Positions 1 to 64,000 of a stretch of 64,000 bases of DNA are shown in pieces. Each line of letters starts with the position of its first letter. The first letter of the stretch is position 1. Origin of the DNA: Waterburya sp. (GTDB taxonomy: Bacteria > Cyanobacteriota > Cyanobacteriia > Cyanobacteriales > Xenococcaceae); assembly GCA_965217895.1 (NCBI GenBank), contig CBDCJV010000002.1, positions 2,944,001 through 3,008,000 on the forward strand, given 5' to 3'. Under the pieces are notes generated by a model that saw only the letters and a list, made by a program, of their open reading frames with translations, made no database searches and was not told the DNA's origin. Both the position numbers and the translations under genes were made by a program.

Positions 1-166
1 CTGTTGCTCGTTCGCTCTCCATAATGTAAGCGTTGCCTAGTACCTGTCTGTAGACAGCACGAATAATGCTTTCTACTTCTTCTTCTGAACGACCTGGTAC
101 GTATTCAAAAGGTGCGGTATCTTCAAATAAGCCGACACCTAATTCGGATGCTGGTCCAAAAGTCAT
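1..166 (-). CDS. cpeC: Phycoerythrin-associated rod linker polypeptide, 5' part (continues beyond window start)
   Basis: Manual translation from ATG at 166: [53 protein letters not shown], a typical CpeC-type linker N-terminus. GGAGA RBS just upstream. Not in the ORF track. Confidence 0.85.
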
Positions 167-503
167 TTAATAAATCTCCCAGATTAGGAATTAATTTTTC
201 ACGGGATGTAAAACCAGAGTTGTTAAGCGTGGTTAAATCTGCTAGTCAAGCTACTGATATTGATATACAACCGTTTTACAATGAGCTTTATGTAAATATA
301 AAAACTCGACAAGTAAAGCTTTTTTTGAGTAAAAATACTCCTCTATTTGCTTTATTACTTGTCACTGCTTACTTTCTTGATTGAGAGAAAATAAGCTTTA
401 AGCTAGCAAATTCGACTATTAGCAAAAGCAAAGTAGCAAGATATCAAAAATTATCATTTTGATGTTTCACTCCCATACAGTTGCCAAAGTCACTGCCAGC
501 CAG

Positions 504-544
504 TCAGAGATTACTTCGCCCTAGACGGACGGAGTAATCTCTGA
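504..544. repeat. Strong inverted repeat / hairpin
   Basis: TCAGAGATTACTTCG...CGGAGTAATCTCTGA, a 15-bp stem with one G-U pair, in the intergenic region upstream of cpeC. Confidence 0.7.
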
Positions 545-995
545 GCGTCGATCAATTTAATTACAAATATTTCGAGTAGACTACTTCTTGTTAAGAAGCA
601 ATGTTGACTCTCATATTAATGCACTGTTTTAATTAAGTGCAGTTTGTTAAAAGGTGTTTGTTCTAGTATCTAGACGAAATATAAATTGATTTGCAACACC
701 TATGATAAATGAATGAAAACCCTAACTTTTCAAGAGCAAAGTAGCCATTCACAGTCTATTTATACAATGCTGTCAGAACTGTTCTTATCAAGTTTTGTAA
801 AACTTAATGAGAATATTATTAACAATTGTTGCATACTTGTGCTTTAAACTAAGAATATTGACTAAAAAACTAGTTCAAACTTTCTAAAGTTTAATGAAAC
901 TCAATCACAGAGTACTTTTAAAAAGCTGACTGATATGTAAAAAAATATTACGCAATCCACAGAAAAAATAAAAATATTCAAACATCAAACCAGCT

Positions 996-1547
996 TTAGA
1001 CTTTTTGTTCCACCCCAAAACCAACCAGAAGAACATTTTCTAAAGGTTGTCCCGCAGGAGGTTTGGCATAGTTTAGAATCTTACGGATACGCATTTTAGG
1101 ATTAGTAAGAGTGATAGAATCAACCGAAACTACGCGAGTATAGTTGGTAGTCATTAATAATTCTTTGGTATCGGAATCAAAACGAAAATGAGAAACAATT
1201 GGTCTAGCTTCTTCGTAGGCGCGATCGCGTAAATAATCCCCTTCTAATATTTCACCCTCTTCTGATTTAGGCACAAACATCAGGTTAAGGTTTTGTCTTA
1301 CTTCTTCCCCTTTCTCAGAGATGGTATAAAAACCTAGATTAAAGCCAGGAAGTTGTTCCAGATTATCGAGCTTATCGTAAGCATTGTCAGCTAAAACCTT
1401 TGATTTTTGCTCGTTGCTTAGAGGCTGAACCTCAAAAGTAGTTTGCGATCGCTCTATTTCCTTATGAGTCAGATAATGATAAGTGCGATCGGATTGCCAA
1501 TTGCCAACACAATCAGCGAAAAATTGTTCAAATACAGCAGTGTTCAT
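996..1547 (-). CDS. CpcS/CpeS-family phycobiliprotein (bilin) lyase
   Basis: FF..CVGNWQSDRTYH N-terminus, YLRDRAY and terminal GFGVEQK; next to a PE linker gene. Confidence 0.85.
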   Translation of the reverse strand: MNTAVFEQFFADCVGNWQSDRTYHYLTHKEIERSQTTFEVQPLSNEQKSKVLADNAYDKLDNLEQLPGFNLGFYTISEKGEEVRQNLNLMFVPKSEEGEILEGDYLRDRAYEEARPIVSHFRFDSDTKELLMTTNYTRVVSVDSITLTNPKMRIRKILNYAKPPAGQPLENVLLVGFGVEQKV

Positions 1548-1593
1548 AATTCTAGTAACTCAGTATAAATCAAAGTCGAAATAATTTTAAAAG

Positions 1594-1655
1594 GTAGGGT
1601 GGGCAAATTCGGTTTTTAAAGATCTTAGATTCCACCTCATATTTGCCCACCTTAC
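1594..1655. repeat. REP-like palindromic element (GTAGGGTGGGCA...TGCCCAC family)
   Basis: GTAGGGTGGGCAAAT...ATTTGCCCACCTTAC; second copy at 17945-18004. Confidence 0.75.
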
Positions 1656-2131
1656 TAAGCAGTTTTTAAAAATTCAATTTTAAAAATGCCGTCGCTGGGT
1701 TTGTCGGCAGTCATCTTTTCCCAGGCTATTTCTCGCAAAAATATTTCGGCTTGGATTGTCTCTACCACGTCAACTCCCCATTCTCCTATTTGTAAAGAAG
1801 TAGGAGACATACTAGTAGCGGGAGTAGTTTTCTTGCCACCGAGGATTAACGTATCGGTAGTTAACTTCGAGTCGGACTGTTGACTTTTTCGTTTGTTAGT
1901 TAAAATCTCGCCACACATCTGACCAATTTCTTTAGGCTCAAACTTTTCTGTCGGAAACAGGATTTCTACTACCCAATGAGGATTTTTAATAAAGCTGCAC
2001 TTGATACCATTTTTGTCTAGTCCATCAATAAATACTTGAGCAAACTTTTCCCTTTCCAATGCAGGAAGTTCGTTGTTACGTAGGTTGAAATTGTGTGAGA
2101 GTAGCATTCTCCCAGTTGATTGATCGCTCAC
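1655..2131 (-). CDS. DUF2656-like conserved protein (phycoerythrin gene-cluster associated)
   Basis: MLLSHNFN, HW, LGG.KTTP and WGVDVVET motifs; upstream of the lyase gene on the same strand. Confidence 0.7.
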   Translation of the reverse strand: MSDQSTGRMLLSHNFNLRNNELPALEREKFAQVFIDGLDKNGIKCSFIKNPHWVVEILFPTEKFEPKEIGQMCGEILTNKRKSQQSDSKLTTDTLILGGKKTTPATSMSPTSLQIGEWGVDVVETIQAEIFLREIAWEKMTADKPSDGIFKIEFLKTA

Positions 2132-2233
2132 GACATTAATTTATATCTATATTAAAAAGACTATTTATAAACATATTAGTAGAAGCTGACATAAATAAAG
2201 TGACCATCGAATAATCTATTAAAGCCGTTCAAT

Positions 2234-2366
2234 AGCTTTTAGCTTTTAGCCGTTAGCTTTTAGCTTGAGTTAACTGTTAAAAGCGGCGCAGCGCGGTGTT
2301 GAAGGGTCCCTTCTTAGAGCGACTGCCTTTTAATGTTCTCAGCTTTAGAGCTAAGAGCTAATAGCT
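2234..2366. repeat. Heptamer short tandem repeats (TAGCTTT/TAGCTCT type) enclosing a 44-bp dispersed repeat
   Basis: agcttttagcttttagccgttagcttttagc and agctaagagctaatagct. 2283-2326 matches the element at 46656-46707 (reverse strand). Similar heptamers occur near 28972 and 44742. Confidence 0.7.
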
Positions 2367-2404
2367 TTTTTGATAAATCAGTATTTATCACCTAATTATC
2401 TAAA

Positions 2405-3079
2405 TCAAAACTCTCCTAGATCGTAAGCACCACCTCGTTCTAAAGCCTTTTGGTAAGCTGGACGCGCCTGAATACGCTTTAAAAAATCCATAAGCTGCGG
2501 ACGAGTCTGATCTAAACCAGCATAAGCAGCAGCAGCCTCTAAGGGAAAGCTTAATTGAATATCGGCTGCGGTGAATTCATTTCCAGCAAACCAAGTGTTC
2601 TTTTCAAGTTCTGCTTCTAAGAAATCTAAATTCTGTTTAATTTGAGGTTTAATAAATGTCTTTTTGACTTCTCCTGTAATGATTTTGGCAATCGGGCTTA
2701 AGAAGAAAGGTGTTTTTTGCTCGATTTGATTGAAGACAAGCTGCATCACCAATGGTGGCATTGCCGAACCTTCTGCATAGTGCAGCCAATAGGTATAGCG
2801 TAAGTTTTCTGAAGTTCCAGGTGCAGGTACTAATCGTCCGTCGCCATAGCGTTCAACTAGGTACTCAATAATCGCCCCAGATTCAGCTATGGTTAACTCT
2901 CCATCGGTAATTACGGGAGATTTACCAAGTGGATGAACCTCTCGCAGTGACTCAGGTGCTAGCATGGTTTTAGGGTCACGTTCGTAACGCTTAATTTCGT
3001 AGTCTAAACCGAGTTCTTCTAATAGCCAAAGAATACGCTGCGATCGCGAGTTATTTAAATGATGAACAGTGATAGTCAA
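2405..3079 (-). CDS. Glutathione S-transferase (GTT1-like)
   Basis: HHLNNSRSQRILWLLEEL, HPLGKSP, ESGAI and FTAADIQ motifs. Confidence 0.92.
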   Translation of the reverse strand: MTITVHHLNNSRSQRILWLLEELGLDYEIKRYERDPKTMLAPESLREVHPLGKSPVITDGELTIAESGAIIEYLVERYGDGRLVPAPGTSENLRYTYWLHYAEGSAMPPLVMQLVFNQIEQKTPFFLSPIAKIITGEVKKTFIKPQIKQNLDFLEAELEKNTWFAGNEFTAADIQLSFPLEAAAAYAGLDQTRPQLMDFLKRIQARPAYQKALERGGAYDLGEF

Positions 3080-3228
3080 ATTATTCTTGCATTATTTTAA
3101 ACAGTCGATAAAAGTATACTGAATTTTTCCGCAATGACTATCTAACTATAGTTGGGTATCACTATAATTAGATAGATGCCTATAAAAATCTCACAACTTC
3201 ACAACTGGCTTCTAAATTAGCGATCGCA

Positions 3229-3357
3229 TCAACAATATCTTTGAACGAAGGCAGAAGCCTTGGTAATATCCATCTTTGAGGCGATCGCTTTGCCAATTCC
3301 TGAAGATGCTCCTGTTACCAATACCACCTTGGAACTGTTTACAGTTTGAATATTCAT
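3229..3357 (-). pseudogene. Short-chain dehydrogenase/reductase N-terminal remnant
   Basis: Manual translation MNIQTVNSSKVVLVTGASSGIGKAIA.. contains the TGxxxGIG Rossmann motif; similarity ends at the HIP1 site 3281-3288 and the frame stops after 42 aa. Confidence 0.75.
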
Positions 3358-3395
3358 AGAACTATTTAATTCAAAAAGGTATTTTGCTTTTCATC

Positions 3396-4100
3396 CTAAT
3401 TAATAAATTTGTTCATCGATCGCCATTTTTCCCAAAGATCGGGACGGCGATCGCGAGTACGCTCGATCTGTCGATCTTTACGCCACTCGTCGATCAATTT
3501 ATGATTGCCTGAACGTAATACCTCTGGCACTTGCCAGCCTCGGTATTCGGCGGGTCGAGTATATTGAGGATAGTCTAATAAATCGGTTTCAAAACTTTCT
3601 GCTTTAAGAGATTCTAGTTTACCTACTGTTCCAGGTAACAAACGAACTACTCCATTAATCAAAGTAAGAGCAGGAATTTCACCACAGGTTAGGACAAAAT
3701 CGCCTAAAGATATCTCTTTAGTTACTAAATGCTGCCTTATTCTTTCATCTACTCCTTCATAGTGTCCACAGATAATAACTAACTGCTGATAATTGCTAGC
3801 TAAATCTTTGAGTAGAGGTTGACTCATAGGCTGTCCTTGCGGAGTCATGAGAATAATTTCTCGCTGAGGCAAAACTGGTAGAGATTCTACTGCTGCAAAC
3901 ATTGGTTCAGGCTTCAGCAACATTCCTACACCCCCGCCATAGGTAATGTCATCTACCTTGTGATGCTTGTCGATAGTAAAGTCACGCGGATTTATTAAAT
4001 TAACCGTAGCAATTTCTTTGGCGATCGCTTTACCTAGTAAACTAGTATTGAGAGGAGAAGCGAAAAAGTCAGGGAAAAGAGTGATAATATCAAAACGCAC
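3396..4100 (-). CDS. trmD: tRNA (guanine37-N1)-methyltransferase
   Basis: DIITLFP, YGGG.GM, CGHYEGVDER, SLGDFVL and YPQYTRP motifs. Confidence 0.97.
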   Translation of the reverse strand: MRFDIITLFPDFFASPLNTSLLGKAIAKEIATVNLINPRDFTIDKHHKVDDITYGGGVGMLLKPEPMFAAVESLPVLPQREIILMTPQGQPMSQPLLKDLASNYQQLVIICGHYEGVDERIRQHLVTKEISLGDFVLTCGEIPALTLINGVVRLLPGTVGKLESLKAESFETDLLDYPQYTRPAEYRGWQVPEVLRSGNHKLIDEWRKDRQIERTRDRRPDLWEKWRSMNKFIN

Positions 4101-4258
4101 GATAATTAAGAGAATTAATAGAGAATACTAACTAATAAGGGTTCAGTGTAAGCTTTATAACTTGCAGGAGTTAAGTATTTTTTGACACAGCAGTAAATCG
4201 TCAGTGTCGTTACGATCAGCAGTAGTCAAGGGTTTATCTCCTGTCCGCAAATTCAATT

Positions 4259-5104
4259 ATGATCAATACCGAAGTAAAAAATCACACCATCGACTCTTCG
4301 CAATCCACCAAAAACGCCATTTTAGTCATTGGCGGTGCTGAAGATAAAGTACACGGCAAACAAATACTACAAACTTTTTTCAATTGTTCTGGAGGAACAG
4401 ATGCCATTATAGGCGTTGTTCCTTGTGCATCTAGAGAACCAAATTTAATTGGCGAACGCTACAATCGGCTCTTTAGCGAGATGGGAGCAAAGGAGATTAA
4501 GGTCTTAGATGTGCGCGATCGCGATGGAGCAGATGATTTAGTTTATCTTAATTTCGTTGAGAACTGCACGGGAATTTTTCTGACTGGTGGAGATCAGCTT
4601 CGCCTCTGTAGTTTGCTTGGTGGCACTTCTTTGATGAATCAAATTATCGCCAAAGCCCAACAAAGAAAAATTAGTTTAGCGGGAACTAGCGCAGGGGCTG
4701 CGGTGATGGGTCATCACATGATCTCAGGTGGCAGCAGTGCCGAATCTCCTAACCGTGCTTTAGTCGATATGTCTACAGGTTTAAGTATTATTCCAGAAGT
4801 ATTAGTCGATCAACACTTTTATAATCGTAATCGTTTGGCAAGGCTTTTAAGTGCGATCGCTCTTCATCCAAGTCTTTTGGGAATTGGCATCGATGAAGAC
4901 ACCTGTGCCATGTTTGAAAATGACGACACAATGCAAGTAATTGGCAAAGGCACCGTTACCATTGTTGACGCAAGGGAAATGACTCACACTAATTTAGAAA
5001 AAGTACAGGGAAACGAACCTTTGAGCCTGCATAATCTAAAGCTGCATATCTTAGAACATGGCGATCGCTACGATTTATACCAGCATACCCCTCTAACTAA
5101 ATAA
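4259..5104 (+). CDS. cphB: Cyanophycinase
   Basis: IGGAEDK, FLTGGDQ, GTSAGA nucleophile elbow, DQHF..RNR and GIGIDEDT; directly upstream of cphA. Confidence 0.96.
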   Translation: MINTEVKNHTIDSSQSTKNAILVIGGAEDKVHGKQILQTFFNCSGGTDAIIGVVPCASREPNLIGERYNRLFSEMGAKEIKVLDVRDRDGADDLVYLNFVENCTGIFLTGGDQLRLCSLLGGTSLMNQIIAKAQQRKISLAGTSAGAAVMGHHMISGGSSAESPNRALVDMSTGLSIIPEVLVDQHFYNRNRLARLLSAIALHPSLLGIGIDEDTCAMFENDDTMQVIGKGTVTIVDAREMTHTNLEKVQGNEPLSLHNLKLHILEHGDRYDLYQHTPLTK

Positions 5105-5362
5105 CTTATGTTACGCGCTTATTAATCTGTAAAGCCGAGGTAATAAGTAACTAACTTATCGATATTATGTTGCTTAGTGTAGCCCTCGATTTTCATTGTT
5201 TTGCGTAACGTCAGCAAATAAAATAAGAAAAAGACTAAAATTGATCTTGAATTGACGATTAAATTGTTCATTGAGAACAGTTTGCTGGCTTAGAAAAGCG
5301 AGATTATAGTTTAATTATCCTGGCGCTGTTAATCAGCCTTCAGCAGCGAAGCATAAAGCATA

Positions 5363-7978
5363 ATGAGAATTCTGAAAACTCAAACGTTACGTGGACCAAA
5401 CTACTGGAGCATCCGACGCAATAAGTTGGTTGCTATGGTACTAGATTTAGAGGAGCTAATCGAAAAGCCCTCTAACGAGATTTCTGGATTTTATGATGGT
5501 TTAGTAGAAGTATTGCCTAGTCTGATCGAACACTATTGTTCTCGTGGCTATCGTGGTGGTTTTCTCGAAAGAGTCAATGAAGGCACGCTAATGGGTCACA
5601 TTGTTGAACACGTAGCCTTGGAACTGCAAGAGCGAGCAGGTATGCCTGTGGGTTTTGGACGTACCAGAGAAACTTCCACTCCAGGGGTGTTCAACGTCGT
5701 GTTTGAATACGTAGAAGAACAGGCGGGTCGCTATGCAGGCAGAGCAGCAGTCAGACTATGTAGCGCAATTGTGGAAACGGGGACTTATCCTCAGGCTGAA
5801 TTAGAACAAGATTTAGCGGATCTGCGGGAACTTTACGCTAACACTGCTTTAGGTCCTTCTACAGAAACTATTATCAAAGAAGCAGAAGCACGTAAGATTC
5901 CTTGGGCGTGGCTAGGTGCGCGGGCGATGTTGCAGTTGGGCTACGGAGCCAGACAAAAACGGATTCAGGCTACCTTAAGCAATAATACGGGCATTTTAGC
6001 AGTGGAGCTTGCCAGTGATAAAGAAGGCACTAAGACCATGCTAGGTAATGCAGGAATTCGAGTACCACAAGGAACGGTAATTGAATATGTAGACGAATTA
6101 AGAGACGCGATCGCCGATGTTGGCGGATTTCCCATCGTCATCAAACCTCTAGACGGCAATCATGGACGGGGCATTACGATTAACATTAATGACTGGTCAG
6201 AAGCAGAAAAAGCTTATGACATAGCGAGCAAGGCTGCCAAAACGCGATCGGTAATTGTTGAGCAGTATTATCAGGGAAACGATCATCGAGTTTTAGTAAT
6301 CGACAACAAAGTTGTAGCTGTAGCCGAAAGAGTCCCTGCTCACGTAGTTGGCGATGGTAAATCTACCATCAAAGAGCTAATTGATATTACTAATCAAGAC
6401 CCTAAAAGAGGCGACGGACACGATAACGTTTTGACTAAGATTATTGTCGATCCGACATCTCAGGCGGTATTAACCAAACAAGGCTATAGTTTAGATTCGA
6501 TTTTACCCAAACAGGAAATAGCCTATTTAAGAGCAACAGCTAACTTAAGTACAGGCGGTATTGCTATTGACCGCACCGACGAGATTCATCCCGAAAATGT
6601 CTGGATAGCTCAAAGAGTGGCTAAAATAATTGGTCTTGATATTGCAGGCATTGATATTGTTACCTCAGATATTAGTCGCCCTTTAAAAGAAACTAAAGGG
6701 GTTATCGTCGAAGTTAACGCCGCGCCTGGTTTTAGAATGCACGCTTCCCCCAGTCAAGGACTTCCACGTAATATCGGGGCTTCGGTCTTGGAAATGCTGT
6801 TTCCGAATAAAGCTCCTAGTCGTATTCCCATCGTCGCAATTACGGGAACAAATGGTAAAACTACCACGACTCGTCTAACTGCCCATATTTATCGTCAAAC
6901 TAATAAAGTGGTTGGTTTTACAGCTACCGATGGCATTTATATTCAAGAATATCTAGTCGAACAAGGAGACAATACAGGCCCTTATAGTGCAGGGGCGATC
7001 TTAAGAGATCCTACAGTAGAAGTAGCCGTGCTAGAAACTGCGCGGGGCGGTATGTTGCGTTCGGGATTAGCTTTTGATAGCTGTGATATTGGCGTAGTTT
7101 TAAATGTCGCTGCCGATCATCTTGGTTTGGGTGGTATCGATACCATCGAACAAATGGCAAGAGTTAAGAGCATAGTTGCCGAAACAGTGAAAGCAGACGG
7201 CTATGCAATTTTAAACGCCGACGATCCTTTGGTGGCAGCAATGGCAGAGCGGGTAAAATGTAAAGTTGCCTATTTTTCGATGAATCCTGACAATCAAATT
7301 ATTATCGAGCATTGCCGTCGCAATGGGTTAGCTGCAATTTATGAAAATGGCTATCTTTCAATTTTAGAAGGAAAATGGACTCTCAGGATTGAAAAAGCGA
7401 TTAATATTCCCATGACGATGCAAGGCATGGCTCCTTTTATGATTGCTAATGCTTTAGCCGGCTGTTTAGCAGCTTTTGCCCAAGGGGTTGATATAGAGCT
7501 TATTCGCCGAGGAATACGTACGTTTCAAATTTCTGCCGAACAAACTCCAGGCAGGATGAATCTATTCGATGTGAGTGATTATAGCGTACTGGTAGACTAT
7601 GCTCATAATGCTCATGGATACAAGGCTGTGGGCGATTTTGTCTGTAACTGGCAGGGCAAAAGAATTGGCGTAGTTGGTGGTCCTGGCGATCGCCGTGATG
7701 AAGATTTGGTTTTGTTAGGTAATATTGCAGCCAAGAATTTTAATCATATTCTAATTAAAGAAGACAAAGACTTTAGAGGCAGAGAACCAAAAGAAGTTGC
7801 CGATCTGATTGTCAAAGGTATCTGTCAATCAGATCCTGCTGCCAGCTATGAAATTATGCTAAATGAAACAGAAGCTATTAACAAAGCTTTAAATTTAGCT
7901 CAAGCTAATGATTTGGTAGTTATTTTTCCTGAAAAAGTTGACCCAGTAATTAAATTAATTAAAGAGCAAATGAAATAG
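5363..7978 (+). CDS. cphA: Cyanophycin synthetase
   Basis: MRILKTQTLRGPNYWS start, ATP-grasp domain (KPLDGNHGRG, EVNAAPG) and Mur-ligase domain (GTNGKTTT, DYAHN). Confidence 0.98.
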   Translation: MRILKTQTLRGPNYWSIRRNKLVAMVLDLEELIEKPSNEISGFYDGLVEVLPSLIEHYCSRGYRGGFLERVNEGTLMGHIVEHVALELQERAGMPVGFGRTRETSTPGVFNVVFEYVEEQAGRYAGRAAVRLCSAIVETGTYPQAELEQDLADLRELYANTALGPSTETIIKEAEARKIPWAWLGARAMLQLGYGARQKRIQATLSNNTGILAVELASDKEGTKTMLGNAGIRVPQGTVIEYVDELRDAIADVGGFPIVIKPLDGNHGRGITININDWSEAEKAYDIASKAAKTRSVIVEQYYQGNDHRVLVIDNKVVAVAERVPAHVVGDGKSTIKELIDITNQDPKRGDGHDNVLTKIIVDPTSQAVLTKQGYSLDSILPKQEIAYLRATANLSTGGIAIDRTDEIHPENVWIAQRVAKIIGLDIAGIDIVTSDISRPLKETKGVIVEVNAAPGFRMHASPSQGLPRNIGASVLEMLFPNKAPSRIPIVAITGTNGKTTTTRLTAHIYRQTNKVVGFTATDGIYIQEYLVEQGDNTGPYSAGAILRDPTVEVAVLETARGGMLRSGLAFDSCDIGVVLNVAADHLGLGGIDTIEQMARVKSIVAETVKADGYAILNADDPLVAAMAERVKCKVAYFSMNPDNQIIIEHCRRNGLAAIYENGYLSILEGKWTLRIEKAINIPMTMQGMAPFMIANALAGCLAAFAQGVDIELIRRGIRTFQISAEQTPGRMNLFDVSDYSVLVDYAHNAHGYKAVGDFVCNWQGKRIGVVGGPGDRRDEDLVLLGNIAAKNFNHILIKEDKDFRGREPKEVADLIVKGICQSDPAASYEIMLNETEAINKALNLAQANDLVVIFPEKVDPVIKLIKEQMK

Positions 7979-8221
7979 CTTAATTAGTTCAATTACCGTT
8001 AATTACCGAGAGAAGATCAATAATTTAATTAAGTCTAATTTAATTTCTCCGTAAAGAAATGCAGTCTGATAGCTATAAAAAACAAAGTTTAGGCAAATAT
8101 CCGCTATTCCACGGTACTTGCTCCTAGGCAATCAAGTTTATTTATGTATATATAGAGAGAGCAAGATTTGATTTTGAATTCTTGTTTGCTTTAGTATTAT
8201 TTATTAGTAAAATTTACAGCG

Positions 8222-8749
8222 ATGGCAATTAACCGCTCAGAAAACGATTATATTAATCGCAATGTTATGGAAGTATTGGTTTCAGAAGAAATTGAAAGGC
8301 AGATAGTTCGCCTACCCAATAATATTCAAAAGTTTGTCAACCCCATAGAAGTAGCTACCTATGCTTTAAATAGACTGCCAGCATTATATGCTTCTTCTCA
8401 GCAAGGATACAATAAACAGAAATTAAAGGGACGCTCAGAATATAGCGTCCAAATCACTCAGGAAGTTCGCAAAGGATTGGCTGCGGTTCAAAAAGACCTT
8501 TTGCGTAGCTCTACTCCTTTAACAGCAGAAAAAGAACAAGATCTAGATCGAGTCATAAAAGAAGCCCAAGATGCTCTAAGAGAGCTAGCTGAATACCTAC
8601 CTGAAAAAGACTTATCTTGGAAAAACATAGTTAAGTTAGTTAAACCTTTATTAGCAGAGCTACAGGCAGAAGACGATGCAGCAGCAAATGCTCGCAAAGT
8701 TCGCTCTAGGTCTACTAATATGTGGGATAATCCAGCACACAAAAAGTAA
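8222..8749 (+). CDS. Late competence development ComFB-family protein
   Basis: NVMEVLV.EEI and VATYALNRLPALYASS motifs. Confidence 0.8.
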   Translation: MAINRSENDYINRNVMEVLVSEEIERQIVRLPNNIQKFVNPIEVATYALNRLPALYASSQQGYNKQKLKGRSEYSVQITQEVRKGLAAVQKDLLRSSTPLTAEKEQDLDRVIKEAQDALRELAEYLPEKDLSWKNIVKLVKPLLAELQAEDDAAANARKVRSRSTNMWDNPAHKK

Positions 8750-8838
8750 GTTGGGCAGGGAAGTTATCTATTAAGTTAGCAAATGCTCCTAGAATAACCA
8801 TAAATTTGATTAGTAATATAATACGCATAGCCTTATCG

Positions 8839-9309
8839 TTATTCACTATAAAATGTCGAAGCGTTATTTCTGTTAACTAACCAATCTTCGTTTTCACCAC
8901 CAATTATTAGTTTGTCGATTTGCACAAATTCTTTACTAAGCTGATTTATGGCATTGATCAAAATATCGATCGCAATTAAATCGCTCGTGCCAAGATCGAA
9001 CCAACATCGACCCCACGTTCCTAAATATTCAATTTCTCCCATATTGTGCATCGGCGACATGAGAGCATTGTCTAAATTTTCTTGGTCGTATTCCATATAG
9101 CTAATCTCTACACCCACATCCTGCACGGGCAAATTCTCAGCATTATAGCCTCCCAGCTTACCAAGATAAAACCAGGAATCAAGTAGTTCTTCGATGTATT
9201 GTTGTTCCATTCTTGAAGGCACTGTGGGAAACTCCAGCCAAATCCATAAATCAAAAGGGTTAAATTCCCGAAATTGTATTTCCATAATTTTTAAGTAATA
9301 AACGCCCAA
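8839..9309 (-). CDS. DUF3531-family conserved cyanobacterial protein
   Basis: FREFNPFDLWIWLEF, SWFYLGKLGGYNAENL and WFDLGTSD. The true start is probably the internal MEIQF. Confidence 0.8.
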   Translation of the reverse strand: MGVYYLKIMEIQFREFNPFDLWIWLEFPTVPSRMEQQYIEELLDSWFYLGKLGGYNAENLPVQDVGVEISYMEYDQENLDNALMSPMHNMGEIEYLGTWGRCWFDLGTSDLIAIDILINAINQLSKEFVQIDKLIIGGENEDWLVNRNNASTFYSE

Positions 9310-9341
9310 AGATCGTAGTAGCTAATAGCTACTACGATCTT
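9309..9341. repeat. Perfect 15-bp hairpin (possible terminator or processing site)
   Basis: AAGATCGTAGTAGCT-AAT-AGCTACTACGATCTT between the DUF3146-like and DUF3531-like genes. Confidence 0.65.
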
Positions 9342-9452
9342 CGCATAAAGTTTGACTCAGCAAGCTGAGGTTTTGAATTCACATTAAGCATAATAAAGAA
9401 CTTTCTAGTAGACTTAACTTATCTCTATTTCTTAATTTCCTCATATTTAACG

Positions 9453-9737
9453 CTACATTTTTGTCCGAACCGTAAAAGTGTAGTCGCTACCTGCTTCTAG
9501 CTGATAATCGCAACGCTCTAAAAATCTTTCTAAAGGTTCTTGAATTAAGGCTCTTCCCAAAGAAGGTTGAACAGATAACCGACGTTGACGAAATCGCCAG
9601 CGAAATTGCCATTCGTATTCAGCAGCTTTGACTTCTCCTTCAATTTTCCCCATCGGTAAAGATTGTTGAGTAATTCGGACGTGGGCAATTGTTTCTGGTA
9701 AATAACTACGGTTCACAGTTTCTGACGGGGAATTCAA
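9453..9737 (-). CDS. DUF3146-family conserved cyanobacterial protein
   Basis: LPETIAHVRIT and PSLGRALIQEPL.RFLE..DYQLE motifs. Confidence 0.75.
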   Translation of the reverse strand: MNSPSETVNRSYLPETIAHVRITQQSLPMGKIEGEVKAAEYEWQFRWRFRQRRLSVQPSLGRALIQEPLERFLERCDYQLEAGSDYTFTVRTKM

Positions 9738-10038
9738 TTAGTAGATAATTTTTATAATCAATATAGCGACTCTTTAGTGAATAAGGTATAAATTTAGCTC
9801 AATAAGAATCAATTGAAAAATCGAGTTAAGAAGAGATTTCAATTCGTGTGCTAAGTGAGAGAGGACTTCTTTTCATGCTGCTTGTTACTAGGCTCGTTGA
9901 TTCAAAGCAGTATCAAAAAAAAAGAGGCACTTTTAAATGGTGATCACAACTGTCTTTGTAGTAGTGATGAAATCACCGTAAACTCAGTGTAAAGCTTTTA
10001 TAAAGGTAACTAACTACAAATATATAGGTTACTTTTAT

Positions 10039-11817
10039 ATGGCTACTAATAAAGCGTTTGACATTAATTCTAACATTGTCGAAGATTGGCTAGGAGGATA
10101 CAAACTAGAACTCGATCTAGCTCCAAAATCCAACGCTGACAACTGGACATTAGACTTCGAGCTTCCTTATAAAATCTCTGCTGCTTATGGTGTAGATCTA
10201 GTCAACAATGGCAACGGTAGCTATACAATCAGTGGTCAAAACGATTGGGCAAACCTAAACCAAGGACAATCGATTAAACCCATCTTCATAATTGAAGACA
10301 ATGGACAACAGGCACTAAATCCAGAATTCAAAGCTACGCCTGCTGAGGTTGCCGTAATTCCTGATGTGTCTCTCAACTCAGGTTCAATTGATAACGTTGA
10401 TTCAACTTCAAATACTAGTTTCGAGAGTACAGATACTAATAAAGCGTTTAACATTAATTCAAACGTTGTCGAAGATTGGCTAGGAGGATACAAACTAGAA
10501 CTCGATCTAACTTCAGAATCCAACGCTGACAACTGGACATTAGACTTCGAGCTTCCTTATAAAATCTCTGCTGCTTATGGTGTAGATCTAGTTAACAATG
10601 GCAACGGTAGCTATACAATCAGTGGTCAAAATAATCAGGCAAATCTAAACCAAGGACAATCGATTAAACCCATCTTCATAATTGAAGACAATGGACAACA
10701 GGCATTAACTCCAGAATTCAAAGCTACGCCTGCCGAAATTTCTTCGCCATCTAATGATGTGCCTATTAACTCAGGTTCGATTGATAACGTTGATTCAACT
10801 TCAAATAATAGTCCCAATAACGATATTGTTACTGAACCAAAAAGCGGTGAAAAAATTATCAGCGTGGATAATGATTTTGGTGGCAATTTAGCAAGTGCGA
10901 TCGCCTCGGCAAATAATGGTGATATAGTTCAGTTAGGTAGTAAAACTTACTACACTTCGGGAATCACGATTGACAAAGATATTACCATTGATGGTCAAAA
11001 AGGTTCGGTTGTCAACGGAGGCGGAACATTAGAATCGATCTTTACAGTAGCTCAAGGAGCGACTGGCGCAACTATCCAAGACATAGAAATAACCAATGGT
11101 AATAATGGCATCTCTGGTAATGGCGCGCGCAACCTCTTGTTGCAAAATCTTAATGTCAACAATATCGGTATCAATAATCCCATTAGAGAAGGTCAGAATA
11201 ACACTGGCATTAGTCTTGGTCATGCGGATGGACTTCAGATACTTAATATAGACGTATCTAACATAGGCAGAAAAGGTGTTAGCGTTGGCGACACCAACGG
11301 AGCAATAATCAGCGGTATCTCAGTACAAGGTGTTAATCTGGCAGCGCAACACGCCCAAAGTCATGATGCTGCTGGCATTAAATTTTTTAACACTAATCAA
11401 GTTACCATCAAAGATAGTTACTTTGCCGATATAAATGCGATGAATATTTGGAACGATACTACCAATGGTACGGTAATTGATAATAATGTAATTAAAAACG
11501 TAGGAGAAGACTTTATAGCACCTGGTTTTAATAATAATGTAGATATCCATGGTATCTACAATGAAAAAAGCTCTAACTCAATTGTTAAAAATAATTCTGC
11601 TACCGCAGTTGGCAGTTTTGCTGCATTTAATGCAACAGAATTTACTACTGAAACCATGACTCTGGAAAACAATAATAATTTCTCAAGCTCAGAAATTGGG
11701 ACACAAGACTATTGGGTTAATGAAGAAGCTGAAAAGCTGATTGCCCTAACCGAAAATCCAGATGAGGCAAACTTTGATTTATTTGCCGACGAATATTATG
11801 CCCAGGCTAATATTTAA
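10039..11817 (+). CDS. Protein with two CBM2-like domains plus a right-handed parallel beta-helix domain
   Basis: Two near-identical units (DWLGGY..WTLDFELP..ISAAYG), then Asn/Ile-rich beta-helix repeats (LASAIASANNGDIVQL...). Confidence 0.7.
   Translation: MATNKAFDINSNIVEDWLGGYKLELDLAPKSNADNWTLDFELPYKISAAYGVDLVNNGNGSYTISGQNDWANLNQGQSIKPIFIIEDNGQQALNPEFKATPAEVAVIPDVSLNSGSIDNVDSTSNTSFESTDTNKAFNINSNVVEDWLGGYKLELDLTSESNADNWTLDFELPYKISAAYGVDLVNNGNGSYTISGQNNQANLNQGQSIKPIFIIEDNGQQALTPEFKATPAEISSPSNDVPINSGSIDNVDSTSNNSPNNDIVTEPKSGEKIISVDNDFGGNLASAIASANNGDIVQLGSKTYYTSGITIDKDITIDGQKGSVVNGGGTLESIFTVAQGATGATIQDIEITNGNNGISGNGARNLLLQNLNVNNIGINNPIREGQNNTGISLGHADGLQILNIDVSNIGRKGVSVGDTNGAIISGISVQGVNLAAQHAQSHDAAGIKFFNTNQVTIKDSYFADINAMNIWNDTTNGTVIDNNVIKNVGEDFIAPGFNNNVDIHGIYNEKSSNSIVKNNSATAVGSFAAFNATEFTTETMTLENNNNFSSSEIGTQDYWVNEEAEKLIALTENPDEANFDLFADEYYAQANI
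10044..10807 (+). repeat. Intragenic tandem duplication, period about 390 bp
   Basis: 10044-10414 and 10434-10807 are nearly identical at DNA level. Confidence 0.9.
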
Positions 11818-12005
11818 TATTTCCTAATATTTCTTAGCATTACAGATTTACCAACATCTTCATCTATCTCTTGATGTAGATAAATAATATTTTTCTGGCA
11901 GAAATTTATCACTTTAGCCAGATTTTTGCTTTGATATTTTCTAGTAAATTTATTTTGATCGTAAAAGTATAAAATTTAAAAAATACATAGGCGCATAGTA
12001 ACAAG

Positions 12006-12164
12006 ATGGACATTGTTAGAATTATTTGTGCAATATTTCTGCCACCTCTAGGAGTATTTTTGCAAACAGGCTTTAGTACTCAACTAGCAATTAATATCGT
12101 ATTGACTTTACTAGGCTATATACCTGGAATTGTTCATGCAATATGGATAATTGCTAGGGAATAA
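12006..12164 (+). CDS. YqaE/Pmp3-family small membrane protein (52 aa)
   Basis: Manual translation MDIVRIICAIFLPPLGVFLQTGFSTQLAINIVLTLLGYIPGIVHAIWIIARE; below the ORF-track cutoff. Confidence 0.92.
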   Translation: MDIVRIICAIFLPPLGVFLQTGFSTQLAINIVLTLLGYIPGIVHAIWIIARE

Positions 12165-12226
12165 ATTAAAAATCTTAATTGATTAATTTATCAGACTAGG
12201 AAGTGCGATCGCCCAAACTTAACTAC

Positions 12227-14368
12227 TTAGCCTTTTACTATCGCCCCAAAGTCGGCTAACACTCTGGCATGATTTCGCAGTAATCCTAAAAGATTCAAGC
12301 GGTTGCGTTTAACATTCGGGTTGTCTGCCATCACCAGCACGCTATTTTCACCATCAAAAAAGCTACTAACAACAGGTGCAATTTTTCCTAATCCGTCGAT
12401 TAATAATTGATAATTACGCTCTGCTTGGGAAGCTTCGGTTTGAGGTAACAACTCTAACAGTGCGTCATAAAACTCTCTCTCAGAAGATTCTTCAAACAAT
12501 TCAGGATTAACTAATCCTTCGGGGTTTAATGCTGAAGTATCTAAATTGCCTTTAGCTGCCAAACGAGCAGAACGATTGATAGTTTCGTAGATTTCAGTGA
12601 GCTTACCATTGTTGCGAGTCTCCTGTAGAAATAAAGCGCGATCGCGAACGTCTAATAAATCCGTCAAAGCTCGCTCGGCATATTCGGCATCACCATCACC
12701 AACAATGGCATTAACTAAATCGTAATCAATATTTTTTTCTTGCAAAAGGCTACAGATTCGCTGAAGAAAGAATTCTTGTAAAGCTGCTACAGGAGAAGTG
12801 CGATCGCTATGACCCGAAACAAAATCTGCTGCACCTTGTTCAATTAGCTGATTCAAATTTATTTCTAAATCGGCATCCCAAATAATATTAATTATCCCGT
12901 TAGCTGCACGGCGCAGGGCAAATGGATCTGATGAACCTGTAGGCATCATACCAATCCCAAAAATGCCAATTAAAGTATCCAGGCGATCGGCTAAACCTAC
13001 TACCTGACCGTTTAAGGTACTAGGCATCATATCGTCTGCGCCTCTGGGTAAATAATGCTCAAAGATACCTTTTGCCACTGTCTCGGATTCGCCACTCACC
13101 ACAGCATATTTTTCTCCCATAACCCCCTGTAGTTCGGGAAACTCATAAACCATTTGGGTAACTAAGTCGGCTTTGCAAAGTAAGGCGGTGCTTTCGATTT
13201 CGTTTTGCTGTTCCTCGCTAACCTCAAGCTGTTGGGCGATGATCTTGGCAGTATCAATAATACGATCTACCTTATCCCGCATTGTGCCAAGTTCTGCTTG
13301 AAAAGTGACCGTTTCTAGTTGAGGAATATAAGTATCAAGATGCTCGTCGCAATCAGCTTGATAGAAAAATTGAGCATCTGCTAATCTAGCGCGGATCACT
13401 CTGCCGTTACCTTCCGCGATCGCCTCTTTTTTGTCAGGGTCGCCATTGGAAATAGTAATAAAGTTAGGCAAAAGGATATTATCAACCCCTGCTTGATGAA
13501 CAGGGAAATAACGCTGATGGCTTACCATAACTGTAGTAATTACCTCAGTTGGTAGCTTCAGAAAATCTGCTGCAAACTTTCCCGTAACTGCGGTCGGATA
13601 TTCGACTAAATTAATCACTTCTGCCAGCAGGTCTGGGTATATTTCGGCTTTTGCGCCTAATTTTTCGGCTTCAGCTAAAATACCTGCCGTTATTTTCTCT
13701 TTCCTAGCTTCTAATTCAACTTCTACAAAGGCAGATCTAAGAGTTGTTATATAATCTGTCGCCTGGGCAATACTAACAGCGTCAGGATGTAAAACTCGAT
13801 GTCCGCGAGAGATGCGATCGCTTTTAATGGTTTCTGAACCATTAATCAGTTCTAAAGGCATGACTTGGCTGTCCCACAATGCCACTAGCCAGCGAATAGG
13901 TCGGGGAAACCGTAAATCCCCGTCGCCCCAACGCATAAAGCGTTTCCCTTCTAAGCCAGTAATCCATTGAGGGCATAACTCTTGGAGAATTTCCACTGTA
14001 TTGCGACCTGGGATTTTTTTCTGGATAAAGGTAAACTCTCCTTTAGGAGTATCACGAATTTCAAGCTCATCAAGACTGACTCCCTGTTTACGAGCAAAAC
14101 CCTCTGCTGCCTTAGTTGGTTGACCATCTTTAAATGCTGCTTTGACAGGAGGTCCTTTTATCTCTTCTTCTCGGTCTGCTTGCTGACTGGGAATATCTTT
14201 AATTAGAATGGCTAAACGGCGAGGAGTTCCATAATATTCTACTGCTGCGGGATTTAAAAACTCTTGTGCTAAACTAGCGGGAACTTTATTTTGCCACTGT
14301 GCGATCGCGCTACTGACAAAATCTGCGGGTAATTCTTCTGTACCTACTTCCAACAAAAAATCAGCCAT
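12227..14368 (-). CDS. glyS: Glycine--tRNA ligase beta subunit
   Basis: [34 protein letters not shown] and [11 protein letters not shown]. Confidence 0.97.
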
Positions 14369-14497
14369 GAAATAAAGATCTATTTACTGCCGTACCGTTT
14401 AAACAGGATAGCAGTTATCCCCCATCAATTATCAGCTATCGCGAGCTAATCTTTGACTTGCAGAAAAATAGTTTAATCTTACAAAATAACTACACAA

Positions 14498-14530
14498 GAA
14501 AAAACCACCTTTTTAGATTAAGGTGGCTTG
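14498..14530 (-). terminator. Rho-independent terminator after a small ORF
   Basis: On the minus strand, GCCACCTT-loop-AAGGTGGT followed by a T-run. Confidence 0.65.
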
Positions 14531-14550
14531 GCGCGAAATGCGTTTAATTT

Positions 14551-14724
14551 TTAGCCTTGAATTAGGCTATATTCAATGTGAGTCTCGTTTGAGTCAACAA
14601 TCTCCACAGTTCCCCAGGACTCTAAATCTTTAAGGTAGTTCAAGTTTTGTTGATTATTTTTGATCTTACCTAAAAATCTGTCCCGCGTTTTTTTTGCTTT
14701 GCTTCTGAGAATGTAGATATTCAT
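14551..14724 (-). CDS. Putative small protein (57 aa)
   Basis: MNIYILRSKAKKTRDRFLGKIKNNQQNLNYLKDLESWGTVEIVDSNETHIEYSLIQG; ATG start and its own terminator. Confidence 0.55.
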   Translation of the reverse strand: MNIYILRSKAKKTRDRFLGKIKNNQQNLNYLKDLESWGTVEIVDSNETHIEYSLIQG

Positions 14725-15105
14725 AGACTATATATTTACCTAAAGTGTTTGCGTATTTAGACTCGTTACTTACCAATTTGATAACACCATAAATAATAAT
14801 AGTAAAGTTACGGACAAGTTTTATTCGCTATATAAAGTTAACGTAAAGTTTACTTAGTCGAATTACAGAATATAATTTTTTATTGCCGATTAAAATTTAG
14901 GGTTTAGTTAAAATTAATGACTAAAATCAAAAGATGAAGTAACTATAAATCCTTCTGCCATAATAAAAAATTACTAAATGTAACTTTGGGCAAACATGAA
15001 AAAACTATTAATTAATTTATGATTGCTCAATAAAAAACTGGCAAGTTACAATAACTCACCAGTAAAATAGTTGACGCAACCACTTATATTTATCAGTAAT
15101 CTCAA

Positions 15106-15705
15106 CTACTCTTTTTCTTCAATTACCCGATCGATCAGACCATACTCCTTCGCTTCGTAAGCCGACATAAAGTAGTCGCGATCGGTATCTTTCTTAATTT
15201 TCTCGATAGACTGCCCCGTGTTGTCAGCCATCATTTGGTTTAGCTGATCGCGAATACGCAGGATTTCTCTAGCTTCAATGTCAATATCTGTCGCCTGTCT
15301 GCGTCCTTGAACACCTCCTAAAGGTTGGTGAATCATAATTCGCGCATGGGGTAACGCTAAACGCTTACCTTTTGTACCGCCAGAGAGCAAAAATGCACCC
15401 ATAGAGGCAGCCAAGCCAACGCAGATAGTTACAACTTCCGATTTAATATGACGCATGGTGTCATAAATCGCCAGTCCAGCAGTTACCGAACCACCAGGAG
15501 AATTGATATATAAGTAAATTGGCTTACCAGGATCATCAGAATCGAGGTAGAGCATAATGGCAATTATTTGATTTGCCAAGGCATCGTTAACGCCTCTGCC
15601 GAGGAAGATAATACGCTCGCGATAGAGGCGATCGTAAATGCCAATCCAGTCGCTATATTGCTGACCAGGCATTTGATAGGGAACTTTAGGAACACCAATG
15701 GGCAT
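15106..15705 (-). CDS. clpP: ATP-dependent Clp protease proteolytic subunit (ClpP3-like)
   Basis: MPIGVPKV start, YINSPGGSV, catalytic AASMG and MIHQP. Confidence 0.96.
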
Positions 15706-15740
15706 AAGATTTTTTACCTTAGTTATTGATTACGTTTGTT

Positions 15741-16433
15741 TTAAGTCAGAGTAGAAACAGGAGTAGGTAGATCGCTTGTACTTTCTAGAACTTTGTCAAT
15801 TAACCCATACTCCTTGGCATCTTGAGGAGTCATATACAGCATCCTGTCTGTATCTTTCTCTAATTTTTCGATTGGCTGACCAGTGTTTTGACTAAAAATT
15901 TCTAGCACAGCACGTTTATTTTCTAATACTTCCTTAGCACGGATTTGAATGTCTGAGGCTTGACCCTGCGCTCCCTGACGAGCTTGGTGGAGAATAATCG
16001 TACCATTAGGCAAACTAGCGCGATAGCCTTTTGCTCCTGAAGAGAGGATCATGGCTGCTGTCCCCATAGCCTGACCAATACAAATAGTATGTACTGGAGG
16101 CTTGATGTAGGAAATAGTGTCGCAAATCGCAAAAGCTTCGGTTTCAAAGCCAATTGAATCTCCACCATACCAAGATGTACCAGTAGAATTGATATACATG
16201 GTGATTGGCTTTTCAGGATCGTCAAATTGCAGATAGAGCAACTGAGCCACAATCAACTCTGTAACGTCAATGCCAATCTGATCTTTATATTCGTCAGGAG
16301 ATACTAAAGGAAGTCCTAAATAAACGATACGTTCTTTTAGTAGTAGAGAAGGTAAATCTGGGGGTGGAGTGCGATACATACTACCACCGCCTCCTCTGTA
16401 GGGTGCTTGTACTGCCTGAATTGGTGAATCCAT
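15741..16433 (-). CDS. clpR: Clp protease non-catalytic subunit ClpR
   Basis: RTPPPDLPSLLLKERIVYLG; catalytic Ser absent (AMGTAA); clpR-clpP pair. Confidence 0.9.
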   Translation of the reverse strand: MDSPIQAVQAPYRGGGGSMYRTPPPDLPSLLLKERIVYLGLPLVSPDEYKDQIGIDVTELIVAQLLYLQFDDPEKPITMYINSTGTSWYGGDSIGFETEAFAICDTISYIKPPVHTICIGQAMGTAAMILSSGAKGYRASLPNGTIILHQARQGAQGQASDIQIRAKEVLENKRAVLEIFSQNTGQPIEKLEKDTDRMLYMTPQDAKEYGLIDKVLESTSDLPTPVSTLT

Positions 16434-16643
16434 AGTATTTTTAAGTTAATTTACCTCTTAATATTGTTATCTCCCAGGGCAAATTGGTGAAAAAACAACT
16501 AATAAACTTTATTTATGCTTCTATGCCAAGGTTAGTAAAATGATTTTAACGCATCTATTAAGCCAGGATTAAGCTAGTTTTAATCCCTAAAACCGAACAC
16601 AACCGAACCATTTTCATTTTTTCTTTGCTGTTGACAATCACTT

Positions 16644-17915
16644 ATGGCTAGAACGATCGCTCTAATTGCCCATGACAATAAAAAAGACGATATAGTAAAA
16701 TTTGCCATTCGTCACCAGCCTCTATTAGCTCGCTATCATCTTGTCGCTACAGAAACTACGGGTAAACGTATCGAAGACGCTACCAATCTAATCATAGAAC
16801 GTATGGCATCAGGATCGGTGGGAGGAGATGCTCAAATTGCTGCCAGGGTGGTTGCAGGGGAAATAATCGCGGTTATCTTTTTAATCGATCCTTCAAATGC
16901 CAAACCTCACGAGCCAAACATTCAGGCACTGCTGCGGATTTGTAACGTTCACTTAGTTCCTCTGGCAACGAATCTGGGTACGGCAGAAGCGATCGCCACT
17001 AGCTTTGCTCAAAGTTTAGTCGCTCATCTGATCTTTAATCCTGTATCTGGTGGAGGCAATGGCGAGCAAGATCTCAACTTTATTAAACAAATGCTCGAAC
17101 CTCATTTACACCTAGAGGTTCATTTAACCAGCCTCGATATCAGCCCTCAAGAATTAGCAATTGTGGCGATCGCTCAAGATGCAGATTTGATTATTGCCTC
17201 TGGGGGAGATGGTACAGTTTCTGCCGTAGCGGGGGCGATGATTGGTACAGATGTGCCTTTAGGTGTTATCCCTAGAGGTACGGCAAATGCTTTTGGTATG
17301 GCGTTAGGAATTACCCAACAAATCAATCAGCTACGACGAGCCTGCGAAATAATCTTGGCAGGAAATACCAGAGTAATTGATGCAGCCAGATGTAATAATT
17401 TGCCTTTAATTTTATTAGCGGGCATTGGCTACGAAGCCGAAACCATTGAAAAAGCCGATCGCGAAGCCAAAAACCGTTGGGGCCCTTTGGCATATATAAT
17501 GGCTGGTTGGCAGCAGCTAGACGAACAACAGCTATTTGAGGCAGAAATTGAAATTGAAGGGGAAATAAGAACTGTTCAGGCTGGAGCAATTACCATTGCT
17601 AACGCTGCGCCTCCTACCTCAGTATTGGCTCAGGGAATTGGCGAGGTGGTAGTAGATGATGGCTTATTGGATATTACTATTGCCACGGTGGAAAACAAAA
17701 TTCAGGCTGTGACCACTATGTTAAGTATGCTTGGTGCAGCTTTAATTAGAACTAGTGCAGAATTAGATAATATAGTTCATTTGCGATCGCCTAAAGTAAA
17801 AATCTCCGCCAACCCAATTCAGAAAGTTGTTTTAGATGGCGAAATTATTGGCAATACGCCTCTAGAAATTGAATGTTTGCCCCAAAGTTTAACTGTTTTT
17901 GTTCCCGTCTTGTGA
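16644..17915 (+). CDS. mgsA: Methylglyoxal synthase fused to a diacylglycerol-kinase-like (YegS) domain
   Basis: IALIAHD.KK, GGDAQI and PHEP in the N-terminal part; NPVSG, GGDGTV and PRGTAN in the C-terminal part. Confidence 0.88.
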   Translation: MARTIALIAHDNKKDDIVKFAIRHQPLLARYHLVATETTGKRIEDATNLIIERMASGSVGGDAQIAARVVAGEIIAVIFLIDPSNAKPHEPNIQALLRICNVHLVPLATNLGTAEAIATSFAQSLVAHLIFNPVSGGGNGEQDLNFIKQMLEPHLHLEVHLTSLDISPQELAIVAIAQDADLIIASGGDGTVSAVAGAMIGTDVPLGVIPRGTANAFGMALGITQQINQLRRACEIILAGNTRVIDAARCNNLPLILLAGIGYEAETIEKADREAKNRWGPLAYIMAGWQQLDEQQLFEAEIEIEGEIRTVQAGAITIANAAPPTSVLAQGIGEVVVDDGLLDITIATVENKIQAVTTMLSMLGAALIRTSAELDNIVHLRSPKVKISANPIQKVVLDGEIIGNTPLEIECLPQSLTVFVPVL

Positions 17916-17944
17916 AGGTTGAAGTTTACAATAGCAACAGTTTT

Positions 17945-18004
17945 GTAGGGTGGGCAAATTCCTGAAATTGGATAGTAGTATTCAATCAAATAATTTTTGC
18001 CCAC
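17945..18004. repeat. REP-like palindromic element
   Basis: GTAGGGTGGGCAAA...TTTGCCCAC; same family as 1594-1655. Confidence 0.7.
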
Positions 18005-18100
18005 AGAATAGAGCAGTTAGGTGAGGAACATTTTTAGATTTCAACGTCAATATCAATAAATATTATTATTTAAACCTATTAAACCTATGGAGATAAGTAA

Positions 18101-19735
18101 ATGAAATTCTCTGGAAAGATGAGCCATATATTACTGGGAACAGTAGGCTTGAGTGCTGCTTTAGGTGCTTTTAACCTACTACAGCCACAAATTACCCAGG
18201 CTGCTATTGCTCAAATAGCTCAAGTTCTTTCTCCAGAAGAAGTTAACCTGCGTGCTAAACAAGTTACTGTACGCATAGACGGGGCTAATACTGGCTCTGG
18301 TGCAATCGTTGACTATTCAAACAAAGTTTACACTGTGCTGACCAACTGGCACGTGATGAAAAATCCAGGAGATTATGTCGTCCAAACCATAGATGGTAGA
18401 CAACATCAGGTAGATCCCGCTTCGATTAAGGAATTACCAGGATTAGATTTAGCAATATTGAAGTTCAACAGCAATGAAAACTATCAGGTAGCTGAAACTG
18501 GTAATTCGTCAGACTTAAACGAAGGACAAAGTATTTATTTTGCTGGCTATCCTGGAGAATTACGCACAGAAGACAATCGTTACTATCGGTTCTTTACAGC
18601 TAACCTGGTGGGCATATTACCAAAATCGACTGATAATGGCTATTCTCTAATTTATAGTGGAGAAGCCTTTCCTGGGATGAGTGGAGGTCCTGTTTATAAT
18701 CAAGAAGGATATATGATTGGAGTTCATGGAGAGGCAAATATCAATGCCATATCTGGAGGCACTTCCAACTATGGCATTCCAATTAATAGCTATAAAAGTG
18801 CGATCGCCAAATTAAATAATCCAACGCCATCAACTCCTGCCGCCAATAATACAGCCAGTCAGCCAGAATCTAAAACCCCTAAGCCAGCCAATAATCAGCC
18901 AGAAACTCAAGATAATTCTGGCGAAATTTCTTCTGTTCCTACTTTTACCCCAGATCGAGCCAACACCCCTACCCCTAAAACTCCAGAAATAGAAAAACAA
19001 CCGAAACAACCAGAAGAATCAGCTAAACCTGAGCCACAACCATCAAAAGCAGAGAATGAATCAACACAAGCCACAAATTCTCAACCCGCTCCAGCAGCAT
19101 CAGAAGCTACAAACACACCTGCTACCTCACCTGTTTCTTTAGTCTCTCCCAGAACTGGCATTGACTATACTAAACTGCGAGATTTACTAAAGGAAAAAAA
19201 ATGGTCAGAAGCAGATATACATACCTACCAACTCGTAGAGCAAATTATTAAAACCGCTAAACAGGAAAATAAACACGTTTTTATTGAATTAAAAGCCATT
19301 GCTCAGTTTTCTTGTCCCGATATTAGAACTATAGACAACCTCTGGGAAAAATACAGCGACCAAAAATTCGGCTTTAGTTCCCAGCAGAAAATTTGGCAAA
19401 GCGTCAATCAAAAAGGCGATTATTCCACTGAAACCTGGCGCAAGTTTGCCACAAAAGTGGGCTGGAAAAAAGGTGATGTAATCAACGGTAGTGGCTATCT
19501 ACTATACGATGAGCTTAATTTTGATCCTGCAAAAGCACCTCAAGGTCAACTGCCTTGGTGGTTTGCTCTACCAGATGAAGAACAAAAGGTAATCAAGCAA
19601 TTATTTGCTAGCTGCAACTTTAATCCTAGCGTTGAAGAGTTAAAGGCAGAAGCTGAAAGAGATAACCCTAAAAAGTCTCCTGAGAATGCCTCTAGCAATC
19701 AACCTAATATTAATAAAGCCCCTAAATCTTTTTAA
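18101..19735 (+). CDS. Exported trypsin-like serine protease with Pro-rich linker and C-terminal GUN4 domain
   Basis: Signal-like N-terminus; triad motifs TNWHV, DLAIL and GMSGGP; GUN4 motifs DYTKLRDLL..KKW.EAD and IDNLW..YS..KFGFS.Q. Confidence 0.85.
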   Translation: MKFSGKMSHILLGTVGLSAALGAFNLLQPQITQAAIAQIAQVLSPEEVNLRAKQVTVRIDGANTGSGAIVDYSNKVYTVLTNWHVMKNPGDYVVQTIDGRQHQVDPASIKELPGLDLAILKFNSNENYQVAETGNSSDLNEGQSIYFAGYPGELRTEDNRYYRFFTANLVGILPKSTDNGYSLIYSGEAFPGMSGGPVYNQEGYMIGVHGEANINAISGGTSNYGIPINSYKSAIAKLNNPTPSTPAANNTASQPESKTPKPANNQPETQDNSGEISSVPTFTPDRANTPTPKTPEIEKQPKQPEESAKPEPQPSKAENESTQATNSQPAPAASEATNTPATSPVSLVSPRTGIDYTKLRDLLKEKKWSEADIHTYQLVEQIIKTAKQENKHVFIELKAIAQFSCPDIRTIDNLWEKYSDQKFGFSSQQKIWQSVNQKGDYSTETWRKFATKVGWKKGDVINGSGYLLYDELNFDPAKAPQGQLPWWFALPDEEQKVIKQLFASCNFNPSVEELKAEAERDNPKKSPENASSNQPNINKAPKSF

Positions 19736-19869
19736 CATTGAGCATTGAACAATTATCAATAAACAATGCAAGACACAAAGAATTACCATCAAAAGTGTCT
19801 GAAAAAAAAGCTAATAGCTGCAAATAATAACACCAAAGGCTTCATACGGAAAATTAGCAACGTTTAAAA

Positions 19870-20295
19870 ATGAAACACCATCAAACAGCCTTAAAAATAA
19901 AAACTACAGGAAAATCACTCCATAAAATTACTCGTCAAGTCGAACAAGCAGTAGAAAAATCTGGCGTTGCTACAGGCTTGTGTACTATATTTGTGCGTCA
20001 TACTTCTGCATCTTTATTGATCCAAGAAAATGCCGATCCTGATGTTTTAGTCGATCTAGAAAACTTCTTTGCTCAATTAGTTCCTGAAGACGCGACGCGA
20101 TATAATCATAGTGCCGAAGGAATGGATGATATGCCTGCTCATATTCGCTCTGCTTTAACCCATACTTCAGAACATATTCCTATTTCTAGAGCGCGATTAG
20201 CTTTAGGAACTTGGCAGGGTATTTATCTATGGGAACACCGTCAACGGGGCAATCAAAGAGAAGTAATTGTTCACGTCAGTGGAGATGAACATTAA
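19870..20295 (+). CDS. yjbQ: YjbQ/UPF0047 family protein
   Basis: HTSASL.IQENADPDV, AHIRS and LGTWQGI. Confidence 0.9.
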   Translation: MKHHQTALKIKTTGKSLHKITRQVEQAVEKSGVATGLCTIFVRHTSASLLIQENADPDVLVDLENFFAQLVPEDATRYNHSAEGMDDMPAHIRSALTHTSEHIPISRARLALGTWQGIYLWEHRQRGNQREVIVHVSGDEH

Positions 20296-20452
20296 AATCA
20301 ACAATCGAATAGTGTTACTAGGCAGTTTTGGTAAGCGATCGCCATTTTGAAGAACAAAACTTTTTAAGCTACTTAAACTATCTCCTAACTGTTTTTAAGA
20401 GGTCGCATTAACAACAGTTAGGACAAGTTGAGGCAACTTTAAAACTATCAAT

Positions 20453-20845
20453 TTATTTGCCTTGTATTAAGCCACTCAATTCATTTTCTACAGCTTCCAT
20501 ATATCCAGAATTTTCTAAAGCAGCAGGAGCTAGTTTTCCTGAATCAATTCCAGCCTGCACAAGATCTTTCGCCGTCACCTCTTTGTCTTGATACTCTTGA
20601 AGCAAAGTCCCAAAACCAGAGATTCCCCGATCTTTAAATTTGCCTTGGTAAGCCTGAGATACCAAAGCAGAAGGGCTAGTTTTTTCTTCTGTCATGTTCT
20701 GTTTGTCATTTGCCAATTCCAAACTACTTTCTTTAATAGAAGCTGTTTTGGCAAACACGGGTGAGTTATTTACCAGAGGCAAAACGATTGCAATAGACAA
20801 AGCACTGATACCTGCAATTATTTGATTTTTTGTTGAACGTTTCAT
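20453..20845 (-). CDS. Small secreted cyanobacterial hypothetical protein
   Basis: Signal peptide (..SPVFA); core LVSQAYQG.F..GI, TAKDLVQA.I..G.L and Y..AVE..L. Confidence 0.8.
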   Translation of the reverse strand: MKRSTKNQIIAGISALSIAIVLPLVNNSPVFAKTASIKESSLELANDKQNMTEEKTSPSALVSQAYQGKFKDRGISGFGTLLQEYQDKEVTAKDLVQAGIDSGKLAPAALENSGYMEAVENELSGLIQGK

Positions 20846-20917
20846 AGTTATTAACTCTCTTGAATAAAGCTAAGAGAAATTCCTTTATTGATTACTAATG
20901 TAACTATAGAATTATAT

Positions 20918-20935
20918 TGTCAAGAACATAGCAAG
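20918..20935 (-). promoter_or_regulatory. Shared regulatory motif, copy 1
   Basis: Minus strand CTTGCTATGTTCTTGACA, about 70 nt upstream of the start at 20845. Confidence 0.7.
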
Positions 20936-21076
20936 ATTAAGAGAAAGCAAATGTTTATTTGCAATTTATTATTCATGTAAAAAAAGTTCGATCAAAGCAA
21001 TTCTGATATAAAACGAACTTTTTCTTTATATCTTAGTTTTTCTTTTTGAATAGCTTAAATTTTAAAAATCAATCAT

Positions 21077-21101
21077 AAAACTTGCAAAGTTCTTGACATT
21101 T
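21077..21101 (+). promoter_or_regulatory. Shared regulatory motif, copy 2
   Basis: AAAACTTGCAAAGTTCTTGACATTT, identical to 27096-27120; 65 nt upstream of 21167. Confidence 0.8.
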
Positions 21102-21166
21102 ATCTTTTAAAGTTCACTCGTCAATGAACTTCATACAAGAACTTTGATAAAAATATTTAATCTTTA

Positions 21167-22369
21167 ATGAATAATCAAGCTTTTACTCTTACTCCTGTGC
21201 CAACTGGTTCATTGAAGATTTTGGCTACATCACTATGTACTGAGATTAATTCCTCTACTCCTCTGAAATTTTCGCTGATTATTCCTTCCTATAACGAAGG
21301 TGATAACATCCAACAAATAATTATTATTCTTTGTCAACTTCTCGAACAAGCTATTCCTGGAAAATATGAGTTAATTGTAGTTGACGACAACAGCCCTGAT
21401 AAAACTTGGAAACTAGCTCAAGAATTGACACCCAAATATCCTCAGTTGAGGGTGATGCGCCGAGACAAGGAAAAAGGGCTGGCAACAGCAGTAATTAGAG
21501 GTTGGCAGGCAGCACGAGGAGAGATTTTGGGAGTAATTGACGGGGATTTGCAGCATCCTCCTGAAGTTTTACTAAAGCTATGGCAAGAAATTGAAAGGGG
21601 TGCTGATTTAGCGGTTGCTAGTCGTAATATCGAAGATGGTGGAATTAGCGATTGGAGTATTATTCGTCGTTTTCTGTCCCGTGGTGCGCAGATGGCAGGA
21701 TTAATTATGCTTCCAGAAGTAGTTAGTCGTCTTAGCGACCCGATGAGTGGCTATTTTCTGGTGCGTCGAGATGTTTTAGTCGGTCAGACCCTCAAACCAT
21801 TAGGATACAAAATATTAATTGAAGTTTTAGCCAGAGGTCGGATACGCTGGATTGGCGAAGTAGGCTATATCTTTCAAGAAAGAGAGAATGGAGCAAGTAA
21901 AGTTACCGCAAAACAGTATGCAGAATATATTCAGCATCTACTGCGCCTGCGCTTAGATTTGTGGCAGATGAAACGCTTTATTCGGTTTGGAATCTCAGGC
22001 TTTAGCGGTGTGTTTATTAATATGGGTGTTCTCTATTTGCTGCGAGAATTTGTTGGTTTAGGGTTGACTCGTAGTGCGATTTTAGCAGCAGAAGTTGCGG
22101 TCGCTAATAATTTTGTCTGGAATGATTTATGGACTTTTCAAGATATTTCCCGCAATCAAAGAGGTAATCGTCAAAGATTTCAACGATTTCTGAAATTTAA
22201 TCTAATTTGCTTATCTGGGCTAGTTTTAAATGTTCTAATTCTGAATCTACTTTACAATTTTTTGGGCATCAGTGAATATATTGCCAACCTTATGGCGATC
22301 GCCATTGTGACTTTCTGGAATTTTTGGTTAAACCTTAAACTAAGCTGGCGTGTTACGGAAATTGATTAG
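21167..22369 (+). CDS. GT2 polyprenol-phosphate glycosyltransferase (Dpm1-like) fused to a GtrA-like domain
   Basis: SLIIPSYNE, VDDNSPD, DGDLQHPP and DPMSGY; C-terminal four-TM GtrA-like part (RFGISG, NNFVWN..WTF, WNFWLN). Confidence 0.9.
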   Translation: MNNQAFTLTPVPTGSLKILATSLCTEINSSTPLKFSLIIPSYNEGDNIQQIIIILCQLLEQAIPGKYELIVVDDNSPDKTWKLAQELTPKYPQLRVMRRDKEKGLATAVIRGWQAARGEILGVIDGDLQHPPEVLLKLWQEIERGADLAVASRNIEDGGISDWSIIRRFLSRGAQMAGLIMLPEVVSRLSDPMSGYFLVRRDVLVGQTLKPLGYKILIEVLARGRIRWIGEVGYIFQERENGASKVTAKQYAEYIQHLLRLRLDLWQMKRFIRFGISGFSGVFINMGVLYLLREFVGLGLTRSAILAAEVAVANNFVWNDLWTFQDISRNQRGNRQRFQRFLKFNLICLSGLVLNVLILNLLYNFLGISEYIANLMAIAIVTFWNFWLNLKLSWRVTEID

Positions 22370-22390
22370 GAGAGGAATTGACTAAAAATC

Positions 22391-24004
22391 ATGGTTCATA
22401 TTCAGTCAGGTTTTACTAAAACTGTTTTTAAGACAGGCATCGTGTTTGTTTTTCTTAGTTTAAGATTGTTGTTAGACAGCAACATGGATGGTCATGTTTG
22501 GAATGAAGTGGATGTTTTACCTTTAGCCAAGCAGTTTGTCGCTCCTGACTGGATAGCTAACGACTGGTATCTCAACCTAGAAACCAACTATAGATATTTG
22601 TTTCAAATTATTTTTGGCTGGTTAATAGTTCACTTTGGGTTTTTGGCAACTTCTATTATCGGACGTTTGATTTGTTATGCTCTGGTATCGTGGGGAATAG
22701 TACTGCTAGGTCAAAAACTAGGCTTGAGCTTGTCCTATCTGTTGTTAGCAACGGTGGTAATTACTTATCAAGGAAATCTCCAGGGGACAATTGCAGGGGA
22801 ATGGTTCGTTGGGGGACTTGAAGCCAAAGCTTTAGCCTATGGACTAATTCTGATTGCTCTGCCTTTGATGTTGAGCAAAAAATATATTTTAATGACCTTG
22901 TTATTAGGATTGGCTACTTCTTTTCATGTCTTAGTCGGTGGTTGGGCTTTTATCACTACATTGGGTTGGTTTTGTTTTCGTCCTCAACGTTTGTTCAAAC
23001 TCGGCAAGAATGTCTGGTTATTGTTAGTAATTTATTTAGCGGCTAGTGCCTTTGCCATTCCCACAGCTTTTCAGCAGCTTTTTGCCCCCTCCATCTCAGC
23101 AAATATTTCTCCCTCTTTTATTTATGTTTTTCTCAGACTTCCCCACCACTTAAACCCCTTTGCCTGGCATCCACTATTGTGGCTAAGATTAACAATCTAT
23201 CTTTCGATCTGGGCATTGTGTATGGTGTCTTTGCAAAAAAATGCCGATCTCCAAGGTTGGAAATCAGAAGATTATGCCCGTTTTGAACTGGCAGAATTCA
23301 CCCTAATTAGTTTGATTCCCTTTGTTACGGGAGTGGCGATCGCTTTTTTCGACCATCAAGGACAGTGGCTACAATATTATCCCTTTCGCTTCGGGGACAT
23401 GATGTTGCCTTTAACTACCTTTTTGCTCCTTGCCTGTAGTCTGCAAGCAAAATTCTCTTTTAAGAACAATAGGTTTCGGCTAATCTTGATAGCTTTATTA
23501 AGCTGTATTTTGTTGACTCAAGGAGCAATTTTTAACCAACGGGCGATCGCTTATGCAGATTTTCCCACAAGCGAACAAGATGTAGATTCTCAATTTAAGT
23601 TAATGAGTACTTGGATTGACGAGCATATTGATCGCGAGGCGATCGTTATTTCCCACCCCTGGAAACTAACTAGCTTTAGCTGGATGAGCGAACGAGCAAC
23701 TATTGTTAAGTTGAAAATGTTTCCTCAAACTAAAAAATCAATTGTGGAGTATTATGAGCGTTTGAATGACCTTAGTGCTGGGGCTGTAGCCAAAATATAT
23801 TTTGGCGATCGCAAAATAGATCAAGGGAATATGGTAAAAGCTATTAGTGCAGGTTTTTCTCACCTCAATACTTCTCAGGTGAAGCAATTGATGACTAAGT
23901 ATCAATCTAATTATTTCTTAACTGATGAGTCCCATCATTTAGATTTGCCCGTTGTTCATATCCAGGCACCTTATATTCTTTATGGACTAACTGAGGACTT
24001 TTGA
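22391..24004 (+). CDS. Multi-TM membrane protein, DUF6798-like (paralog A)
   Basis: About 10-12 hydrophobic segments; NEVDVLPLA, DWYLN, GGLEAKA, RLPHHLNP and YYPFRF motifs shared with 25229-26866. Confidence 0.8.
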   Translation: MVHIQSGFTKTVFKTGIVFVFLSLRLLLDSNMDGHVWNEVDVLPLAKQFVAPDWIANDWYLNLETNYRYLFQIIFGWLIVHFGFLATSIIGRLICYALVSWGIVLLGQKLGLSLSYLLLATVVITYQGNLQGTIAGEWFVGGLEAKALAYGLILIALPLMLSKKYILMTLLLGLATSFHVLVGGWAFITTLGWFCFRPQRLFKLGKNVWLLLVIYLAASAFAIPTAFQQLFAPSISANISPSFIYVFLRLPHHLNPFAWHPLLWLRLTIYLSIWALCMVSLQKNADLQGWKSEDYARFELAEFTLISLIPFVTGVAIAFFDHQGQWLQYYPFRFGDMMLPLTTFLLLACSLQAKFSFKNNRFRLILIALLSCILLTQGAIFNQRAIAYADFPTSEQDVDSQFKLMSTWIDEHIDREAIVISHPWKLTSFSWMSERATIVKLKMFPQTKKSIVEYYERLNDLSAGAVAKIYFGDRKIDQGNMVKAISAGFSHLNTSQVKQLMTKYQSNYFLTDESHHLDLPVVHIQAPYILYGLTEDF

Positions 24005-24018
24005 GTTATGCCAGAAAT

Positions 24019-25179
24019 CTAACCATTTGCTTGGGCTAATAATCCCCCTGCTGCCCCTAAACAAAGCAAATTTGGCAGCCAAGCAGCCAACAAAGGAGAA
24101 ACAGCTCCAGAAGTCCCTAAAGATTGGCAGATAAAAGACAAGAAATAATAAATAAAAATTAGTCCAATACAAATACCGAAACTGGTTGCTTTACCCGAAT
24201 TTTGGGGTTTAACGCCCAAAGCAGCCCCAAACAGGGCAAATACTAAACAAGCAAAAGGCACCGCAATTTTTGATTGGATACTAACTTGCAGAAGGCGAAT
24301 TTCTTTTTCATCAGCACTGTCCTTAATTATTTTTAAATACTCTCGCGCTTCAAAAATATTCATTTCATTGGTTTCCTTGCTTTTTTTGGTAATATCTAAA
24401 GCCGAGCGTGGTAATTCTAGTTTTTGGTGCTGAAAACGGATTACGTTGTTGTAGCTGCCATTTTCCCCCACCAAATAAATCGTGCCATTATTGAAATCCC
24501 AAATATTTTCCAAGACATTCCACTGAGCTGATTCTGCCGTGACAATTTGGCTTAGGGGTCTACTGGTGCGATCTAATACCGTTATGTTTTTCATTTGCTG
24601 ACCGTCAAATTCTTCAGCATAAAACAAACGGCTTAAAACCTTTCTAGTATCACCATTTTCTAGCTGAATATCTTCATACTCAGGAAACAAGATATTCTCC
24701 GTTTTAAAATTAGGTTTAGTTTCTCCCAATGCTTCATTCAGAGTTACCGACGCTTGATAGCTGCTAGCAGGAGCAATAAAATTGTTAAACATAAAGGTGA
24801 TGGCAACTACACACAAACTAAAGGCGATCGCTGGTTTAATTAGAGCATAAACACTAACTCCAATACTACGTAAGGCAATCAGTTCGCTATCACTAGAAAG
24901 ACGGCTATAACTCATCAAGGTCGCCAATAAGATCGACATAGGAAAAGCAAGCACAATAAATTCAGGCATTTTCAGAACTAGTACTTCGAGAGCAACCCCC
25001 CAAAACAATCCTGAATCCGTGACTTGGCGAATTAGTTCAAATACTGCGCCAATTGACAAGCCCAGAGCGGTAAATATCCCCATCCCAAATAAAAATGGTA
25101 AGATTAGCTCCTTGATGATGTAGAGATTTAGCACTGATAAGCTTAATTCTCTAAATGGCTTTAATACACCGATTTTCAT
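24019..25179 (-). CDS. LptF/LptG-family (Ycf84-like) LPS export permease
   Basis: YIIKELI.PF, SRLSSDSELIALRSIGVS, periplasmic beta domain and AAWLPN. Confidence 0.9.
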   Translation of the reverse strand: MKIGVLKPFRELSLSVLNLYIIKELILPFLFGMGIFTALGLSIGAVFELIRQVTDSGLFWGVALEVLVLKMPEFIVLAFPMSILLATLMSYSRLSSDSELIALRSIGVSVYALIKPAIAFSLCVVAITFMFNNFIAPASSYQASVTLNEALGETKPNFKTENILFPEYEDIQLENGDTRKVLSRLFYAEEFDGQQMKNITVLDRTSRPLSQIVTAESAQWNVLENIWDFNNGTIYLVGENGSYNNVIRFQHQKLELPRSALDITKKSKETNEMNIFEAREYLKIIKDSADEKEIRLLQVSIQSKIAVPFACLVFALFGAALGVKPQNSGKATSFGICIGLIFIYYFLSFICQSLGTSGAVSPLLAAWLPNLLCLGAAGGLLAQANG

Positions 25180-25228
25180 AGATAAATTTAGACAATTATG
25201 TTTTGAATTAGCTGGCTAGTAATTAATC

Positions 25229-26866
25229 TCATTTAGATTTGACGTAGAGGATATAAGGAGATTGACGATGAGCAGTCTCCAAGTCTAAATGATGGGCAAC
25301 GTTAGTTAAAAAATAATTGGCTTTATATTTGGTCATCAAAGTTTCTACTTGAGCCACAGTCAAATGAGCGTAACCGTTTGCTAATACTTTTCTCGTTTTT
25401 TGTTTGCTTAGGCTTCCACTCTTCAGATAGGCTGATAATACACTATTGCCACTAAGATCATCCCAACGCTGGTATTGTTCCAATATTCGAGCTTTAGTTT
25501 GCGCGAAAAGTTTAAATTTGGCGATTGTAGGACGTTCGGTTAACCAGCTAAAATTATCTAGCTCAACGGGATTGGAGATAATTACGGCATTTTTAGCAGT
25601 ATTGAGTCGAATCCAATTACTCATCTCTTTCCACTCAGGAGATACATTTTGCTCTTGAGCGGGAAATTGCCCTAGAGCTAAAAAATTTTGATAAAAAGGT
25701 ATAATTTGTAAGCTCAAAGCCCAACTTATAAGTACAGTGCAGATCGTCAACTTTAGCTTGTGTTGATGTGCTAAAAGAAAATGCTCTAAAATACAGGCAA
25801 ACAGTAAACAACCAGTTAACGGCAGTATTACATCTGCAAAACGAAAAGGATAATACTGCAACCATTGCCCTTGAGAGTCAAAAAAAGCAATTACTATACC
25901 TAGAAAAAAGGGAATCAAACTGACCAATGCTAATTCCCCCAGTTCCTGACGAGCATAATCAGCTTGCTCTTGGTATTCTCCTTTATCAGCTAGCTTCTTG
26001 AGCAAGATCATACTAACCAGCAGCACTAGCAAATACAGTATAGGTTTAATCCACTGTTCACTAGACCAAGTAAAAGGATTAAGGTGATGGGATAGTCGCA
26101 GATAAACATATATATAGGATGGAGAAGGAATATCATTATTAATATTAATTGGCTTGGCAGCAGCTATTTGCTGCCAGACGGCGGGAATCGCAAAAATACT
26201 GGCAGAAATATATGCTAAAAGCAATTGAGGAATAGCTTGACTAATCTGACCCAATCTTTTGGAATAATGAAGACAAAACCAGCCTGCAATCGTCATAAAA
26301 GCCCATCCACCTACTAAAACCTGAAAAGAAGTGGCAACACCTAATAACAAAGCTGTAAATAGGTAACGTTTAGCTAATAAAAAAGCGATCGCCACCAAAA
26401 CAAAACCATAGGCAAATGCTTTAGCTTCTAGTCCTCCAACTATCCATTCCCCAGCGATTACCCCTTGTTCATAACTTTTATTAAGATAAGTAAATAAAAC
26501 AATGGCTAGCAATAAAAAAGGCAGGCTTAAACGTAGTTGTTTACCAATCAATACTAATCCTATAGCAACCAGTACGTAACAAAGCGATCGACCGATAATT
26601 GAAGCAGCTAAAAAACCCCAGTTAACAATCAACCAGCCTACTAAAGTTTGAAATAACAATCTATAGCCAGCAGCTTGATTAAGATACCAATCTCCAGGTA
26701 TCCAAGATGGATCAAAATATTGCCGAGCAAGAGGTAATACGTCAACCTCATTCAAGCCTGAGTTTCCCATATTTTTATACAAAAGCAATCTCAAACTAAG
26801 GAATACCGTAACTGCGACTATTTGCCAAAAAGTATTGAGTAGGGGTGAGGCATTTATTTTATACAT
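25229..26866 (-). CDS. Multi-TM membrane protein, DUF6798-like (paralog B)
   Basis: Collinear motifs with 22391-24004 along the whole length. Confidence 0.8.
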   Translation of the reverse strand: MYKINASPLLNTFWQIVAVTVFLSLRLLLYKNMGNSGLNEVDVLPLARQYFDPSWIPGDWYLNQAAGYRLLFQTLVGWLIVNWGFLAASIIGRSLCYVLVAIGLVLIGKQLRLSLPFLLLAIVLFTYLNKSYEQGVIAGEWIVGGLEAKAFAYGFVLVAIAFLLAKRYLFTALLLGVATSFQVLVGGWAFMTIAGWFCLHYSKRLGQISQAIPQLLLAYISASIFAIPAVWQQIAAAKPININNDIPSPSYIYVYLRLSHHLNPFTWSSEQWIKPILYLLVLLVSMILLKKLADKGEYQEQADYARQELGELALVSLIPFFLGIVIAFFDSQGQWLQYYPFRFADVILPLTGCLLFACILEHFLLAHQHKLKLTICTVLISWALSLQIIPFYQNFLALGQFPAQEQNVSPEWKEMSNWIRLNTAKNAVIISNPVELDNFSWLTERPTIAKFKLFAQTKARILEQYQRWDDLSGNSVLSAYLKSGSLSKQKTRKVLANGYAHLTVAQVETLMTKYKANYFLTNVAHHLDLETAHRQSPYILYVKSK

Positions 26867-26922
26867 ACATTGTTTGTTCTCAATTCAAGCCAAAAATATC
26901 CAGCCTCACCATAGATATAAAG

Positions 26923-26940
26923 CGTCAAGAACTTTATAAG
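26923..26940 (-). promoter_or_regulatory. Shared regulatory motif, copy 3
   Basis: Minus strand CTTATAAAGTTCTTGACG, about 57 nt upstream of the start at 26866. Confidence 0.7.
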
Positions 26941-27095
26941 ATGCTTTCCTACTTTTGTGAATGTTCATATTTGCTAACGCAGACTGAATTGTGAGCTAGT
27001 CAAAAAATAGATTTGATGACGGTAATCCTTTACTGCAAAACACTTTTCTTGTTCAATAGTTTTGATGTGCAGTCGAAATATTAGCGATTGATGAC

Positions 27096-27120
27096 AAAAC
27101 TTGCAAAGTTCTTGACATTT
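27096..27120 (+). promoter_or_regulatory. Shared regulatory motif, copy 4
   Basis: 25-bp exact match to 21077-21101; 46 nt upstream of 27167. Confidence 0.8.
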
Positions 27121-27166
27121 GTTTTTTAGATTGGAATCGCCAACTTAAATAAACGAGGCAAAACAA

Positions 27167-28039
27167 ATGGCAAACCAACTATTGAATGTGAATGACCAAG
27201 AAACACAAGATGACTTAATGAACATGGGAGCTACTCAAGATAGCCAGAATAACGACCAAGAAACACAAGATGACATTGGTGCAGATGGCGAGATCCAAGA
27301 CGACTATCAAACAGTCGGAATTAAGGACTTAAGTGCAGATATGATCCAGAGTGCAACTGGAACTGTTTCCGCAGTTTCTGACAATGGATTTGTCCTGACG
27401 GACTCTACGGGTCAGATTCAAGTAGATACTCCAGGGAAATTGAATCTTGCGGATGGAGAACAAGTTACTGTCATTGGCGAATATTCTAATTTAGGAGGTC
27501 AGAATGTCTTTGATGGATTAGATATTACTAAAGCAGATGGAACAGTCGCTCTCAATCCTTTTGGAACTACTGATACTGGAGGGCAAAACGACATTCTCGA
27601 TGGTAATGCACAAGCAAATATGCTTGAGGGCGATTCTGGTAATGATTATATTACAGGGCGAGGTGGCAATGACAACCTTGTTGGTAATGATGGTACAGAC
27701 ATCTTATTAGGAGGAGCAGGTCAAGATATCCTGACTGGCGGCAGTGGAGCAGATCAGTTCAGCTATCAATCACTTGCAGATGGTGGCGATTCTATTAGCG
27801 ACTTTAACGCTACCGAGGATGTTATTAATGTAGGTGAAATTTTTGGCTCTACAAATTATAGTAGCCAAAACCCTTTTGCGGAATACGTGCAGCTAACACA
27901 AGTCGGTTCTAGCACTCAGGTCGGTATCGATCCTGATGGTAGTGCAGGAACAAATCCGTTCGAGGTTTTGACTACTTTAGAAAATACCACCGCTAGCAGT
28001 TTGAGTCAAGATAACTTTAATTTTAATCCTCTGGGTTAA
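27167..28039 (+). CDS. Acidic protein with an OB-fold-like domain, RTX calcium-binding repeats and a type I secretion C-terminal target domain
   Basis: GTV..V....FVL.DSTGQI.VD (BOF/YgiW-like), GG.GND nonapeptide repeats, D.ISDF and a C-terminal IDPDG...LTTL motif. Confidence 0.75.
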   Translation: MANQLLNVNDQETQDDLMNMGATQDSQNNDQETQDDIGADGEIQDDYQTVGIKDLSADMIQSATGTVSAVSDNGFVLTDSTGQIQVDTPGKLNLADGEQVTVIGEYSNLGGQNVFDGLDITKADGTVALNPFGTTDTGGQNDILDGNAQANMLEGDSGNDYITGRGGNDNLVGNDGTDILLGGAGQDILTGGSGADQFSYQSLADGGDSISDFNATEDVINVGEIFGSTNYSSQNPFAEYVQLTQVGSSTQVGIDPDGSAGTNPFEVLTTLENTTASSLSQDNFNFNPLG

Positions 28040-28059
28040 GAAAAAAGTTTTATAACTAA

Positions 28060-28092
28060 CAGAACTTTCTTTATAAAATAAAGAAAGTTCTG
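28060..28092. terminator. Bidirectional terminator hairpin
   Basis: CAGAACTTTCTTTAT-AAA-ATAAAGAAAGTTCTG between convergent genes. Confidence 0.75.
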
Positions 28093-28125
28093 ATTAAACT
28101 AAACTCACGTTACCTTCAACTCGAT

Positions 28126-28368
28126 CTACAGATTTTCAGTGCTATCGGGGGAAATTTCTTTTACTTTTCTATTTGTTTTAGCAACCTGCTGATCGGTGAT
28201 TAGATCATCTAGTTCGTTGATGTCTACACCAATTTGCTGACAGGCTTGATGTAAGTTGGCGATAAATAAATCGGTGTTTTGCTCGTATCCAGAGTTTTTG
28301 GCAGCGATCGCAATTCCTTGCTTGGCATTTGCCTTGGCACAGTCTATTAGCTCTATTCCTTGAAGCAT
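28126..28368 (-). CDS. Conserved hypothetical protein
   Basis: 80-aa ORF with L.G.ELIDCAKANA start and EISPDS end, typical of a small cyanobacterial family. Confidence 0.7.
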   Translation of the reverse strand: MLQGIELIDCAKANAKQGIAIAAKNSGYEQNTDLFIANLHQACQQIGVDINELDDLITDQQVAKTNRKVKEISPDSTENL

Positions 28369-28445
28369 AATTTTTTATAGTAAAATGTTTTTACATCTTA
28401 AGCTGGCATATTAAATTGCCAATTACATCTGTCTAAAGATCTATC

Positions 28446-28847
28446 TTAATTGGTTACTGTACTTAAATCTTGAGCTACTCGAACTCGATCGCTGGCTTCG
28501 TTTTTCTCAATGTGCTTTTCTAATATGTCTAGGTTACGCATATTTGCTTTAAAGTAGGCATCAAAAATATCGCCAGCAATAGGAACAGAACCAATTGCTG
28601 TTTCTATCGCCACATTTTTGAACATCTTTAGTATTTCGCCTCGCTCTAGTCCAAAACGAGCCGCTAAATAAATCATGTAGGCGGAGATACCAGCCGAAAT
28701 CAAATCTCCTCCTCCTGGAATTAAACCCAAAATAGGATCTAAACCAAAACGAATTTTTGTACCTGGAATACCGATAGCTGTATCTAAAAGTTTGGCTATT
28801 TTACGAATCTTTTTTAGGTTTTTAAGCTGCTGAATTTTATCCATCAA
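28446..28847 (-). CDS. DUF4112-family protein
   Basis: LLDTAIGIPGT.IRFGLDPILGLIPGGGD and GDIFD..FKAN.RN. Confidence 0.9.
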   Translation of the reverse strand: MMDKIQQLKNLKKIRKIAKLLDTAIGIPGTKIRFGLDPILGLIPGGGDLISAGISAYMIYLAARFGLERGEILKMFKNVAIETAIGSVPIAGDIFDAYFKANMRNLDILEKHIEKNEASDRVRVAQDLSTVTN

Positions 28848-28927
28848 TTGCAGTACACTAGAATGTAATTCTTTTATCTTATAGCGATCGCCTTTGAGTT
28901 TCTTCTCTCTGTAGATATAAATTTTAT

Positions 28928-29111
28928 GGCGTTGCTGATTTGAAGTATGAAACCGAAAAGTAATCTGTTCGTAGCTATTAGCTCTTAGAGGCTTTGGAAA
29001 GCCTCGCCTCTCCGAAGGAGAGTCGGCAAGCTCCAGCTTGCAGCTCTTAGCTTTTTAATTGATTTGCTCAACGAGTAAAAATTATGAATCATACCTGGAT
29101 TCAGCAACGCC
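28928..29111. mobile_element. MITE (184 bp) with imperfect 23-bp TIRs and an 8-bp target-site duplication
   Basis: Left end GGCGTTGCTGATTTGAAGTATGA, right end TCATACCTGGATTCAGCAACGCC; AATTTTAT flanks both sides (28920-28927 and 29112-29119). Confidence 0.85.
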
Positions 29112-29123
29112 AATTTTATCTAT

Positions 29124-30206
29124 CTAAGTCCAATACAAAATTTCCCCATCAGGAAAATTAGTGACAATTTGCGTTTGAATAAACTCTTTAAGTTCTGTCA
29201 TAGTATCGCGGTCATAGACATATTTAACACCACCAAACTTATTACGCTTTTGAATGCGCTCGGCTGCTTCTAAATCTAGTTTGCTGTTAGGATACCATGT
29301 CTGCAAAACCTCTTTTGATTTAGGGGTAAAGCGATGAGTAATTAGTTCAAAAGTAAGATCGCATTCAAAATCCAAAGCCTGACGAATTTTAGCAAACAAG
29401 TTCTCATAATGCTGCTGCCAATCGGCAACGATCATAATCGGCGCAACGACAACGCCTACGGGATAACCGCTCAAAGCTAGCTTTCGTAGTCCCTGTAGCC
29501 TTTCTTCTACGGTAGCCGTACCTCCCTCCATAAAACGACTTACAGGATCGGCATTGACGCTAACACGACAGCGAGTATGCCCATTATGAGGTAAATCTAA
29601 GAGCCGATCGACATGATCGAACTTGGTTACCCAACGTAGATAAGCAGATTTCCTCGTGCCGAAATAGCGAATACATTCAGCTAAACTACCAGTCAAGTGT
29701 TCTATGCCTAAAGGATCTGTATAACAGCTAACTTCATAGGTTGTATCTTCCTCTTCTTTTTCGTAATTGCTTAAATTCGCGAGAATTTGGGGCAAATTTC
29801 CATAAGCCTTAACGACAGGAACACCTGACAAACTTCCTGCCAGATAACAATACTGACAGTGAGCAGGACAACCTTGTGCCAAATGAAATTGCCAATCAGC
29901 CGATGGCGGAATCGGAGTAAGTTTAAGTTGGCTGGGTGGTGCGTTAACTATAGCTAAAGTATTTTTGGCGATCGCATAAGTCTCTTTTTCAGTCTTACCA
30001 CGCAATCCCGTGATTCTGTTTTGAGATAGCTTTTTGACAGGAATACCCAAAGCTTCAACCCTGGCAATAATTTGTTGTCCCCAAGGTTGAGAATCGGCAG
30101 CAGGAGTTACTAATACTTGCTTTGGCAGCCAAAGTTTAGTCTTAGAAGAAACAGTACCGTTAGATTGCGTAGAATCGATTGGTGTTGAAATAGCAGGTTT
30201 GTTCAT
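29124..30206 (-). CDS. splB: Spore photoproduct lyase family radical SAM protein
   Basis: GCPAHCQYCYL (CxxxCxxC), SCYTDPL.IEHLTG, VTKF and ITHRFT. Confidence 0.88.
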   Translation of the reverse strand: MNKPAISTPIDSTQSNGTVSSKTKLWLPKQVLVTPAADSQPWGQQIIARVEALGIPVKKLSQNRITGLRGKTEKETYAIAKNTLAIVNAPPSQLKLTPIPPSADWQFHLAQGCPAHCQYCYLAGSLSGVPVVKAYGNLPQILANLSNYEKEEEDTTYEVSCYTDPLGIEHLTGSLAECIRYFGTRKSAYLRWVTKFDHVDRLLDLPHNGHTRCRVSVNADPVSRFMEGGTATVEERLQGLRKLALSGYPVGVVVAPIMIVADWQQHYENLFAKIRQALDFECDLTFELITHRFTPKSKEVLQTWYPNSKLDLEAAERIQKRNKFGGVKYVYDRDTMTELKEFIQTQIVTNFPDGEILYWT

Positions 30207-30396
30207 AAAATTATCTCAAGCTATAGGTTAGCTTGATTAAAATTATTTGTTTTTTAAATAAGTAATGCTATTGGTTGATATTTAGAATCAATAAATTTCT
30301 TGTATAAAGAGCGCGATCGCTGTTAATGAAGCAATATATCAATAATCTTGATATAGCAATACCATTTAGTATCCATTCTATAACTTTGAACACCAA

Positions 30397-30615
30397 TTAT
30401 GCTTCTGCATCTAGCTCCTCCTCATCTTCGGCTAGGATGTCTTCCAGTTCATTTGTTTCTTTATCATCACTAAAGCGATCTGATTGACTAGGCATAAATC
30501 GACCAGTACTCTTAATCCATCTAAAAAGAGATTCATTTTCTCTAGGGGCGATAATCGATGCAGGTTCGCCTATTGGTTCTTCTTGAAGTGCGGGATTTTG
30601 GTATTTTTTAGTCAT
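30397..30615 (-). CDS. DUF3134-like small protein
   Basis: NPAL.EEP..EPA.II and SL..W...TGRF, with an acidic tail. Confidence 0.7.
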   Translation of the reverse strand: MTKKYQNPALQEEPIGEPASIIAPRENESLFRWIKSTGRFMPSQSDRFSDDKETNELEDILAEDEEELDAEA

Positions 30616-30636
30616 TTTTATTATTGTCTCAAGTTC

Positions 30637-31728
30637 CTATTTAATAAATTGCTTTTTGATAAAAGGTGAAGTCATTGCTGTCAAAAGACTGCCGTAATCG
30701 AGGTTAAAATTTACCCCTATTCCGACTTTGAGATCGGAGTTTATACTATTAATAACCGTGTGATCGCTACTAGATCCCAGTATTTCGAGATCTCGATCTG
30801 GACTTAAACCAGAGATCAGAGTGTCCTGCTTGCCTAAAGCAATAATCGCTCTTTGGTGTGTGCCACGATCTTTGAATACGGGGATATTACCAAAAGCATC
30901 TTGTCCAATTTCTCCAAAAGGTACAGAAGGCTTTATTTTCGATTCAATAACCTCGGCAATCAATTTAAAAGCATTGGTATGTAATTTCGGAATGGCTTGG
31001 CGGTTGACAGTTCCGCAGCCTAGAAGAATTGATTCTCCGATCCGCAGGTTATTAATTCGCCCAACCTGATTAGTGGATTTATACCATTCATAATTAGCGG
31101 AGTTTCCTCCAGAAATTAAAGCCAAATTAATTGAAAAATTTTTTTCTATGGCATCAGTTAATGCTGACAGTTGCTGCATTTTCTGATTGTCAGGCTTGAT
31201 GCCTCCATAGCAAGCCAAATTACAGCCGAGTCCAATAATTTTGAGATAAGGTAAGCAAAGAACTTTTTGAATGAAGAGGAAGATGTCATCAGGAAGTATT
31301 CCCTCTCGCAAGTCGCCCATTTCCACCATTAAAATTATCTGATGGATTTTATTTTGCAAAGAAGCATAATAGTTGAGCTTTTCCAGGGTAGCGATTTCTG
31401 TATTCAGGCTAATATCTACATCTTCAACAACTGATTCTGCTTGACTCAATGCCGTGCGGAGTAAGACAAACTGAGCCGATATTCTGGCATTTTTCATCCG
31501 CTGAATATTTTCTAAACGAGAGTCGGCAATAAACTTAACCCCGCCACGAATCATTGCTTCGGCAATCAACGGCTCTCCTAATACTGCCTTGGAAACTCCC
31601 ATCAAGGAAATACCTTGTTTTCCATAAAGTTCGCATAACATCTGAGCATTATGCTGTATGTCGGACAGGGTAATTTCGATTCTGGGCATAAACCCTTGCG
31701 TATTTTTGTGGCAACTTTTAACGTTCAC
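30637..31728 (-). CDS. PLP-dependent alanine/ornithine racemase family enzyme (fold type III)
   Basis: GVSKA (PLP lysine), ADSR.ENI, GDLREG, SGGNS, LRIGE and GSSSDH. Confidence 0.88.
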   Translation of the reverse strand: MNVKSCHKNTQGFMPRIEITLSDIQHNAQMLCELYGKQGISLMGVSKAVLGEPLIAEAMIRGGVKFIADSRLENIQRMKNARISAQFVLLRTALSQAESVVEDVDISLNTEIATLEKLNYYASLQNKIHQIILMVEMGDLREGILPDDIFLFIQKVLCLPYLKIIGLGCNLACYGGIKPDNQKMQQLSALTDAIEKNFSINLALISGGNSANYEWYKSTNQVGRINNLRIGESILLGCGTVNRQAIPKLHTNAFKLIAEVIESKIKPSVPFGEIGQDAFGNIPVFKDRGTHQRAIIALGKQDTLISGLSPDRDLEILGSSSDHTVINSINSDLKVGIGVNFNLDYGSLLTAMTSPFIKKQFIK

Positions 31729-32846
31729 CCCGTTGTTAATAAAGGACGTATCTGAGAATTTCTTTGGTTTTGTCGTCGGTTGAGAGTGGGAAAAAGCTTA
31801 CTCAAGGCAAGTATTAGTTTGTCACAGCCATAGGTTAAAACATCTGTTGTGGGTAACAAAAGCTGTTCTTCATAGCCTTGGATAGTCTTCTGGATTTCTG
31901 TTTCAGTCAAGTTTTCATGGCTTAAAGCGATCGCAATTACCTGAGATTGGGAAATTGCTTTAATCAACTGAATTTCACTAACAATATTTGGCATTGGTAA
32001 AAGGGGAAAATCGCAACGAAATTTCCTGCTAGGAGGATGTTGTAAAATAACTCCATCTGGCATACATCCTTTAAGAATACCGACAGAACTCATAAAGGCA
32101 GGATGGGATACGGCACTTTGCCCTTCGACTAGAATAATATCGGGATTCTCTTGTTCAAAGGCTCGAACAACAGCGTGTTCTATTTCGCCAATCACAAATT
32201 GAGACACCAGCGCATCGATGGATACGCCATATCTTGCTCCTTGCATCAAGCCAGTTTGACCTGTTGCCACCAGCACTGATTTAATTCCCAGATTGTTTAA
32301 GGCTTTATTTAATTCCACTGCGGTAGTCATTTTACCGCAGGCGCAATCAGTACCTAAAACCGCAATTACAGGAACGGTGACTTTAGCAATTTGACCAGTA
32401 AACACATGGAGATCTTTTAATTCGGGCGGTTTTCTAATATCTTGAATTTCGACTCCCCACCGATTAGCCGCTTCAATAAATTCAGTATCTTCAGAAAAGA
32501 ACTGATGAAGACCATTAATGATATCCATTCCTTCGCTCATTGCTTCCAAGATTAAGGCTCTTTCAGCAATAGCTATGGTCGCTTCTAAAGTAGCTTTGCC
32601 GTAAATGTAGCAGTCTGGAACATTTGCTAAGTTAGCTAAAGCTGAATCTAAGTTAGTAAAAATGGGAATATGGTTCTTTTTATTATCTAACTCTTCTCCT
32701 GCATCTTTACCAGCTAAGGAACTATCAATTACTCCCACAATATTATAAGTTTCGGAGTGTCGGACTAACCCTGCTGCGGTTTTGCCATCCATTAAGCCAA
32801 ATTGATTTTCACAGTAAACCAAAGCTGTTTTTTTATTAACTAACAT
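31725..32846 (-). CDS. DUF1611 (DgcN-like) protein with P-loop
   Basis: GKTA.GLVR, GTDCACGKMTT, TGQTG and VEGQ...HP. Confidence 0.88.
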   Translation of the reverse strand: MLVNKKTALVYCENQFGLMDGKTAAGLVRHSETYNIVGVIDSSLAGKDAGEELDNKKNHIPIFTNLDSALANLANVPDCYIYGKATLEATIAIAERALILEAMSEGMDIINGLHQFFSEDTEFIEAANRWGVEIQDIRKPPELKDLHVFTGQIAKVTVPVIAVLGTDCACGKMTTAVELNKALNNLGIKSVLVATGQTGLMQGARYGVSIDALVSQFVIGEIEHAVVRAFEQENPDIILVEGQSAVSHPAFMSSVGILKGCMPDGVILQHPPSRKFRCDFPLLPMPNIVSEIQLIKAISQSQVIAIALSHENLTETEIQKTIQGYEEQLLLPTTDVLTYGCDKLILALSKLFPTLNRRQNQRNSQIRPLLTTG

Positions 32847-33892
32847 TAAGATTATTTTCCCTCTGAAATTTCTTGAGCATTCATATTTTATGTCTCCTGA
32901 AATATGTATTTGAAAAGCAAGTTAAGTAATTTAATTAGAAAGCTGGCTATTTTTTGGTAACAGTAAATACAACCGCTTTATAGATGACAAAGTAGAATAT
33001 ATTAAATATCAAGGGCAAATGTATCTACTTATCATCAATCTAGTATGTATGGCTGCTTTCCTTTGACTGTTTACGTTTAAACCAATCGTTGAGAAGACAT
33101 ATCTAAATAAAATATGTATTGTTAAAATCCGATTTTTGTTGGTGTCTAGCTCGGTGAAGTCAGCAGAAAACTGTAGCTGAATCCATAATCTTTGTTAACC
33201 TTAGAGGCTAAAAATATTTCAATTACAGGCACTAATCACTTATTTTTAATTGGTAACTTCAGAAGCAATTTTGAAGCTACAAAACGAAACAAATTAGCTA
33301 GATAAAACCAAGAAAAAATAGATATTTATGGCAAGTGAATCGGCATCAAAGTTCTTCCTCGATTAATGGGTGTAGAGATCTATACTCGGAAGGAGGTTTG
33401 TGAATCTAAAAAATCAAGATTCCGAAAATATTTCTTAACACTTTAAATTGTAACGCGGAACTCTATTACAAATAAGATCGAGACATAACTCTTATTAATC
33501 GTCGATCTTATTTGATAACTTTTCAGGCGGGAGCGATCGCGCTGATAAGTAAGAACATCAACTTGAATTAGTCTTTAGCTTCTCAAATACCTTAATATTA
33601 TTGTTGTGTAGAACCACGAAGTTGAAAACTTTTTATTATTTACGATCTATCTATCTTCCTTCAAAATAGCTTTTAGCTTAAATTATATTAGAGTGAAATT
33701 GTGAGATTTAATGCAGCTACATTAAAGTAATAACTTATTGTCAATAGCATAAATATTTGACGTTGCTGAATCAAGACATAGAATATTTTTGTATTGTGAT
33801 CTTAATTACTATTAAATAATTTAAATAGTGTGTCCCATTAAAAATCAATATTTTAGAAAATGATTTGAATAAAAGACACACATTACAGCTTT

Positions 33893-35410
33893 TTAGCCCA
33901 GGCTATCTTTAAGATTATCGCTTACTCTTAAAGCATTTGCCACGATGGTTAAGGTAGGATTTACCGCACCCATGCTAGGAAAGAAGCTAGCATCAACAAC
34001 ATAAAGATTTTCGACATCATGAGTACGACAGTTAAGATCGAGAACGTTGGTTTTAGGGTCTGAACCAAATCTACAGGTACCTACCTGATGCCATACTGCG
34101 CTTAAAGGTACTTCGGTTATCATAAACATAAAAAATCCAACTTTACGTAGATATCCCTGCCACATATCAAGAAACTGCTGATGAGCTTTGGTATTATTGC
34201 GAGTAAAGTCCACCTTAATTTTTCCTGCTTCTGTAAGGGTGACACGATTATCAAGATCGGGTAAGTCTTCGCTAGTTAGCCACCAGTCTACGGCGTGGTC
34301 TGCAATATATTCTAAAGTTGCTTGAGGTACTGAGTCAGGAGAAAAAGTTGCTAATCGATTCCATTTCGATTTACCCGTCATTTGAATTTGTCCCAAAGGA
34401 TAGTCATGTTCGGGACTGCCAAAATAAAAGTCATTAAAACCAAGAGTTTTTTGGAATTTAGTTGGATTAGGCTTATCGGCGATCGCCATTATGGCAGAAT
34501 GGTTATGCAACATTAAGTTGCGTCCTACCATGCCCGAAGAGTTTGCTAAACCTTCAGGACATTGCTCATTAGCTGATTTTAGGAGTAAGGCAGCAGAGTT
34601 AATTGCCCCAGCAGAAAGCACAAAAGTATCGGCAGAATATTGTTCTTTATTGCCGTCAATTTCTACTTCTACAGTTTTTACCTGTCTGCCACTATCATCA
34701 GTAATTAATTTTGTAACCAGAGCATTGATTTTTAACTCTATATTTTCATATTCTGTAGCAGGATCGACACAGGCTATTTGAGCATCAAGTTTGGCATCAA
34801 TTTTGCAGGGATAAGGATCGCAGGTAGCACAGCGAATACAGTTGCTATTTTCAGGGTCTTCAACGTTGCGGTCTACTGCTAGGGTTAAATGATGGGGATG
34901 CAAACCCAATTTTTGTAAATCATTTGCTACCTCCTCCATACGTGGTTCGTGAGGTAGAGGGGGGAAAGGATATTCGGCGGACATAGGCGGTTCGGTGGGA
35001 TCTTCCCCTTTTTGCCCGTGTATTTTAAATATACTTTCGGCACGGGTATAATAAGTCTCTAGATCTTGATAGCTTAATTCCCAAGCAGGAGATATACCAC
35101 CTTTATGTTTTACTTCGCCAAAGTCGGCTTCACGCATTCTCTGTAAAGCTGCGCCATAAACTTTAGTATTACCGCCAACATTATAAAAAGCTTGGGGTAC
35201 AAAACTATTGTTGTCCTTGTCAAACCATTTTTCTGTTACCTGATATTTTTTATCCTGAAAAATTGCCTCAGGATTCCAATTGTCATCTTCTTTTGGTAAA
35301 TATCCTCCTCTTTCAATAATTAAAATGCGTTTTCCCGTAGGCGCAAGAGAATAAGCTACTGTTCCGCCACCGGCACCCGCACCGATAATAATAATGTCGT
35401 AATGATTCAT
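33893..35410 (-). CDS. GMC-family FAD oxidoreductase
   Basis: IIIGAGAGGG, VGGNT, HQVGTCRFG and DASFFPS..AVNPTLT. Confidence 0.92.
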   Translation of the reverse strand: MNHYDIIIIGAGAGGGTVAYSLAPTGKRILIIERGGYLPKEDDNWNPEAIFQDKKYQVTEKWFDKDNNSFVPQAFYNVGGNTKVYGAALQRMREADFGEVKHKGGISPAWELSYQDLETYYTRAESIFKIHGQKGEDPTEPPMSAEYPFPPLPHEPRMEEVANDLQKLGLHPHHLTLAVDRNVEDPENSNCIRCATCDPYPCKIDAKLDAQIACVDPATEYENIELKINALVTKLITDDSGRQVKTVEVEIDGNKEQYSADTFVLSAGAINSAALLLKSANEQCPEGLANSSGMVGRNLMLHNHSAIMAIADKPNPTKFQKTLGFNDFYFGSPEHDYPLGQIQMTGKSKWNRLATFSPDSVPQATLEYIADHAVDWWLTSEDLPDLDNRVTLTEAGKIKVDFTRNNTKAHQQFLDMWQGYLRKVGFFMFMITEVPLSAVWHQVGTCRFGSDPKTNVLDLNCRTHDVENLYVVDASFFPSMGAVNPTLTIVANALRVSDNLKDSLG

Positions 35411-35668
35411 GTTTTTAGTTGATTAATTTTTAACTGTATTGATGTTTTTTTAATGTATATCAGATAAGTTAGTAGTTCGTAGTTCGTCGTATGTAGTCTT
35501 TTTAAACTATCAACTACTAAACTAGTAATTACCTTTTGTACAAGCTTAGAATAGCAGTGAGACTCTCCTCTAAAAGGTTTGGCAGTTCCTATATTGGCTG
35601 TCTAACATCTCAGTTCGCCTATTGCCTCTTGTTAAAGTAGTCTCTGGTGATTTGTGCAACAAGTCTAA

Positions 35669-37267
35669 TTAAATCAGATCGATCCAGTTAATTTCAGTAT
35701 TTTTTATTTCATTTGCGTCTGGCATTTTTTGCTGACGCATCAGTTCGGAAATAGCTGCAATATCCTTATCTCTATTTACTCCTGCAACTGCCATTACCTT
35801 GTTGTTTTGCAAATAGAATGCCAGAAATTCGGACTCTTCCAAATTCTCACCAACTTTTCCATCAATTTTGATTTCATCCCATGATTCAGCGTGTCCCACA
35901 TAGCGTAGTTTTAAGTCATATTGACCAGACCAAAAGAAAGGAACAATATCATCAGCTTTTGCTAACTTACTTTTTTCTAGCATATTGATTGCTGCAATCT
36001 TGCCGTGCTGTGCTGCTAGTCGCCAGTGTTCGATGCGGGTTGATTCTCCCATAGGTTGATAGGGAAAAGAAGCAATATCTCCTGCTGCGTAGATGTCTTT
36101 TATTTCAGTTTGCAGATATTCATTGACAGGAATACTCTGATCTTTCTCGTTAAGCTCAATTCCCTCTAAGTAACCAGTGTTGGGTTGAACACCAATACCA
36201 ACAATAACTAGGTCAGTAGCTATTTTTTCGCCGTTTTCTAAAACAGCATATTCAACTTTGCCATCGCCACCAAATTCTGTTGCTTTAGTTCCAAATTTAA
36301 AGGTTACGCCGTTTTGCTCATGAAGCTTCTGGAACATCTTACCTAATCGATCGCCTAATATCTTTTTAAAAGGGACATCACTAGGAGAAACTACAACAAC
36401 CTCTAACCCTTGCTGATTTAAACTAGCTGCTGCTTCCATACCAATAAAGCTCGAACCGATTATCAAAGCTTTCTTCGCTTTTTTAACTTCCGTCAGAATC
36501 GAGTTGACATCTTCTGTATTCCTTAAGGTAAAAATATTAGCTAGATTTGACCCTGGCAGATCCATTTTCTTGGCTTGTCCTCCTGTAGCAAGCAGTAAAG
36601 AATCATACTCAAGGCTTGAATTGTCTGCAAAAGTAATTAATTTATTTATAGAATCTACCTTAGTGACTGCCTCACCAAAGCGCAAATCTATATTATGTTG
36701 GTCGTAAAACTCACAGCTACGTAAAGGCAAAGAATCTTCTTCAGCCTTACCTTGAAGATAGTTTTTACTTAACTTAGTACGGTCATAGGGTAGCTTTTGT
36801 TCGGCACTGACTAAAACAACTTTTCCCTGAAAACCTTCCTGGCGTAAAGTTTCTACGGCAATGGTTCCTGCTGACCCTGCCCCCAAAATCACAAAGGTAC
36901 GCTGGTCAACTTTCGGTTCATACCTTGCCATAGCTAGAGTTCGCTGCTGAGGTACAGACTCTGGCAGCCTTACTAATATCTGCTCTCCCTCTACTCTGAC
37001 AGGAAAATTTGTGAGAGAATCTAAGGCTGGAGGTTCTTCCTGTTGTCCTGCGATCGCATTAAAACAGGCATTATGCCAAGGGCAAACAATTCTTTCCTTA
37101 CATAAAATTCCTTTGGCTAAAGGTGCGCCATAGTGGGTGCAAAATGCTCCTGTAGCGTAAAATTGACCGTCAATCTTAGATAATAATATTTGGTCGTCAC
37201 CTACAGCTATTTGCTGCATTTGACCGTCTTCTAGTTCACCGACTTGGGCTACAGCTATTTCCTTCAT
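35669..37267 (-). CDS. Rieske [2Fe-2S] domain plus FAD-dependent pyridine nucleotide oxidoreductase (AIFM3-like)
   Basis: CTHYG...CPWH Rieske motif; GAGSAG, PYDRTKLSK, GSSFIG and RIEHW. Start placed at MKEIAV. Confidence 0.9.
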   Translation of the reverse strand: MKEIAVAQVGELEDGQMQQIAVGDDQILLSKIDGQFYATGAFCTHYGAPLAKGILCKERIVCPWHNACFNAIAGQQEEPPALDSLTNFPVRVEGEQILVRLPESVPQQRTLAMARYEPKVDQRTFVILGAGSAGTIAVETLRQEGFQGKVVLVSAEQKLPYDRTKLSKNYLQGKAEEDSLPLRSCEFYDQHNIDLRFGEAVTKVDSINKLITFADNSSLEYDSLLLATGGQAKKMDLPGSNLANIFTLRNTEDVNSILTEVKKAKKALIIGSSFIGMEAAASLNQQGLEVVVVSPSDVPFKKILGDRLGKMFQKLHEQNGVTFKFGTKATEFGGDGKVEYAVLENGEKIATDLVIVGIGVQPNTGYLEGIELNEKDQSIPVNEYLQTEIKDIYAAGDIASFPYQPMGESTRIEHWRLAAQHGKIAAINMLEKSKLAKADDIVPFFWSGQYDLKLRYVGHAESWDEIKIDGKVGENLEESEFLAFYLQNNKVMAVAGVNRDKDIAAISELMRQQKMPDANEIKNTEINWIDLI

Positions 37268-37739
37268 ATACTGTGAGGCTAAATTTGGACAAAAGTGATC
37301 GGTTAATAAATTTGTTAAGCCAGGACGCATAAAACATTTAATAGCGATCGCATCTTTGACTTAATATTTATTAACATTTATTTTCCAATAAATTAAATCT
37401 TGTTTGTATCTGACAATAGTATTAGATCGATTTCAAAATTTATGCTTATATCAGCATTTGATGCTTCGGTAATTAAAATGCTGTCTGTAATCATCTATCA
37501 AAAGTTGTATAAATTTTTAACTGCGCTTATTTTTTTATCGCTCATCGAGATAATGGATATACTGCGGTAGTTAAAAATAAAGTTCTACACTCATAAATAA
37601 GCACACATAAAATAAACTTCATTTCTATCTTTATGCCTCAACTTCTTTTCTGCGCCTCTGTGATTCTGTGCGAGACTCAATAAATCATAAAAAATGCAAA
37701 AATAAATAAATACGGTAAATTGCATCTATCTAAACTACT

Positions 37740-40433
37740 ATGGTCGATCTCCCACACCTAAGCGGTAGCGATATCCGCGACAAGTTTTTAAAATTCTACG
37801 AGTCCAGACAGCATAAGATATTGCCCAGCGCATCTTTAATTCCCGAAGATCCGACGGTGATGCTGACTATTGCGGGAATGCTGCCTTTTAAACCAATATT
37901 TTTGGGACAGCGCAAAGCACCTCAAGCCCGCGCTACTACATCCCAAAAGTGTATTCGCACCAATGATATTGAGAATGTAGGACGTACCGCCAGACATCAT
38001 ACTTTCTTTGAGATGCTGGGTAACTTTAGCTTTGGCGATTATTTCAAAGAACAGGCGATCGCTTGGGCATGGGAACTATCAACTCAAGTATATCAATTAC
38101 CAGCAGAGAGAATTATTCCTAGTGTTTATCACGATGATGACGAGGCTTTTGCTATTTGGCGCGACAACATAGGTATTCCCGAACACCGTATTCAGCGTCT
38201 GGGAAAAGATAACTTCTGGGAATCTGGTATTACTGGCCCTTGTGGTCCTAGTTCGGAGTTATTCTACGATTTTCATCCAGAATTAGGCGATGAGAATATC
38301 GATTTAGAAGATGACAGCAGATTTATCGAGTTTTATAACTTGGTATTTATGCAATATAACCGTGATGCAGAAGGAAATCTGACACCTTTAGCCAACAAAA
38401 ATATTGATACGGGTTTGGGTTTGGAAAGGATGGCGCAAATCCTCCAGCAAGTACCAAATAATTATGAAACTGATTTAATTCTGCCAATTATCGAGACTGC
38501 TGCTGAAATTGCAGGAGTAGATTATGCCCAAGCCGACGATCAAACTAAAACTTCCCTCAAAGTAATTGGCGATCACGTTCGGGCAGTAGTTCACATGATT
38601 GCAGACGGGGTGACTGCTTCTAATGTCGGCAGAGGTTATATTCTACGTCGTCTAATCCGTCGAGTGATTCGTCACGGCAGATTGATAGGCATTGAAGGGA
38701 ATTTTATTAACCAAGTTGTCGAAAGTGCGATCGCCTTATCCGAATCAGCTTATCCTAACGTTAGAGAAAGGGAAGAGTTTATCAAAAGTCAGCTACAAAG
38801 AGAAGAATCGCAATTTCTCAAGACATTAGAGAGAGGAGAAAAAATACTAGCAGATATTATTGCTGAGGCAGCTAATCTATCGGTAAGTCAGATATCGGGC
38901 AAAGATGCTTTTGAACTCTATGACACCTACGGTTTTCCTTTAGAATTAACTCAAGAAATCGCCGAAGAACAGGGAATGACTGTCGATCTTGAAGGTTTTG
39001 AACAGGAAATGGAGTCACAAAAAACCCGTTCTAAAGATTCTCATGAGGCGATCGACTTAATGACTCAAAACGCTCTAGGTGAAATAGTCAAAGACAGTAA
39101 TGAAACTAGCTTTTTAGGTTATTCTCAGCTTGCAGTACAATCTCAGATTATGGGAATTGTGGTTAACAACAATGATGATGATAGGGGCAGTTCGCGAACT
39201 GCCCTTACGCAAAACGCCCTTACTGCCACTGCGGGTGATACGGTGCAAATAATTCTCGATCAAACCCCATTTTATGGTGAGTCTGGAGGGCAAATTGGCG
39301 ATCGCGGTTATCTATCTGTTGGGGCGAACGGCCGTTCGCCCTTACTAATCCGCATTGAAGACGTACAAAAGGACGGCAATGTCTTCATCCACAAAGGAAA
39401 AGTCGAGCGAGGTACGGTAAATTTAGGAGATGTGGTTAACTCAACTATAGACCGCGCCTGTCGTCGTCGAGTTCAGGCGAATCATACCGCAACTCATTTA
39501 TTACAGGCTGCCCTTAAGAAAATAGTTGATGATTCAGTATCTCAAGCTGGTTCATTAGTTAGCTTTGATCGCTTGCGCTTTGATTTTAATTCTCCTCGTC
39601 CTCTAACCCCAGAAGACGTGCAGCAAGTAGAAGATTTGGTCAACACCTGGATTTCTGAGGCGCACGAAGCCGATGTAAACGTGATGCCCGTCGAAGATGC
39701 TAAAGCTAAAGGGGCAACGGCTATGTTTGGCGAAAAGTATGGCGATGAAGTCAGAGTTATTGACTTTCCTGGAGTCTCGATGGAACTTTGTGGCGGTACT
39801 CATGTAACCAATACCGCAGAAATTGGCGTATTTAAAATCATCTCCGAAACTGGTATTGCTTCTGGAGTCAGAAGAATTGAAGCAGTAGCGGGGGCTGCTA
39901 TTCTAGATTATCTAAACGTGCGGGATAAAGTAGTTAAAGAATTGAGCGACAAGTTTAAAGTTAAGCCAGAAGAAATTGGCGATCGCGTCTTGAGTTTGCA
40001 AACCGAACTTAAAACTACTCAAAAGGAACTAGAAGCAGCAAAACAAGAACTGGCACTGGCTAAATCCGATAGCTTATTGTCTCAGGCGGAAACAATAGGT
40101 AAATATAAAGTTTTAGTAGCAAATATGGGGGAAATGGATGCCAAATCCTTGCAGTCTGCTGCTGAAAGATTACAGCAAAAATTAGGCGAATCAGCCGTAG
40201 TTGTTGCTTCTATTCCCTCAGAAGATAAAGTTAGTCTGGTAGCTGCCTTTAGTCAGCAGGTTATTCAAGCCAAACAACTACAGGCTGGTAAATTCATCGG
40301 CGAGATTGCCAAAATTTGCGGTGGCGGAGGCGGAGGCAGACCAAATGTGGCACAGGCAGGGGGCAGAGATGCTAGTAAAATAGATGAGGCTTTGGATACC
40401 GCTAGACAACAGTTAGTTGCGGAGTTGAGTTAG
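37740..40433 (+). CDS. alaS: Alanine--tRNA ligase
   Basis: [24 protein letters not shown], editing motifs HTATH and ELCGGTH, and GGGGRP..AQAGG. Confidence 0.98.
39182..39208. repeat. REP-like palindrome inside alaS
   Basis: Perfect 20-bp palindrome GGGCAGTTCGCGAACTGCCC (39185-39204) in TAGG...TTAC context. Confidence 0.8.
39318..39345. repeat. REP-like palindrome inside alaS
   Basis: Perfect 20-bp palindrome GGGCGAACGGCCGTTCGCCC (39322-39341) followed by TTAC. Confidence 0.8.
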
Positions 40434-40439
40434 ATCTAA

Positions 40440-40522
40440 TACTAAAATCCGATTGACAAAAGTAGTTATCAACTTTCTGACTTCTGGAATAAATAACTCA
40501 TCTATACGAACAGGATTTAGTA
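40440..40522. mobile_element. Short MITE with IS630-like ends
   Basis: TACTAAAATCCGATT...GGATTTAGTA; ends match the TIRs of the neighbouring IS. Confidence 0.7.
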
Positions 40523-40654
40523 TGATGGCTGGGTTGAATGCCTCTGCAATTGCTCTTCTTGCCTTCGTTCAACCCAACTCAGATTATATAGTTACAGTCA
40601 TTCCAATTAATTTCCTCATGAATTAACTGGTTTTAAGCCAGAGGTTAGAGGTCA

Positions 40655-41815
40655 TACTAAATCCGATTACCAAAGTGTGTATAAAATAGTGAGGAATAAC
40701 TTAAAAATGTTAAATGCCAAAAACAGCTTATTTAGCAAAACATTTTAGTTCTTCTGAACTAAAAGAAAAGTATCTGAAGAGTCAAAACTCAGTGGAAGTG
40801 AGAAGATGGCATCTGAATCGCGAAAATATCTTTGGGATGGACGATTAAAAATAGTGCGCTCGCTGTGGGATGTTCTTATTCTTATGCTCAAAAGATTCTC
40901 GGTCGGTACAACCTCTATGGAGAGGAAGGGGTCAAAAATTGCCAAAATAAAACCAGCAATCATGTTAGAGGAAAAAAAAGGTTACTATCACAACCACAAT
41001 TAGAAAAACTAACAAAAGCGATCGCCAAAGAGTTACCAGACGGAGGAATCTGGACAGGAACTAAGGTAGCTCGCTGGATTGAAAAAGAAACGGGCAGAGA
41101 AAAAGTCGGGAATCAGAGAGGATGGGACTACTTAAAAAAGTGCGGTTACTCTTGGCAAAGTCCAAGACCAACACATAAAAAAGCCAATAAATTAGAGCAA
41201 GAGATGTTCAAAAGTAACTTGCCATTGAAACTTAAGCAACTTGAACAAGAAAATCCAGATGTGGAGGTAGAACTGTGGTTTTTCGACGAGCATAGAGTAG
41301 GATTAAAACCAATACTAAAAAAGGTTTGGTCAAAAGTTGGTCATCGACCAGAAGCAATAGTACAACATCGATACGAATGGTTGTATGTTTATGGGTTCGT
41401 TAAGCCAAAAACTGGAGAAACTTTATGGTATCTAATTCCCAGAGTTAATACAAATTGGCTGAATCTGGTTTATCAACAGTTTGCTATTGATGCTGGAATT
41501 AATAATCAAAAAAAATTCTTTTGATAGAAGATAATGCAGGATGGCATCACAGCAAAAAAGCGATTATTCCAGAGGGAATAAAGATTGATTTTTTACCTCC
41601 TTATTCTCCAGAGTTACAGCCAGCCGAAAGGTTATGGCAGTTAGTAGATGAACCTCTGGTAAATCAATATTTTGAAACTATCAATGAGATAGAGGACATT
41701 TTAGTTGAGCGTTGTTGTGTAGTCAGTGAAATGAAAGATGAAGTTCGTAAATTGACTAACTATCATTGGCTAAAAAACGCTTGTTGTTTACATACTTTAT
41801 AAATCGGATTTAGTA
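40655..41815 (+). mobile_element. IS630-family insertion sequence
   Basis: TIRs TA-CTAAATCCGATT.. and ..AATCGGATTTAG-TA with a TA target duplication; encloses transposase frames. Confidence 0.9.
40714..41802 (+). pseudogene. IS630 transposase, frameshifted twice
   Basis: MPKTAYL..RRWHL / LGWTIKNS..WFFDEHRVG / EDNAGWH..LPPYSPELQPAE in three frames; breaks near 40815 and at the A8 run 41508-41515. Confidence 0.85.
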
Positions 41816-41871
41816 TTAATCATTCATAACAAACATTTGACCACTTTACATAAAATGGGAACTAGCAACAA

Positions 41872-43287
41872 TCAGGCAAATTCTTGAGGACGCAGTTGAC
41901 TCCAAGGTTGAGCCTGTTCTAGCCCAGATGCTAAAGCAACAATTGTTGCTTCTGAGGTAGGTTTGCCAATTAGCTGCACACCTAAAGGTAAGCCATTGCT
42001 ATCAAAACCCGCAGGTATATTAACTACAGGCTGACCTGTGACGTTAAAAGCTGGGTTGGGAAAAATCCAGTTAATAATCTTTTCTAATGTATCTTCGGGA
42101 CTTAGATCTGCCCACTCGCCGACTTTAATTGTCGGGTGCATATAAGTAGGAGCGACTAAGACATCAATCTGAGCAAACAGACTGACTAACTGTCTGGCAA
42201 ATAGCTGCATTTGCGTCACCGCCTGTAAATATTCTCCTGCCGTACCAGACTGAGTAAGCACCCATTGGTTCATCGGGCTTAATGCCTCTGGAGGGATTCC
42301 TGAAGCAGCTACAGCCGTAGCCCAAACAGTTTTAAATGGTTCGATTAAAGCAGAAAAGTCGATCGCCTGAGGAATAGCTGTATGTCCCATTGTAGTCAAC
42401 TGCCCAACTACTGTAGCTAAGCTTTTCTGACATTCTGGGGCTGGTTCACCTATGGGTAAAAATGAAGTAGCAAAACCAATCTTTAACGGTGGTAATGTTT
42501 GTTTAGTCGCCGCTAGAAAGGGAATCTTTGGCTTGGCTAGCCAATAGGGATCTCCTACCATATATCCAGAAGCAATGTCCAAAAACGCAGCAGCATCAGC
42601 AACGGTGCGGGTTAAGATCCCGTGAGTTCCTAGCCCACTCAAGCGATCGCCCACGGGCGCGAAAGAGATTCTACCACGACTGGGTTTAATACCTACTAGC
42701 CTACAAGAAGCAGCAGGGCCTCTGATCGAACCTCCTGCATCTCCTCCGAGGGCAATAGAACATAATCCCGCAGCCACCGCAGCAGCCGAGCCACCACTAG
42801 AACCACCAGGAGTATAGTCGAGATTCCAAGGGTTACGAGTTGCTTTAAAGCCTTCTGGCTCGGTATAGGGAAAAGAGCCTAACTGAGACGTAGCGGTTTT
42901 GCCTAAAATAATAAATCCTGCTTCTTTAATTTTAGCTACTACACCTTCGTCATATTTGGCTATTTGATCTGATAAAGCAGCAATACCATAGGTAATAGGC
43001 ATATTGGCTACAAATTTAAGATCTTTAATGCCAATGGGAACACCAAAGAAAGGAGGAAGATAATTAGTATCTAAAGTTTGAGCTATTTGTTCGGTTTTCT
43101 GTTGGGCATCAGCGATCGCACTTTCTTTTGCCACATAATAAAAGCAGCCAAGAGCAGGATTATACTTGGCTATTCTGGCTAAATATAGCTCCGTTAATTC
43201 TAAAGGCGTAACCTGACGCTCTTTGATTAAGCGAGCCTGTTCTAGAGTAGAAGTAAAAGCTAAATCCGTGGGGTTGTTTAAAGACAT
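41872..43287 (-). CDS. Amidase signature family protein
   Basis: GVPIGIKD, PGGSSGGSAAAV and DAGGSIRGPA. Confidence 0.92.
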   Translation of the reverse strand: MSLNNPTDLAFTSTLEQARLIKERQVTPLELTELYLARIAKYNPALGCFYYVAKESAIADAQQKTEQIAQTLDTNYLPPFFGVPIGIKDLKFVANMPITYGIAALSDQIAKYDEGVVAKIKEAGFIILGKTATSQLGSFPYTEPEGFKATRNPWNLDYTPGGSSGGSAAAVAAGLCSIALGGDAGGSIRGPAASCRLVGIKPSRGRISFAPVGDRLSGLGTHGILTRTVADAAAFLDIASGYMVGDPYWLAKPKIPFLAATKQTLPPLKIGFATSFLPIGEPAPECQKSLATVVGQLTTMGHTAIPQAIDFSALIEPFKTVWATAVAASGIPPEALSPMNQWVLTQSGTAGEYLQAVTQMQLFARQLVSLFAQIDVLVAPTYMHPTIKVGEWADLSPEDTLEKIINWIFPNPAFNVTGQPVVNIPAGFDSNGLPLGVQLIGKPTSEATIVALASGLEQAQPWSQLRPQEFA

Positions 43288-43613
43288 ATTTATTGAGAAT
43301 TAACAATAAGTTAAGTGCTATTAACTTTTTACTGATTAGTTCTACCCTATTAAACAGCAAATACAATTAAGGTGTCACCGCAACCAAAAATCACAAAGGA
43401 CTTGTCCGCATGTAGTCAGAAGTCAAAGGTTCTAAAGCGACTTAATTATAGTAATTTTTTTTAAATTAAATTTCTTTATAGAGTGATGACAAATTAACGA
43501 CACTAGAGAAAGTTTACAGAATACTCTCAGAAATTTTAACTTAAAAGGTGGAGTAGTTTTTTATGATAAATAGATCGAGAAAAAATTGGATTTCAGTATT
43601 GGGGATGAAGCTA

Positions 43614-44702
43614 CTATAAAGTTCTACCGTTATCTGGCTCAAAAACAAATAATTTTTCTAGGTCAAATTTTACCCAGATAGGATTGTCTTTCTTTCCCTG
43701 CCACGTAGCACCAGCTAACAAATTAAGTCTAGTGCTAGAGTCTGGAGCGATCGCTTTAATCAAAGTTTCTCTACCCAAAGGTTCAATTAAATCAACCTGT
43801 AATATAAGGCAATTATCGTTATTGTCTAGTTCTGAATTGGCAATAGTAATATGTTCAGGACGAATACCAATGTCGAATTTTTGTCTATTGGTTGGTAATC
43901 GTTGTCTAATAGAAGCATTTATTGCTATTGATTGATTATTAAAAACAATCAGGCGATCGCTTTCATAAACTGTAGGCAAAATATTCATCGGTGGATTGCC
44001 CAAAAACCCCGCCACCATACTATTAACAGGGTGAGCATAGACCTCTTGAGGACTGCCTATCTGCTGAACTTTGCCATCTTTTAAAACTACTATTTGGTCT
44101 GCTAAGGTCATTGCCTCCACCTGATCGTGGGTAACATAAATAGTGGTGATGCCGACTCTTTGATGTAGCTGCTTTAATTCTGCTCTTGTATCATCTCGCA
44201 ATTGAGTATCTAAATTGGATAAAGGTTCATCTAAAAGAAATACCTGAGGTTGACGAGCGATCGCTCTACCTAATGCTACTCGCTGCTGTTGTCCTCCCGA
44301 TAGCTGTTTGGGCTTACGCTTGAGTAAATGTTCAATATCTAAAGAGCGGGCTACTTCCTGAACTCTTCTGGCGATCGCTTTAGGTTTGGCTCGGCGCATT
44401 TTTAAACCAAAAGCTAAGTTTTCAGCCACGCTCATATGAGGATAAAGGGCATAATTTTGAAATACCATTGCCACATCTCTTTGTCTTGCGGGAATATCGT
44501 TAACCAACCTGTCGCCAATATAAAGCTCGCCCCTAGTGATAGATTCTAATCCAGCGATCGTCCTTAAAATAGTCGATTTTCCACAGCCAGAGGGACCAAC
44601 TAACACCCAAAAGGCGCGATCGGCAATTTCAAAAGTAATATTTTCAATTGCCGTAACATTGTCAAATTGACGAGTGATTTCTTGCAGACTGACTTGAGCC
44701 AT
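43614..44702 (-). CDS. Sugar ABC transporter ATP-binding protein (MalK/UgpC-like)
   Basis: GPSGCGKST, FQNYALYPH, LSGGQQQR, DEPLSNLD and a TOBE-like tail. Confidence 0.93.
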   Translation of the reverse strand: MAQVSLQEITRQFDNVTAIENITFEIADRAFWVLVGPSGCGKSTILRTIAGLESITRGELYIGDRLVNDIPARQRDVAMVFQNYALYPHMSVAENLAFGLKMRRAKPKAIARRVQEVARSLDIEHLLKRKPKQLSGGQQQRVALGRAIARQPQVFLLDEPLSNLDTQLRDDTRAELKQLHQRVGITTIYVTHDQVEAMTLADQIVVLKDGKVQQIGSPQEVYAHPVNSMVAGFLGNPPMNILPTVYESDRLIVFNNQSIAINASIRQRLPTNRQKFDIGIRPEHITIANSELDNNDNCLILQVDLIEPLGRETLIKAIAPDSSTRLNLLAGATWQGKKDNPIWVKFDLEKLFVFEPDNGRTL

Positions 44703-44963
44703 TTAAATTAATTCTTTGCTGCCTAAAAAATTATGATAACTAGCTCTCAGCCTTTAGCTCTTAGCTATTAGCTTTTATTAATGAAGCTTATATTTTTAAG
44801 CTTTCGCATTTATCATTTACTTTTTCTCAGCACCTAGAGTATAAATCTCCATTTGAAAGAGTCATTGTTCAATGTTTAATGCTCAATGTTCAATGTTTAC
44901 CTTGTTGATTTTCAAAAACCGTTGCTACAATAGCCTTGTTTTCTGGGAATAAAAAAGCTGCTA

Positions 44964-46364
44964 ATGTCTAGAACCTCTGCTACTTTGCGGGATGGAGTTA
45001 TCCTTAACAATCGTTACCGAATTGTTAAGCAGATAGGTCGAGGTGGTTTTGGTAGAGCCTACTTAGCCGAAGATACCCACCGCTACCGAGAATTATGCGT
45101 TCTCAAAGAGTTTGCCCCCCAAGTAGAAAGCGATCGCGAACTGAATAAAGCCGAAGAACTATTTGAACGGGAAGCGGGAATACTCTATAAACTGAAGCAT
45201 AAACAGATTCCTAAGTTTGAAGCACTGTTGCAGACTCGCATTGATGGCAAGCGATCGCTATTTTTAGTGCAAGAATACATTGAAGGGGAAGATTATTGGG
45301 AATTGTTGACCAGAAAAGGTCGCTTAAGCGAGGCTGAAGTCACTGATATGATCTGGGACTTGCTGCCAGTTTTGGACTATATTCATGCTTCTAAGGTAGT
45401 TCATCGCGATATTTCTCCCGATAACTTGATTCGTCGAGAGAGTGATGACAAAACTGTCTTGATTGACTTTGGCTGCGTCAAAATTGCTGCTAATGCTATT
45501 TCTAGATCGACAGGACAGTCGGTTACTTTGATCGGCAAAAAAGGTTATTCTCCTGACGAGCAAACCCGCCGTGGTCAGGCTTTTCCCTGTAGCGATCTTT
45601 ATTCTTTAGCAGCTACGGCGGTGGTTCTTTTAACTGGAAAACAGCCTAGTCAACTATACAATAGCTATCAAGGAAAATGGCAGTGGGAATCTGAGGCAAA
45701 AGTTAGTCCTGGCTTGAAAAAGGTCTTAAATAAAATGCTGGCAGATAAACCTAGCGATCGCTACGGGTCAGCAGATCGGGTTTTACAAGTTTTAAATAAA
45801 AAGAATAAATCCCCTGTTAGCAGCTTTATTTCTAGGGTTCGTACTTTGATAGTTGCTCCAGGAAATTCTGAAGATTTTGATTCTAATTTTTCTGGCAGCT
45901 TTAAATCTAAAAGCTACGGTAATATTTCTCGGATCGCTACTAAAGCGATCGCTGTCTCACGACGGCAAGTTGCTCGTCTTCCTTGGACGATGGATTTAAA
46001 ACGGATTAAACCCTGGCAATGGGGAATGATTAGTGCTGGAGTGATTTTGATTCCAGGTTTACTTAGCTTTGCGACGATTAAAACCAAAATGTCTCCAACA
46101 ATTGCCCTTGGCTCTAATAATGCAGAACATTCTGTTCTTAGCCAAAATGAACGGGACTTACAACAGGAAATTTATCAACGTATCAAAGCTTTAAATCTTG
46201 ATGCCAGTGCTTTTTATAAAGAGGTAGATACTGTTTTTCACGCTCAACATCCTGAGTTAAAGAGATTGCAGCTTACTGAAAGCTCAGAAGATCGGACTTA
46301 TCGTCAAATGTGGTATGAAATTGCCAGCAATTTATTGAACAAGCAAGAAAGAAGTAGACAGTAA
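44964..46364 (+). CDS. Hanks-type Ser/Thr protein kinase with a TM segment
   Basis: GRGGFG, VLKEF, HRDISPDN, DFG and SDLYSL; hydrophobic helix near the C-terminus. Confidence 0.92.
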   Translation: MSRTSATLRDGVILNNRYRIVKQIGRGGFGRAYLAEDTHRYRELCVLKEFAPQVESDRELNKAEELFEREAGILYKLKHKQIPKFEALLQTRIDGKRSLFLVQEYIEGEDYWELLTRKGRLSEAEVTDMIWDLLPVLDYIHASKVVHRDISPDNLIRRESDDKTVLIDFGCVKIAANAISRSTGQSVTLIGKKGYSPDEQTRRGQAFPCSDLYSLAATAVVLLTGKQPSQLYNSYQGKWQWESEAKVSPGLKKVLNKMLADKPSDRYGSADRVLQVLNKKNKSPVSSFISRVRTLIVAPGNSEDFDSNFSGSFKSKSYGNISRIATKAIAVSRRQVARLPWTMDLKRIKPWQWGMISAGVILIPGLLSFATIKTKMSPTIALGSNNAEHSVLSQNERDLQQEIYQRIKALNLDASAFYKEVDTVFHAQHPELKRLQLTESSEDRTYRQMWYEIASNLLNKQERSRQ

Positions 46365-46380
46365 ACTTTTGTGCAAAAAA

Positions 46381-46562
46381 TTAAGGATTTACTAGCTTGA
46401 AGAGAATAGTAATTATGATGTTCAACAAAATTAAAATTGCACTGAGTAGTACTCCAAATAGCCATTTAATCCAATTGACATCAACTTTAATTCCTGCTAT
46501 TTCTTGATCAGGATAATTATCAAAGGTAATATCAACGTTAGTGTTAGTAATGAATCCTGCAT
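46381..46562 (-). pseudogene. Possible frameshifted small two-TM protein
   Basis: MQDSLLTLTLILPLIIILI, then in another frame QEIAGIKVDVNWIKWLFGVLLSAILILLNIIITILFKLVNP*. Confidence 0.35.
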
Positions 46563-46647
46563 TATTTTTAATAATGCGATCGCAATTTACTATCGAGCTA
46601 AAAATATTACTTGTGCCGATTAATATCTTCTATCTCTTTCTAAGTCT

Positions 46648-46938
46648 CTAATTACTTCTTGATGCAGTCGCTCTAAGAAGGAAACCTTCAAGACCGCGCT
46701 GCATCGCCTTTTCATGATACCAAAGATAAGTTTGACCAGGATTTTTTTGGCGAGCGTGTCTTAACAACCTTAAAGCAACTTTTTTGTCACCGTTCAACAT
46801 AATCAATAATTGCTTGTCTAAACTCTTATCTAATTTGTGCTTAGGTTTTGCTTTTTTCTGCTTCTTAATTTCTCTTAATAAGATGAAAATCAGCAAAGAC
46901 AAGGTTATGAATATGACAACGATCAAAATATTGTCCAT
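46648..46938 (-). CDS. Small membrane-anchored hypothetical protein whose C-terminus is altered by a repeat insertion
   Basis: N-terminal TM, then L.GD...A.RLL...R..NPG....WY.EK; the displaced tail VIRDLERDRRY* lies at 46620-46655. Confidence 0.7.
   Translation of the reverse strand: MDNILIVVIFITLSLLIFILLREIKKQKKAKPKHKLDKSLDKQLLIMLNGDKKVALRLLRHARQKNPGQTYLWYHEKAMQRGLEGFLLRATASRSN
46656..46707. repeat. 52-bp dispersed repeat insertion
   Basis: GCAGTCGCTCTAAGAAGGAAACCTTCAAGACCGCGCTGCATCGC matches the reverse complement of 2283-2326 at 39 of 44 positions (hand count). Confidence 0.75.
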
Positions 46939-47115
46939 AGCTTAATCTAATTCTGGAAACTAACTATTAATTTAGTAATTCCCTTGTTTTAAGCAATAAT
47001 TTCATTTTTTTCGCTTATTTGACTGATTTGCCTAAAATAATTTTTCCCTTTACTCAAAGAAGTTCATATAATGGGACTTAATGTAACTTAACCTGTTGAT
47101 CAGCAGTCGCTAGCA

Positions 47116-50100
47116 ATGAACAGCATCTTTTTAGAACGTCTCCATAGTCCCAACCGTCCTGTACTCGTCTTAGATGGCGCGATGGGAACAAACCTGCAAG
47201 TTCAAAACCTCACCGCCGAAGATTTCGGTGGTGAAGCTTATGAAGGGTGCAATGAATATCTTGTCCATACCAAACCAGAAGCAGTGGCAACAGTGCATCG
47301 TGGCTTTTTAGAAGCTGGTGCGGATGTGATTGAAACCGATACCTTTGGCGGAACAAAGCTAGTTTTAGCTGAATATGATTTAGCCGACCAAGCTTACTAT
47401 CTGAATAAAACCGCAGCCGAATTAGCTAAAAAAGTTGCGGCCGAATTTTCGACTCCTGAAAAGCCTCGTTTTGTTGCAGGTTCAATTGGGCCTGGTACTA
47501 AGTTGCCTACTTTGGGACATATTGATTTTGATAGTCTAAAAGATGCTTACGTCGAACAAGCAGAAGCATTGTATGACGGTGGAGTAGATTTACTATTGGT
47601 AGAAACCTGTCAGGATGTATTGCAAATTAAAGCTGCATTAAACGCCATTGAAGAAGTATTTGAAAAGAAAGGTGCAAGGCTTCCCTTAATGGTTTCGGTG
47701 ACTATGGAACAGATGGGAACAATGCTAGTCGGTACAGAAATTGATGCAGCATTAGCAATTTTAGAACGCTACCCCATAGACATTTTGGGTTTGAACTGCG
47801 CTACAGGGCCAGACCTGATGAAAGAACATATCAAGTATCTTTCGGAACACTCTCCTTTTATTGTCTCTTGTGTTCCTAATGCGGGACTGCCTGAAAACGT
47901 TGGGGGACAGGCACACTATAAGCTGACACCAATGGAACTTCGTATGGCGTTGATGCATTTCGTGGAAGACTTGGGGGTACAGATAATTGGTGGTTGTTGC
48001 GGAACCAGGTTCGATCATATTCAAGCTTTAGCTGAGATGACTAAGGACTTAACGCCAAAAGAACGTCATCCTCATTATGAGCCATCTGCTGCATCTATCT
48101 ATAGTACTCAACCCTATATTCAAGATAATTCTTTCCTAATTGTGGGCGAGAGATTAAATGCCAGTGGTTCTAAGCAATGCCGTACTCTACTCAATGATGA
48201 AAACTGGGATAGTTTAGTTTCCCTTGCTAAGTCTCAAGTCAAAGAAGGCGCGCACATCCTTGATGTCAATGTAGACTACGTAGGACGAGACGGAGAGAGA
48301 GATATGCACGAACTAGCATCGCGTCTAGTTAATAATGTGACTTTACCTCTAATGCTTGACTCTACTGAGTCAACCAAAATGGAGGCGGGGTTAAAGGTTG
48401 CTGGTGGTAAATGTATTCTTAACTCTACCAACTACGAGGATGGAGAAGAAAGGTTTTATCAGGTATTAGATTTAGCCAAAAGATATGGCGCAGGAATAGT
48501 AATTGGTACTATCGATGAAGAGGGTATGGGTCGTACTGCCGATAAGAAGTTTGAAATTGCCAAACGTGCCTATGATGCAGCAGTAGCCTATGGCATTCCC
48601 GCCCCAGAAATATTCTTCGATCCTTTAGCTTTGCCAGTCTCTACAGGTATTGAGGAAGATCGAGAAAATGGTAAGGCTACCGTCCTAGCAACCAAAAGAA
48701 TTAGAGAAGAACTACCTGGTTGTCACGTACTTTTGGGTGTTTCTAATGTTTCCTTTGGCTTGAATCTAGCTGCTAGACAAGTCTTAAATTCTGTCTTTTT
48801 GCATGAATGTATGCAGGTAGGATTAGATTCTGCGATCGTTAACCCTAGTAAAATTTTACCCTTAGCTAAAATCGATCCTGCACATCAAAAGATCTGTTAC
48901 GACTTAATTTATGACAAGCGGGAATTTGATGGCGATATTTGTACCTACGATCCTTTAGGTGAATTAACTACTCTATTTGATGGCAAGAAAGTCAAGAAGT
49001 CCGAAGCAGTAGATAAGAACCTTCCCATCGAAGAACGCCTTAAACAGCACATCATTGATGGCGAACGGATTGGCTTAGACGAAGCTTTAGAGGAAGCTTT
49101 GCAACAGTATCCACCGTTAGATATAGTTAATATCTTTCTTCTAGATGGCATGAAGGTTGTGGGCGAACTATTTGGTTCGGGACAAATGCAGCTACCCTTT
49201 GTACTTCAGTCGGCGCAAACTATGAAAGCAGCAGTGGCGCATCTAGAACCCTACATGGATAAAGAAGAAGCTGATGACAGTGGTAAAGGCAAATTCGTCA
49301 TTGCTACGGTAAAGGGTGACGTTCATGATATTGGTAAAAACCTCGTTGATATTATCCTTTCTAATAACGGTTACAAAGTAATCAACCTGGGTATCAAACA
49401 GCCTGTAGAGAATATTATCAAAGCTTATGAAGAACACCAGCCAGATTGCATCGCCATGAGTGGCTTGTTGGTAAAATCTACGGCATTCATGAAAGACAAT
49501 CTAGAAACTTTTAATCAAAAAGGTATTAATGTTCCCGTCATCTTAGGTGGTGCAGCTTTAACTCCTAAGTTTGTTTATCAGGATTGTCAAAATGTATATA
49601 AGGGAAAGGTTGTTTATGGCAAGGATGCTTTTGCTGATTTGCATTTTATGGATAAATTGATGCCCGCTAAAGTAGAGCATAACTGGGATAATACCAAAGG
49701 TTTCTTAAATGAAGAGGATTTATCTGCCATAGAAGAAGGTGAGGCAAAACCATTTGAGGGAGAAAACCAAGATAAAATCTTTGTCGATGAAGTTAGTAGA
49801 AAAGAAGAACCAAAAATAATAGATACCAAGCGTTCTGAAGATGTACCTTTAGACATAGATCGCCCTACTCCTCCTTTTTGGGGTACAAAGATCTTAGAAT
49901 CGGCAGATATTCCTCTAAATGAAATCTTTCCTTATTTGGATTTACAGGCTTTATACGTAGGACAATGGCAATTTCGTAAGCCAAAAGAACAATCAAGAGA
50001 ACAGTATGACGAGTTTTTAGCTAGAAAAGTCGATCCTGTTTTAGAAGAGTGGAAACAAAGAATTATTGCCGATAATTTATTGCAACCCACCATAATTTAT

Positions 50101-50670
50101 GGTTATTTTCCCTGCAATGCCGAAGGAAATACCCTTTATATTTACGAACCTACAGATAAAGGATTCGTCAAACCTGTAACCTCTTTTGAATTTCCGCGCC
50201 AACGTTCTGGCAAACGTCTTTGTATCGCCGATTTCTTTGCTACTAAAGAATCTGGACACATAGATGTCTTTCCTATGCAGGCGGTAACGGTGGGAGAAGT
50301 CGCCACCGAATATGCCCAAAAGCTCTTTAAAGCAGATAATTACACCGATTACCTTTACTATCACGGTATGGCGGTACAAATGGCAGAAGCCTTAGCAGAA
50401 TGGACACACGCCAGAATCCGTCATGAACTAGGTTTTGCAGCCGAAGAATCAGACAACATTCGCGATACTTTGCAACAACGCTATCGAGGTTCTCGCTATA
50501 GTTTTGGTTATCCTGCTTGTCCTAATATCGAGGATCAATATAAACAATTAGATTTATTGGATACGAAGCGAATCAATATGTACATGGATGAAAGTGAACA
50601 ACTGTATCCTGAACAGTCTACTACGGCGATTATTACCTATCATCCTGTAGCAAGGTATTTCAGTACTTAG
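47116..50670 (+). CDS. metH: Cobalamin-dependent methionine synthase
   Basis: DGAMGT, GLNC, GGCCG, GERLN, B12 motif GDVHDIGKN and [10 protein letters not shown]. Confidence 0.98.
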
Positions 50671-50707
50671 TTAAACTATTAATGCAGACTAATTTCATTA
50701 TTCATGA

Positions 50708-51400
50708 TTGAAATATTTTGTTTTTAGTCTGCACTATATTGATAGTTTAGCGAAGATAAAAAATTATGATGATAGTAAAGAAAATCAAAAACGAATTGTT
50801 ACTGCACCTCAAACAAGTTTGTTACTAGATTTAACCACAAATAATGTACCTTTTGCTGTAATTAGTGTTGAGTTAAATAAGAATGAAGAGGTGGAGTGGA
50901 TTTGGACAATCTTAACAGGTTACAATAGGCGTTGCATCAAACGTTACGCTAAAGCACTCAAAGACTATTTCACTAAAGGAGAAGCTGGAGACGCAGCCTT
51001 TGGAGAAGTCAAATTTTACGGCATAGGTGCAAATCCCGCTTTTACAGCTCAACTACAAGACTTTGTGGGCTACTGATTGAACAAGCGCGGGAGTGGCTTG
51101 CTAGCGCATAAGATAGCGGTCTAAAAAATGAAAATATTCAAGCTATTTCTGGCAATTGCTCTTACTAGCCTGAGGGCAGTTGCACCTTCAAATCGACTCA
51201 TGCGATCGCAGTAATAGCACTGGGGTCGAACAGGATGCTTCCCCAGTTTTAGCGAGAGTTGGATTCAAACTAATTCCCAGTTCATTTAATTCCGATTGAA
51301 GGTCAAAATAGACCCAGGCATAGTTGCTTTTGGACGGGAATATACGGGACGACATGGATATTATCTATGGATATATGCTGACAGTGGGTAGAAAAATTGA
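50708..51400. other. Degraded gene remnants (chimeric ORF plus stop-interrupted reverse-strand fragments)
   Basis: The TTG-start 122-aa ORF looks mosaic; the minus strand at 51140-51400 reads as coding-like text with stops. Confidence 0.3.
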
Positions 51401-51600
51401 TGAGAATAGCTATCAATAAACTACCATTTAATCTCAAAGGTCTTAAGGCTATAAAACTTATACAGAGTATAGTCTAGCTTAGTTGTCTCCCCGTCAGGGA
51501 GTTTAAGGTGATTCATTTTTTAACTTGAGATTTAGCTTAATTTGATCGCAAGTCTTGAAATACCGTCATAATCATAGATAGACGATTTTTCGACAAAATT

Positions 51601-52434
51601 ATGAAAACACTACAATTAAAATCGGCAAAAGAAGTACCCATACTCGGTCAGGGGACTTGGCGCATGGGGGAAAAAGCCAGCCAAAAACAAGCAGAAATAG
51701 ACGCGCTGCGTCTAGGAATTGATTTGGGAATGACTCTGATTGATACTGCTGAGATGTATGGAGAAGGTGGTGCAGAAAAGATAGTTGCAGAAGCGATCGC
51801 ATCTCGTCGAGATGAAGTATATTTGGTTAGTAAGTTTTATCCTTACAATGCCAGTTATCAGGGATTAATAGCTGCTTGCGATCGCTCTTTGTCCCGACTT
51901 AAAACTGATTATTTAGATCTATATTTACTTCACTGGCGCGGCTCTGTACCCTTATCAGAAACCCTATCGGGATTGCAGCATCTTAAGCAAGCTGGAAAGA
52001 TTTTGGACTACGGCGTTAGCAACTTCGACGCGGATGATATGGAAACAGGATTATCTTTGCCTGGCGGGCAAGAAATAGTTGCTAATCAGGTACTTTATAA
52101 CTTAATGCGTCGTGGCATTGAATGGGATTTGCTTCCCTGGTGTAAAGAGCGTAATCTGGCGATTATGGCTTATTCTCCTGTAGAGCAACGAGCTTTTGTT
52201 GATGATTCTAAGCTAAAAGATATTGCAGCCAAACACAACGCCACATCTACCCAAATTGCCCTAAGTTGGTTACTACATCAGGATAATGTCATTTCTATCC
52301 CGAAAGCTACCAATCCCAAACACGTTAAAGAAAATCGTGCTGCTTTGGATATCAAGTTGACCGAAGAAGATTTGCAAAAATTAGACTATACTTTTAAACC
52401 TCCCAGTCGTAAAATCTCTTTAGCAATGCGATAA
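51601..52434 (+). CDS. Aldo/keto reductase
   Basis: LGQGTW, IDTAEMYG, LYLLHW, GVSNF, AYSP and IPKA. Confidence 0.93.
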   Translation: MKTLQLKSAKEVPILGQGTWRMGEKASQKQAEIDALRLGIDLGMTLIDTAEMYGEGGAEKIVAEAIASRRDEVYLVSKFYPYNASYQGLIAACDRSLSRLKTDYLDLYLLHWRGSVPLSETLSGLQHLKQAGKILDYGVSNFDADDMETGLSLPGGQEIVANQVLYNLMRRGIEWDLLPWCKERNLAIMAYSPVEQRAFVDDSKLKDIAAKHNATSTQIALSWLLHQDNVISIPKATNPKHVKENRAALDIKLTEEDLQKLDYTFKPPSRKISLAMR

Positions 52435-52464
52435 TTTATTTAGCGTTGGTGATTTAAGTAAAAA

Positions 52465-52506
52465 AGGGTGGCATCTTTTTACAATTTTATGCAGAGATGC
52501 CACCCT
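52465..52506 (-). terminator. Terminator hairpin between the convergent akr and rbp genes
   Basis: AGGGTGGCATCT...AGATGCCACCCT with a T-run on the minus strand. Confidence 0.7.
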
Positions 52507-52542
52507 AAAATCTTATTTCTTTTGTTTATCAATCAGACAAGC

Positions 52543-52827
52543 TTAAAAAGTATTAACTCGATAACCTGCAAAGCTCTTTCTGCTGTTGCGCGGTCTGGCT
52601 TTGTCAACTTTAATATCGCGTCCCATCCATTCTGCTCCGTTAAGAACTTTGATGGCTTTATCTTCGTTAGCTTCGGACTTCATTTCGATAAAAGCAAATC
52701 CTCTAGCTCGACCTGTTTCGCGATCTGTGGGAATATCAACTCGTTGAACGAAGCCATATTCATTAAAGACTTCGCTTAAGTCTTCTTGATTGATTTCATA
52801 GGCTAAGTTACCTACATAAATAGACAT
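52543..52827 (-). CDS. rbp: RRM-type RNA-binding protein
   Basis: SIYVGNL (RNP2) and RGFAFIE (RNP1). Confidence 0.95.
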   Translation of the reverse strand: MSIYVGNLAYEINQEDLSEVFNEYGFVQRVDIPTDRETGRARGFAFIEMKSEANEDKAIKVLNGAEWMGRDIKVDKARPRNSRKSFAGYRVNTF

Positions 52828-53073
52828 ATTGTTATTGTCTCCTCAATTGATGTTGTGTTCAGAGTGACAAGATTATTAGAAAGAAATAGCTCAATACTTG
52901 ATGGAAAAAACCTTCGTTACTGAATGCACACTTAATCGTTAATCTTTTGTTCTTGTTTTTTATTGTAACATAAATTTAAAAAACCTGCATGGTAACTACG
53001 TTTAGGCTACTCACTTCAGGAATTAATTCTAAAATATGAGGGTGCTTAAATTATTCTCTAACGGTTAATTAAT

Positions 53074-53895
53074 ATGCCTGAAGGCCCTGAAATCAGGATT
53101 GCTGCTGATAAAATAGCTAAAGCGATCGCCCTTAGACCAATAACAGAGATATTCTTCGCCTTCGAGCATCTCAAACCATACCAAGATATATTAGCAAAGC
53201 AGCTAATTACTGAGGTAAATACTAAGGGCAAAGGAATGTTGATTCGCTTTGATAATGGCTTGAGTATATTTAGTCATAATCAGCTTTACGGCAAGTGGAT
53301 GATTCGCAAGTCCCATAGTTATCCTGATACAAAGCGTCAATTAAGATTAGCTATTCATAACGAGCAGAAGTCGGCGTTACTTTATAGTGCATCGGATATA
53401 GAAGTTTTAGACGAAAAGGCGATCGCCATTCATCCTTTTCTCAGTCGTTTGGGTTTAGATGTTTTAGACAGCAAGACAACTCTTAAAAAAGTTAAAGCCA
53501 GATTGCAAAATAAGTCTTTTCAGCGTCGCCGTTTTACTAGCTTACTGCTCGACCAGGGTTTTTTGGCAGGCTTAGGCAATTATCTTCGTAGCGAAATACT
53601 ATTTGTCGCGCGAATACATCCTACATTACGCCCTGTTGACTGTAGCGAACAACAGATATCTGCACTGGCAAAAGCTGCCATTAGAGTCCCTCAACAGTCT
53701 TATCAAACCCAAGGAATTACCAATGATTTAAAGCTAGTCCAACGGTTAAAGAAACAGGGATACAAACGTCAAGATTACCGTCATTGGGTATTTGGCAGAG
53801 AAGAAAGACCTTGTTATGTCTGCAATACGTCTATTATCAAAGAGATTTCTGGAGGACGCAGATATTATTTTTGTCCTAACTGCCAAAAAGTATGA
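53074..53895 (+). CDS. nei: Endonuclease VIII (Fpg/Nei family)
   Basis: MPEGPE, SHNQLYG.W, GLGNYLRSEILF and a C-terminal CxxC..CxxC zinc finger. Confidence 0.92.
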   Translation: MPEGPEIRIAADKIAKAIALRPITEIFFAFEHLKPYQDILAKQLITEVNTKGKGMLIRFDNGLSIFSHNQLYGKWMIRKSHSYPDTKRQLRLAIHNEQKSALLYSASDIEVLDEKAIAIHPFLSRLGLDVLDSKTTLKKVKARLQNKSFQRRRFTSLLLDQGFLAGLGNYLRSEILFVARIHPTLRPVDCSEQQISALAKAAIRVPQQSYQTQGITNDLKLVQRLKKQGYKRQDYRHWVFGREERPCYVCNTSIIKEISGGRRYYFCPNCQKV

Positions 53896-54089
53896 TGCAA
53901 AATAATAATTTGCTAATTATCTCTAACCAAAGTTTGATTTTAAATACTTAGCTAATTTTATTTTTCTACAACCAATTATAGGTGTTGAGATCTAAATTAT
54001 TGTTCATGATAAATATAGAGGCAGGCAAAAAAATTACCAACCAACTAATAATTCGCGCCTCAACCATGTACAAATTTTAGAGATATTTT

Positions 54090-54545
54090 ATGAGCGTAGC
54101 AGAAAACAAAATTTCCCAACTTCATTCTTTAAAAGATGACGATCAATTAGCTGTTCTGTGGTATTTATATAAAGATATTGCTAAAGATAAAATTACAGCA
54201 GAGCCAGAAAGAGAAGGCGAGAATTTGGATCAAGCTAACAGTTTAATTGATAGTATCAAAGAAATGTCAAAAGACGATCAGCTACAGGTACAAAAAGATA
54301 TTTTATCTGGTAGCGATCGCGAAGAATTTAATACATACAAATCATATTCTTCAAACCAAAAACTATTTTTCTGGTATCAATTAGCAGCCGAAATGGAACA
54401 GGGTTCTGTTGTGGAGTTTCCTAGTGACTATCAGTTAGCTTCTGAAGGCAAAGAATTGCTAAACTCTTTAAAAACAATTGGTTTTGACCAGCAATTAACT
54501 TTTATGCGTGATGCTGTAGGCTATAGTTCTGATGATTCAAATTAA
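54090..54545 (+). CDS. Orange carotenoid protein N-terminal domain homologue (HCP-like)
   Basis: DDQLA.LW, Y..YSSN.KL.FWYQLA..M and P.DYQL...QQ.TF.R. Confidence 0.8.
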   Translation: MSVAENKISQLHSLKDDDQLAVLWYLYKDIAKDKITAEPEREGENLDQANSLIDSIKEMSKDDQLQVQKDILSGSDREEFNTYKSYSSNQKLFFWYQLAAEMEQGSVVEFPSDYQLASEGKELLNSLKTIGFDQQLTFMRDAVGYSSDDSN

Positions 54546-54593
54546 ATCAAACCAAAAAGCCAATTTATCTGTGTAATTAATTAGTTTTTTCTT

Positions 54594-54620
54594 TAGGGGT
54601 TTGGCATTGCCGAATCCCTA
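54594..54620. repeat. REP-like palindrome
   Basis: TAGGGGTTTGGCA-T-TGCCGAATCCCTA. Confidence 0.6.
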
Positions 54621-54754
54621 TTGCTATTTGTCATTTTATGACGTTGCTGATTTGAGATATAAAATCGAACAGCGTAGTTAGAGATGCTCTTCTTTGAGCA
54701 TCTCTTTTAATTTGGCGATCGCTATATAATCAATTTTGCCTAGCTACTTATATA

Positions 54755-56155
54755 CTACAGTTCTCGCACATCAGCTACCTGACCTTTGACCGCTGCTGCT
54801 ACAACCATTGCTGGACTCATGAGTAATGTTCTGCCTGTAGATGAACCCTGGCGACCTTTGAAGTTGCGGTTAGAAGAAGAAGCACTAATTTGCGTCCCTT
54901 CTAGTTTGTCTGGATTCATTGCCAAACACATTGAACAGCCTGGTTCACGCCATTCAAACCCCGCTTGCTCAAAAATTTTATTTAAGCCTTCTGCTTCTGC
55001 CTCTTGTTTTACTCGTTCTGAACCAGGAACAACAAAAGCTTTGACTCCCGATGCTACATGGTGTCCCTGGGCAACTTTGGCAGCTTCTCTTAGATCGCTA
55101 ATTCTGCCATTGGTGCAGCTACCAATAAAACAAACATCAATTTTTGTACCTTTAATCGGCTTTCCTGGAGTTAATTTCATATAGCTATATGCCTCTTGGG
55201 CGAGCGCGCGCTCGCCTTGAGGTAAACCATCAGCCGTGGGGATATTTTCACTAATACTCAATCCCTGTCCTGGAGTAATGCCCCAAGTTATGGTTGGTTC
55301 GATCTCGGCAGCTTCAAAGGTAACTACATTATCATAAACTGCATCATCATCGCTATGAATACTCCGCCACCAAGCAACCGCTTTGTCCCATGCTTCTGCT
55401 TGAGGCGCAAAATCTCGACCTTTGAGATAGGTAAAAGTAGTCTCATCAGGATTTATATATCCGCAACGCGCCCCACCTTCGATAGACATATTACAAACAG
55501 TCATTCGTTCTTCCATACTCATACATTCAAAGGTAGTGCCTGCAAATTCGTAGGCATAACCTACCCCACCTTTTACTCCAAGTTGGCGAATGACATAAAG
55601 AATCACGTCTTTAGCGAATACCCCATGAGGTAACTTGCCGTTTATCTCAATTTTGCGTACTTTTAGTTTGGCTAGGGCAAGGGTTTGGGAAGCTAAGACA
55701 TCCCTGACTTGAGAAGTGCCAATGCCAAAAGCGATCGCGCCAAACGCGCCATGAGTCGAAGTATGAGAATCACCACAGGCAACGGTCATTCCTGGTTGAG
55801 TCAGACCTTGTTCGGGGGCTATTACGTGGACTATGCCCTGATTACCCGAACCAATATTATAAAATTTAATGCCATAGTCATTAGTATTTTTTTCTAATGC
55901 CTGCATCATTTCTTCTGCTAAGCGATCGGCAAAAGGACGAGCCTGGTTTTCCGTCGGCACAATATGATCGACTGTGGCAACTGTCCTCTCAGGAAACAAT
56001 ACTTTGAGATTTCTGGCTCGCAGCATCGCAAAAGCTTGAGGGCTGGTTACTTCGTGAATTAAATGTAAACCAATAAATAGCTGAGTTTGACCAGAAGGTA
56101 ATGTGCCAACGGTATGTAAATCCCAAACTTTATCAAATAGTGTTCCCTGACTCAT
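54755..56155 (-). CDS. leuC: 3-isopropylmalate dehydratase large subunit
   Basis: [31 protein letters not shown] and NRNFKGRQG. Confidence 0.97.
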
Positions 56156-56191
56156 ATAACCAATTGCTGCTGACAGTTTGTTTAAAGTATC

Positions 56192-56207
56192 TGTAGTTTA
56201 TTTTACA
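56192..56207. promoter_or_regulatory. NtcA-like site TGTA-N8-TACA
   Basis: TGTAGTTTATTTTACA, about 40-50 nt upstream of the leuC start. Confidence 0.4.
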
Positions 56208-56409
56208 TTTTTTGTCTTAAGCAAAGCATAAGTTTTGAATTTTCTTAGATCGAGTTTGTATAATGGCTGAAAAGAAAATTTCCAACGGACATCTCACGCT
56301 TGTCGGGAAACCCGACAAGGCGTGTCTTCTTCCTAAGTATGACCTCCAGTAAAAAGATGCCGATTTTGTTGTTGCTCAGTCTAATATTTTGGGCGATCGC
56401 TGATAACCG

Positions 56410-57471
56410 CTAGGCATGAGTTAATAATTGATCTGCTTGTTTAGCTGTTTCAAAGAAATGACGCACATTGTCTTCAGGGGTGCCAACTAGTACACCATGT
56501 CCCAAATTAAGAATGTGTCCTTGGTTGCCTGCTTTACGGATAGTGTCTAAAATGCGATCGCGAATCACATCATGAGAGCCAAATAGCACTCCAGGGTCAA
56601 TATTGCCCTGCACCTTCATATCTTTGCCTAGTCTTTGTCTAGCTTCTGCCATATCTACTGTCCAGTCAACGCTAATAATATCTGCACCAGAATTAGTCAT
56701 GCGTTCTAATAAACCAGCACTACCGCTAACTAAAAGAATCAATGGAGTGTCAGGATGAGTTTCTTTTACCTTACGAAATACCTGCTGCTGGTAAGGTAAA
56801 GCAAAAGTTTCATAGTCTTGAGGACATAGTTGACCAGCCCAAGAGTCAAACATTTGAACTGCCTGCGCGCCACAGTCAATTTGATAGCAGATATAAGTGG
56901 CGATCGCATCTGCTAGCTTGCTCAATAACTGATGCAAAATAGTCGGATCGCAAAAGGCCATCTTTTTAATGTTGGCATAGGTTTTAGAACCTTTTCCTTC
57001 TACGGTATAGGCAGCCAGCGTCCAGGGCGCACCGACAAAGCCCAGCACAGTGGACTTGTTACCTACTTCAGCACGCAAACTTTCTAGGATAGTCTTGATG
57101 AAAGGTAGAGACTCTTCTGGCTGTAAAGGATGGAGTGCATCTACCTGTTTCTGACTACGAATAGGAGAACTAATAATTGGGCCTTTGCCTTCGGCGATAT
57201 CCATATCGATCCCTAAGCCTGGCAAGGGAGTAACAATATCGGAAAACATAATTACCCCATCAGGCTGAAAAGCTTTCCAAGGTTGTAAAGAAATTTCAAT
57301 AGCTACTTCGGGAATCTCTGAGCGATCGCGAAAGCTGGGATACTTTTCTCTAATATCCCGATATGCTTTCATATATCTACCCGCCTGGCGCATCATCCAT
57401 ACAGGGGGACGTTCTAATACTTCGCCACGGGCTGCCCTTAACAATAATGGCGTTTCATTTACTTCGCTCAT
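56410..57471 (-). CDS. hemE: Uroporphyrinogen decarboxylase
   Basis: [27 protein letters not shown] and NLGHG. Confidence 0.97.
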
Positions 57472-57625
57472 TTGATAAATTCTCTCTAACTGTCAGTTAC
57501 TAAAATTTCTTTGACTAGATCGTAGAATAACATTGGAGCTACCTTGAAGAATATACCAGCTAAACTATACTTTACCTTTATAGCAATAACAATTGTGCTT
57601 AGAACAATATGAATTATGAATTGCA

Positions 57626-57647
57626 GGGGCGAATCGCGATTCGCCCC
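57626..57647. repeat. REP-like perfect palindrome (intergenic)
   Basis: GGGGCGAATCGCGATTCGCCCC; same architecture as the alaS-internal palindromes. Confidence 0.8.
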
Positions 57648-57660
57648 GACACAAATCTAT

Positions 57661-58140
57661 TTATGACATCATGCGGTCTAAAATCTTCTGGACAATCTGC
57701 ATTCCGCTAATTGCTTGCCAACCAAATAATCCCAATAGCAGAATATTAAGCGAAACATGGGTATTGCGAGCCAGACTATTGCCTTTTTGCATATAAGGAA
57801 CTAGTGATGCAGAAACAGCAATCAAGCCAGTCATACCTAATCCAGCTAAAAGATGAGGACCAACAAACAGTTTGCCATTATTGATATAGGTGACTGCCAT
57901 AGCACCTAAACTACCTAAAATCATGAAAGCCAGAAGAATTGACCCCATTCTGTGGTGTCTTTGACCAAAGTTTTTCTTAACTAATTCTTTCCTGGTTTCT
58001 TTGTCAGCACTACGAATTTTAGAACTTTGAACTCCCAAATATAAAGCGTAAACACTAATACCCAACAACACCCACATTAGTATAGGATGACCGAACTGCG
58101 ACCAGGTTTTAATCCCATCTGGAATAGCTTCTAATGCCAT
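57661..58140 (-). CDS. DUF4079-family membrane protein
   Basis: HPILMW, RHH.MG, GPHLL.G and R.TH..LN; four TM helices with conserved His. Confidence 0.85.
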   Translation of the reverse strand: MALEAIPDGIKTWSQFGHPILMWVLLGISVYALYLGVQSSKIRSADKETRKELVKKNFGQRHHRMGSILLAFMILGSLGAMAVTYINNGKLFVGPHLLAGLGMTGLIAVSASLVPYMQKGNSLARNTHVSLNILLLGLFGWQAISGMQIVQKILDRMMS

Positions 58141-58539
58141 TGTATTCTCCTTTCTAACTTAAATAAACTTCAATTTTAATAAAATTCAATTTAACATACT
58201 GTAACTTTATAAAGCTATTGACGGTTGAGGTCATTTGGATGAGTTTGCTCAAGTTATAAAATGCTTGTTACAAGGCATGAGAGATTAACCCTATTCATGT
58301 CAGTTTCCGAGAATTAAACTATAACAGAAAAGGTTTTTGGTGGCTGTGAGGTAGATAGGGTAATCGATTTATTGTTACCATGAATCAATTCTATTTGTAT
58401 TTTCCTGATGGCTAAATCTTTTTTCTACTACTCTTTAAATTCGGAGAGTGACAAAAGAAAAATATTATGAGTAAAAATTTCAGGTAAATACTTTTTATCT
58501 TGTGACTAATGAGCTACTATGTATCTTAATAGTTCACTA

Positions 58540-58613
58540 GTCAGAGTAGCTCAGTTGGTTAGAGCATCGGACTCATAAGCCGAGGGTCGGGAGTTCAAGT
58601 CTCCCCTCTGACA
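58540..58613 (+). tRNA. trnM: tRNA with CAT anticodon (elongator Met-like)
   Basis: Acceptor stem GTCAGAG/CTCTGAC, D-arm TAGCTCAGTTGGTTAGAGC, loop CTCATAA and T-arm GGGAGTTCAAGTCTCCC. Confidence 0.9.
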
Positions 58614-58944
58614 CTTTAATAATCACGCTGGATTCAGCCATGAAAGGGATTTGATTATTCAAACTTTTGAGAGCGATCTCATGAACAAACTGGTTTTCTT
58701 TGCCGTAAATTTCTAGTTCTGCCCGATACGCTTCAGGTAGTATTGGTTCAGTCGTAGCAATGCCTTTTTTCTGGGCAGCGTTTTGACGACGTTTGGCGTT
58801 GACCTTTCCAGGATTTCTCAGACGATTCCGTTTGAGCCGACAGTTGTGACCGACGTAACATTCAGGGTGCTTTTCTTGAGCCTCATCTTCTGTGCGGTAG
58901 TTTTTGGCACAGTAAAGGCAGGTTGGATTAGCTTTTCTACCCAT
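58573..58944 (-). pseudogene. Truncated CxxC-containing basic protein; frame runs on antisense into the tRNA
   Basis: MGRKANPTCLYCA..C...NCR..R; the last residues are the reverse complement of the tRNA, so the true 3' end is probably lost near 58673. Confidence 0.55.
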
Positions 58945-58954
58945 AGACTAACAA

Positions 58955-59281
58955 CTAATCGTTTTCGTTTATTGTACTATTGCTCGCTGCTTGAACAAGC
59001 TCCTGTACTTTCTCGACCCCAATGTAGTCAATCAGCTCAGCTAAATTATCATCGTTTAGCATACTTTGAGAAAGAATACCAGAGCGCCAAAAGCCTAAGT
59101 TATCCCAAACATCCCCGTCCAAATTTTCGGCATTGATGTTCATATATTGCTTAACTTCTTGAGCCAAAGCGAGCGCGAGATTAAACCGATCATTAGATTG
59201 AAACGACTGGACTCTATCCATATTTTTACTGATAAATATTTGAATTAACTTTATTGATTGACCAACGGTCACAGCAGGCAA
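58955..59281 (-). CDS. Hypothetical protein
   Basis: ORF packed between the toxin gene and the CxxC gene; start probably at the internal MDRVQS. Confidence 0.5.
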   Translation of the reverse strand: MPAVTVGQSIKLIQIFISKNMDRVQSFQSNDRFNLALALAQEVKQYMNINAENLDGDVWDNLGFWRSGILSQSMLNDDNLAELIDYIGVEKVQELVQAASNSTINEND

Positions 59282-59318
59282 TTCTTCAGTGCGATAGTTC
59301 TTGTAGTTATGTCTAAAC

Positions 59319-59663
59319 TTACTTCAAAGATAAAACTATTTTCAAAGCAACGTCTATCTTTGCCAAATCCTCTGCACTTAAACTGCCCCACTTGTGCGAG
59401 AGACGAGATTTGGAGATCGCCCGAATTTGTTCGCACTTTACAATGCTATCTATACTCAAGCCATTGCTTCTAGTTGCTTTGACTAAATGATGACTGGGAT
59501 AGATTTTTTTTCTAGGAGTAAATTTGGTAATAGGCACAATAACTACCACAGGAGAGCTGCGATTGAGGCCATCTCGACTAACAATAACTGTAGGGCGCGA
59601 TCCTGCTTGTTCAGAGTCTTTTGTTATATCTAACTCAGCTTGATAAATATCTCCTCTAATCAT
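59319..59663 (-). CDS. PemK/MazF-family toxin
   Basis: RGDIY.A.L, SEQAG.RP..IVSRD..N, V.IVPIT and CEQIR.ISK.RL. Confidence 0.93.
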   Translation of the reverse strand: MIRGDIYQAELDITKDSEQAGSRPTVIVSRDGLNRSSPVVVIVPITKFTPRKKIYPSHHLVKATRSNGLSIDSIVKCEQIRAISKSRLSHKWGSLSAEDLAKIDVALKIVLSLK

Positions 59664-59943
59664 CGTTTGAGGTTGCCACCTCTAAGTCGCTCTTGGCAAA
59701 CTCTGACTCAATAGCTAACGTCTCGGCTATATAATCCGAATCACCTGCCATCATCGCAAACTCATCATCGATTTGAGCCTCTTTTTTAAGCTCAACCCAA
59801 TTTGCGATCGCTTCAACTATAAGCTGATTACGGGTAGTAATTCCTGGGCTACCAACTAAAGCGTCAGCTTCTGCTGCCAGATCGTCTGGAATAGTAATAG
59901 TAGTACGCATTGATATAATTATTGATATATATTTCGACATCAA
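59656..59943 (-). CDS. Ribbon-helix-helix (CopG-like) antitoxin
   Basis: MRTTITIPDDL..TRNQLI.EAI with an acidic tail; overlaps the toxin start. Confidence 0.85.
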   Translation of the reverse strand: MMSKYISIIISMRTTITIPDDLAAEADALVGSPGITTRNQLIVEAIANWVELKKEAQIDDEFAMMAGDSDYIAETLAIESEFAKSDLEVATSNDD

Positions 59944-60039
59944 TAATCATAGCAAAATAATTCAGGTAGACAAGCGTTTGAATAATAGCGTATCAATTGC
60001 ATATCATTTTATAGTCGAAGCTAGATTATTTCTTCTAAA

Positions 60040-60498
60040 TCAACTAGATTTCCACATTCTTCGATCAAAGCGAAATCTAATCGGCGGTTTTAAATCGACC
60101 TTGAACTGAGGATGTTCTGGATTAAACAGGTAATTAGACTCTACTGGGACTATAGCTGAAGGTACTTTCAATATTGGAGTTCGACAAGATATTAACCAAC
60201 TCTGACCAATTTTTTGCAATTTAGAACAGGAATCTGGATCTTGCCAATTCTTTGGCATATTCTCGATCTTGATTTTTTCTATCTTTAATTCATCAGGAAT
60301 ATTAGCCTTGATAGCTACCAGAGCAACTCGATCGCTTTCCAGGTGAACAAATATTTCTAGTGAAGCCAAAGCCAAACTTTCAGCAGTGTATACAATCTTA
60401 TGCCCTTGAGTATGCCATCTACCAGGAACGTACAATCCACCTATACCAGAGAACGCTGAATCCTGATATTTGGCAGCACATATTCGCCAGACGTGCAT
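60040..60498 (-). CDS. RES-domain toxin (NAD+ phosphorylase family)
   Basis: WRI, FSG.GG....GRW, YTAESLALA.LE and VPSAIVP.E.NYL.NP.H. Confidence 0.92.
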   Translation of the reverse strand: MHVWRICAAKYQDSAFSGIGGLYVPGRWHTQGHKIVYTAESLALASLEIFVHLESDRVALVAIKANIPDELKIEKIKIENMPKNWQDPDSCSKLQKIGQSWLISCRTPILKVPSAIVPVESNYLFNPEHPQFKVDLKPPIRFRFDRRMWKSS

Positions 60499-60864
60499 CT
60501 AGGAAAAAACTCCGTAACTTGCCTGCATCAACATTTGCTCTACTTGCCTACAGCCAGAATTAGTATCTAATAGTTCGAGGGGTATTTTGTTGTTTAGTGC
60601 TTGCTTAGGTGTAGACAGCCATCGCCTAGTTTCTTGTTCGTCTTCAAACAACTCTTGTGCCTGTTCTATTATCTTGATACATCTGCTCCAGCGATCGCCT
60701 ATATTTGGCTTGAGTACAGGATTGTTTTTCTCGTAACGAAATTGCGTACTTTCACTAATTCCTAAGATGTTTCGCACCCATAATCTGTCTATCTGATATT
60801 TATCTGCTATTTGTCTAACCGAGACATACGTTATCCTCTCAATTTTGAGCGAAGATTGAGCCAT
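60499..60864 (-). CDS. Xre/MbcA/ParS-family antitoxin (DUF2384)
   Basis: N-terminal HTH, then A.ELF.....WL..P..AL....PL.LL.T..G...V...L....YG.F; abuts the RES gene. Confidence 0.9.
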   Translation of the reverse strand: MAQSSLKIERITYVSVRQIADKYQIDRLWVRNILGISESTQFRYEKNNPVLKPNIGDRWSRCIKIIEQAQELFEDEQETRRWLSTPKQALNNKIPLELLDTNSGCRQVEQMLMQASYGVFS

Positions 60865-60928
60865 AGCACTTCACCAAATATTTCGTCATTTGACACTATT
60901 TTACTGTCAATCGAGAGCAAAATCAACT

Positions 60929-61033
60929 CTAGTACCTACCTACCTTAATATCTACCATTACAGGAACAGGATCTAAAATATCCCGCCCTGCTTCAACCAT
61001 AACCCTTTCTAAAACCCCAGCGGCGCGATCGCA
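60929..61033 (-). pseudogene. C-terminal fragment of a family A DNA polymerase
   Basis: Manual translation CDRAAGVLERVMVEAGRDILDPVPVMVDIKVGRY* resembles the PolA C-terminal M..AG...L..VP..V....G..W motif. Confidence 0.55.
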
Positions 61034-61220
61034 TAACCTATTATCTTAAACATTGGACTACACTTATTTTTTAATCGATCATCTATTCATTGTGCAACGC
61101 CCAAAGCAACACTATTGCTCAAAAGAGTAACTACACACATAAGAGCAAGTATAATTGCGGTGAGAACATAAATACTCTAATTATTTAACTGCTTAAATAA
61201 TTAGACAATAAAAAAGACAG

Positions 61221-61261
61221 ATATCTTCCGTATTTTGGTTGTCTCAAAAGACGGAAGATAT
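61221..61261 (-). terminator. Hairpin downstream of tRNA-Arg
   Basis: ATATCTTCCGT...ACGGAAGATAT. Confidence 0.55.
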
Positions 61262-61304
61262 TTTATACTCCGATCAACAATCCTAAATGAAGCTTTGCAA
61301 GTCA

Positions 61305-61378
61305 TGAGCGAGAAGGGATTTGAACCCCTGACCTTTTGGTTCGTAGCCAAATGCTCTAATCCACTGAGCTACTCGCCC
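61305..61378 (-). tRNA. trnR: tRNA-Arg (ACG)
   Basis: GGGCGAGTAGCTCAGTGGATTAGAGCATTTGGCTACGAACCAAAAGGTCAGGGGTTCAAATCCCTTCTCGCTCA folds as a cloverleaf with anticodon ACG. Confidence 0.92.
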
Positions 61379-61448
61379 TTAGTTAAGTAATCAGTAACTT
61401 ACTGAATAAACCCAACAGCCTCTAATAGTAGCAGAACTATAGATACCA

Positions 61449-61955
61449 ATGCAAGAAAATAATAATTTTGAGTCTTTGTCCCATTTAAACCATCGTGGAG
61501 AGGCTCAAATGGTGGATGTTTCAGCCAAAAAAGCAACTCGCCGTCAAGCCGTAGCCAGAGGCAAAATTAAAATGTCTTTGGCTACGTTGAAAACTATTGA
61601 AGCAGGAAATGCTCCCAAAGGTGATGTCTTGGGTACAGCAAAAATCGCTGGGATTATGGCAGCCAAGCAAACTGCCAATTTGATACCTCTTTGCCATCCT
61701 TTACCTATTCATAAGATTGAAGTAGACATTAGCCCAAATTATGATTTGCCTGGATACGAAATTATGGCTAAGGTAGCTGTCAAAGGTTCAACAGGAGTAG
61801 AAATGGAGGCATTAACTGCTGTGTCTGTCACTGCCCTAACCTTATACGATATGGCAAAAGCACTGGAGAAATCAATGGAGATCTCCCAAATCTCTTTGCT
61901 AAGTAAAACAGGGGGCAAGTCAGGAGACTATTTTGCTGAAGAAAAAAGCCACTAA
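61449..61955 (+). CDS. moaC: Cyclic pyranopterin monophosphate synthase
   Basis: [32 protein letters not shown] and KTGGKSG. Confidence 0.97.
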
Positions 61956-62010
61956 ACCGATACAATAAAAGTAATATCAAATAACTATGTTCAATTTAAA
62001 ATAGCAATTT

Positions 62011-62262
62011 ATGCCTCCTCGTTGGCCTCGCAAACCCGATCGCAAAACAGATCCAGAATATCGCCGTTTAGATGATCTCATCAACTTTGCGATTCATGCA
62101 GGAGTTTATTCTGCTGCTAACTCTGGCTTATGGTTTGTGCATATTCTGAAATCTACAGAATGGTCTTGGTTGCTGTGGGTAAACGGTATCTGGTTTGGCA
62201 TCTTAGCATTACACTTTATCTATATTAAGGCGATCGCAGACTACACCACAATTAAAACCTAA
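62011..62262 (+). CDS. Small two-TM conserved cyanobacterial protein
   Basis: MPPRWPRKPDR..DP.YRR.DD..NFA.H with two hydrophobic segments. Confidence 0.8.
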   Translation: MPPRWPRKPDRKTDPEYRRLDDLINFAIHAGVYSAANSGLWFVHILKSTEWSWLLWVNGIWFGILALHFIYIKAIADYTTIKT

Positions 62263-62561
62263 TGGCTAGCACACAACAAATAGAAACCTTAGCAGCTCAA
62301 ATTGGCGAAAACATTTATATTGATATAGCCAAGTGGCATCTATATTTAAATGATGCTCACCTGCATACCGTTATTGCCGAAAAAGTATATCCTCTTTTGG
62401 AAAAGGACTCTTTGAATGAAGATTCAGTTACCGCCATTTTGCGGGGTATTCCCGTTAAATTAGGCGGAGGAAAAACTGAATTACCTTTAAATGACTTATT
62501 GCCAATGCAGTGCCAAGCTAATCTTTTAGATTTACTAGAAGAGTATCAAAAAGATATGTAA
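62262..62561 (+). CDS. DUF3181-family protein
   Basis: IGENIYIDIAKWHLYL.DA.L and V.LGGG...LPL..LLP. Confidence 0.8.
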   Translation: MASTQQIETLAAQIGENIYIDIAKWHLYLNDAHLHTVIAEKVYPLLEKDSLNEDSVTAILRGIPVKLGGGKTELPLNDLLPMQCQANLLDLLEEYQKDM

Positions 62562-62597
62562 AATATGTTCTACATATCTAGATCATATTTTTCCAGC

Positions 62598-64000
62598 TTA
62601 TGTAATTAATTGTTTATCTCTCCTAGAGCCAGTTTGTACCCGCCAAAGATTAGTATACACGCCCTCTTTAGCTAACAGTTCTTCGTGGGTCCCCTGTTCG
62701 ATCAGTTGACCATATTCCATTACATAAATACAGTCAGAATGTCTGATAGTAGACAGGCGATGGGCGATCGCAATTGTAGTTCTATTTTGAGTAATTTTTT
62801 CTAGGGAACGAGCGATCGCAGCTTCTGTTTCGTTGTCTACTGCCGAAGTTGCCTCGTCTAAAATCAAGATTGGTGGATCTTTCAAGATGGCTCTGGCGAT
62901 CGCAATTCTTTGCTTTTGTCCTCCAGAAAGTTTTTGTCCCCTTTCTCCTACAACGGTGTCATATCCTTGGGGCAACTCTTGAATAAAGTTATCTGCTTCG
63001 GCAATTTTAGCTGCTTCAACAATTTGATTTATGCTGGCATCAAGAGAGCCATAGCTGATGTTTTCTCTGACAGTACCGTGAAACAAAAATACATCCTGGC
63101 TAACCAAACCAATTGCGCGACGAAGATCCCACAGCACTACGTCTTTGATATCTCGACCATCTAAAGTAATATTGCCTGAGCGTATTTCATAGAGTCGCAA
63201 CAGCAATTTAACTAGGGTACTTTTACCCGAACCCGTCGCACCAACTATGGCAATAGTTTGACCTGCGGGGATCTCAAGAGAAAGATTTTCAATTACGGGC
63301 TGTCTTTGATTATAGGCAAAGGTAATATTGTTTATGCTTACCTCTCCTTTTATGGTTGACAGTGGCAAAGCAATATCTCCCGAATGAATGGCAATAGGCG
63401 TATCCAATAAATCCATGACGCGAGTAATAGATGCCATTGCTCTTTGATAGAGGTCAAAGGTTTGTCCTAGACGAGTCAAGGGCCATAATAATCTCTGAGT
63501 CAAAAACACAAGTACGCTATATGTACCCACTGCCAATGTTCCAGATGCAGCTTGAAGACCACCATAAAGCAAAATTGCTGTAAAGCCAGCTAAAATTACC
63601 AGACGAATCAAAGGAATAAAGGCTGCGGATAAAAGAATAGCCTTTTGATTGCTTTTTCTGTAGGCATTGCTGTCTTGTCTCAAACGATCTATCTCATAAG
63701 CTTCTGTGGTAAAGCTTTTAATGGTCGTAATGCCACTAAGATTATTAGATAATCGGGAGTTGAGTAAGCTTACCTTTTCTCGTACTTCAGCATATCTGGG
63801 TGCTAACCATTTTTGAAATGCCACTGAACCCCAGATAATTAGCGGAATAGGAACGATTGCCATCCAAGCAATGTCGGGAGTTAAAACAAAAAATGAACCA
63901 CCAATAACTAGTGCTGTAGTAATTACTTGAATAATTTCATTAGCACCAACGTCCAAGAATCTTTCTAGCTGATTGATGTCATCATTGAGAACAGATAATA
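62598..64000 (-). CDS. ABC exporter, fused permease/ATPase (5' end outside the window)
   Basis: TM domain, then [24 protein letters not shown] and AHRLST. Confidence 0.93.

Follow-up and report, generated by a model that had tools for sequence, protein, structure and literature searches.

In pho-box promoters, PhoB acts at an 18-bp box with an 11-bp period that lies about 10 nt ahead of the -10 element, in place of a -35, and GtrA/GtrB/GtrC-type systems carry out three-component transmembrane glycosylation. The mmf cassette (mmfA B C1 D C2 R S) is described for Tn6048, Cupriavidus metallidurans CH34, pMOL98 and pHB44, and its genes are Pb/Zn-induced with a function that the accessible parts of these reports leave unexplained (PMC4914505, PMC12029693). 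The targets listed for ColR in the available sections include GtrA-family, PAP2 and ArnT-type proteins and a hemolysin-type Ca-binding protein (PMC2689224, PMC4074579, PMC8306577, PMC13524251). Like the regulon proposed here, BqsRS/CarSR of Pseudomonas aeruginosa, as far as the available text describes it, employs an activator on an 11-bp-period tandem repeat (TTAAG-N6-TTAAG) overlapping the -35, and is also alike in its ExxE-type sensor, autoregulated operon and arn targets (PMC4358008).

In the window (the whole 64,000-nt stretch of Waterburya sp. DNA that was analyzed), each of four units of an envelope gene cluster is preceded by an 18-bp direct repeat, CTTGCAAAGTT-CTTGACA, with an 11-bp period and a -10-like hexamer 9 nt downstream (Table 1). 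The first-pass annotation had reported an identical 25-mer at 21077-21101 and 27096-27120, which is borne out (an 8.2-kb sequence of like composition would be expected to hold about 2e-7 such pairs), and its two minus-strand variants (boxes A and C) read as it gave them. All four main copies are in sense orientation, with 72, 68, 56 and 49 nt between the end of the 18-bp box and the start codons at 20845, 21167, 26866 and 27167, respectively. Outside the boxes, the sequences surrounding the two divergent promoter regions are not significantly alike (z = 1.6, 0.5 and 0.9; 300 shuffles), in agreement with the earlier view that no segmental duplication is involved. A fifth, weak copy proposed at 21134-21150 on the minus strand is not a site: it scores at or below 0 in each of the two models built from other genomes, and no -10 hexamer accompanies it. 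No Rfam match was found within positions 19500-29500.

Table 1. Genes, boxes and -10-like hexamers of the box-led cluster (positions in the window)
Feature	Position	Strand	Remarks
130-aa predicted secreted protein	20453..20845	-	no Pfam family; homologues behind boxes in kinase loci L035, L083, L106
TATAGT -10-like hexamer	20903..20908	-	9 nt beyond box A
Box A, variant first half	20918..20935	-	serves the 130-aa secreted-protein gene; 31.8 bits (box+(-10) model trained on other genomes)
Box B, consensus	21081..21098	+	serves the GT2-GtrA / DUF6798 unit; 45.3 bits
TAAAGT -10-like hexamer	21108..21113	+	9 nt beyond box B
GT2 glycosyltransferase fused to GtrA/DPMS membrane domain	21167..22369	+	Pfam PF00535 + PF04138
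DUF6798 polytopic membrane protein	22391..24004	+	50% identity to second copy; GT-C fold inferred from paralogue
Extra LptF/LptG-family permease	24019..25179	-	76-77% identity to syntenic housekeeping copy C2:1582176
DUF6798 polytopic membrane protein, predicted GT-C fold	25229..26866	-	AlphaFold2 pLDDT 92.5
TATGGT -10-like hexamer	26908..26913	-	9 nt beyond box C
Box C, variant	26923..26940	-	serves the DUF6798 / lptF-G unit; 34.3 bits
Box D, consensus	27100..27117	+	serves the OB-fold/RTX gene; 45.1 bits
TAGATT -10-like hexamer	27127..27132	+	9 nt beyond box D
290-aa acidic protein, OB-fold (~residues 58-130) + RTX calcium-binding repeats	27167..28039	+	

The TTGACA hexamer that had been noted in the core is indeed present in three of the four copies, but it is not a -35, as it lies 9 nt instead of 16-18 nt from the -10-like hexamer. 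A housekeeping role as -35 is thus ruled out by spacing, and a consensus scan returned no sigma-70 promoter using TTGACA in this way. The suggestion that a regulator box covers the -35 region therefore stands in that the box overlaps the -35 position, although its TTGACA is not that element; the predicted -35 position itself is non-consensus, which fits activator dependence. An alternative sigma factor might instead recognise the element as its promoter, with an extended -35 plus a -10, since the element is always bipartite, keeps a fixed gap to the -10-like hexamer and contains TTGACA; this is extremely improbable, however, because neither the gap of 9 nt from TTGACA nor that of 21 nt from the first half-site fits 16-18 nt, and what travels with this 11-bp direct repeat is a response regulator/kinase pair.

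When both strands of the 5.29-Mb genome were scanned with a box+(-10) model that had been trained on other genomes, ten sites scored 31.8-50.9 bits, the interval from 16 to 31 bits was empty, and the reversed model gave 0 matches at 16 bits. With eight strong copies, ten in all, and every one promoter-positioned, a high-copy or mobile repeat is ruled out. All ten sites are intergenic, in sense orientation and 43-89 nt ahead of an ORF, with a near-consensus box and the -10 both kept. Four lie in the window and six ahead of DUF347, ArnT-like and small secreted genes; two DUF347 genes are directly box-led, and PAP2 is the second gene behind a box. The proposed regulon of the four-unit cluster thus holds insofar as all four units are box-led, but according to the PWM scan it is not confined there. 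The hexamer TAnnnT occurs exactly 9 nt downstream in all ten sites of this genome. Among 164 unique intergenic sites collected from the 80 best of 140 kinase-homologue loci, 148 have it at that distance as well, although the search pattern did not require it.

The first-pass annotation attributed the repeat to an OmpR/PhoB-family regulator encoded outside the window. This remains the best-supported interpretation, and the analysis points to a specific candidate: an OmpR-type pair about 2 Mb away on the minus strand, with the regulator at C2:4974332-4975027 and the kinase at C2:4973043-4974290. The regulator consists of a receiver and a winged-helix domain, and the kinase is of the HisKA type with two membrane helices and no photosensory domain; both reading frames are intact and their domains full. 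An ExxE motif (E146, E149) stands just ahead of the second membrane helix in 99 of 114 kinase homologues and is missing at that position in the three paralogues of this genome that were aligned. No solved structure resembling the kinase sensor domain was found. Databases leave the pair unnamed or mislabel it as manganese-sensing or WalK. We consider it quite probable that the repeat is the box of this uncharacterised regulator, which would switch on the four promoters of the cluster and six others. The phosphorylated regulator would occupy the box over the -35 position and activate all ten; that it binds directly, that it activates and does not repress, and that the units are expressed together are inferred.

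Among relatives, boxes flank 76 of the 80 best kinase-homologue loci (of 140). In the same loci, a relaxed box gave 179 intergenic matches versus 22 for the reversed pattern, and the PWM 102 versus 4, counts that overstate independence, as many of these loci are from closely related Nostoc. In L035, L036 and L232 the pair is flanked by boxes and its own operon is box-led, and the regulator is the first gene behind a box in seven loci. An OmpR pair with the same box upstream is thus seen in relatives but not here, the genome-wide model scan having placed no box ahead of the regulator's own operon. In G028 and G035, the orthologue of the site at C2:2244957 follows the kinase gene at a distance of about 130 nt. 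Box variants track the recognition helix and wing: GEGSIKTHITNLR..IENIYG goes with CTTGACT, the helix GEETVKTH[IM]TNLR with a CTTTCC[AG]-type box, and GEGTIKTHITNLR[QSF] mostly with CTTGCAA. This co-variation of helix and box is shared through common descent.

A close kinase (at least 56% over the sensor half) is present in 8 of 41 family genomes; these account for 43 box+(-10) matches, 1-9 per genome, against 22 in the remaining 33, and the reversed control gave 23 across all 41. A real activator box could nevertheless have another reader, either an OmpR paralogue (RppA, or one of two sister pairs, C2:1381815 and C2:5167315) or else a global regulator, for instance RpaB. Boxes of 26-28 bits are kept ahead of DUF6798 in G001, G010 and G017, from which the close kinase and regulator are absent, and G034 keeps at least three boxes plus the kinase with no regulator upstream of it, so that boxes outlive the candidate regulator or are read without it. 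In addition, the CcaR G-box CTTTCCGATTTCTTTACGATTT, as given in the available part of its description, has 11-12 of 17 positions in common with the box, so that related cyanobacterial regulators read similar sequences (PMC8256508). We regard another reader as very unlikely, since regulator paralogues of 50-57% identity occur in all 41 family genomes, yet all seven genomes with at least two strict sites fall among the eight with a close kinase, and the three nearest paralogues in this genome have other recognition helices. Moreover, the sources as available give RpaB HLR1 as (G/T)TTACA(T/A)(T/A) twice with a 2-nt gap and a 10-bp period (PMC6525291), and the Hrr1 H box as AGGAATTTACM (PMC13079394). 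As readers of the box, RppA/RppB, RpaB/HLR1, Hrr1, CcaR and MmfR are not supported.

The distribution of targets was also compared across genomes. PepSY (73) and DUF347 (66) prevail among 210 box-led genes, and further box-led families comprise ArnT-like, PAP2, BacA, GT21, Omp85 and metallophosphoesterase, a target set that matches mmfA/B/C1/C2 and the ColR targets. Two small secreted targets of this genome join the PepSY cluster by BLAST linkage alone, with no Pfam PepSY match. Upstream conservation of the box is partial for the window genes and mostly lacking: in relatives it precedes DUF6798 at 3 of 20 homologue loci (contig ends or fragmentation affect 5 of the 20) and GT2-GtrA at none of 22, and at the thresholds used the GT2-GtrA and DUF6798 genes of the window were found in none of the six other close-regulator genomes. 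The strict pattern of this strain has just four single matches across 300 other genomes of the phylum, and the wider family has variant first half-sites. On these sequence comparisons, cluster membership is strain-level, while the box and a core regulon are conserved across cyanobacteria.

The boxes could also be relics of mobile-cassette pieces, with the four units no longer co-induced here, or the regulator could repress. The pair is plasmid-borne in at least 12 cyanobacteria, relic boxes or half-lost pairs are seen in G001, G034, G027 and G357, and this genome lacks the autoregulatory box. Set against this are the ten of ten sites that keep a near-consensus box plus -10 ahead of unrelated intact genes, the intact, full-domain regulator and kinase, and the fit of the -35 position with activator dependence, so that we hold such a history to be highly doubtful.

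The six window genes, previously taken as otherwise unrelated, are not so, as they form a predicted kit for lipid-carrier glycosylation and outer-membrane export. The GT2-GtrA protein is a predicted polyprenyl-phosphate-sugar synthase/flippase. All 24 Foldseek matches at E<=0.001 for the modeled DUF6798 protein (25229..26866) are GT-C enzymes (DPY19, PglB/STT3/AglB, AftA, ArnT, ALG9), with TM of 0.40-0.52 and 10-13% identity, and an invariant N39-E40 lies behind the first helix; the fold thus suggests that DUF6798 proteins are GT-C transferases. The LptF/LptG gene is likely co-transcribed behind DUF6798, because the gap is 49 nt and holds no terminator-like site. No N-terminal signal peptide was seen in the OB-fold/RTX protein, whose top Foldseek match is E. 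coli YgiW (1nnx, E = 1.1e-3), the rest being generic OB folds, a likeness that consists of one Foldseek run plus a sub-threshold Pfam BOF match (E = 0.035). This glycosylation kit was apparently recruited to the regulon in this strain only.

Under activation by the candidate pair, GT2-GtrA would load and flip a polyprenyl-phosphate sugar, and the two GT-C-fold DUF6798 proteins would pass it to an outer-surface acceptor, of which LPS/lipid A seems likeliest because an extra LptF/G is present; the small secreted protein and the OB-fold/RTX protein would accompany the kit. The signal is the least certain part of this explanation. Excess divalent or transition metal (Zn, Fe, Pb) has about an even chance of being the signal, and lipid-carrier or envelope stress caused by metal is a possible but less likely one; it would be sensed via the ExxE adjoining the second membrane helix of the kinase, as in ColS. 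The available part of a 2026 report indicates that the ColS FEARE (ExxE) is not the main metal determinant in P. aeruginosa, which weakens the signal assignment (PMC13524251). The box probably switches on envelope-remodelling genes under metal or envelope stress. A more ambitious picture, in which a widespread cyanobacterial metal-sensing envelope switch, a functional counterpart of ColRS/mmf with a different regulator, is wired here to a complete inducible outer-membrane re-glycosylation kit, a dedicated second LptF/G retuning the LPS transporter to export modified lipid, appears unlikely.

While the mechanism class is textbook, a box, its promoter geometry and a target list are now assigned, through a predicted link, to a cyanobacterial two-component pair, on which no publication, nor any on the box, was found in a search of openly available article text. 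This gives a handle on three functionally uncharacterised families, DUF347, DUF6798 and the small secreted proteins. The mmf target set is metal-induced yet unexplained, a question that becomes testable with a cyanobacterial counterpart whose box can be read. The window also illustrates a regulon gaining members, with four near-consensus promoters ahead of genes whose orthologues mostly lack them.

With the mmf cassette, as its available descriptions go, the box regulon has in common PepSY, an undecaprenyl-PP phosphatase-type enzyme, two DUF347 proteins, a secreted protein and an OmpR-type pair. MmfC1 and MmfC2 have 55% and 43% identity to the two box-led DUF347 proteins of this genome. MmfR and MmfS are 34% and 29% identical to the candidate pair, which several paralogues of this genome outrank in this comparison; with the candidate seventh among the regulators of this genome, MmfR was rejected as orthologue. 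The cyanobacterial box was not found ahead of mmfA in pHB44, where the best score is below 4 bits. According to the portions available, mmf forms a single operon on a Tn6048-type transposon; the ten promoters of the present genome, by contrast, are scattered, and the pair is predicted to act in trans.

ColRS (Pseudomonas) and RaxRH (Xanthomonas), in the sections available, are likewise OmpR-type pairs with a kinase ExxE beside the second membrane helix (PMC2689224, PMC4074579, PMC8306577, PMC13524251). The ColR consensus YYNASNNYTTTTTSAC, as taken from those sections, agrees at 9 of 12 specified positions with the four window boxes, at 8-12 of 12 elsewhere, and at 10-12 of 12 in 87 of 116 boxes of other cyanobacteria, all counted without a null model. 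In contrast to ColRS, no eptA, dgkA or pagL was seen among the box-led genes, and PepSY and DUF347 dominate. BqsRS/CarSR differs, in the accessible text, in its half-site and in the place of its RExxE, which in BqsS occupies residues 44-48, near the start of the periplasmic domain, and does not adjoin the second helix.

Unlike PhoB targets, the boxes have a sequence other than the pho box and precede no phosphate-uptake genes; a separate pair of this genome, presumably PhoB/PhoR-like, adjoins phoU (C2:2156382). CcaR, in the available text, belongs to the same broad cyanobacterial OmpR clade, and RppA/RppB (NF041734/NF041735) are the best NCBIfam matches of the pair, below cut-offs (243 < 250 and 271 < 400 bits); the genes behind the boxes, unlike the targets of these systems, code neither for phycobilisomes nor for Ni/Cu efflux. 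Finally, as in GtrA/GtrB/GtrC-type systems, a GT2, a GtrA and a predicted GT-C-fold transferase come together in one cluster, but here GT2 and GtrA are fused, the putative DUF6798 transferases number two, and an extra LptF/G is attached.

In the window (C2:2944001-3008000, where C2 is contig CBDCJV010000002.1), the 25-mer is present in identical form at both places named earlier, 21077 and 27096; both minus-strand variants also match their earlier description. By chance, ~2e-7 identical 25-mer pairs would be expected in 8.2 kb; the genome (5.29 Mb) is cyanobacterial and HIP1-rich. The conserved unit is an 18-bp direct repeat, CTTGCAAAGTT-CTTGACA (hereafter the box), located 49-72 nt before all four start codons, in agreement with the proposed upstream placement. 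In the stretches between and next to the boxes, the two divergent promoter regions show no significant similarity, in line with the earlier reading that the surrounding DNA is not homologous.

The whole genome was scanned with a model of box, spacer and -10 element derived from 33 sites in other genomes. Exactly ten sites were detected at 31.8-50.9 bits, no site scored between 16 and 31 bits, and the reversed model gave zero matches at 16 bits. A weak fifth copy in the window, proposed earlier, scored at or below 0 and was dropped. All ten sites are intergenic, in sense orientation and 43-89 nt ahead of an ORF; with eight strong copies genome-wide, the motif does not behave as a high-copy repeat lacking start-codon bias. 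Recovery of the six remote sites is partly built in, because their orthologues sit in the training set, which holds no orthologue of the window GT2-GtrA, DUF6798 and RTX promoters. Two of the remote targets are DUF347 proteins and one is an ArnT-like PMT_2 transferase; the other three are small secreted proteins, and the gene for one of these is followed by a PAP2 phosphatase gene.

Promoter geometry was assessed in 80 loci around candidate-kinase homologues (the best 80 of 140) using a relaxed pattern without the -10 term, which gave 179 intergenic matches versus 22 for the reversed pattern and occurred in 76 of the 80 loci. TAnnnT follows the box by exactly 9 nt in 148 of the 164 unique full-length contexts from these loci, so TTGACA is the second half-site and not a -35. 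Thus, the suggestion that the box lies over the -35 region holds in that it covers the place of a -35, but TTGACA itself does not act as one. In pho-box promoters the box likewise covers this place. According to the accessible part of PMC4358008, the 11-bp-period repeat of BqsR overlaps the -35, and our box resembles these sites in taking the -35 position.

The first-pass annotation attributed the motif to an OmpR-type regulator encoded outside the window. Around the four remote site clusters that were inspected, none of the genome's 18 OmpR-type DNA-binding domains is found within 9 kb. In relatives, boxes cluster around one regulator/kinase pair, whose orthologue here lies beyond the window; judged from sequence, this putative pair is the likely reader of the box. 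The regulator occurs at at least 79% identity in 7 of 41 family genomes and the kinase at at least 56% over its sensor half in 8; these eight hold 43 box-plus-(-10) matches versus 22 in the other 33 (reversed control: 23 in 41). The anticipated box upstream of the pair itself was seen ahead of the metallophosphoesterase-regulator-kinase operon in two relatives, G004 and G357, but not in the genome studied, where the full-model scan found none. In G028 and G035, an orthologue of one target lies directly behind the kinase. The first half-site varies with the recognition helix and wing across the 76 of 80 loci containing the regulator (66-94% identity), a supporting pattern rather than a statistical test because the genomes are related.

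Counting against the candidate, G017, G010 and G001 (L150-L152) carry a good box plus -10 (26-28 bits) ~50 nt before DUF6798 and have no close pair in the family-genome comparison; their boxes are relics or are read by another protein. G034 (L230/L038), with boxes and the kinase but no regulator upstream of it, also counts against the candidate pair, as does the missing box before the operon of the genome studied; we still regard the pair as the likely reader. A further G001 box precedes a transposase-like ORF (L051). Copies of the pair are partly lost in G034, in G027 (L229), which has a regulator without adjacent kinase plus a second, complete pair, and in G357 (L232), whose kinase is in three pieces. 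In a sister regulator subfamily (64-68% identity; helix ending RTHITNLR; L222-L227 and L231, in G029, G020, G028, G038, G039, G024 and G349), the box is a separate variant that ends CTTGAT[CGA] and often precedes the subfamily's own operon, in which unrelated genes separate the regulator from the kinase.

Coordinates of genes and sequence features in the window, on C2 and in extracted loci
Feature	Position	Remark
Second LptF/G copy	window 24019-25179	76-77% identical to the other copy; inside regulon
Other LptF/G copy (L201)	C2:1582176-1583333	keeps gene neighbourhood of relatives
Candidate regulator	C2:4974332-4975027	OmpR-type
Candidate kinase	C2:4973043-4974290	two membrane helices, ArlS-like sensor domain
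24-nt direct repeat	window 27191-27214, 27251-27274	60-nt spacing; duplicated acidic peptide, N-terminus of OB-fold/RTX protein
Perfect 15-bp inverted repeat	window 28060-28092	directly after RTX gene, terminator-like
Two-gene unit	window 30637-32846	resembles alanine-racemase-domain protein + DUF1611-type P-loop protein, read by eye
409-aa protein gene	L001 9121-10350 (C2:491120-492349)	between two DUF347 genes; no Pfam or NCBIfam match
Sigma-70-family sigma factor gene	L121 5647-6642	box-led in 2 kinase loci

Within the window cluster, homologues of the 130-aa predicted secreted protein are box-led at three further loci, and a GT2-GtrA fusion adjoins two DUF6798 proteins. The DUF6798 structure model (120 homologues, pLDDT 92.5) retrieved only GT-C enzymes among 24 matches at E <= 0.001, and a GT-C fold is predicted. 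LptF/G gave two matches in this genome versus one in each of the 14 relatives searched (14/14). The RTX protein contains an OB fold (best structural match YgiW, weak); 38 genomes of the genus yielded no full-length match to its gene. Conservation of the box upstream of orthologues is limited for the window genes: among the loci of relatives, 3 of 20 for DUF6798 and none of 22 for GT2-GtrA are preceded by it. Because so few of these loci are box-led and the RTX gene lacks a full-length genus match, the cluster looks recently assembled.

The survey of box-led genes, 210 in total, covered 96 loci, of which 80 are kinase and 16 family loci, with three duplicates dropped; it is descriptive only, because the model was trained on the same loci. 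The PepSY cluster (73/210) and DUF347 (66/210) are accompanied by metallophosphoesterases, the regulator itself, DUF2808, ArnT-like, DUF2127, Omp85, GT21, LCM methyltransferase, PAP2 and BacA genes. Homologues of the 409-aa protein recur near box-led genes in G027, G028, G035 and G017. In G004 (L035), six boxes lie within 8.3 kb, neighboured by a cation-efflux protein, a heavy-metal-type P-type ATPase, an ArsR regulator and an RppA/RppB pair.

The box is real, and its proposed regulon is of ordinary mechanism and apparently undescribed in print: searches of the open library gave no description of box or pair (closed literature or supplements could hold one), and the accessible parts of PMC12267927, PMC8963506 and 10.1101/2025.01.14.632903 do not address the box. 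The window contributes a putative trans-acting regulator over a dispersed ten-promoter regulon, a predicted glycosylation kit, apparently recruited and including a spare LptF/G, and a ColRS-like box together with ExxE.

RppA/RppB identity is not supported by NCBIfam cut-offs, nor are RpaB, Hrr1 and CcaR supported as readers by motif and domain content. The mmf cassette, Pb- and Zn-induced and of unknown function in the accessible text of PMC4914505 and PMC12029693, matches the core targets of the box regulon, and its DUF347 proteins are homologous to those of the regulon (55% and 43%). Sequence comparison rejected MmfR as an orthologue of the candidate regulator, and the box is absent from the sequence checked upstream of mmfA. 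ExxE stands directly before the second membrane helix in 99 of 114 kinase homologues (6 of 120 removed by length), a placement that the available portions of PMC4074579 and PMC8306577 give for ColS and RaxH as well. Metal excess or the resulting envelope stress would be our best guess for the signal, and only that, because a later paper, in its accessible part, doubts ExxE as the main metal site of P. aeruginosa ColS (PMC13524251). By motif and target type, the system may also resemble ColR: as far as the available part of PMC2689224 goes, the ColR consensus appears close to the box, and several target types are close too, namely GtrA, PAP2 and a hemolysin-type Ca-binding protein.
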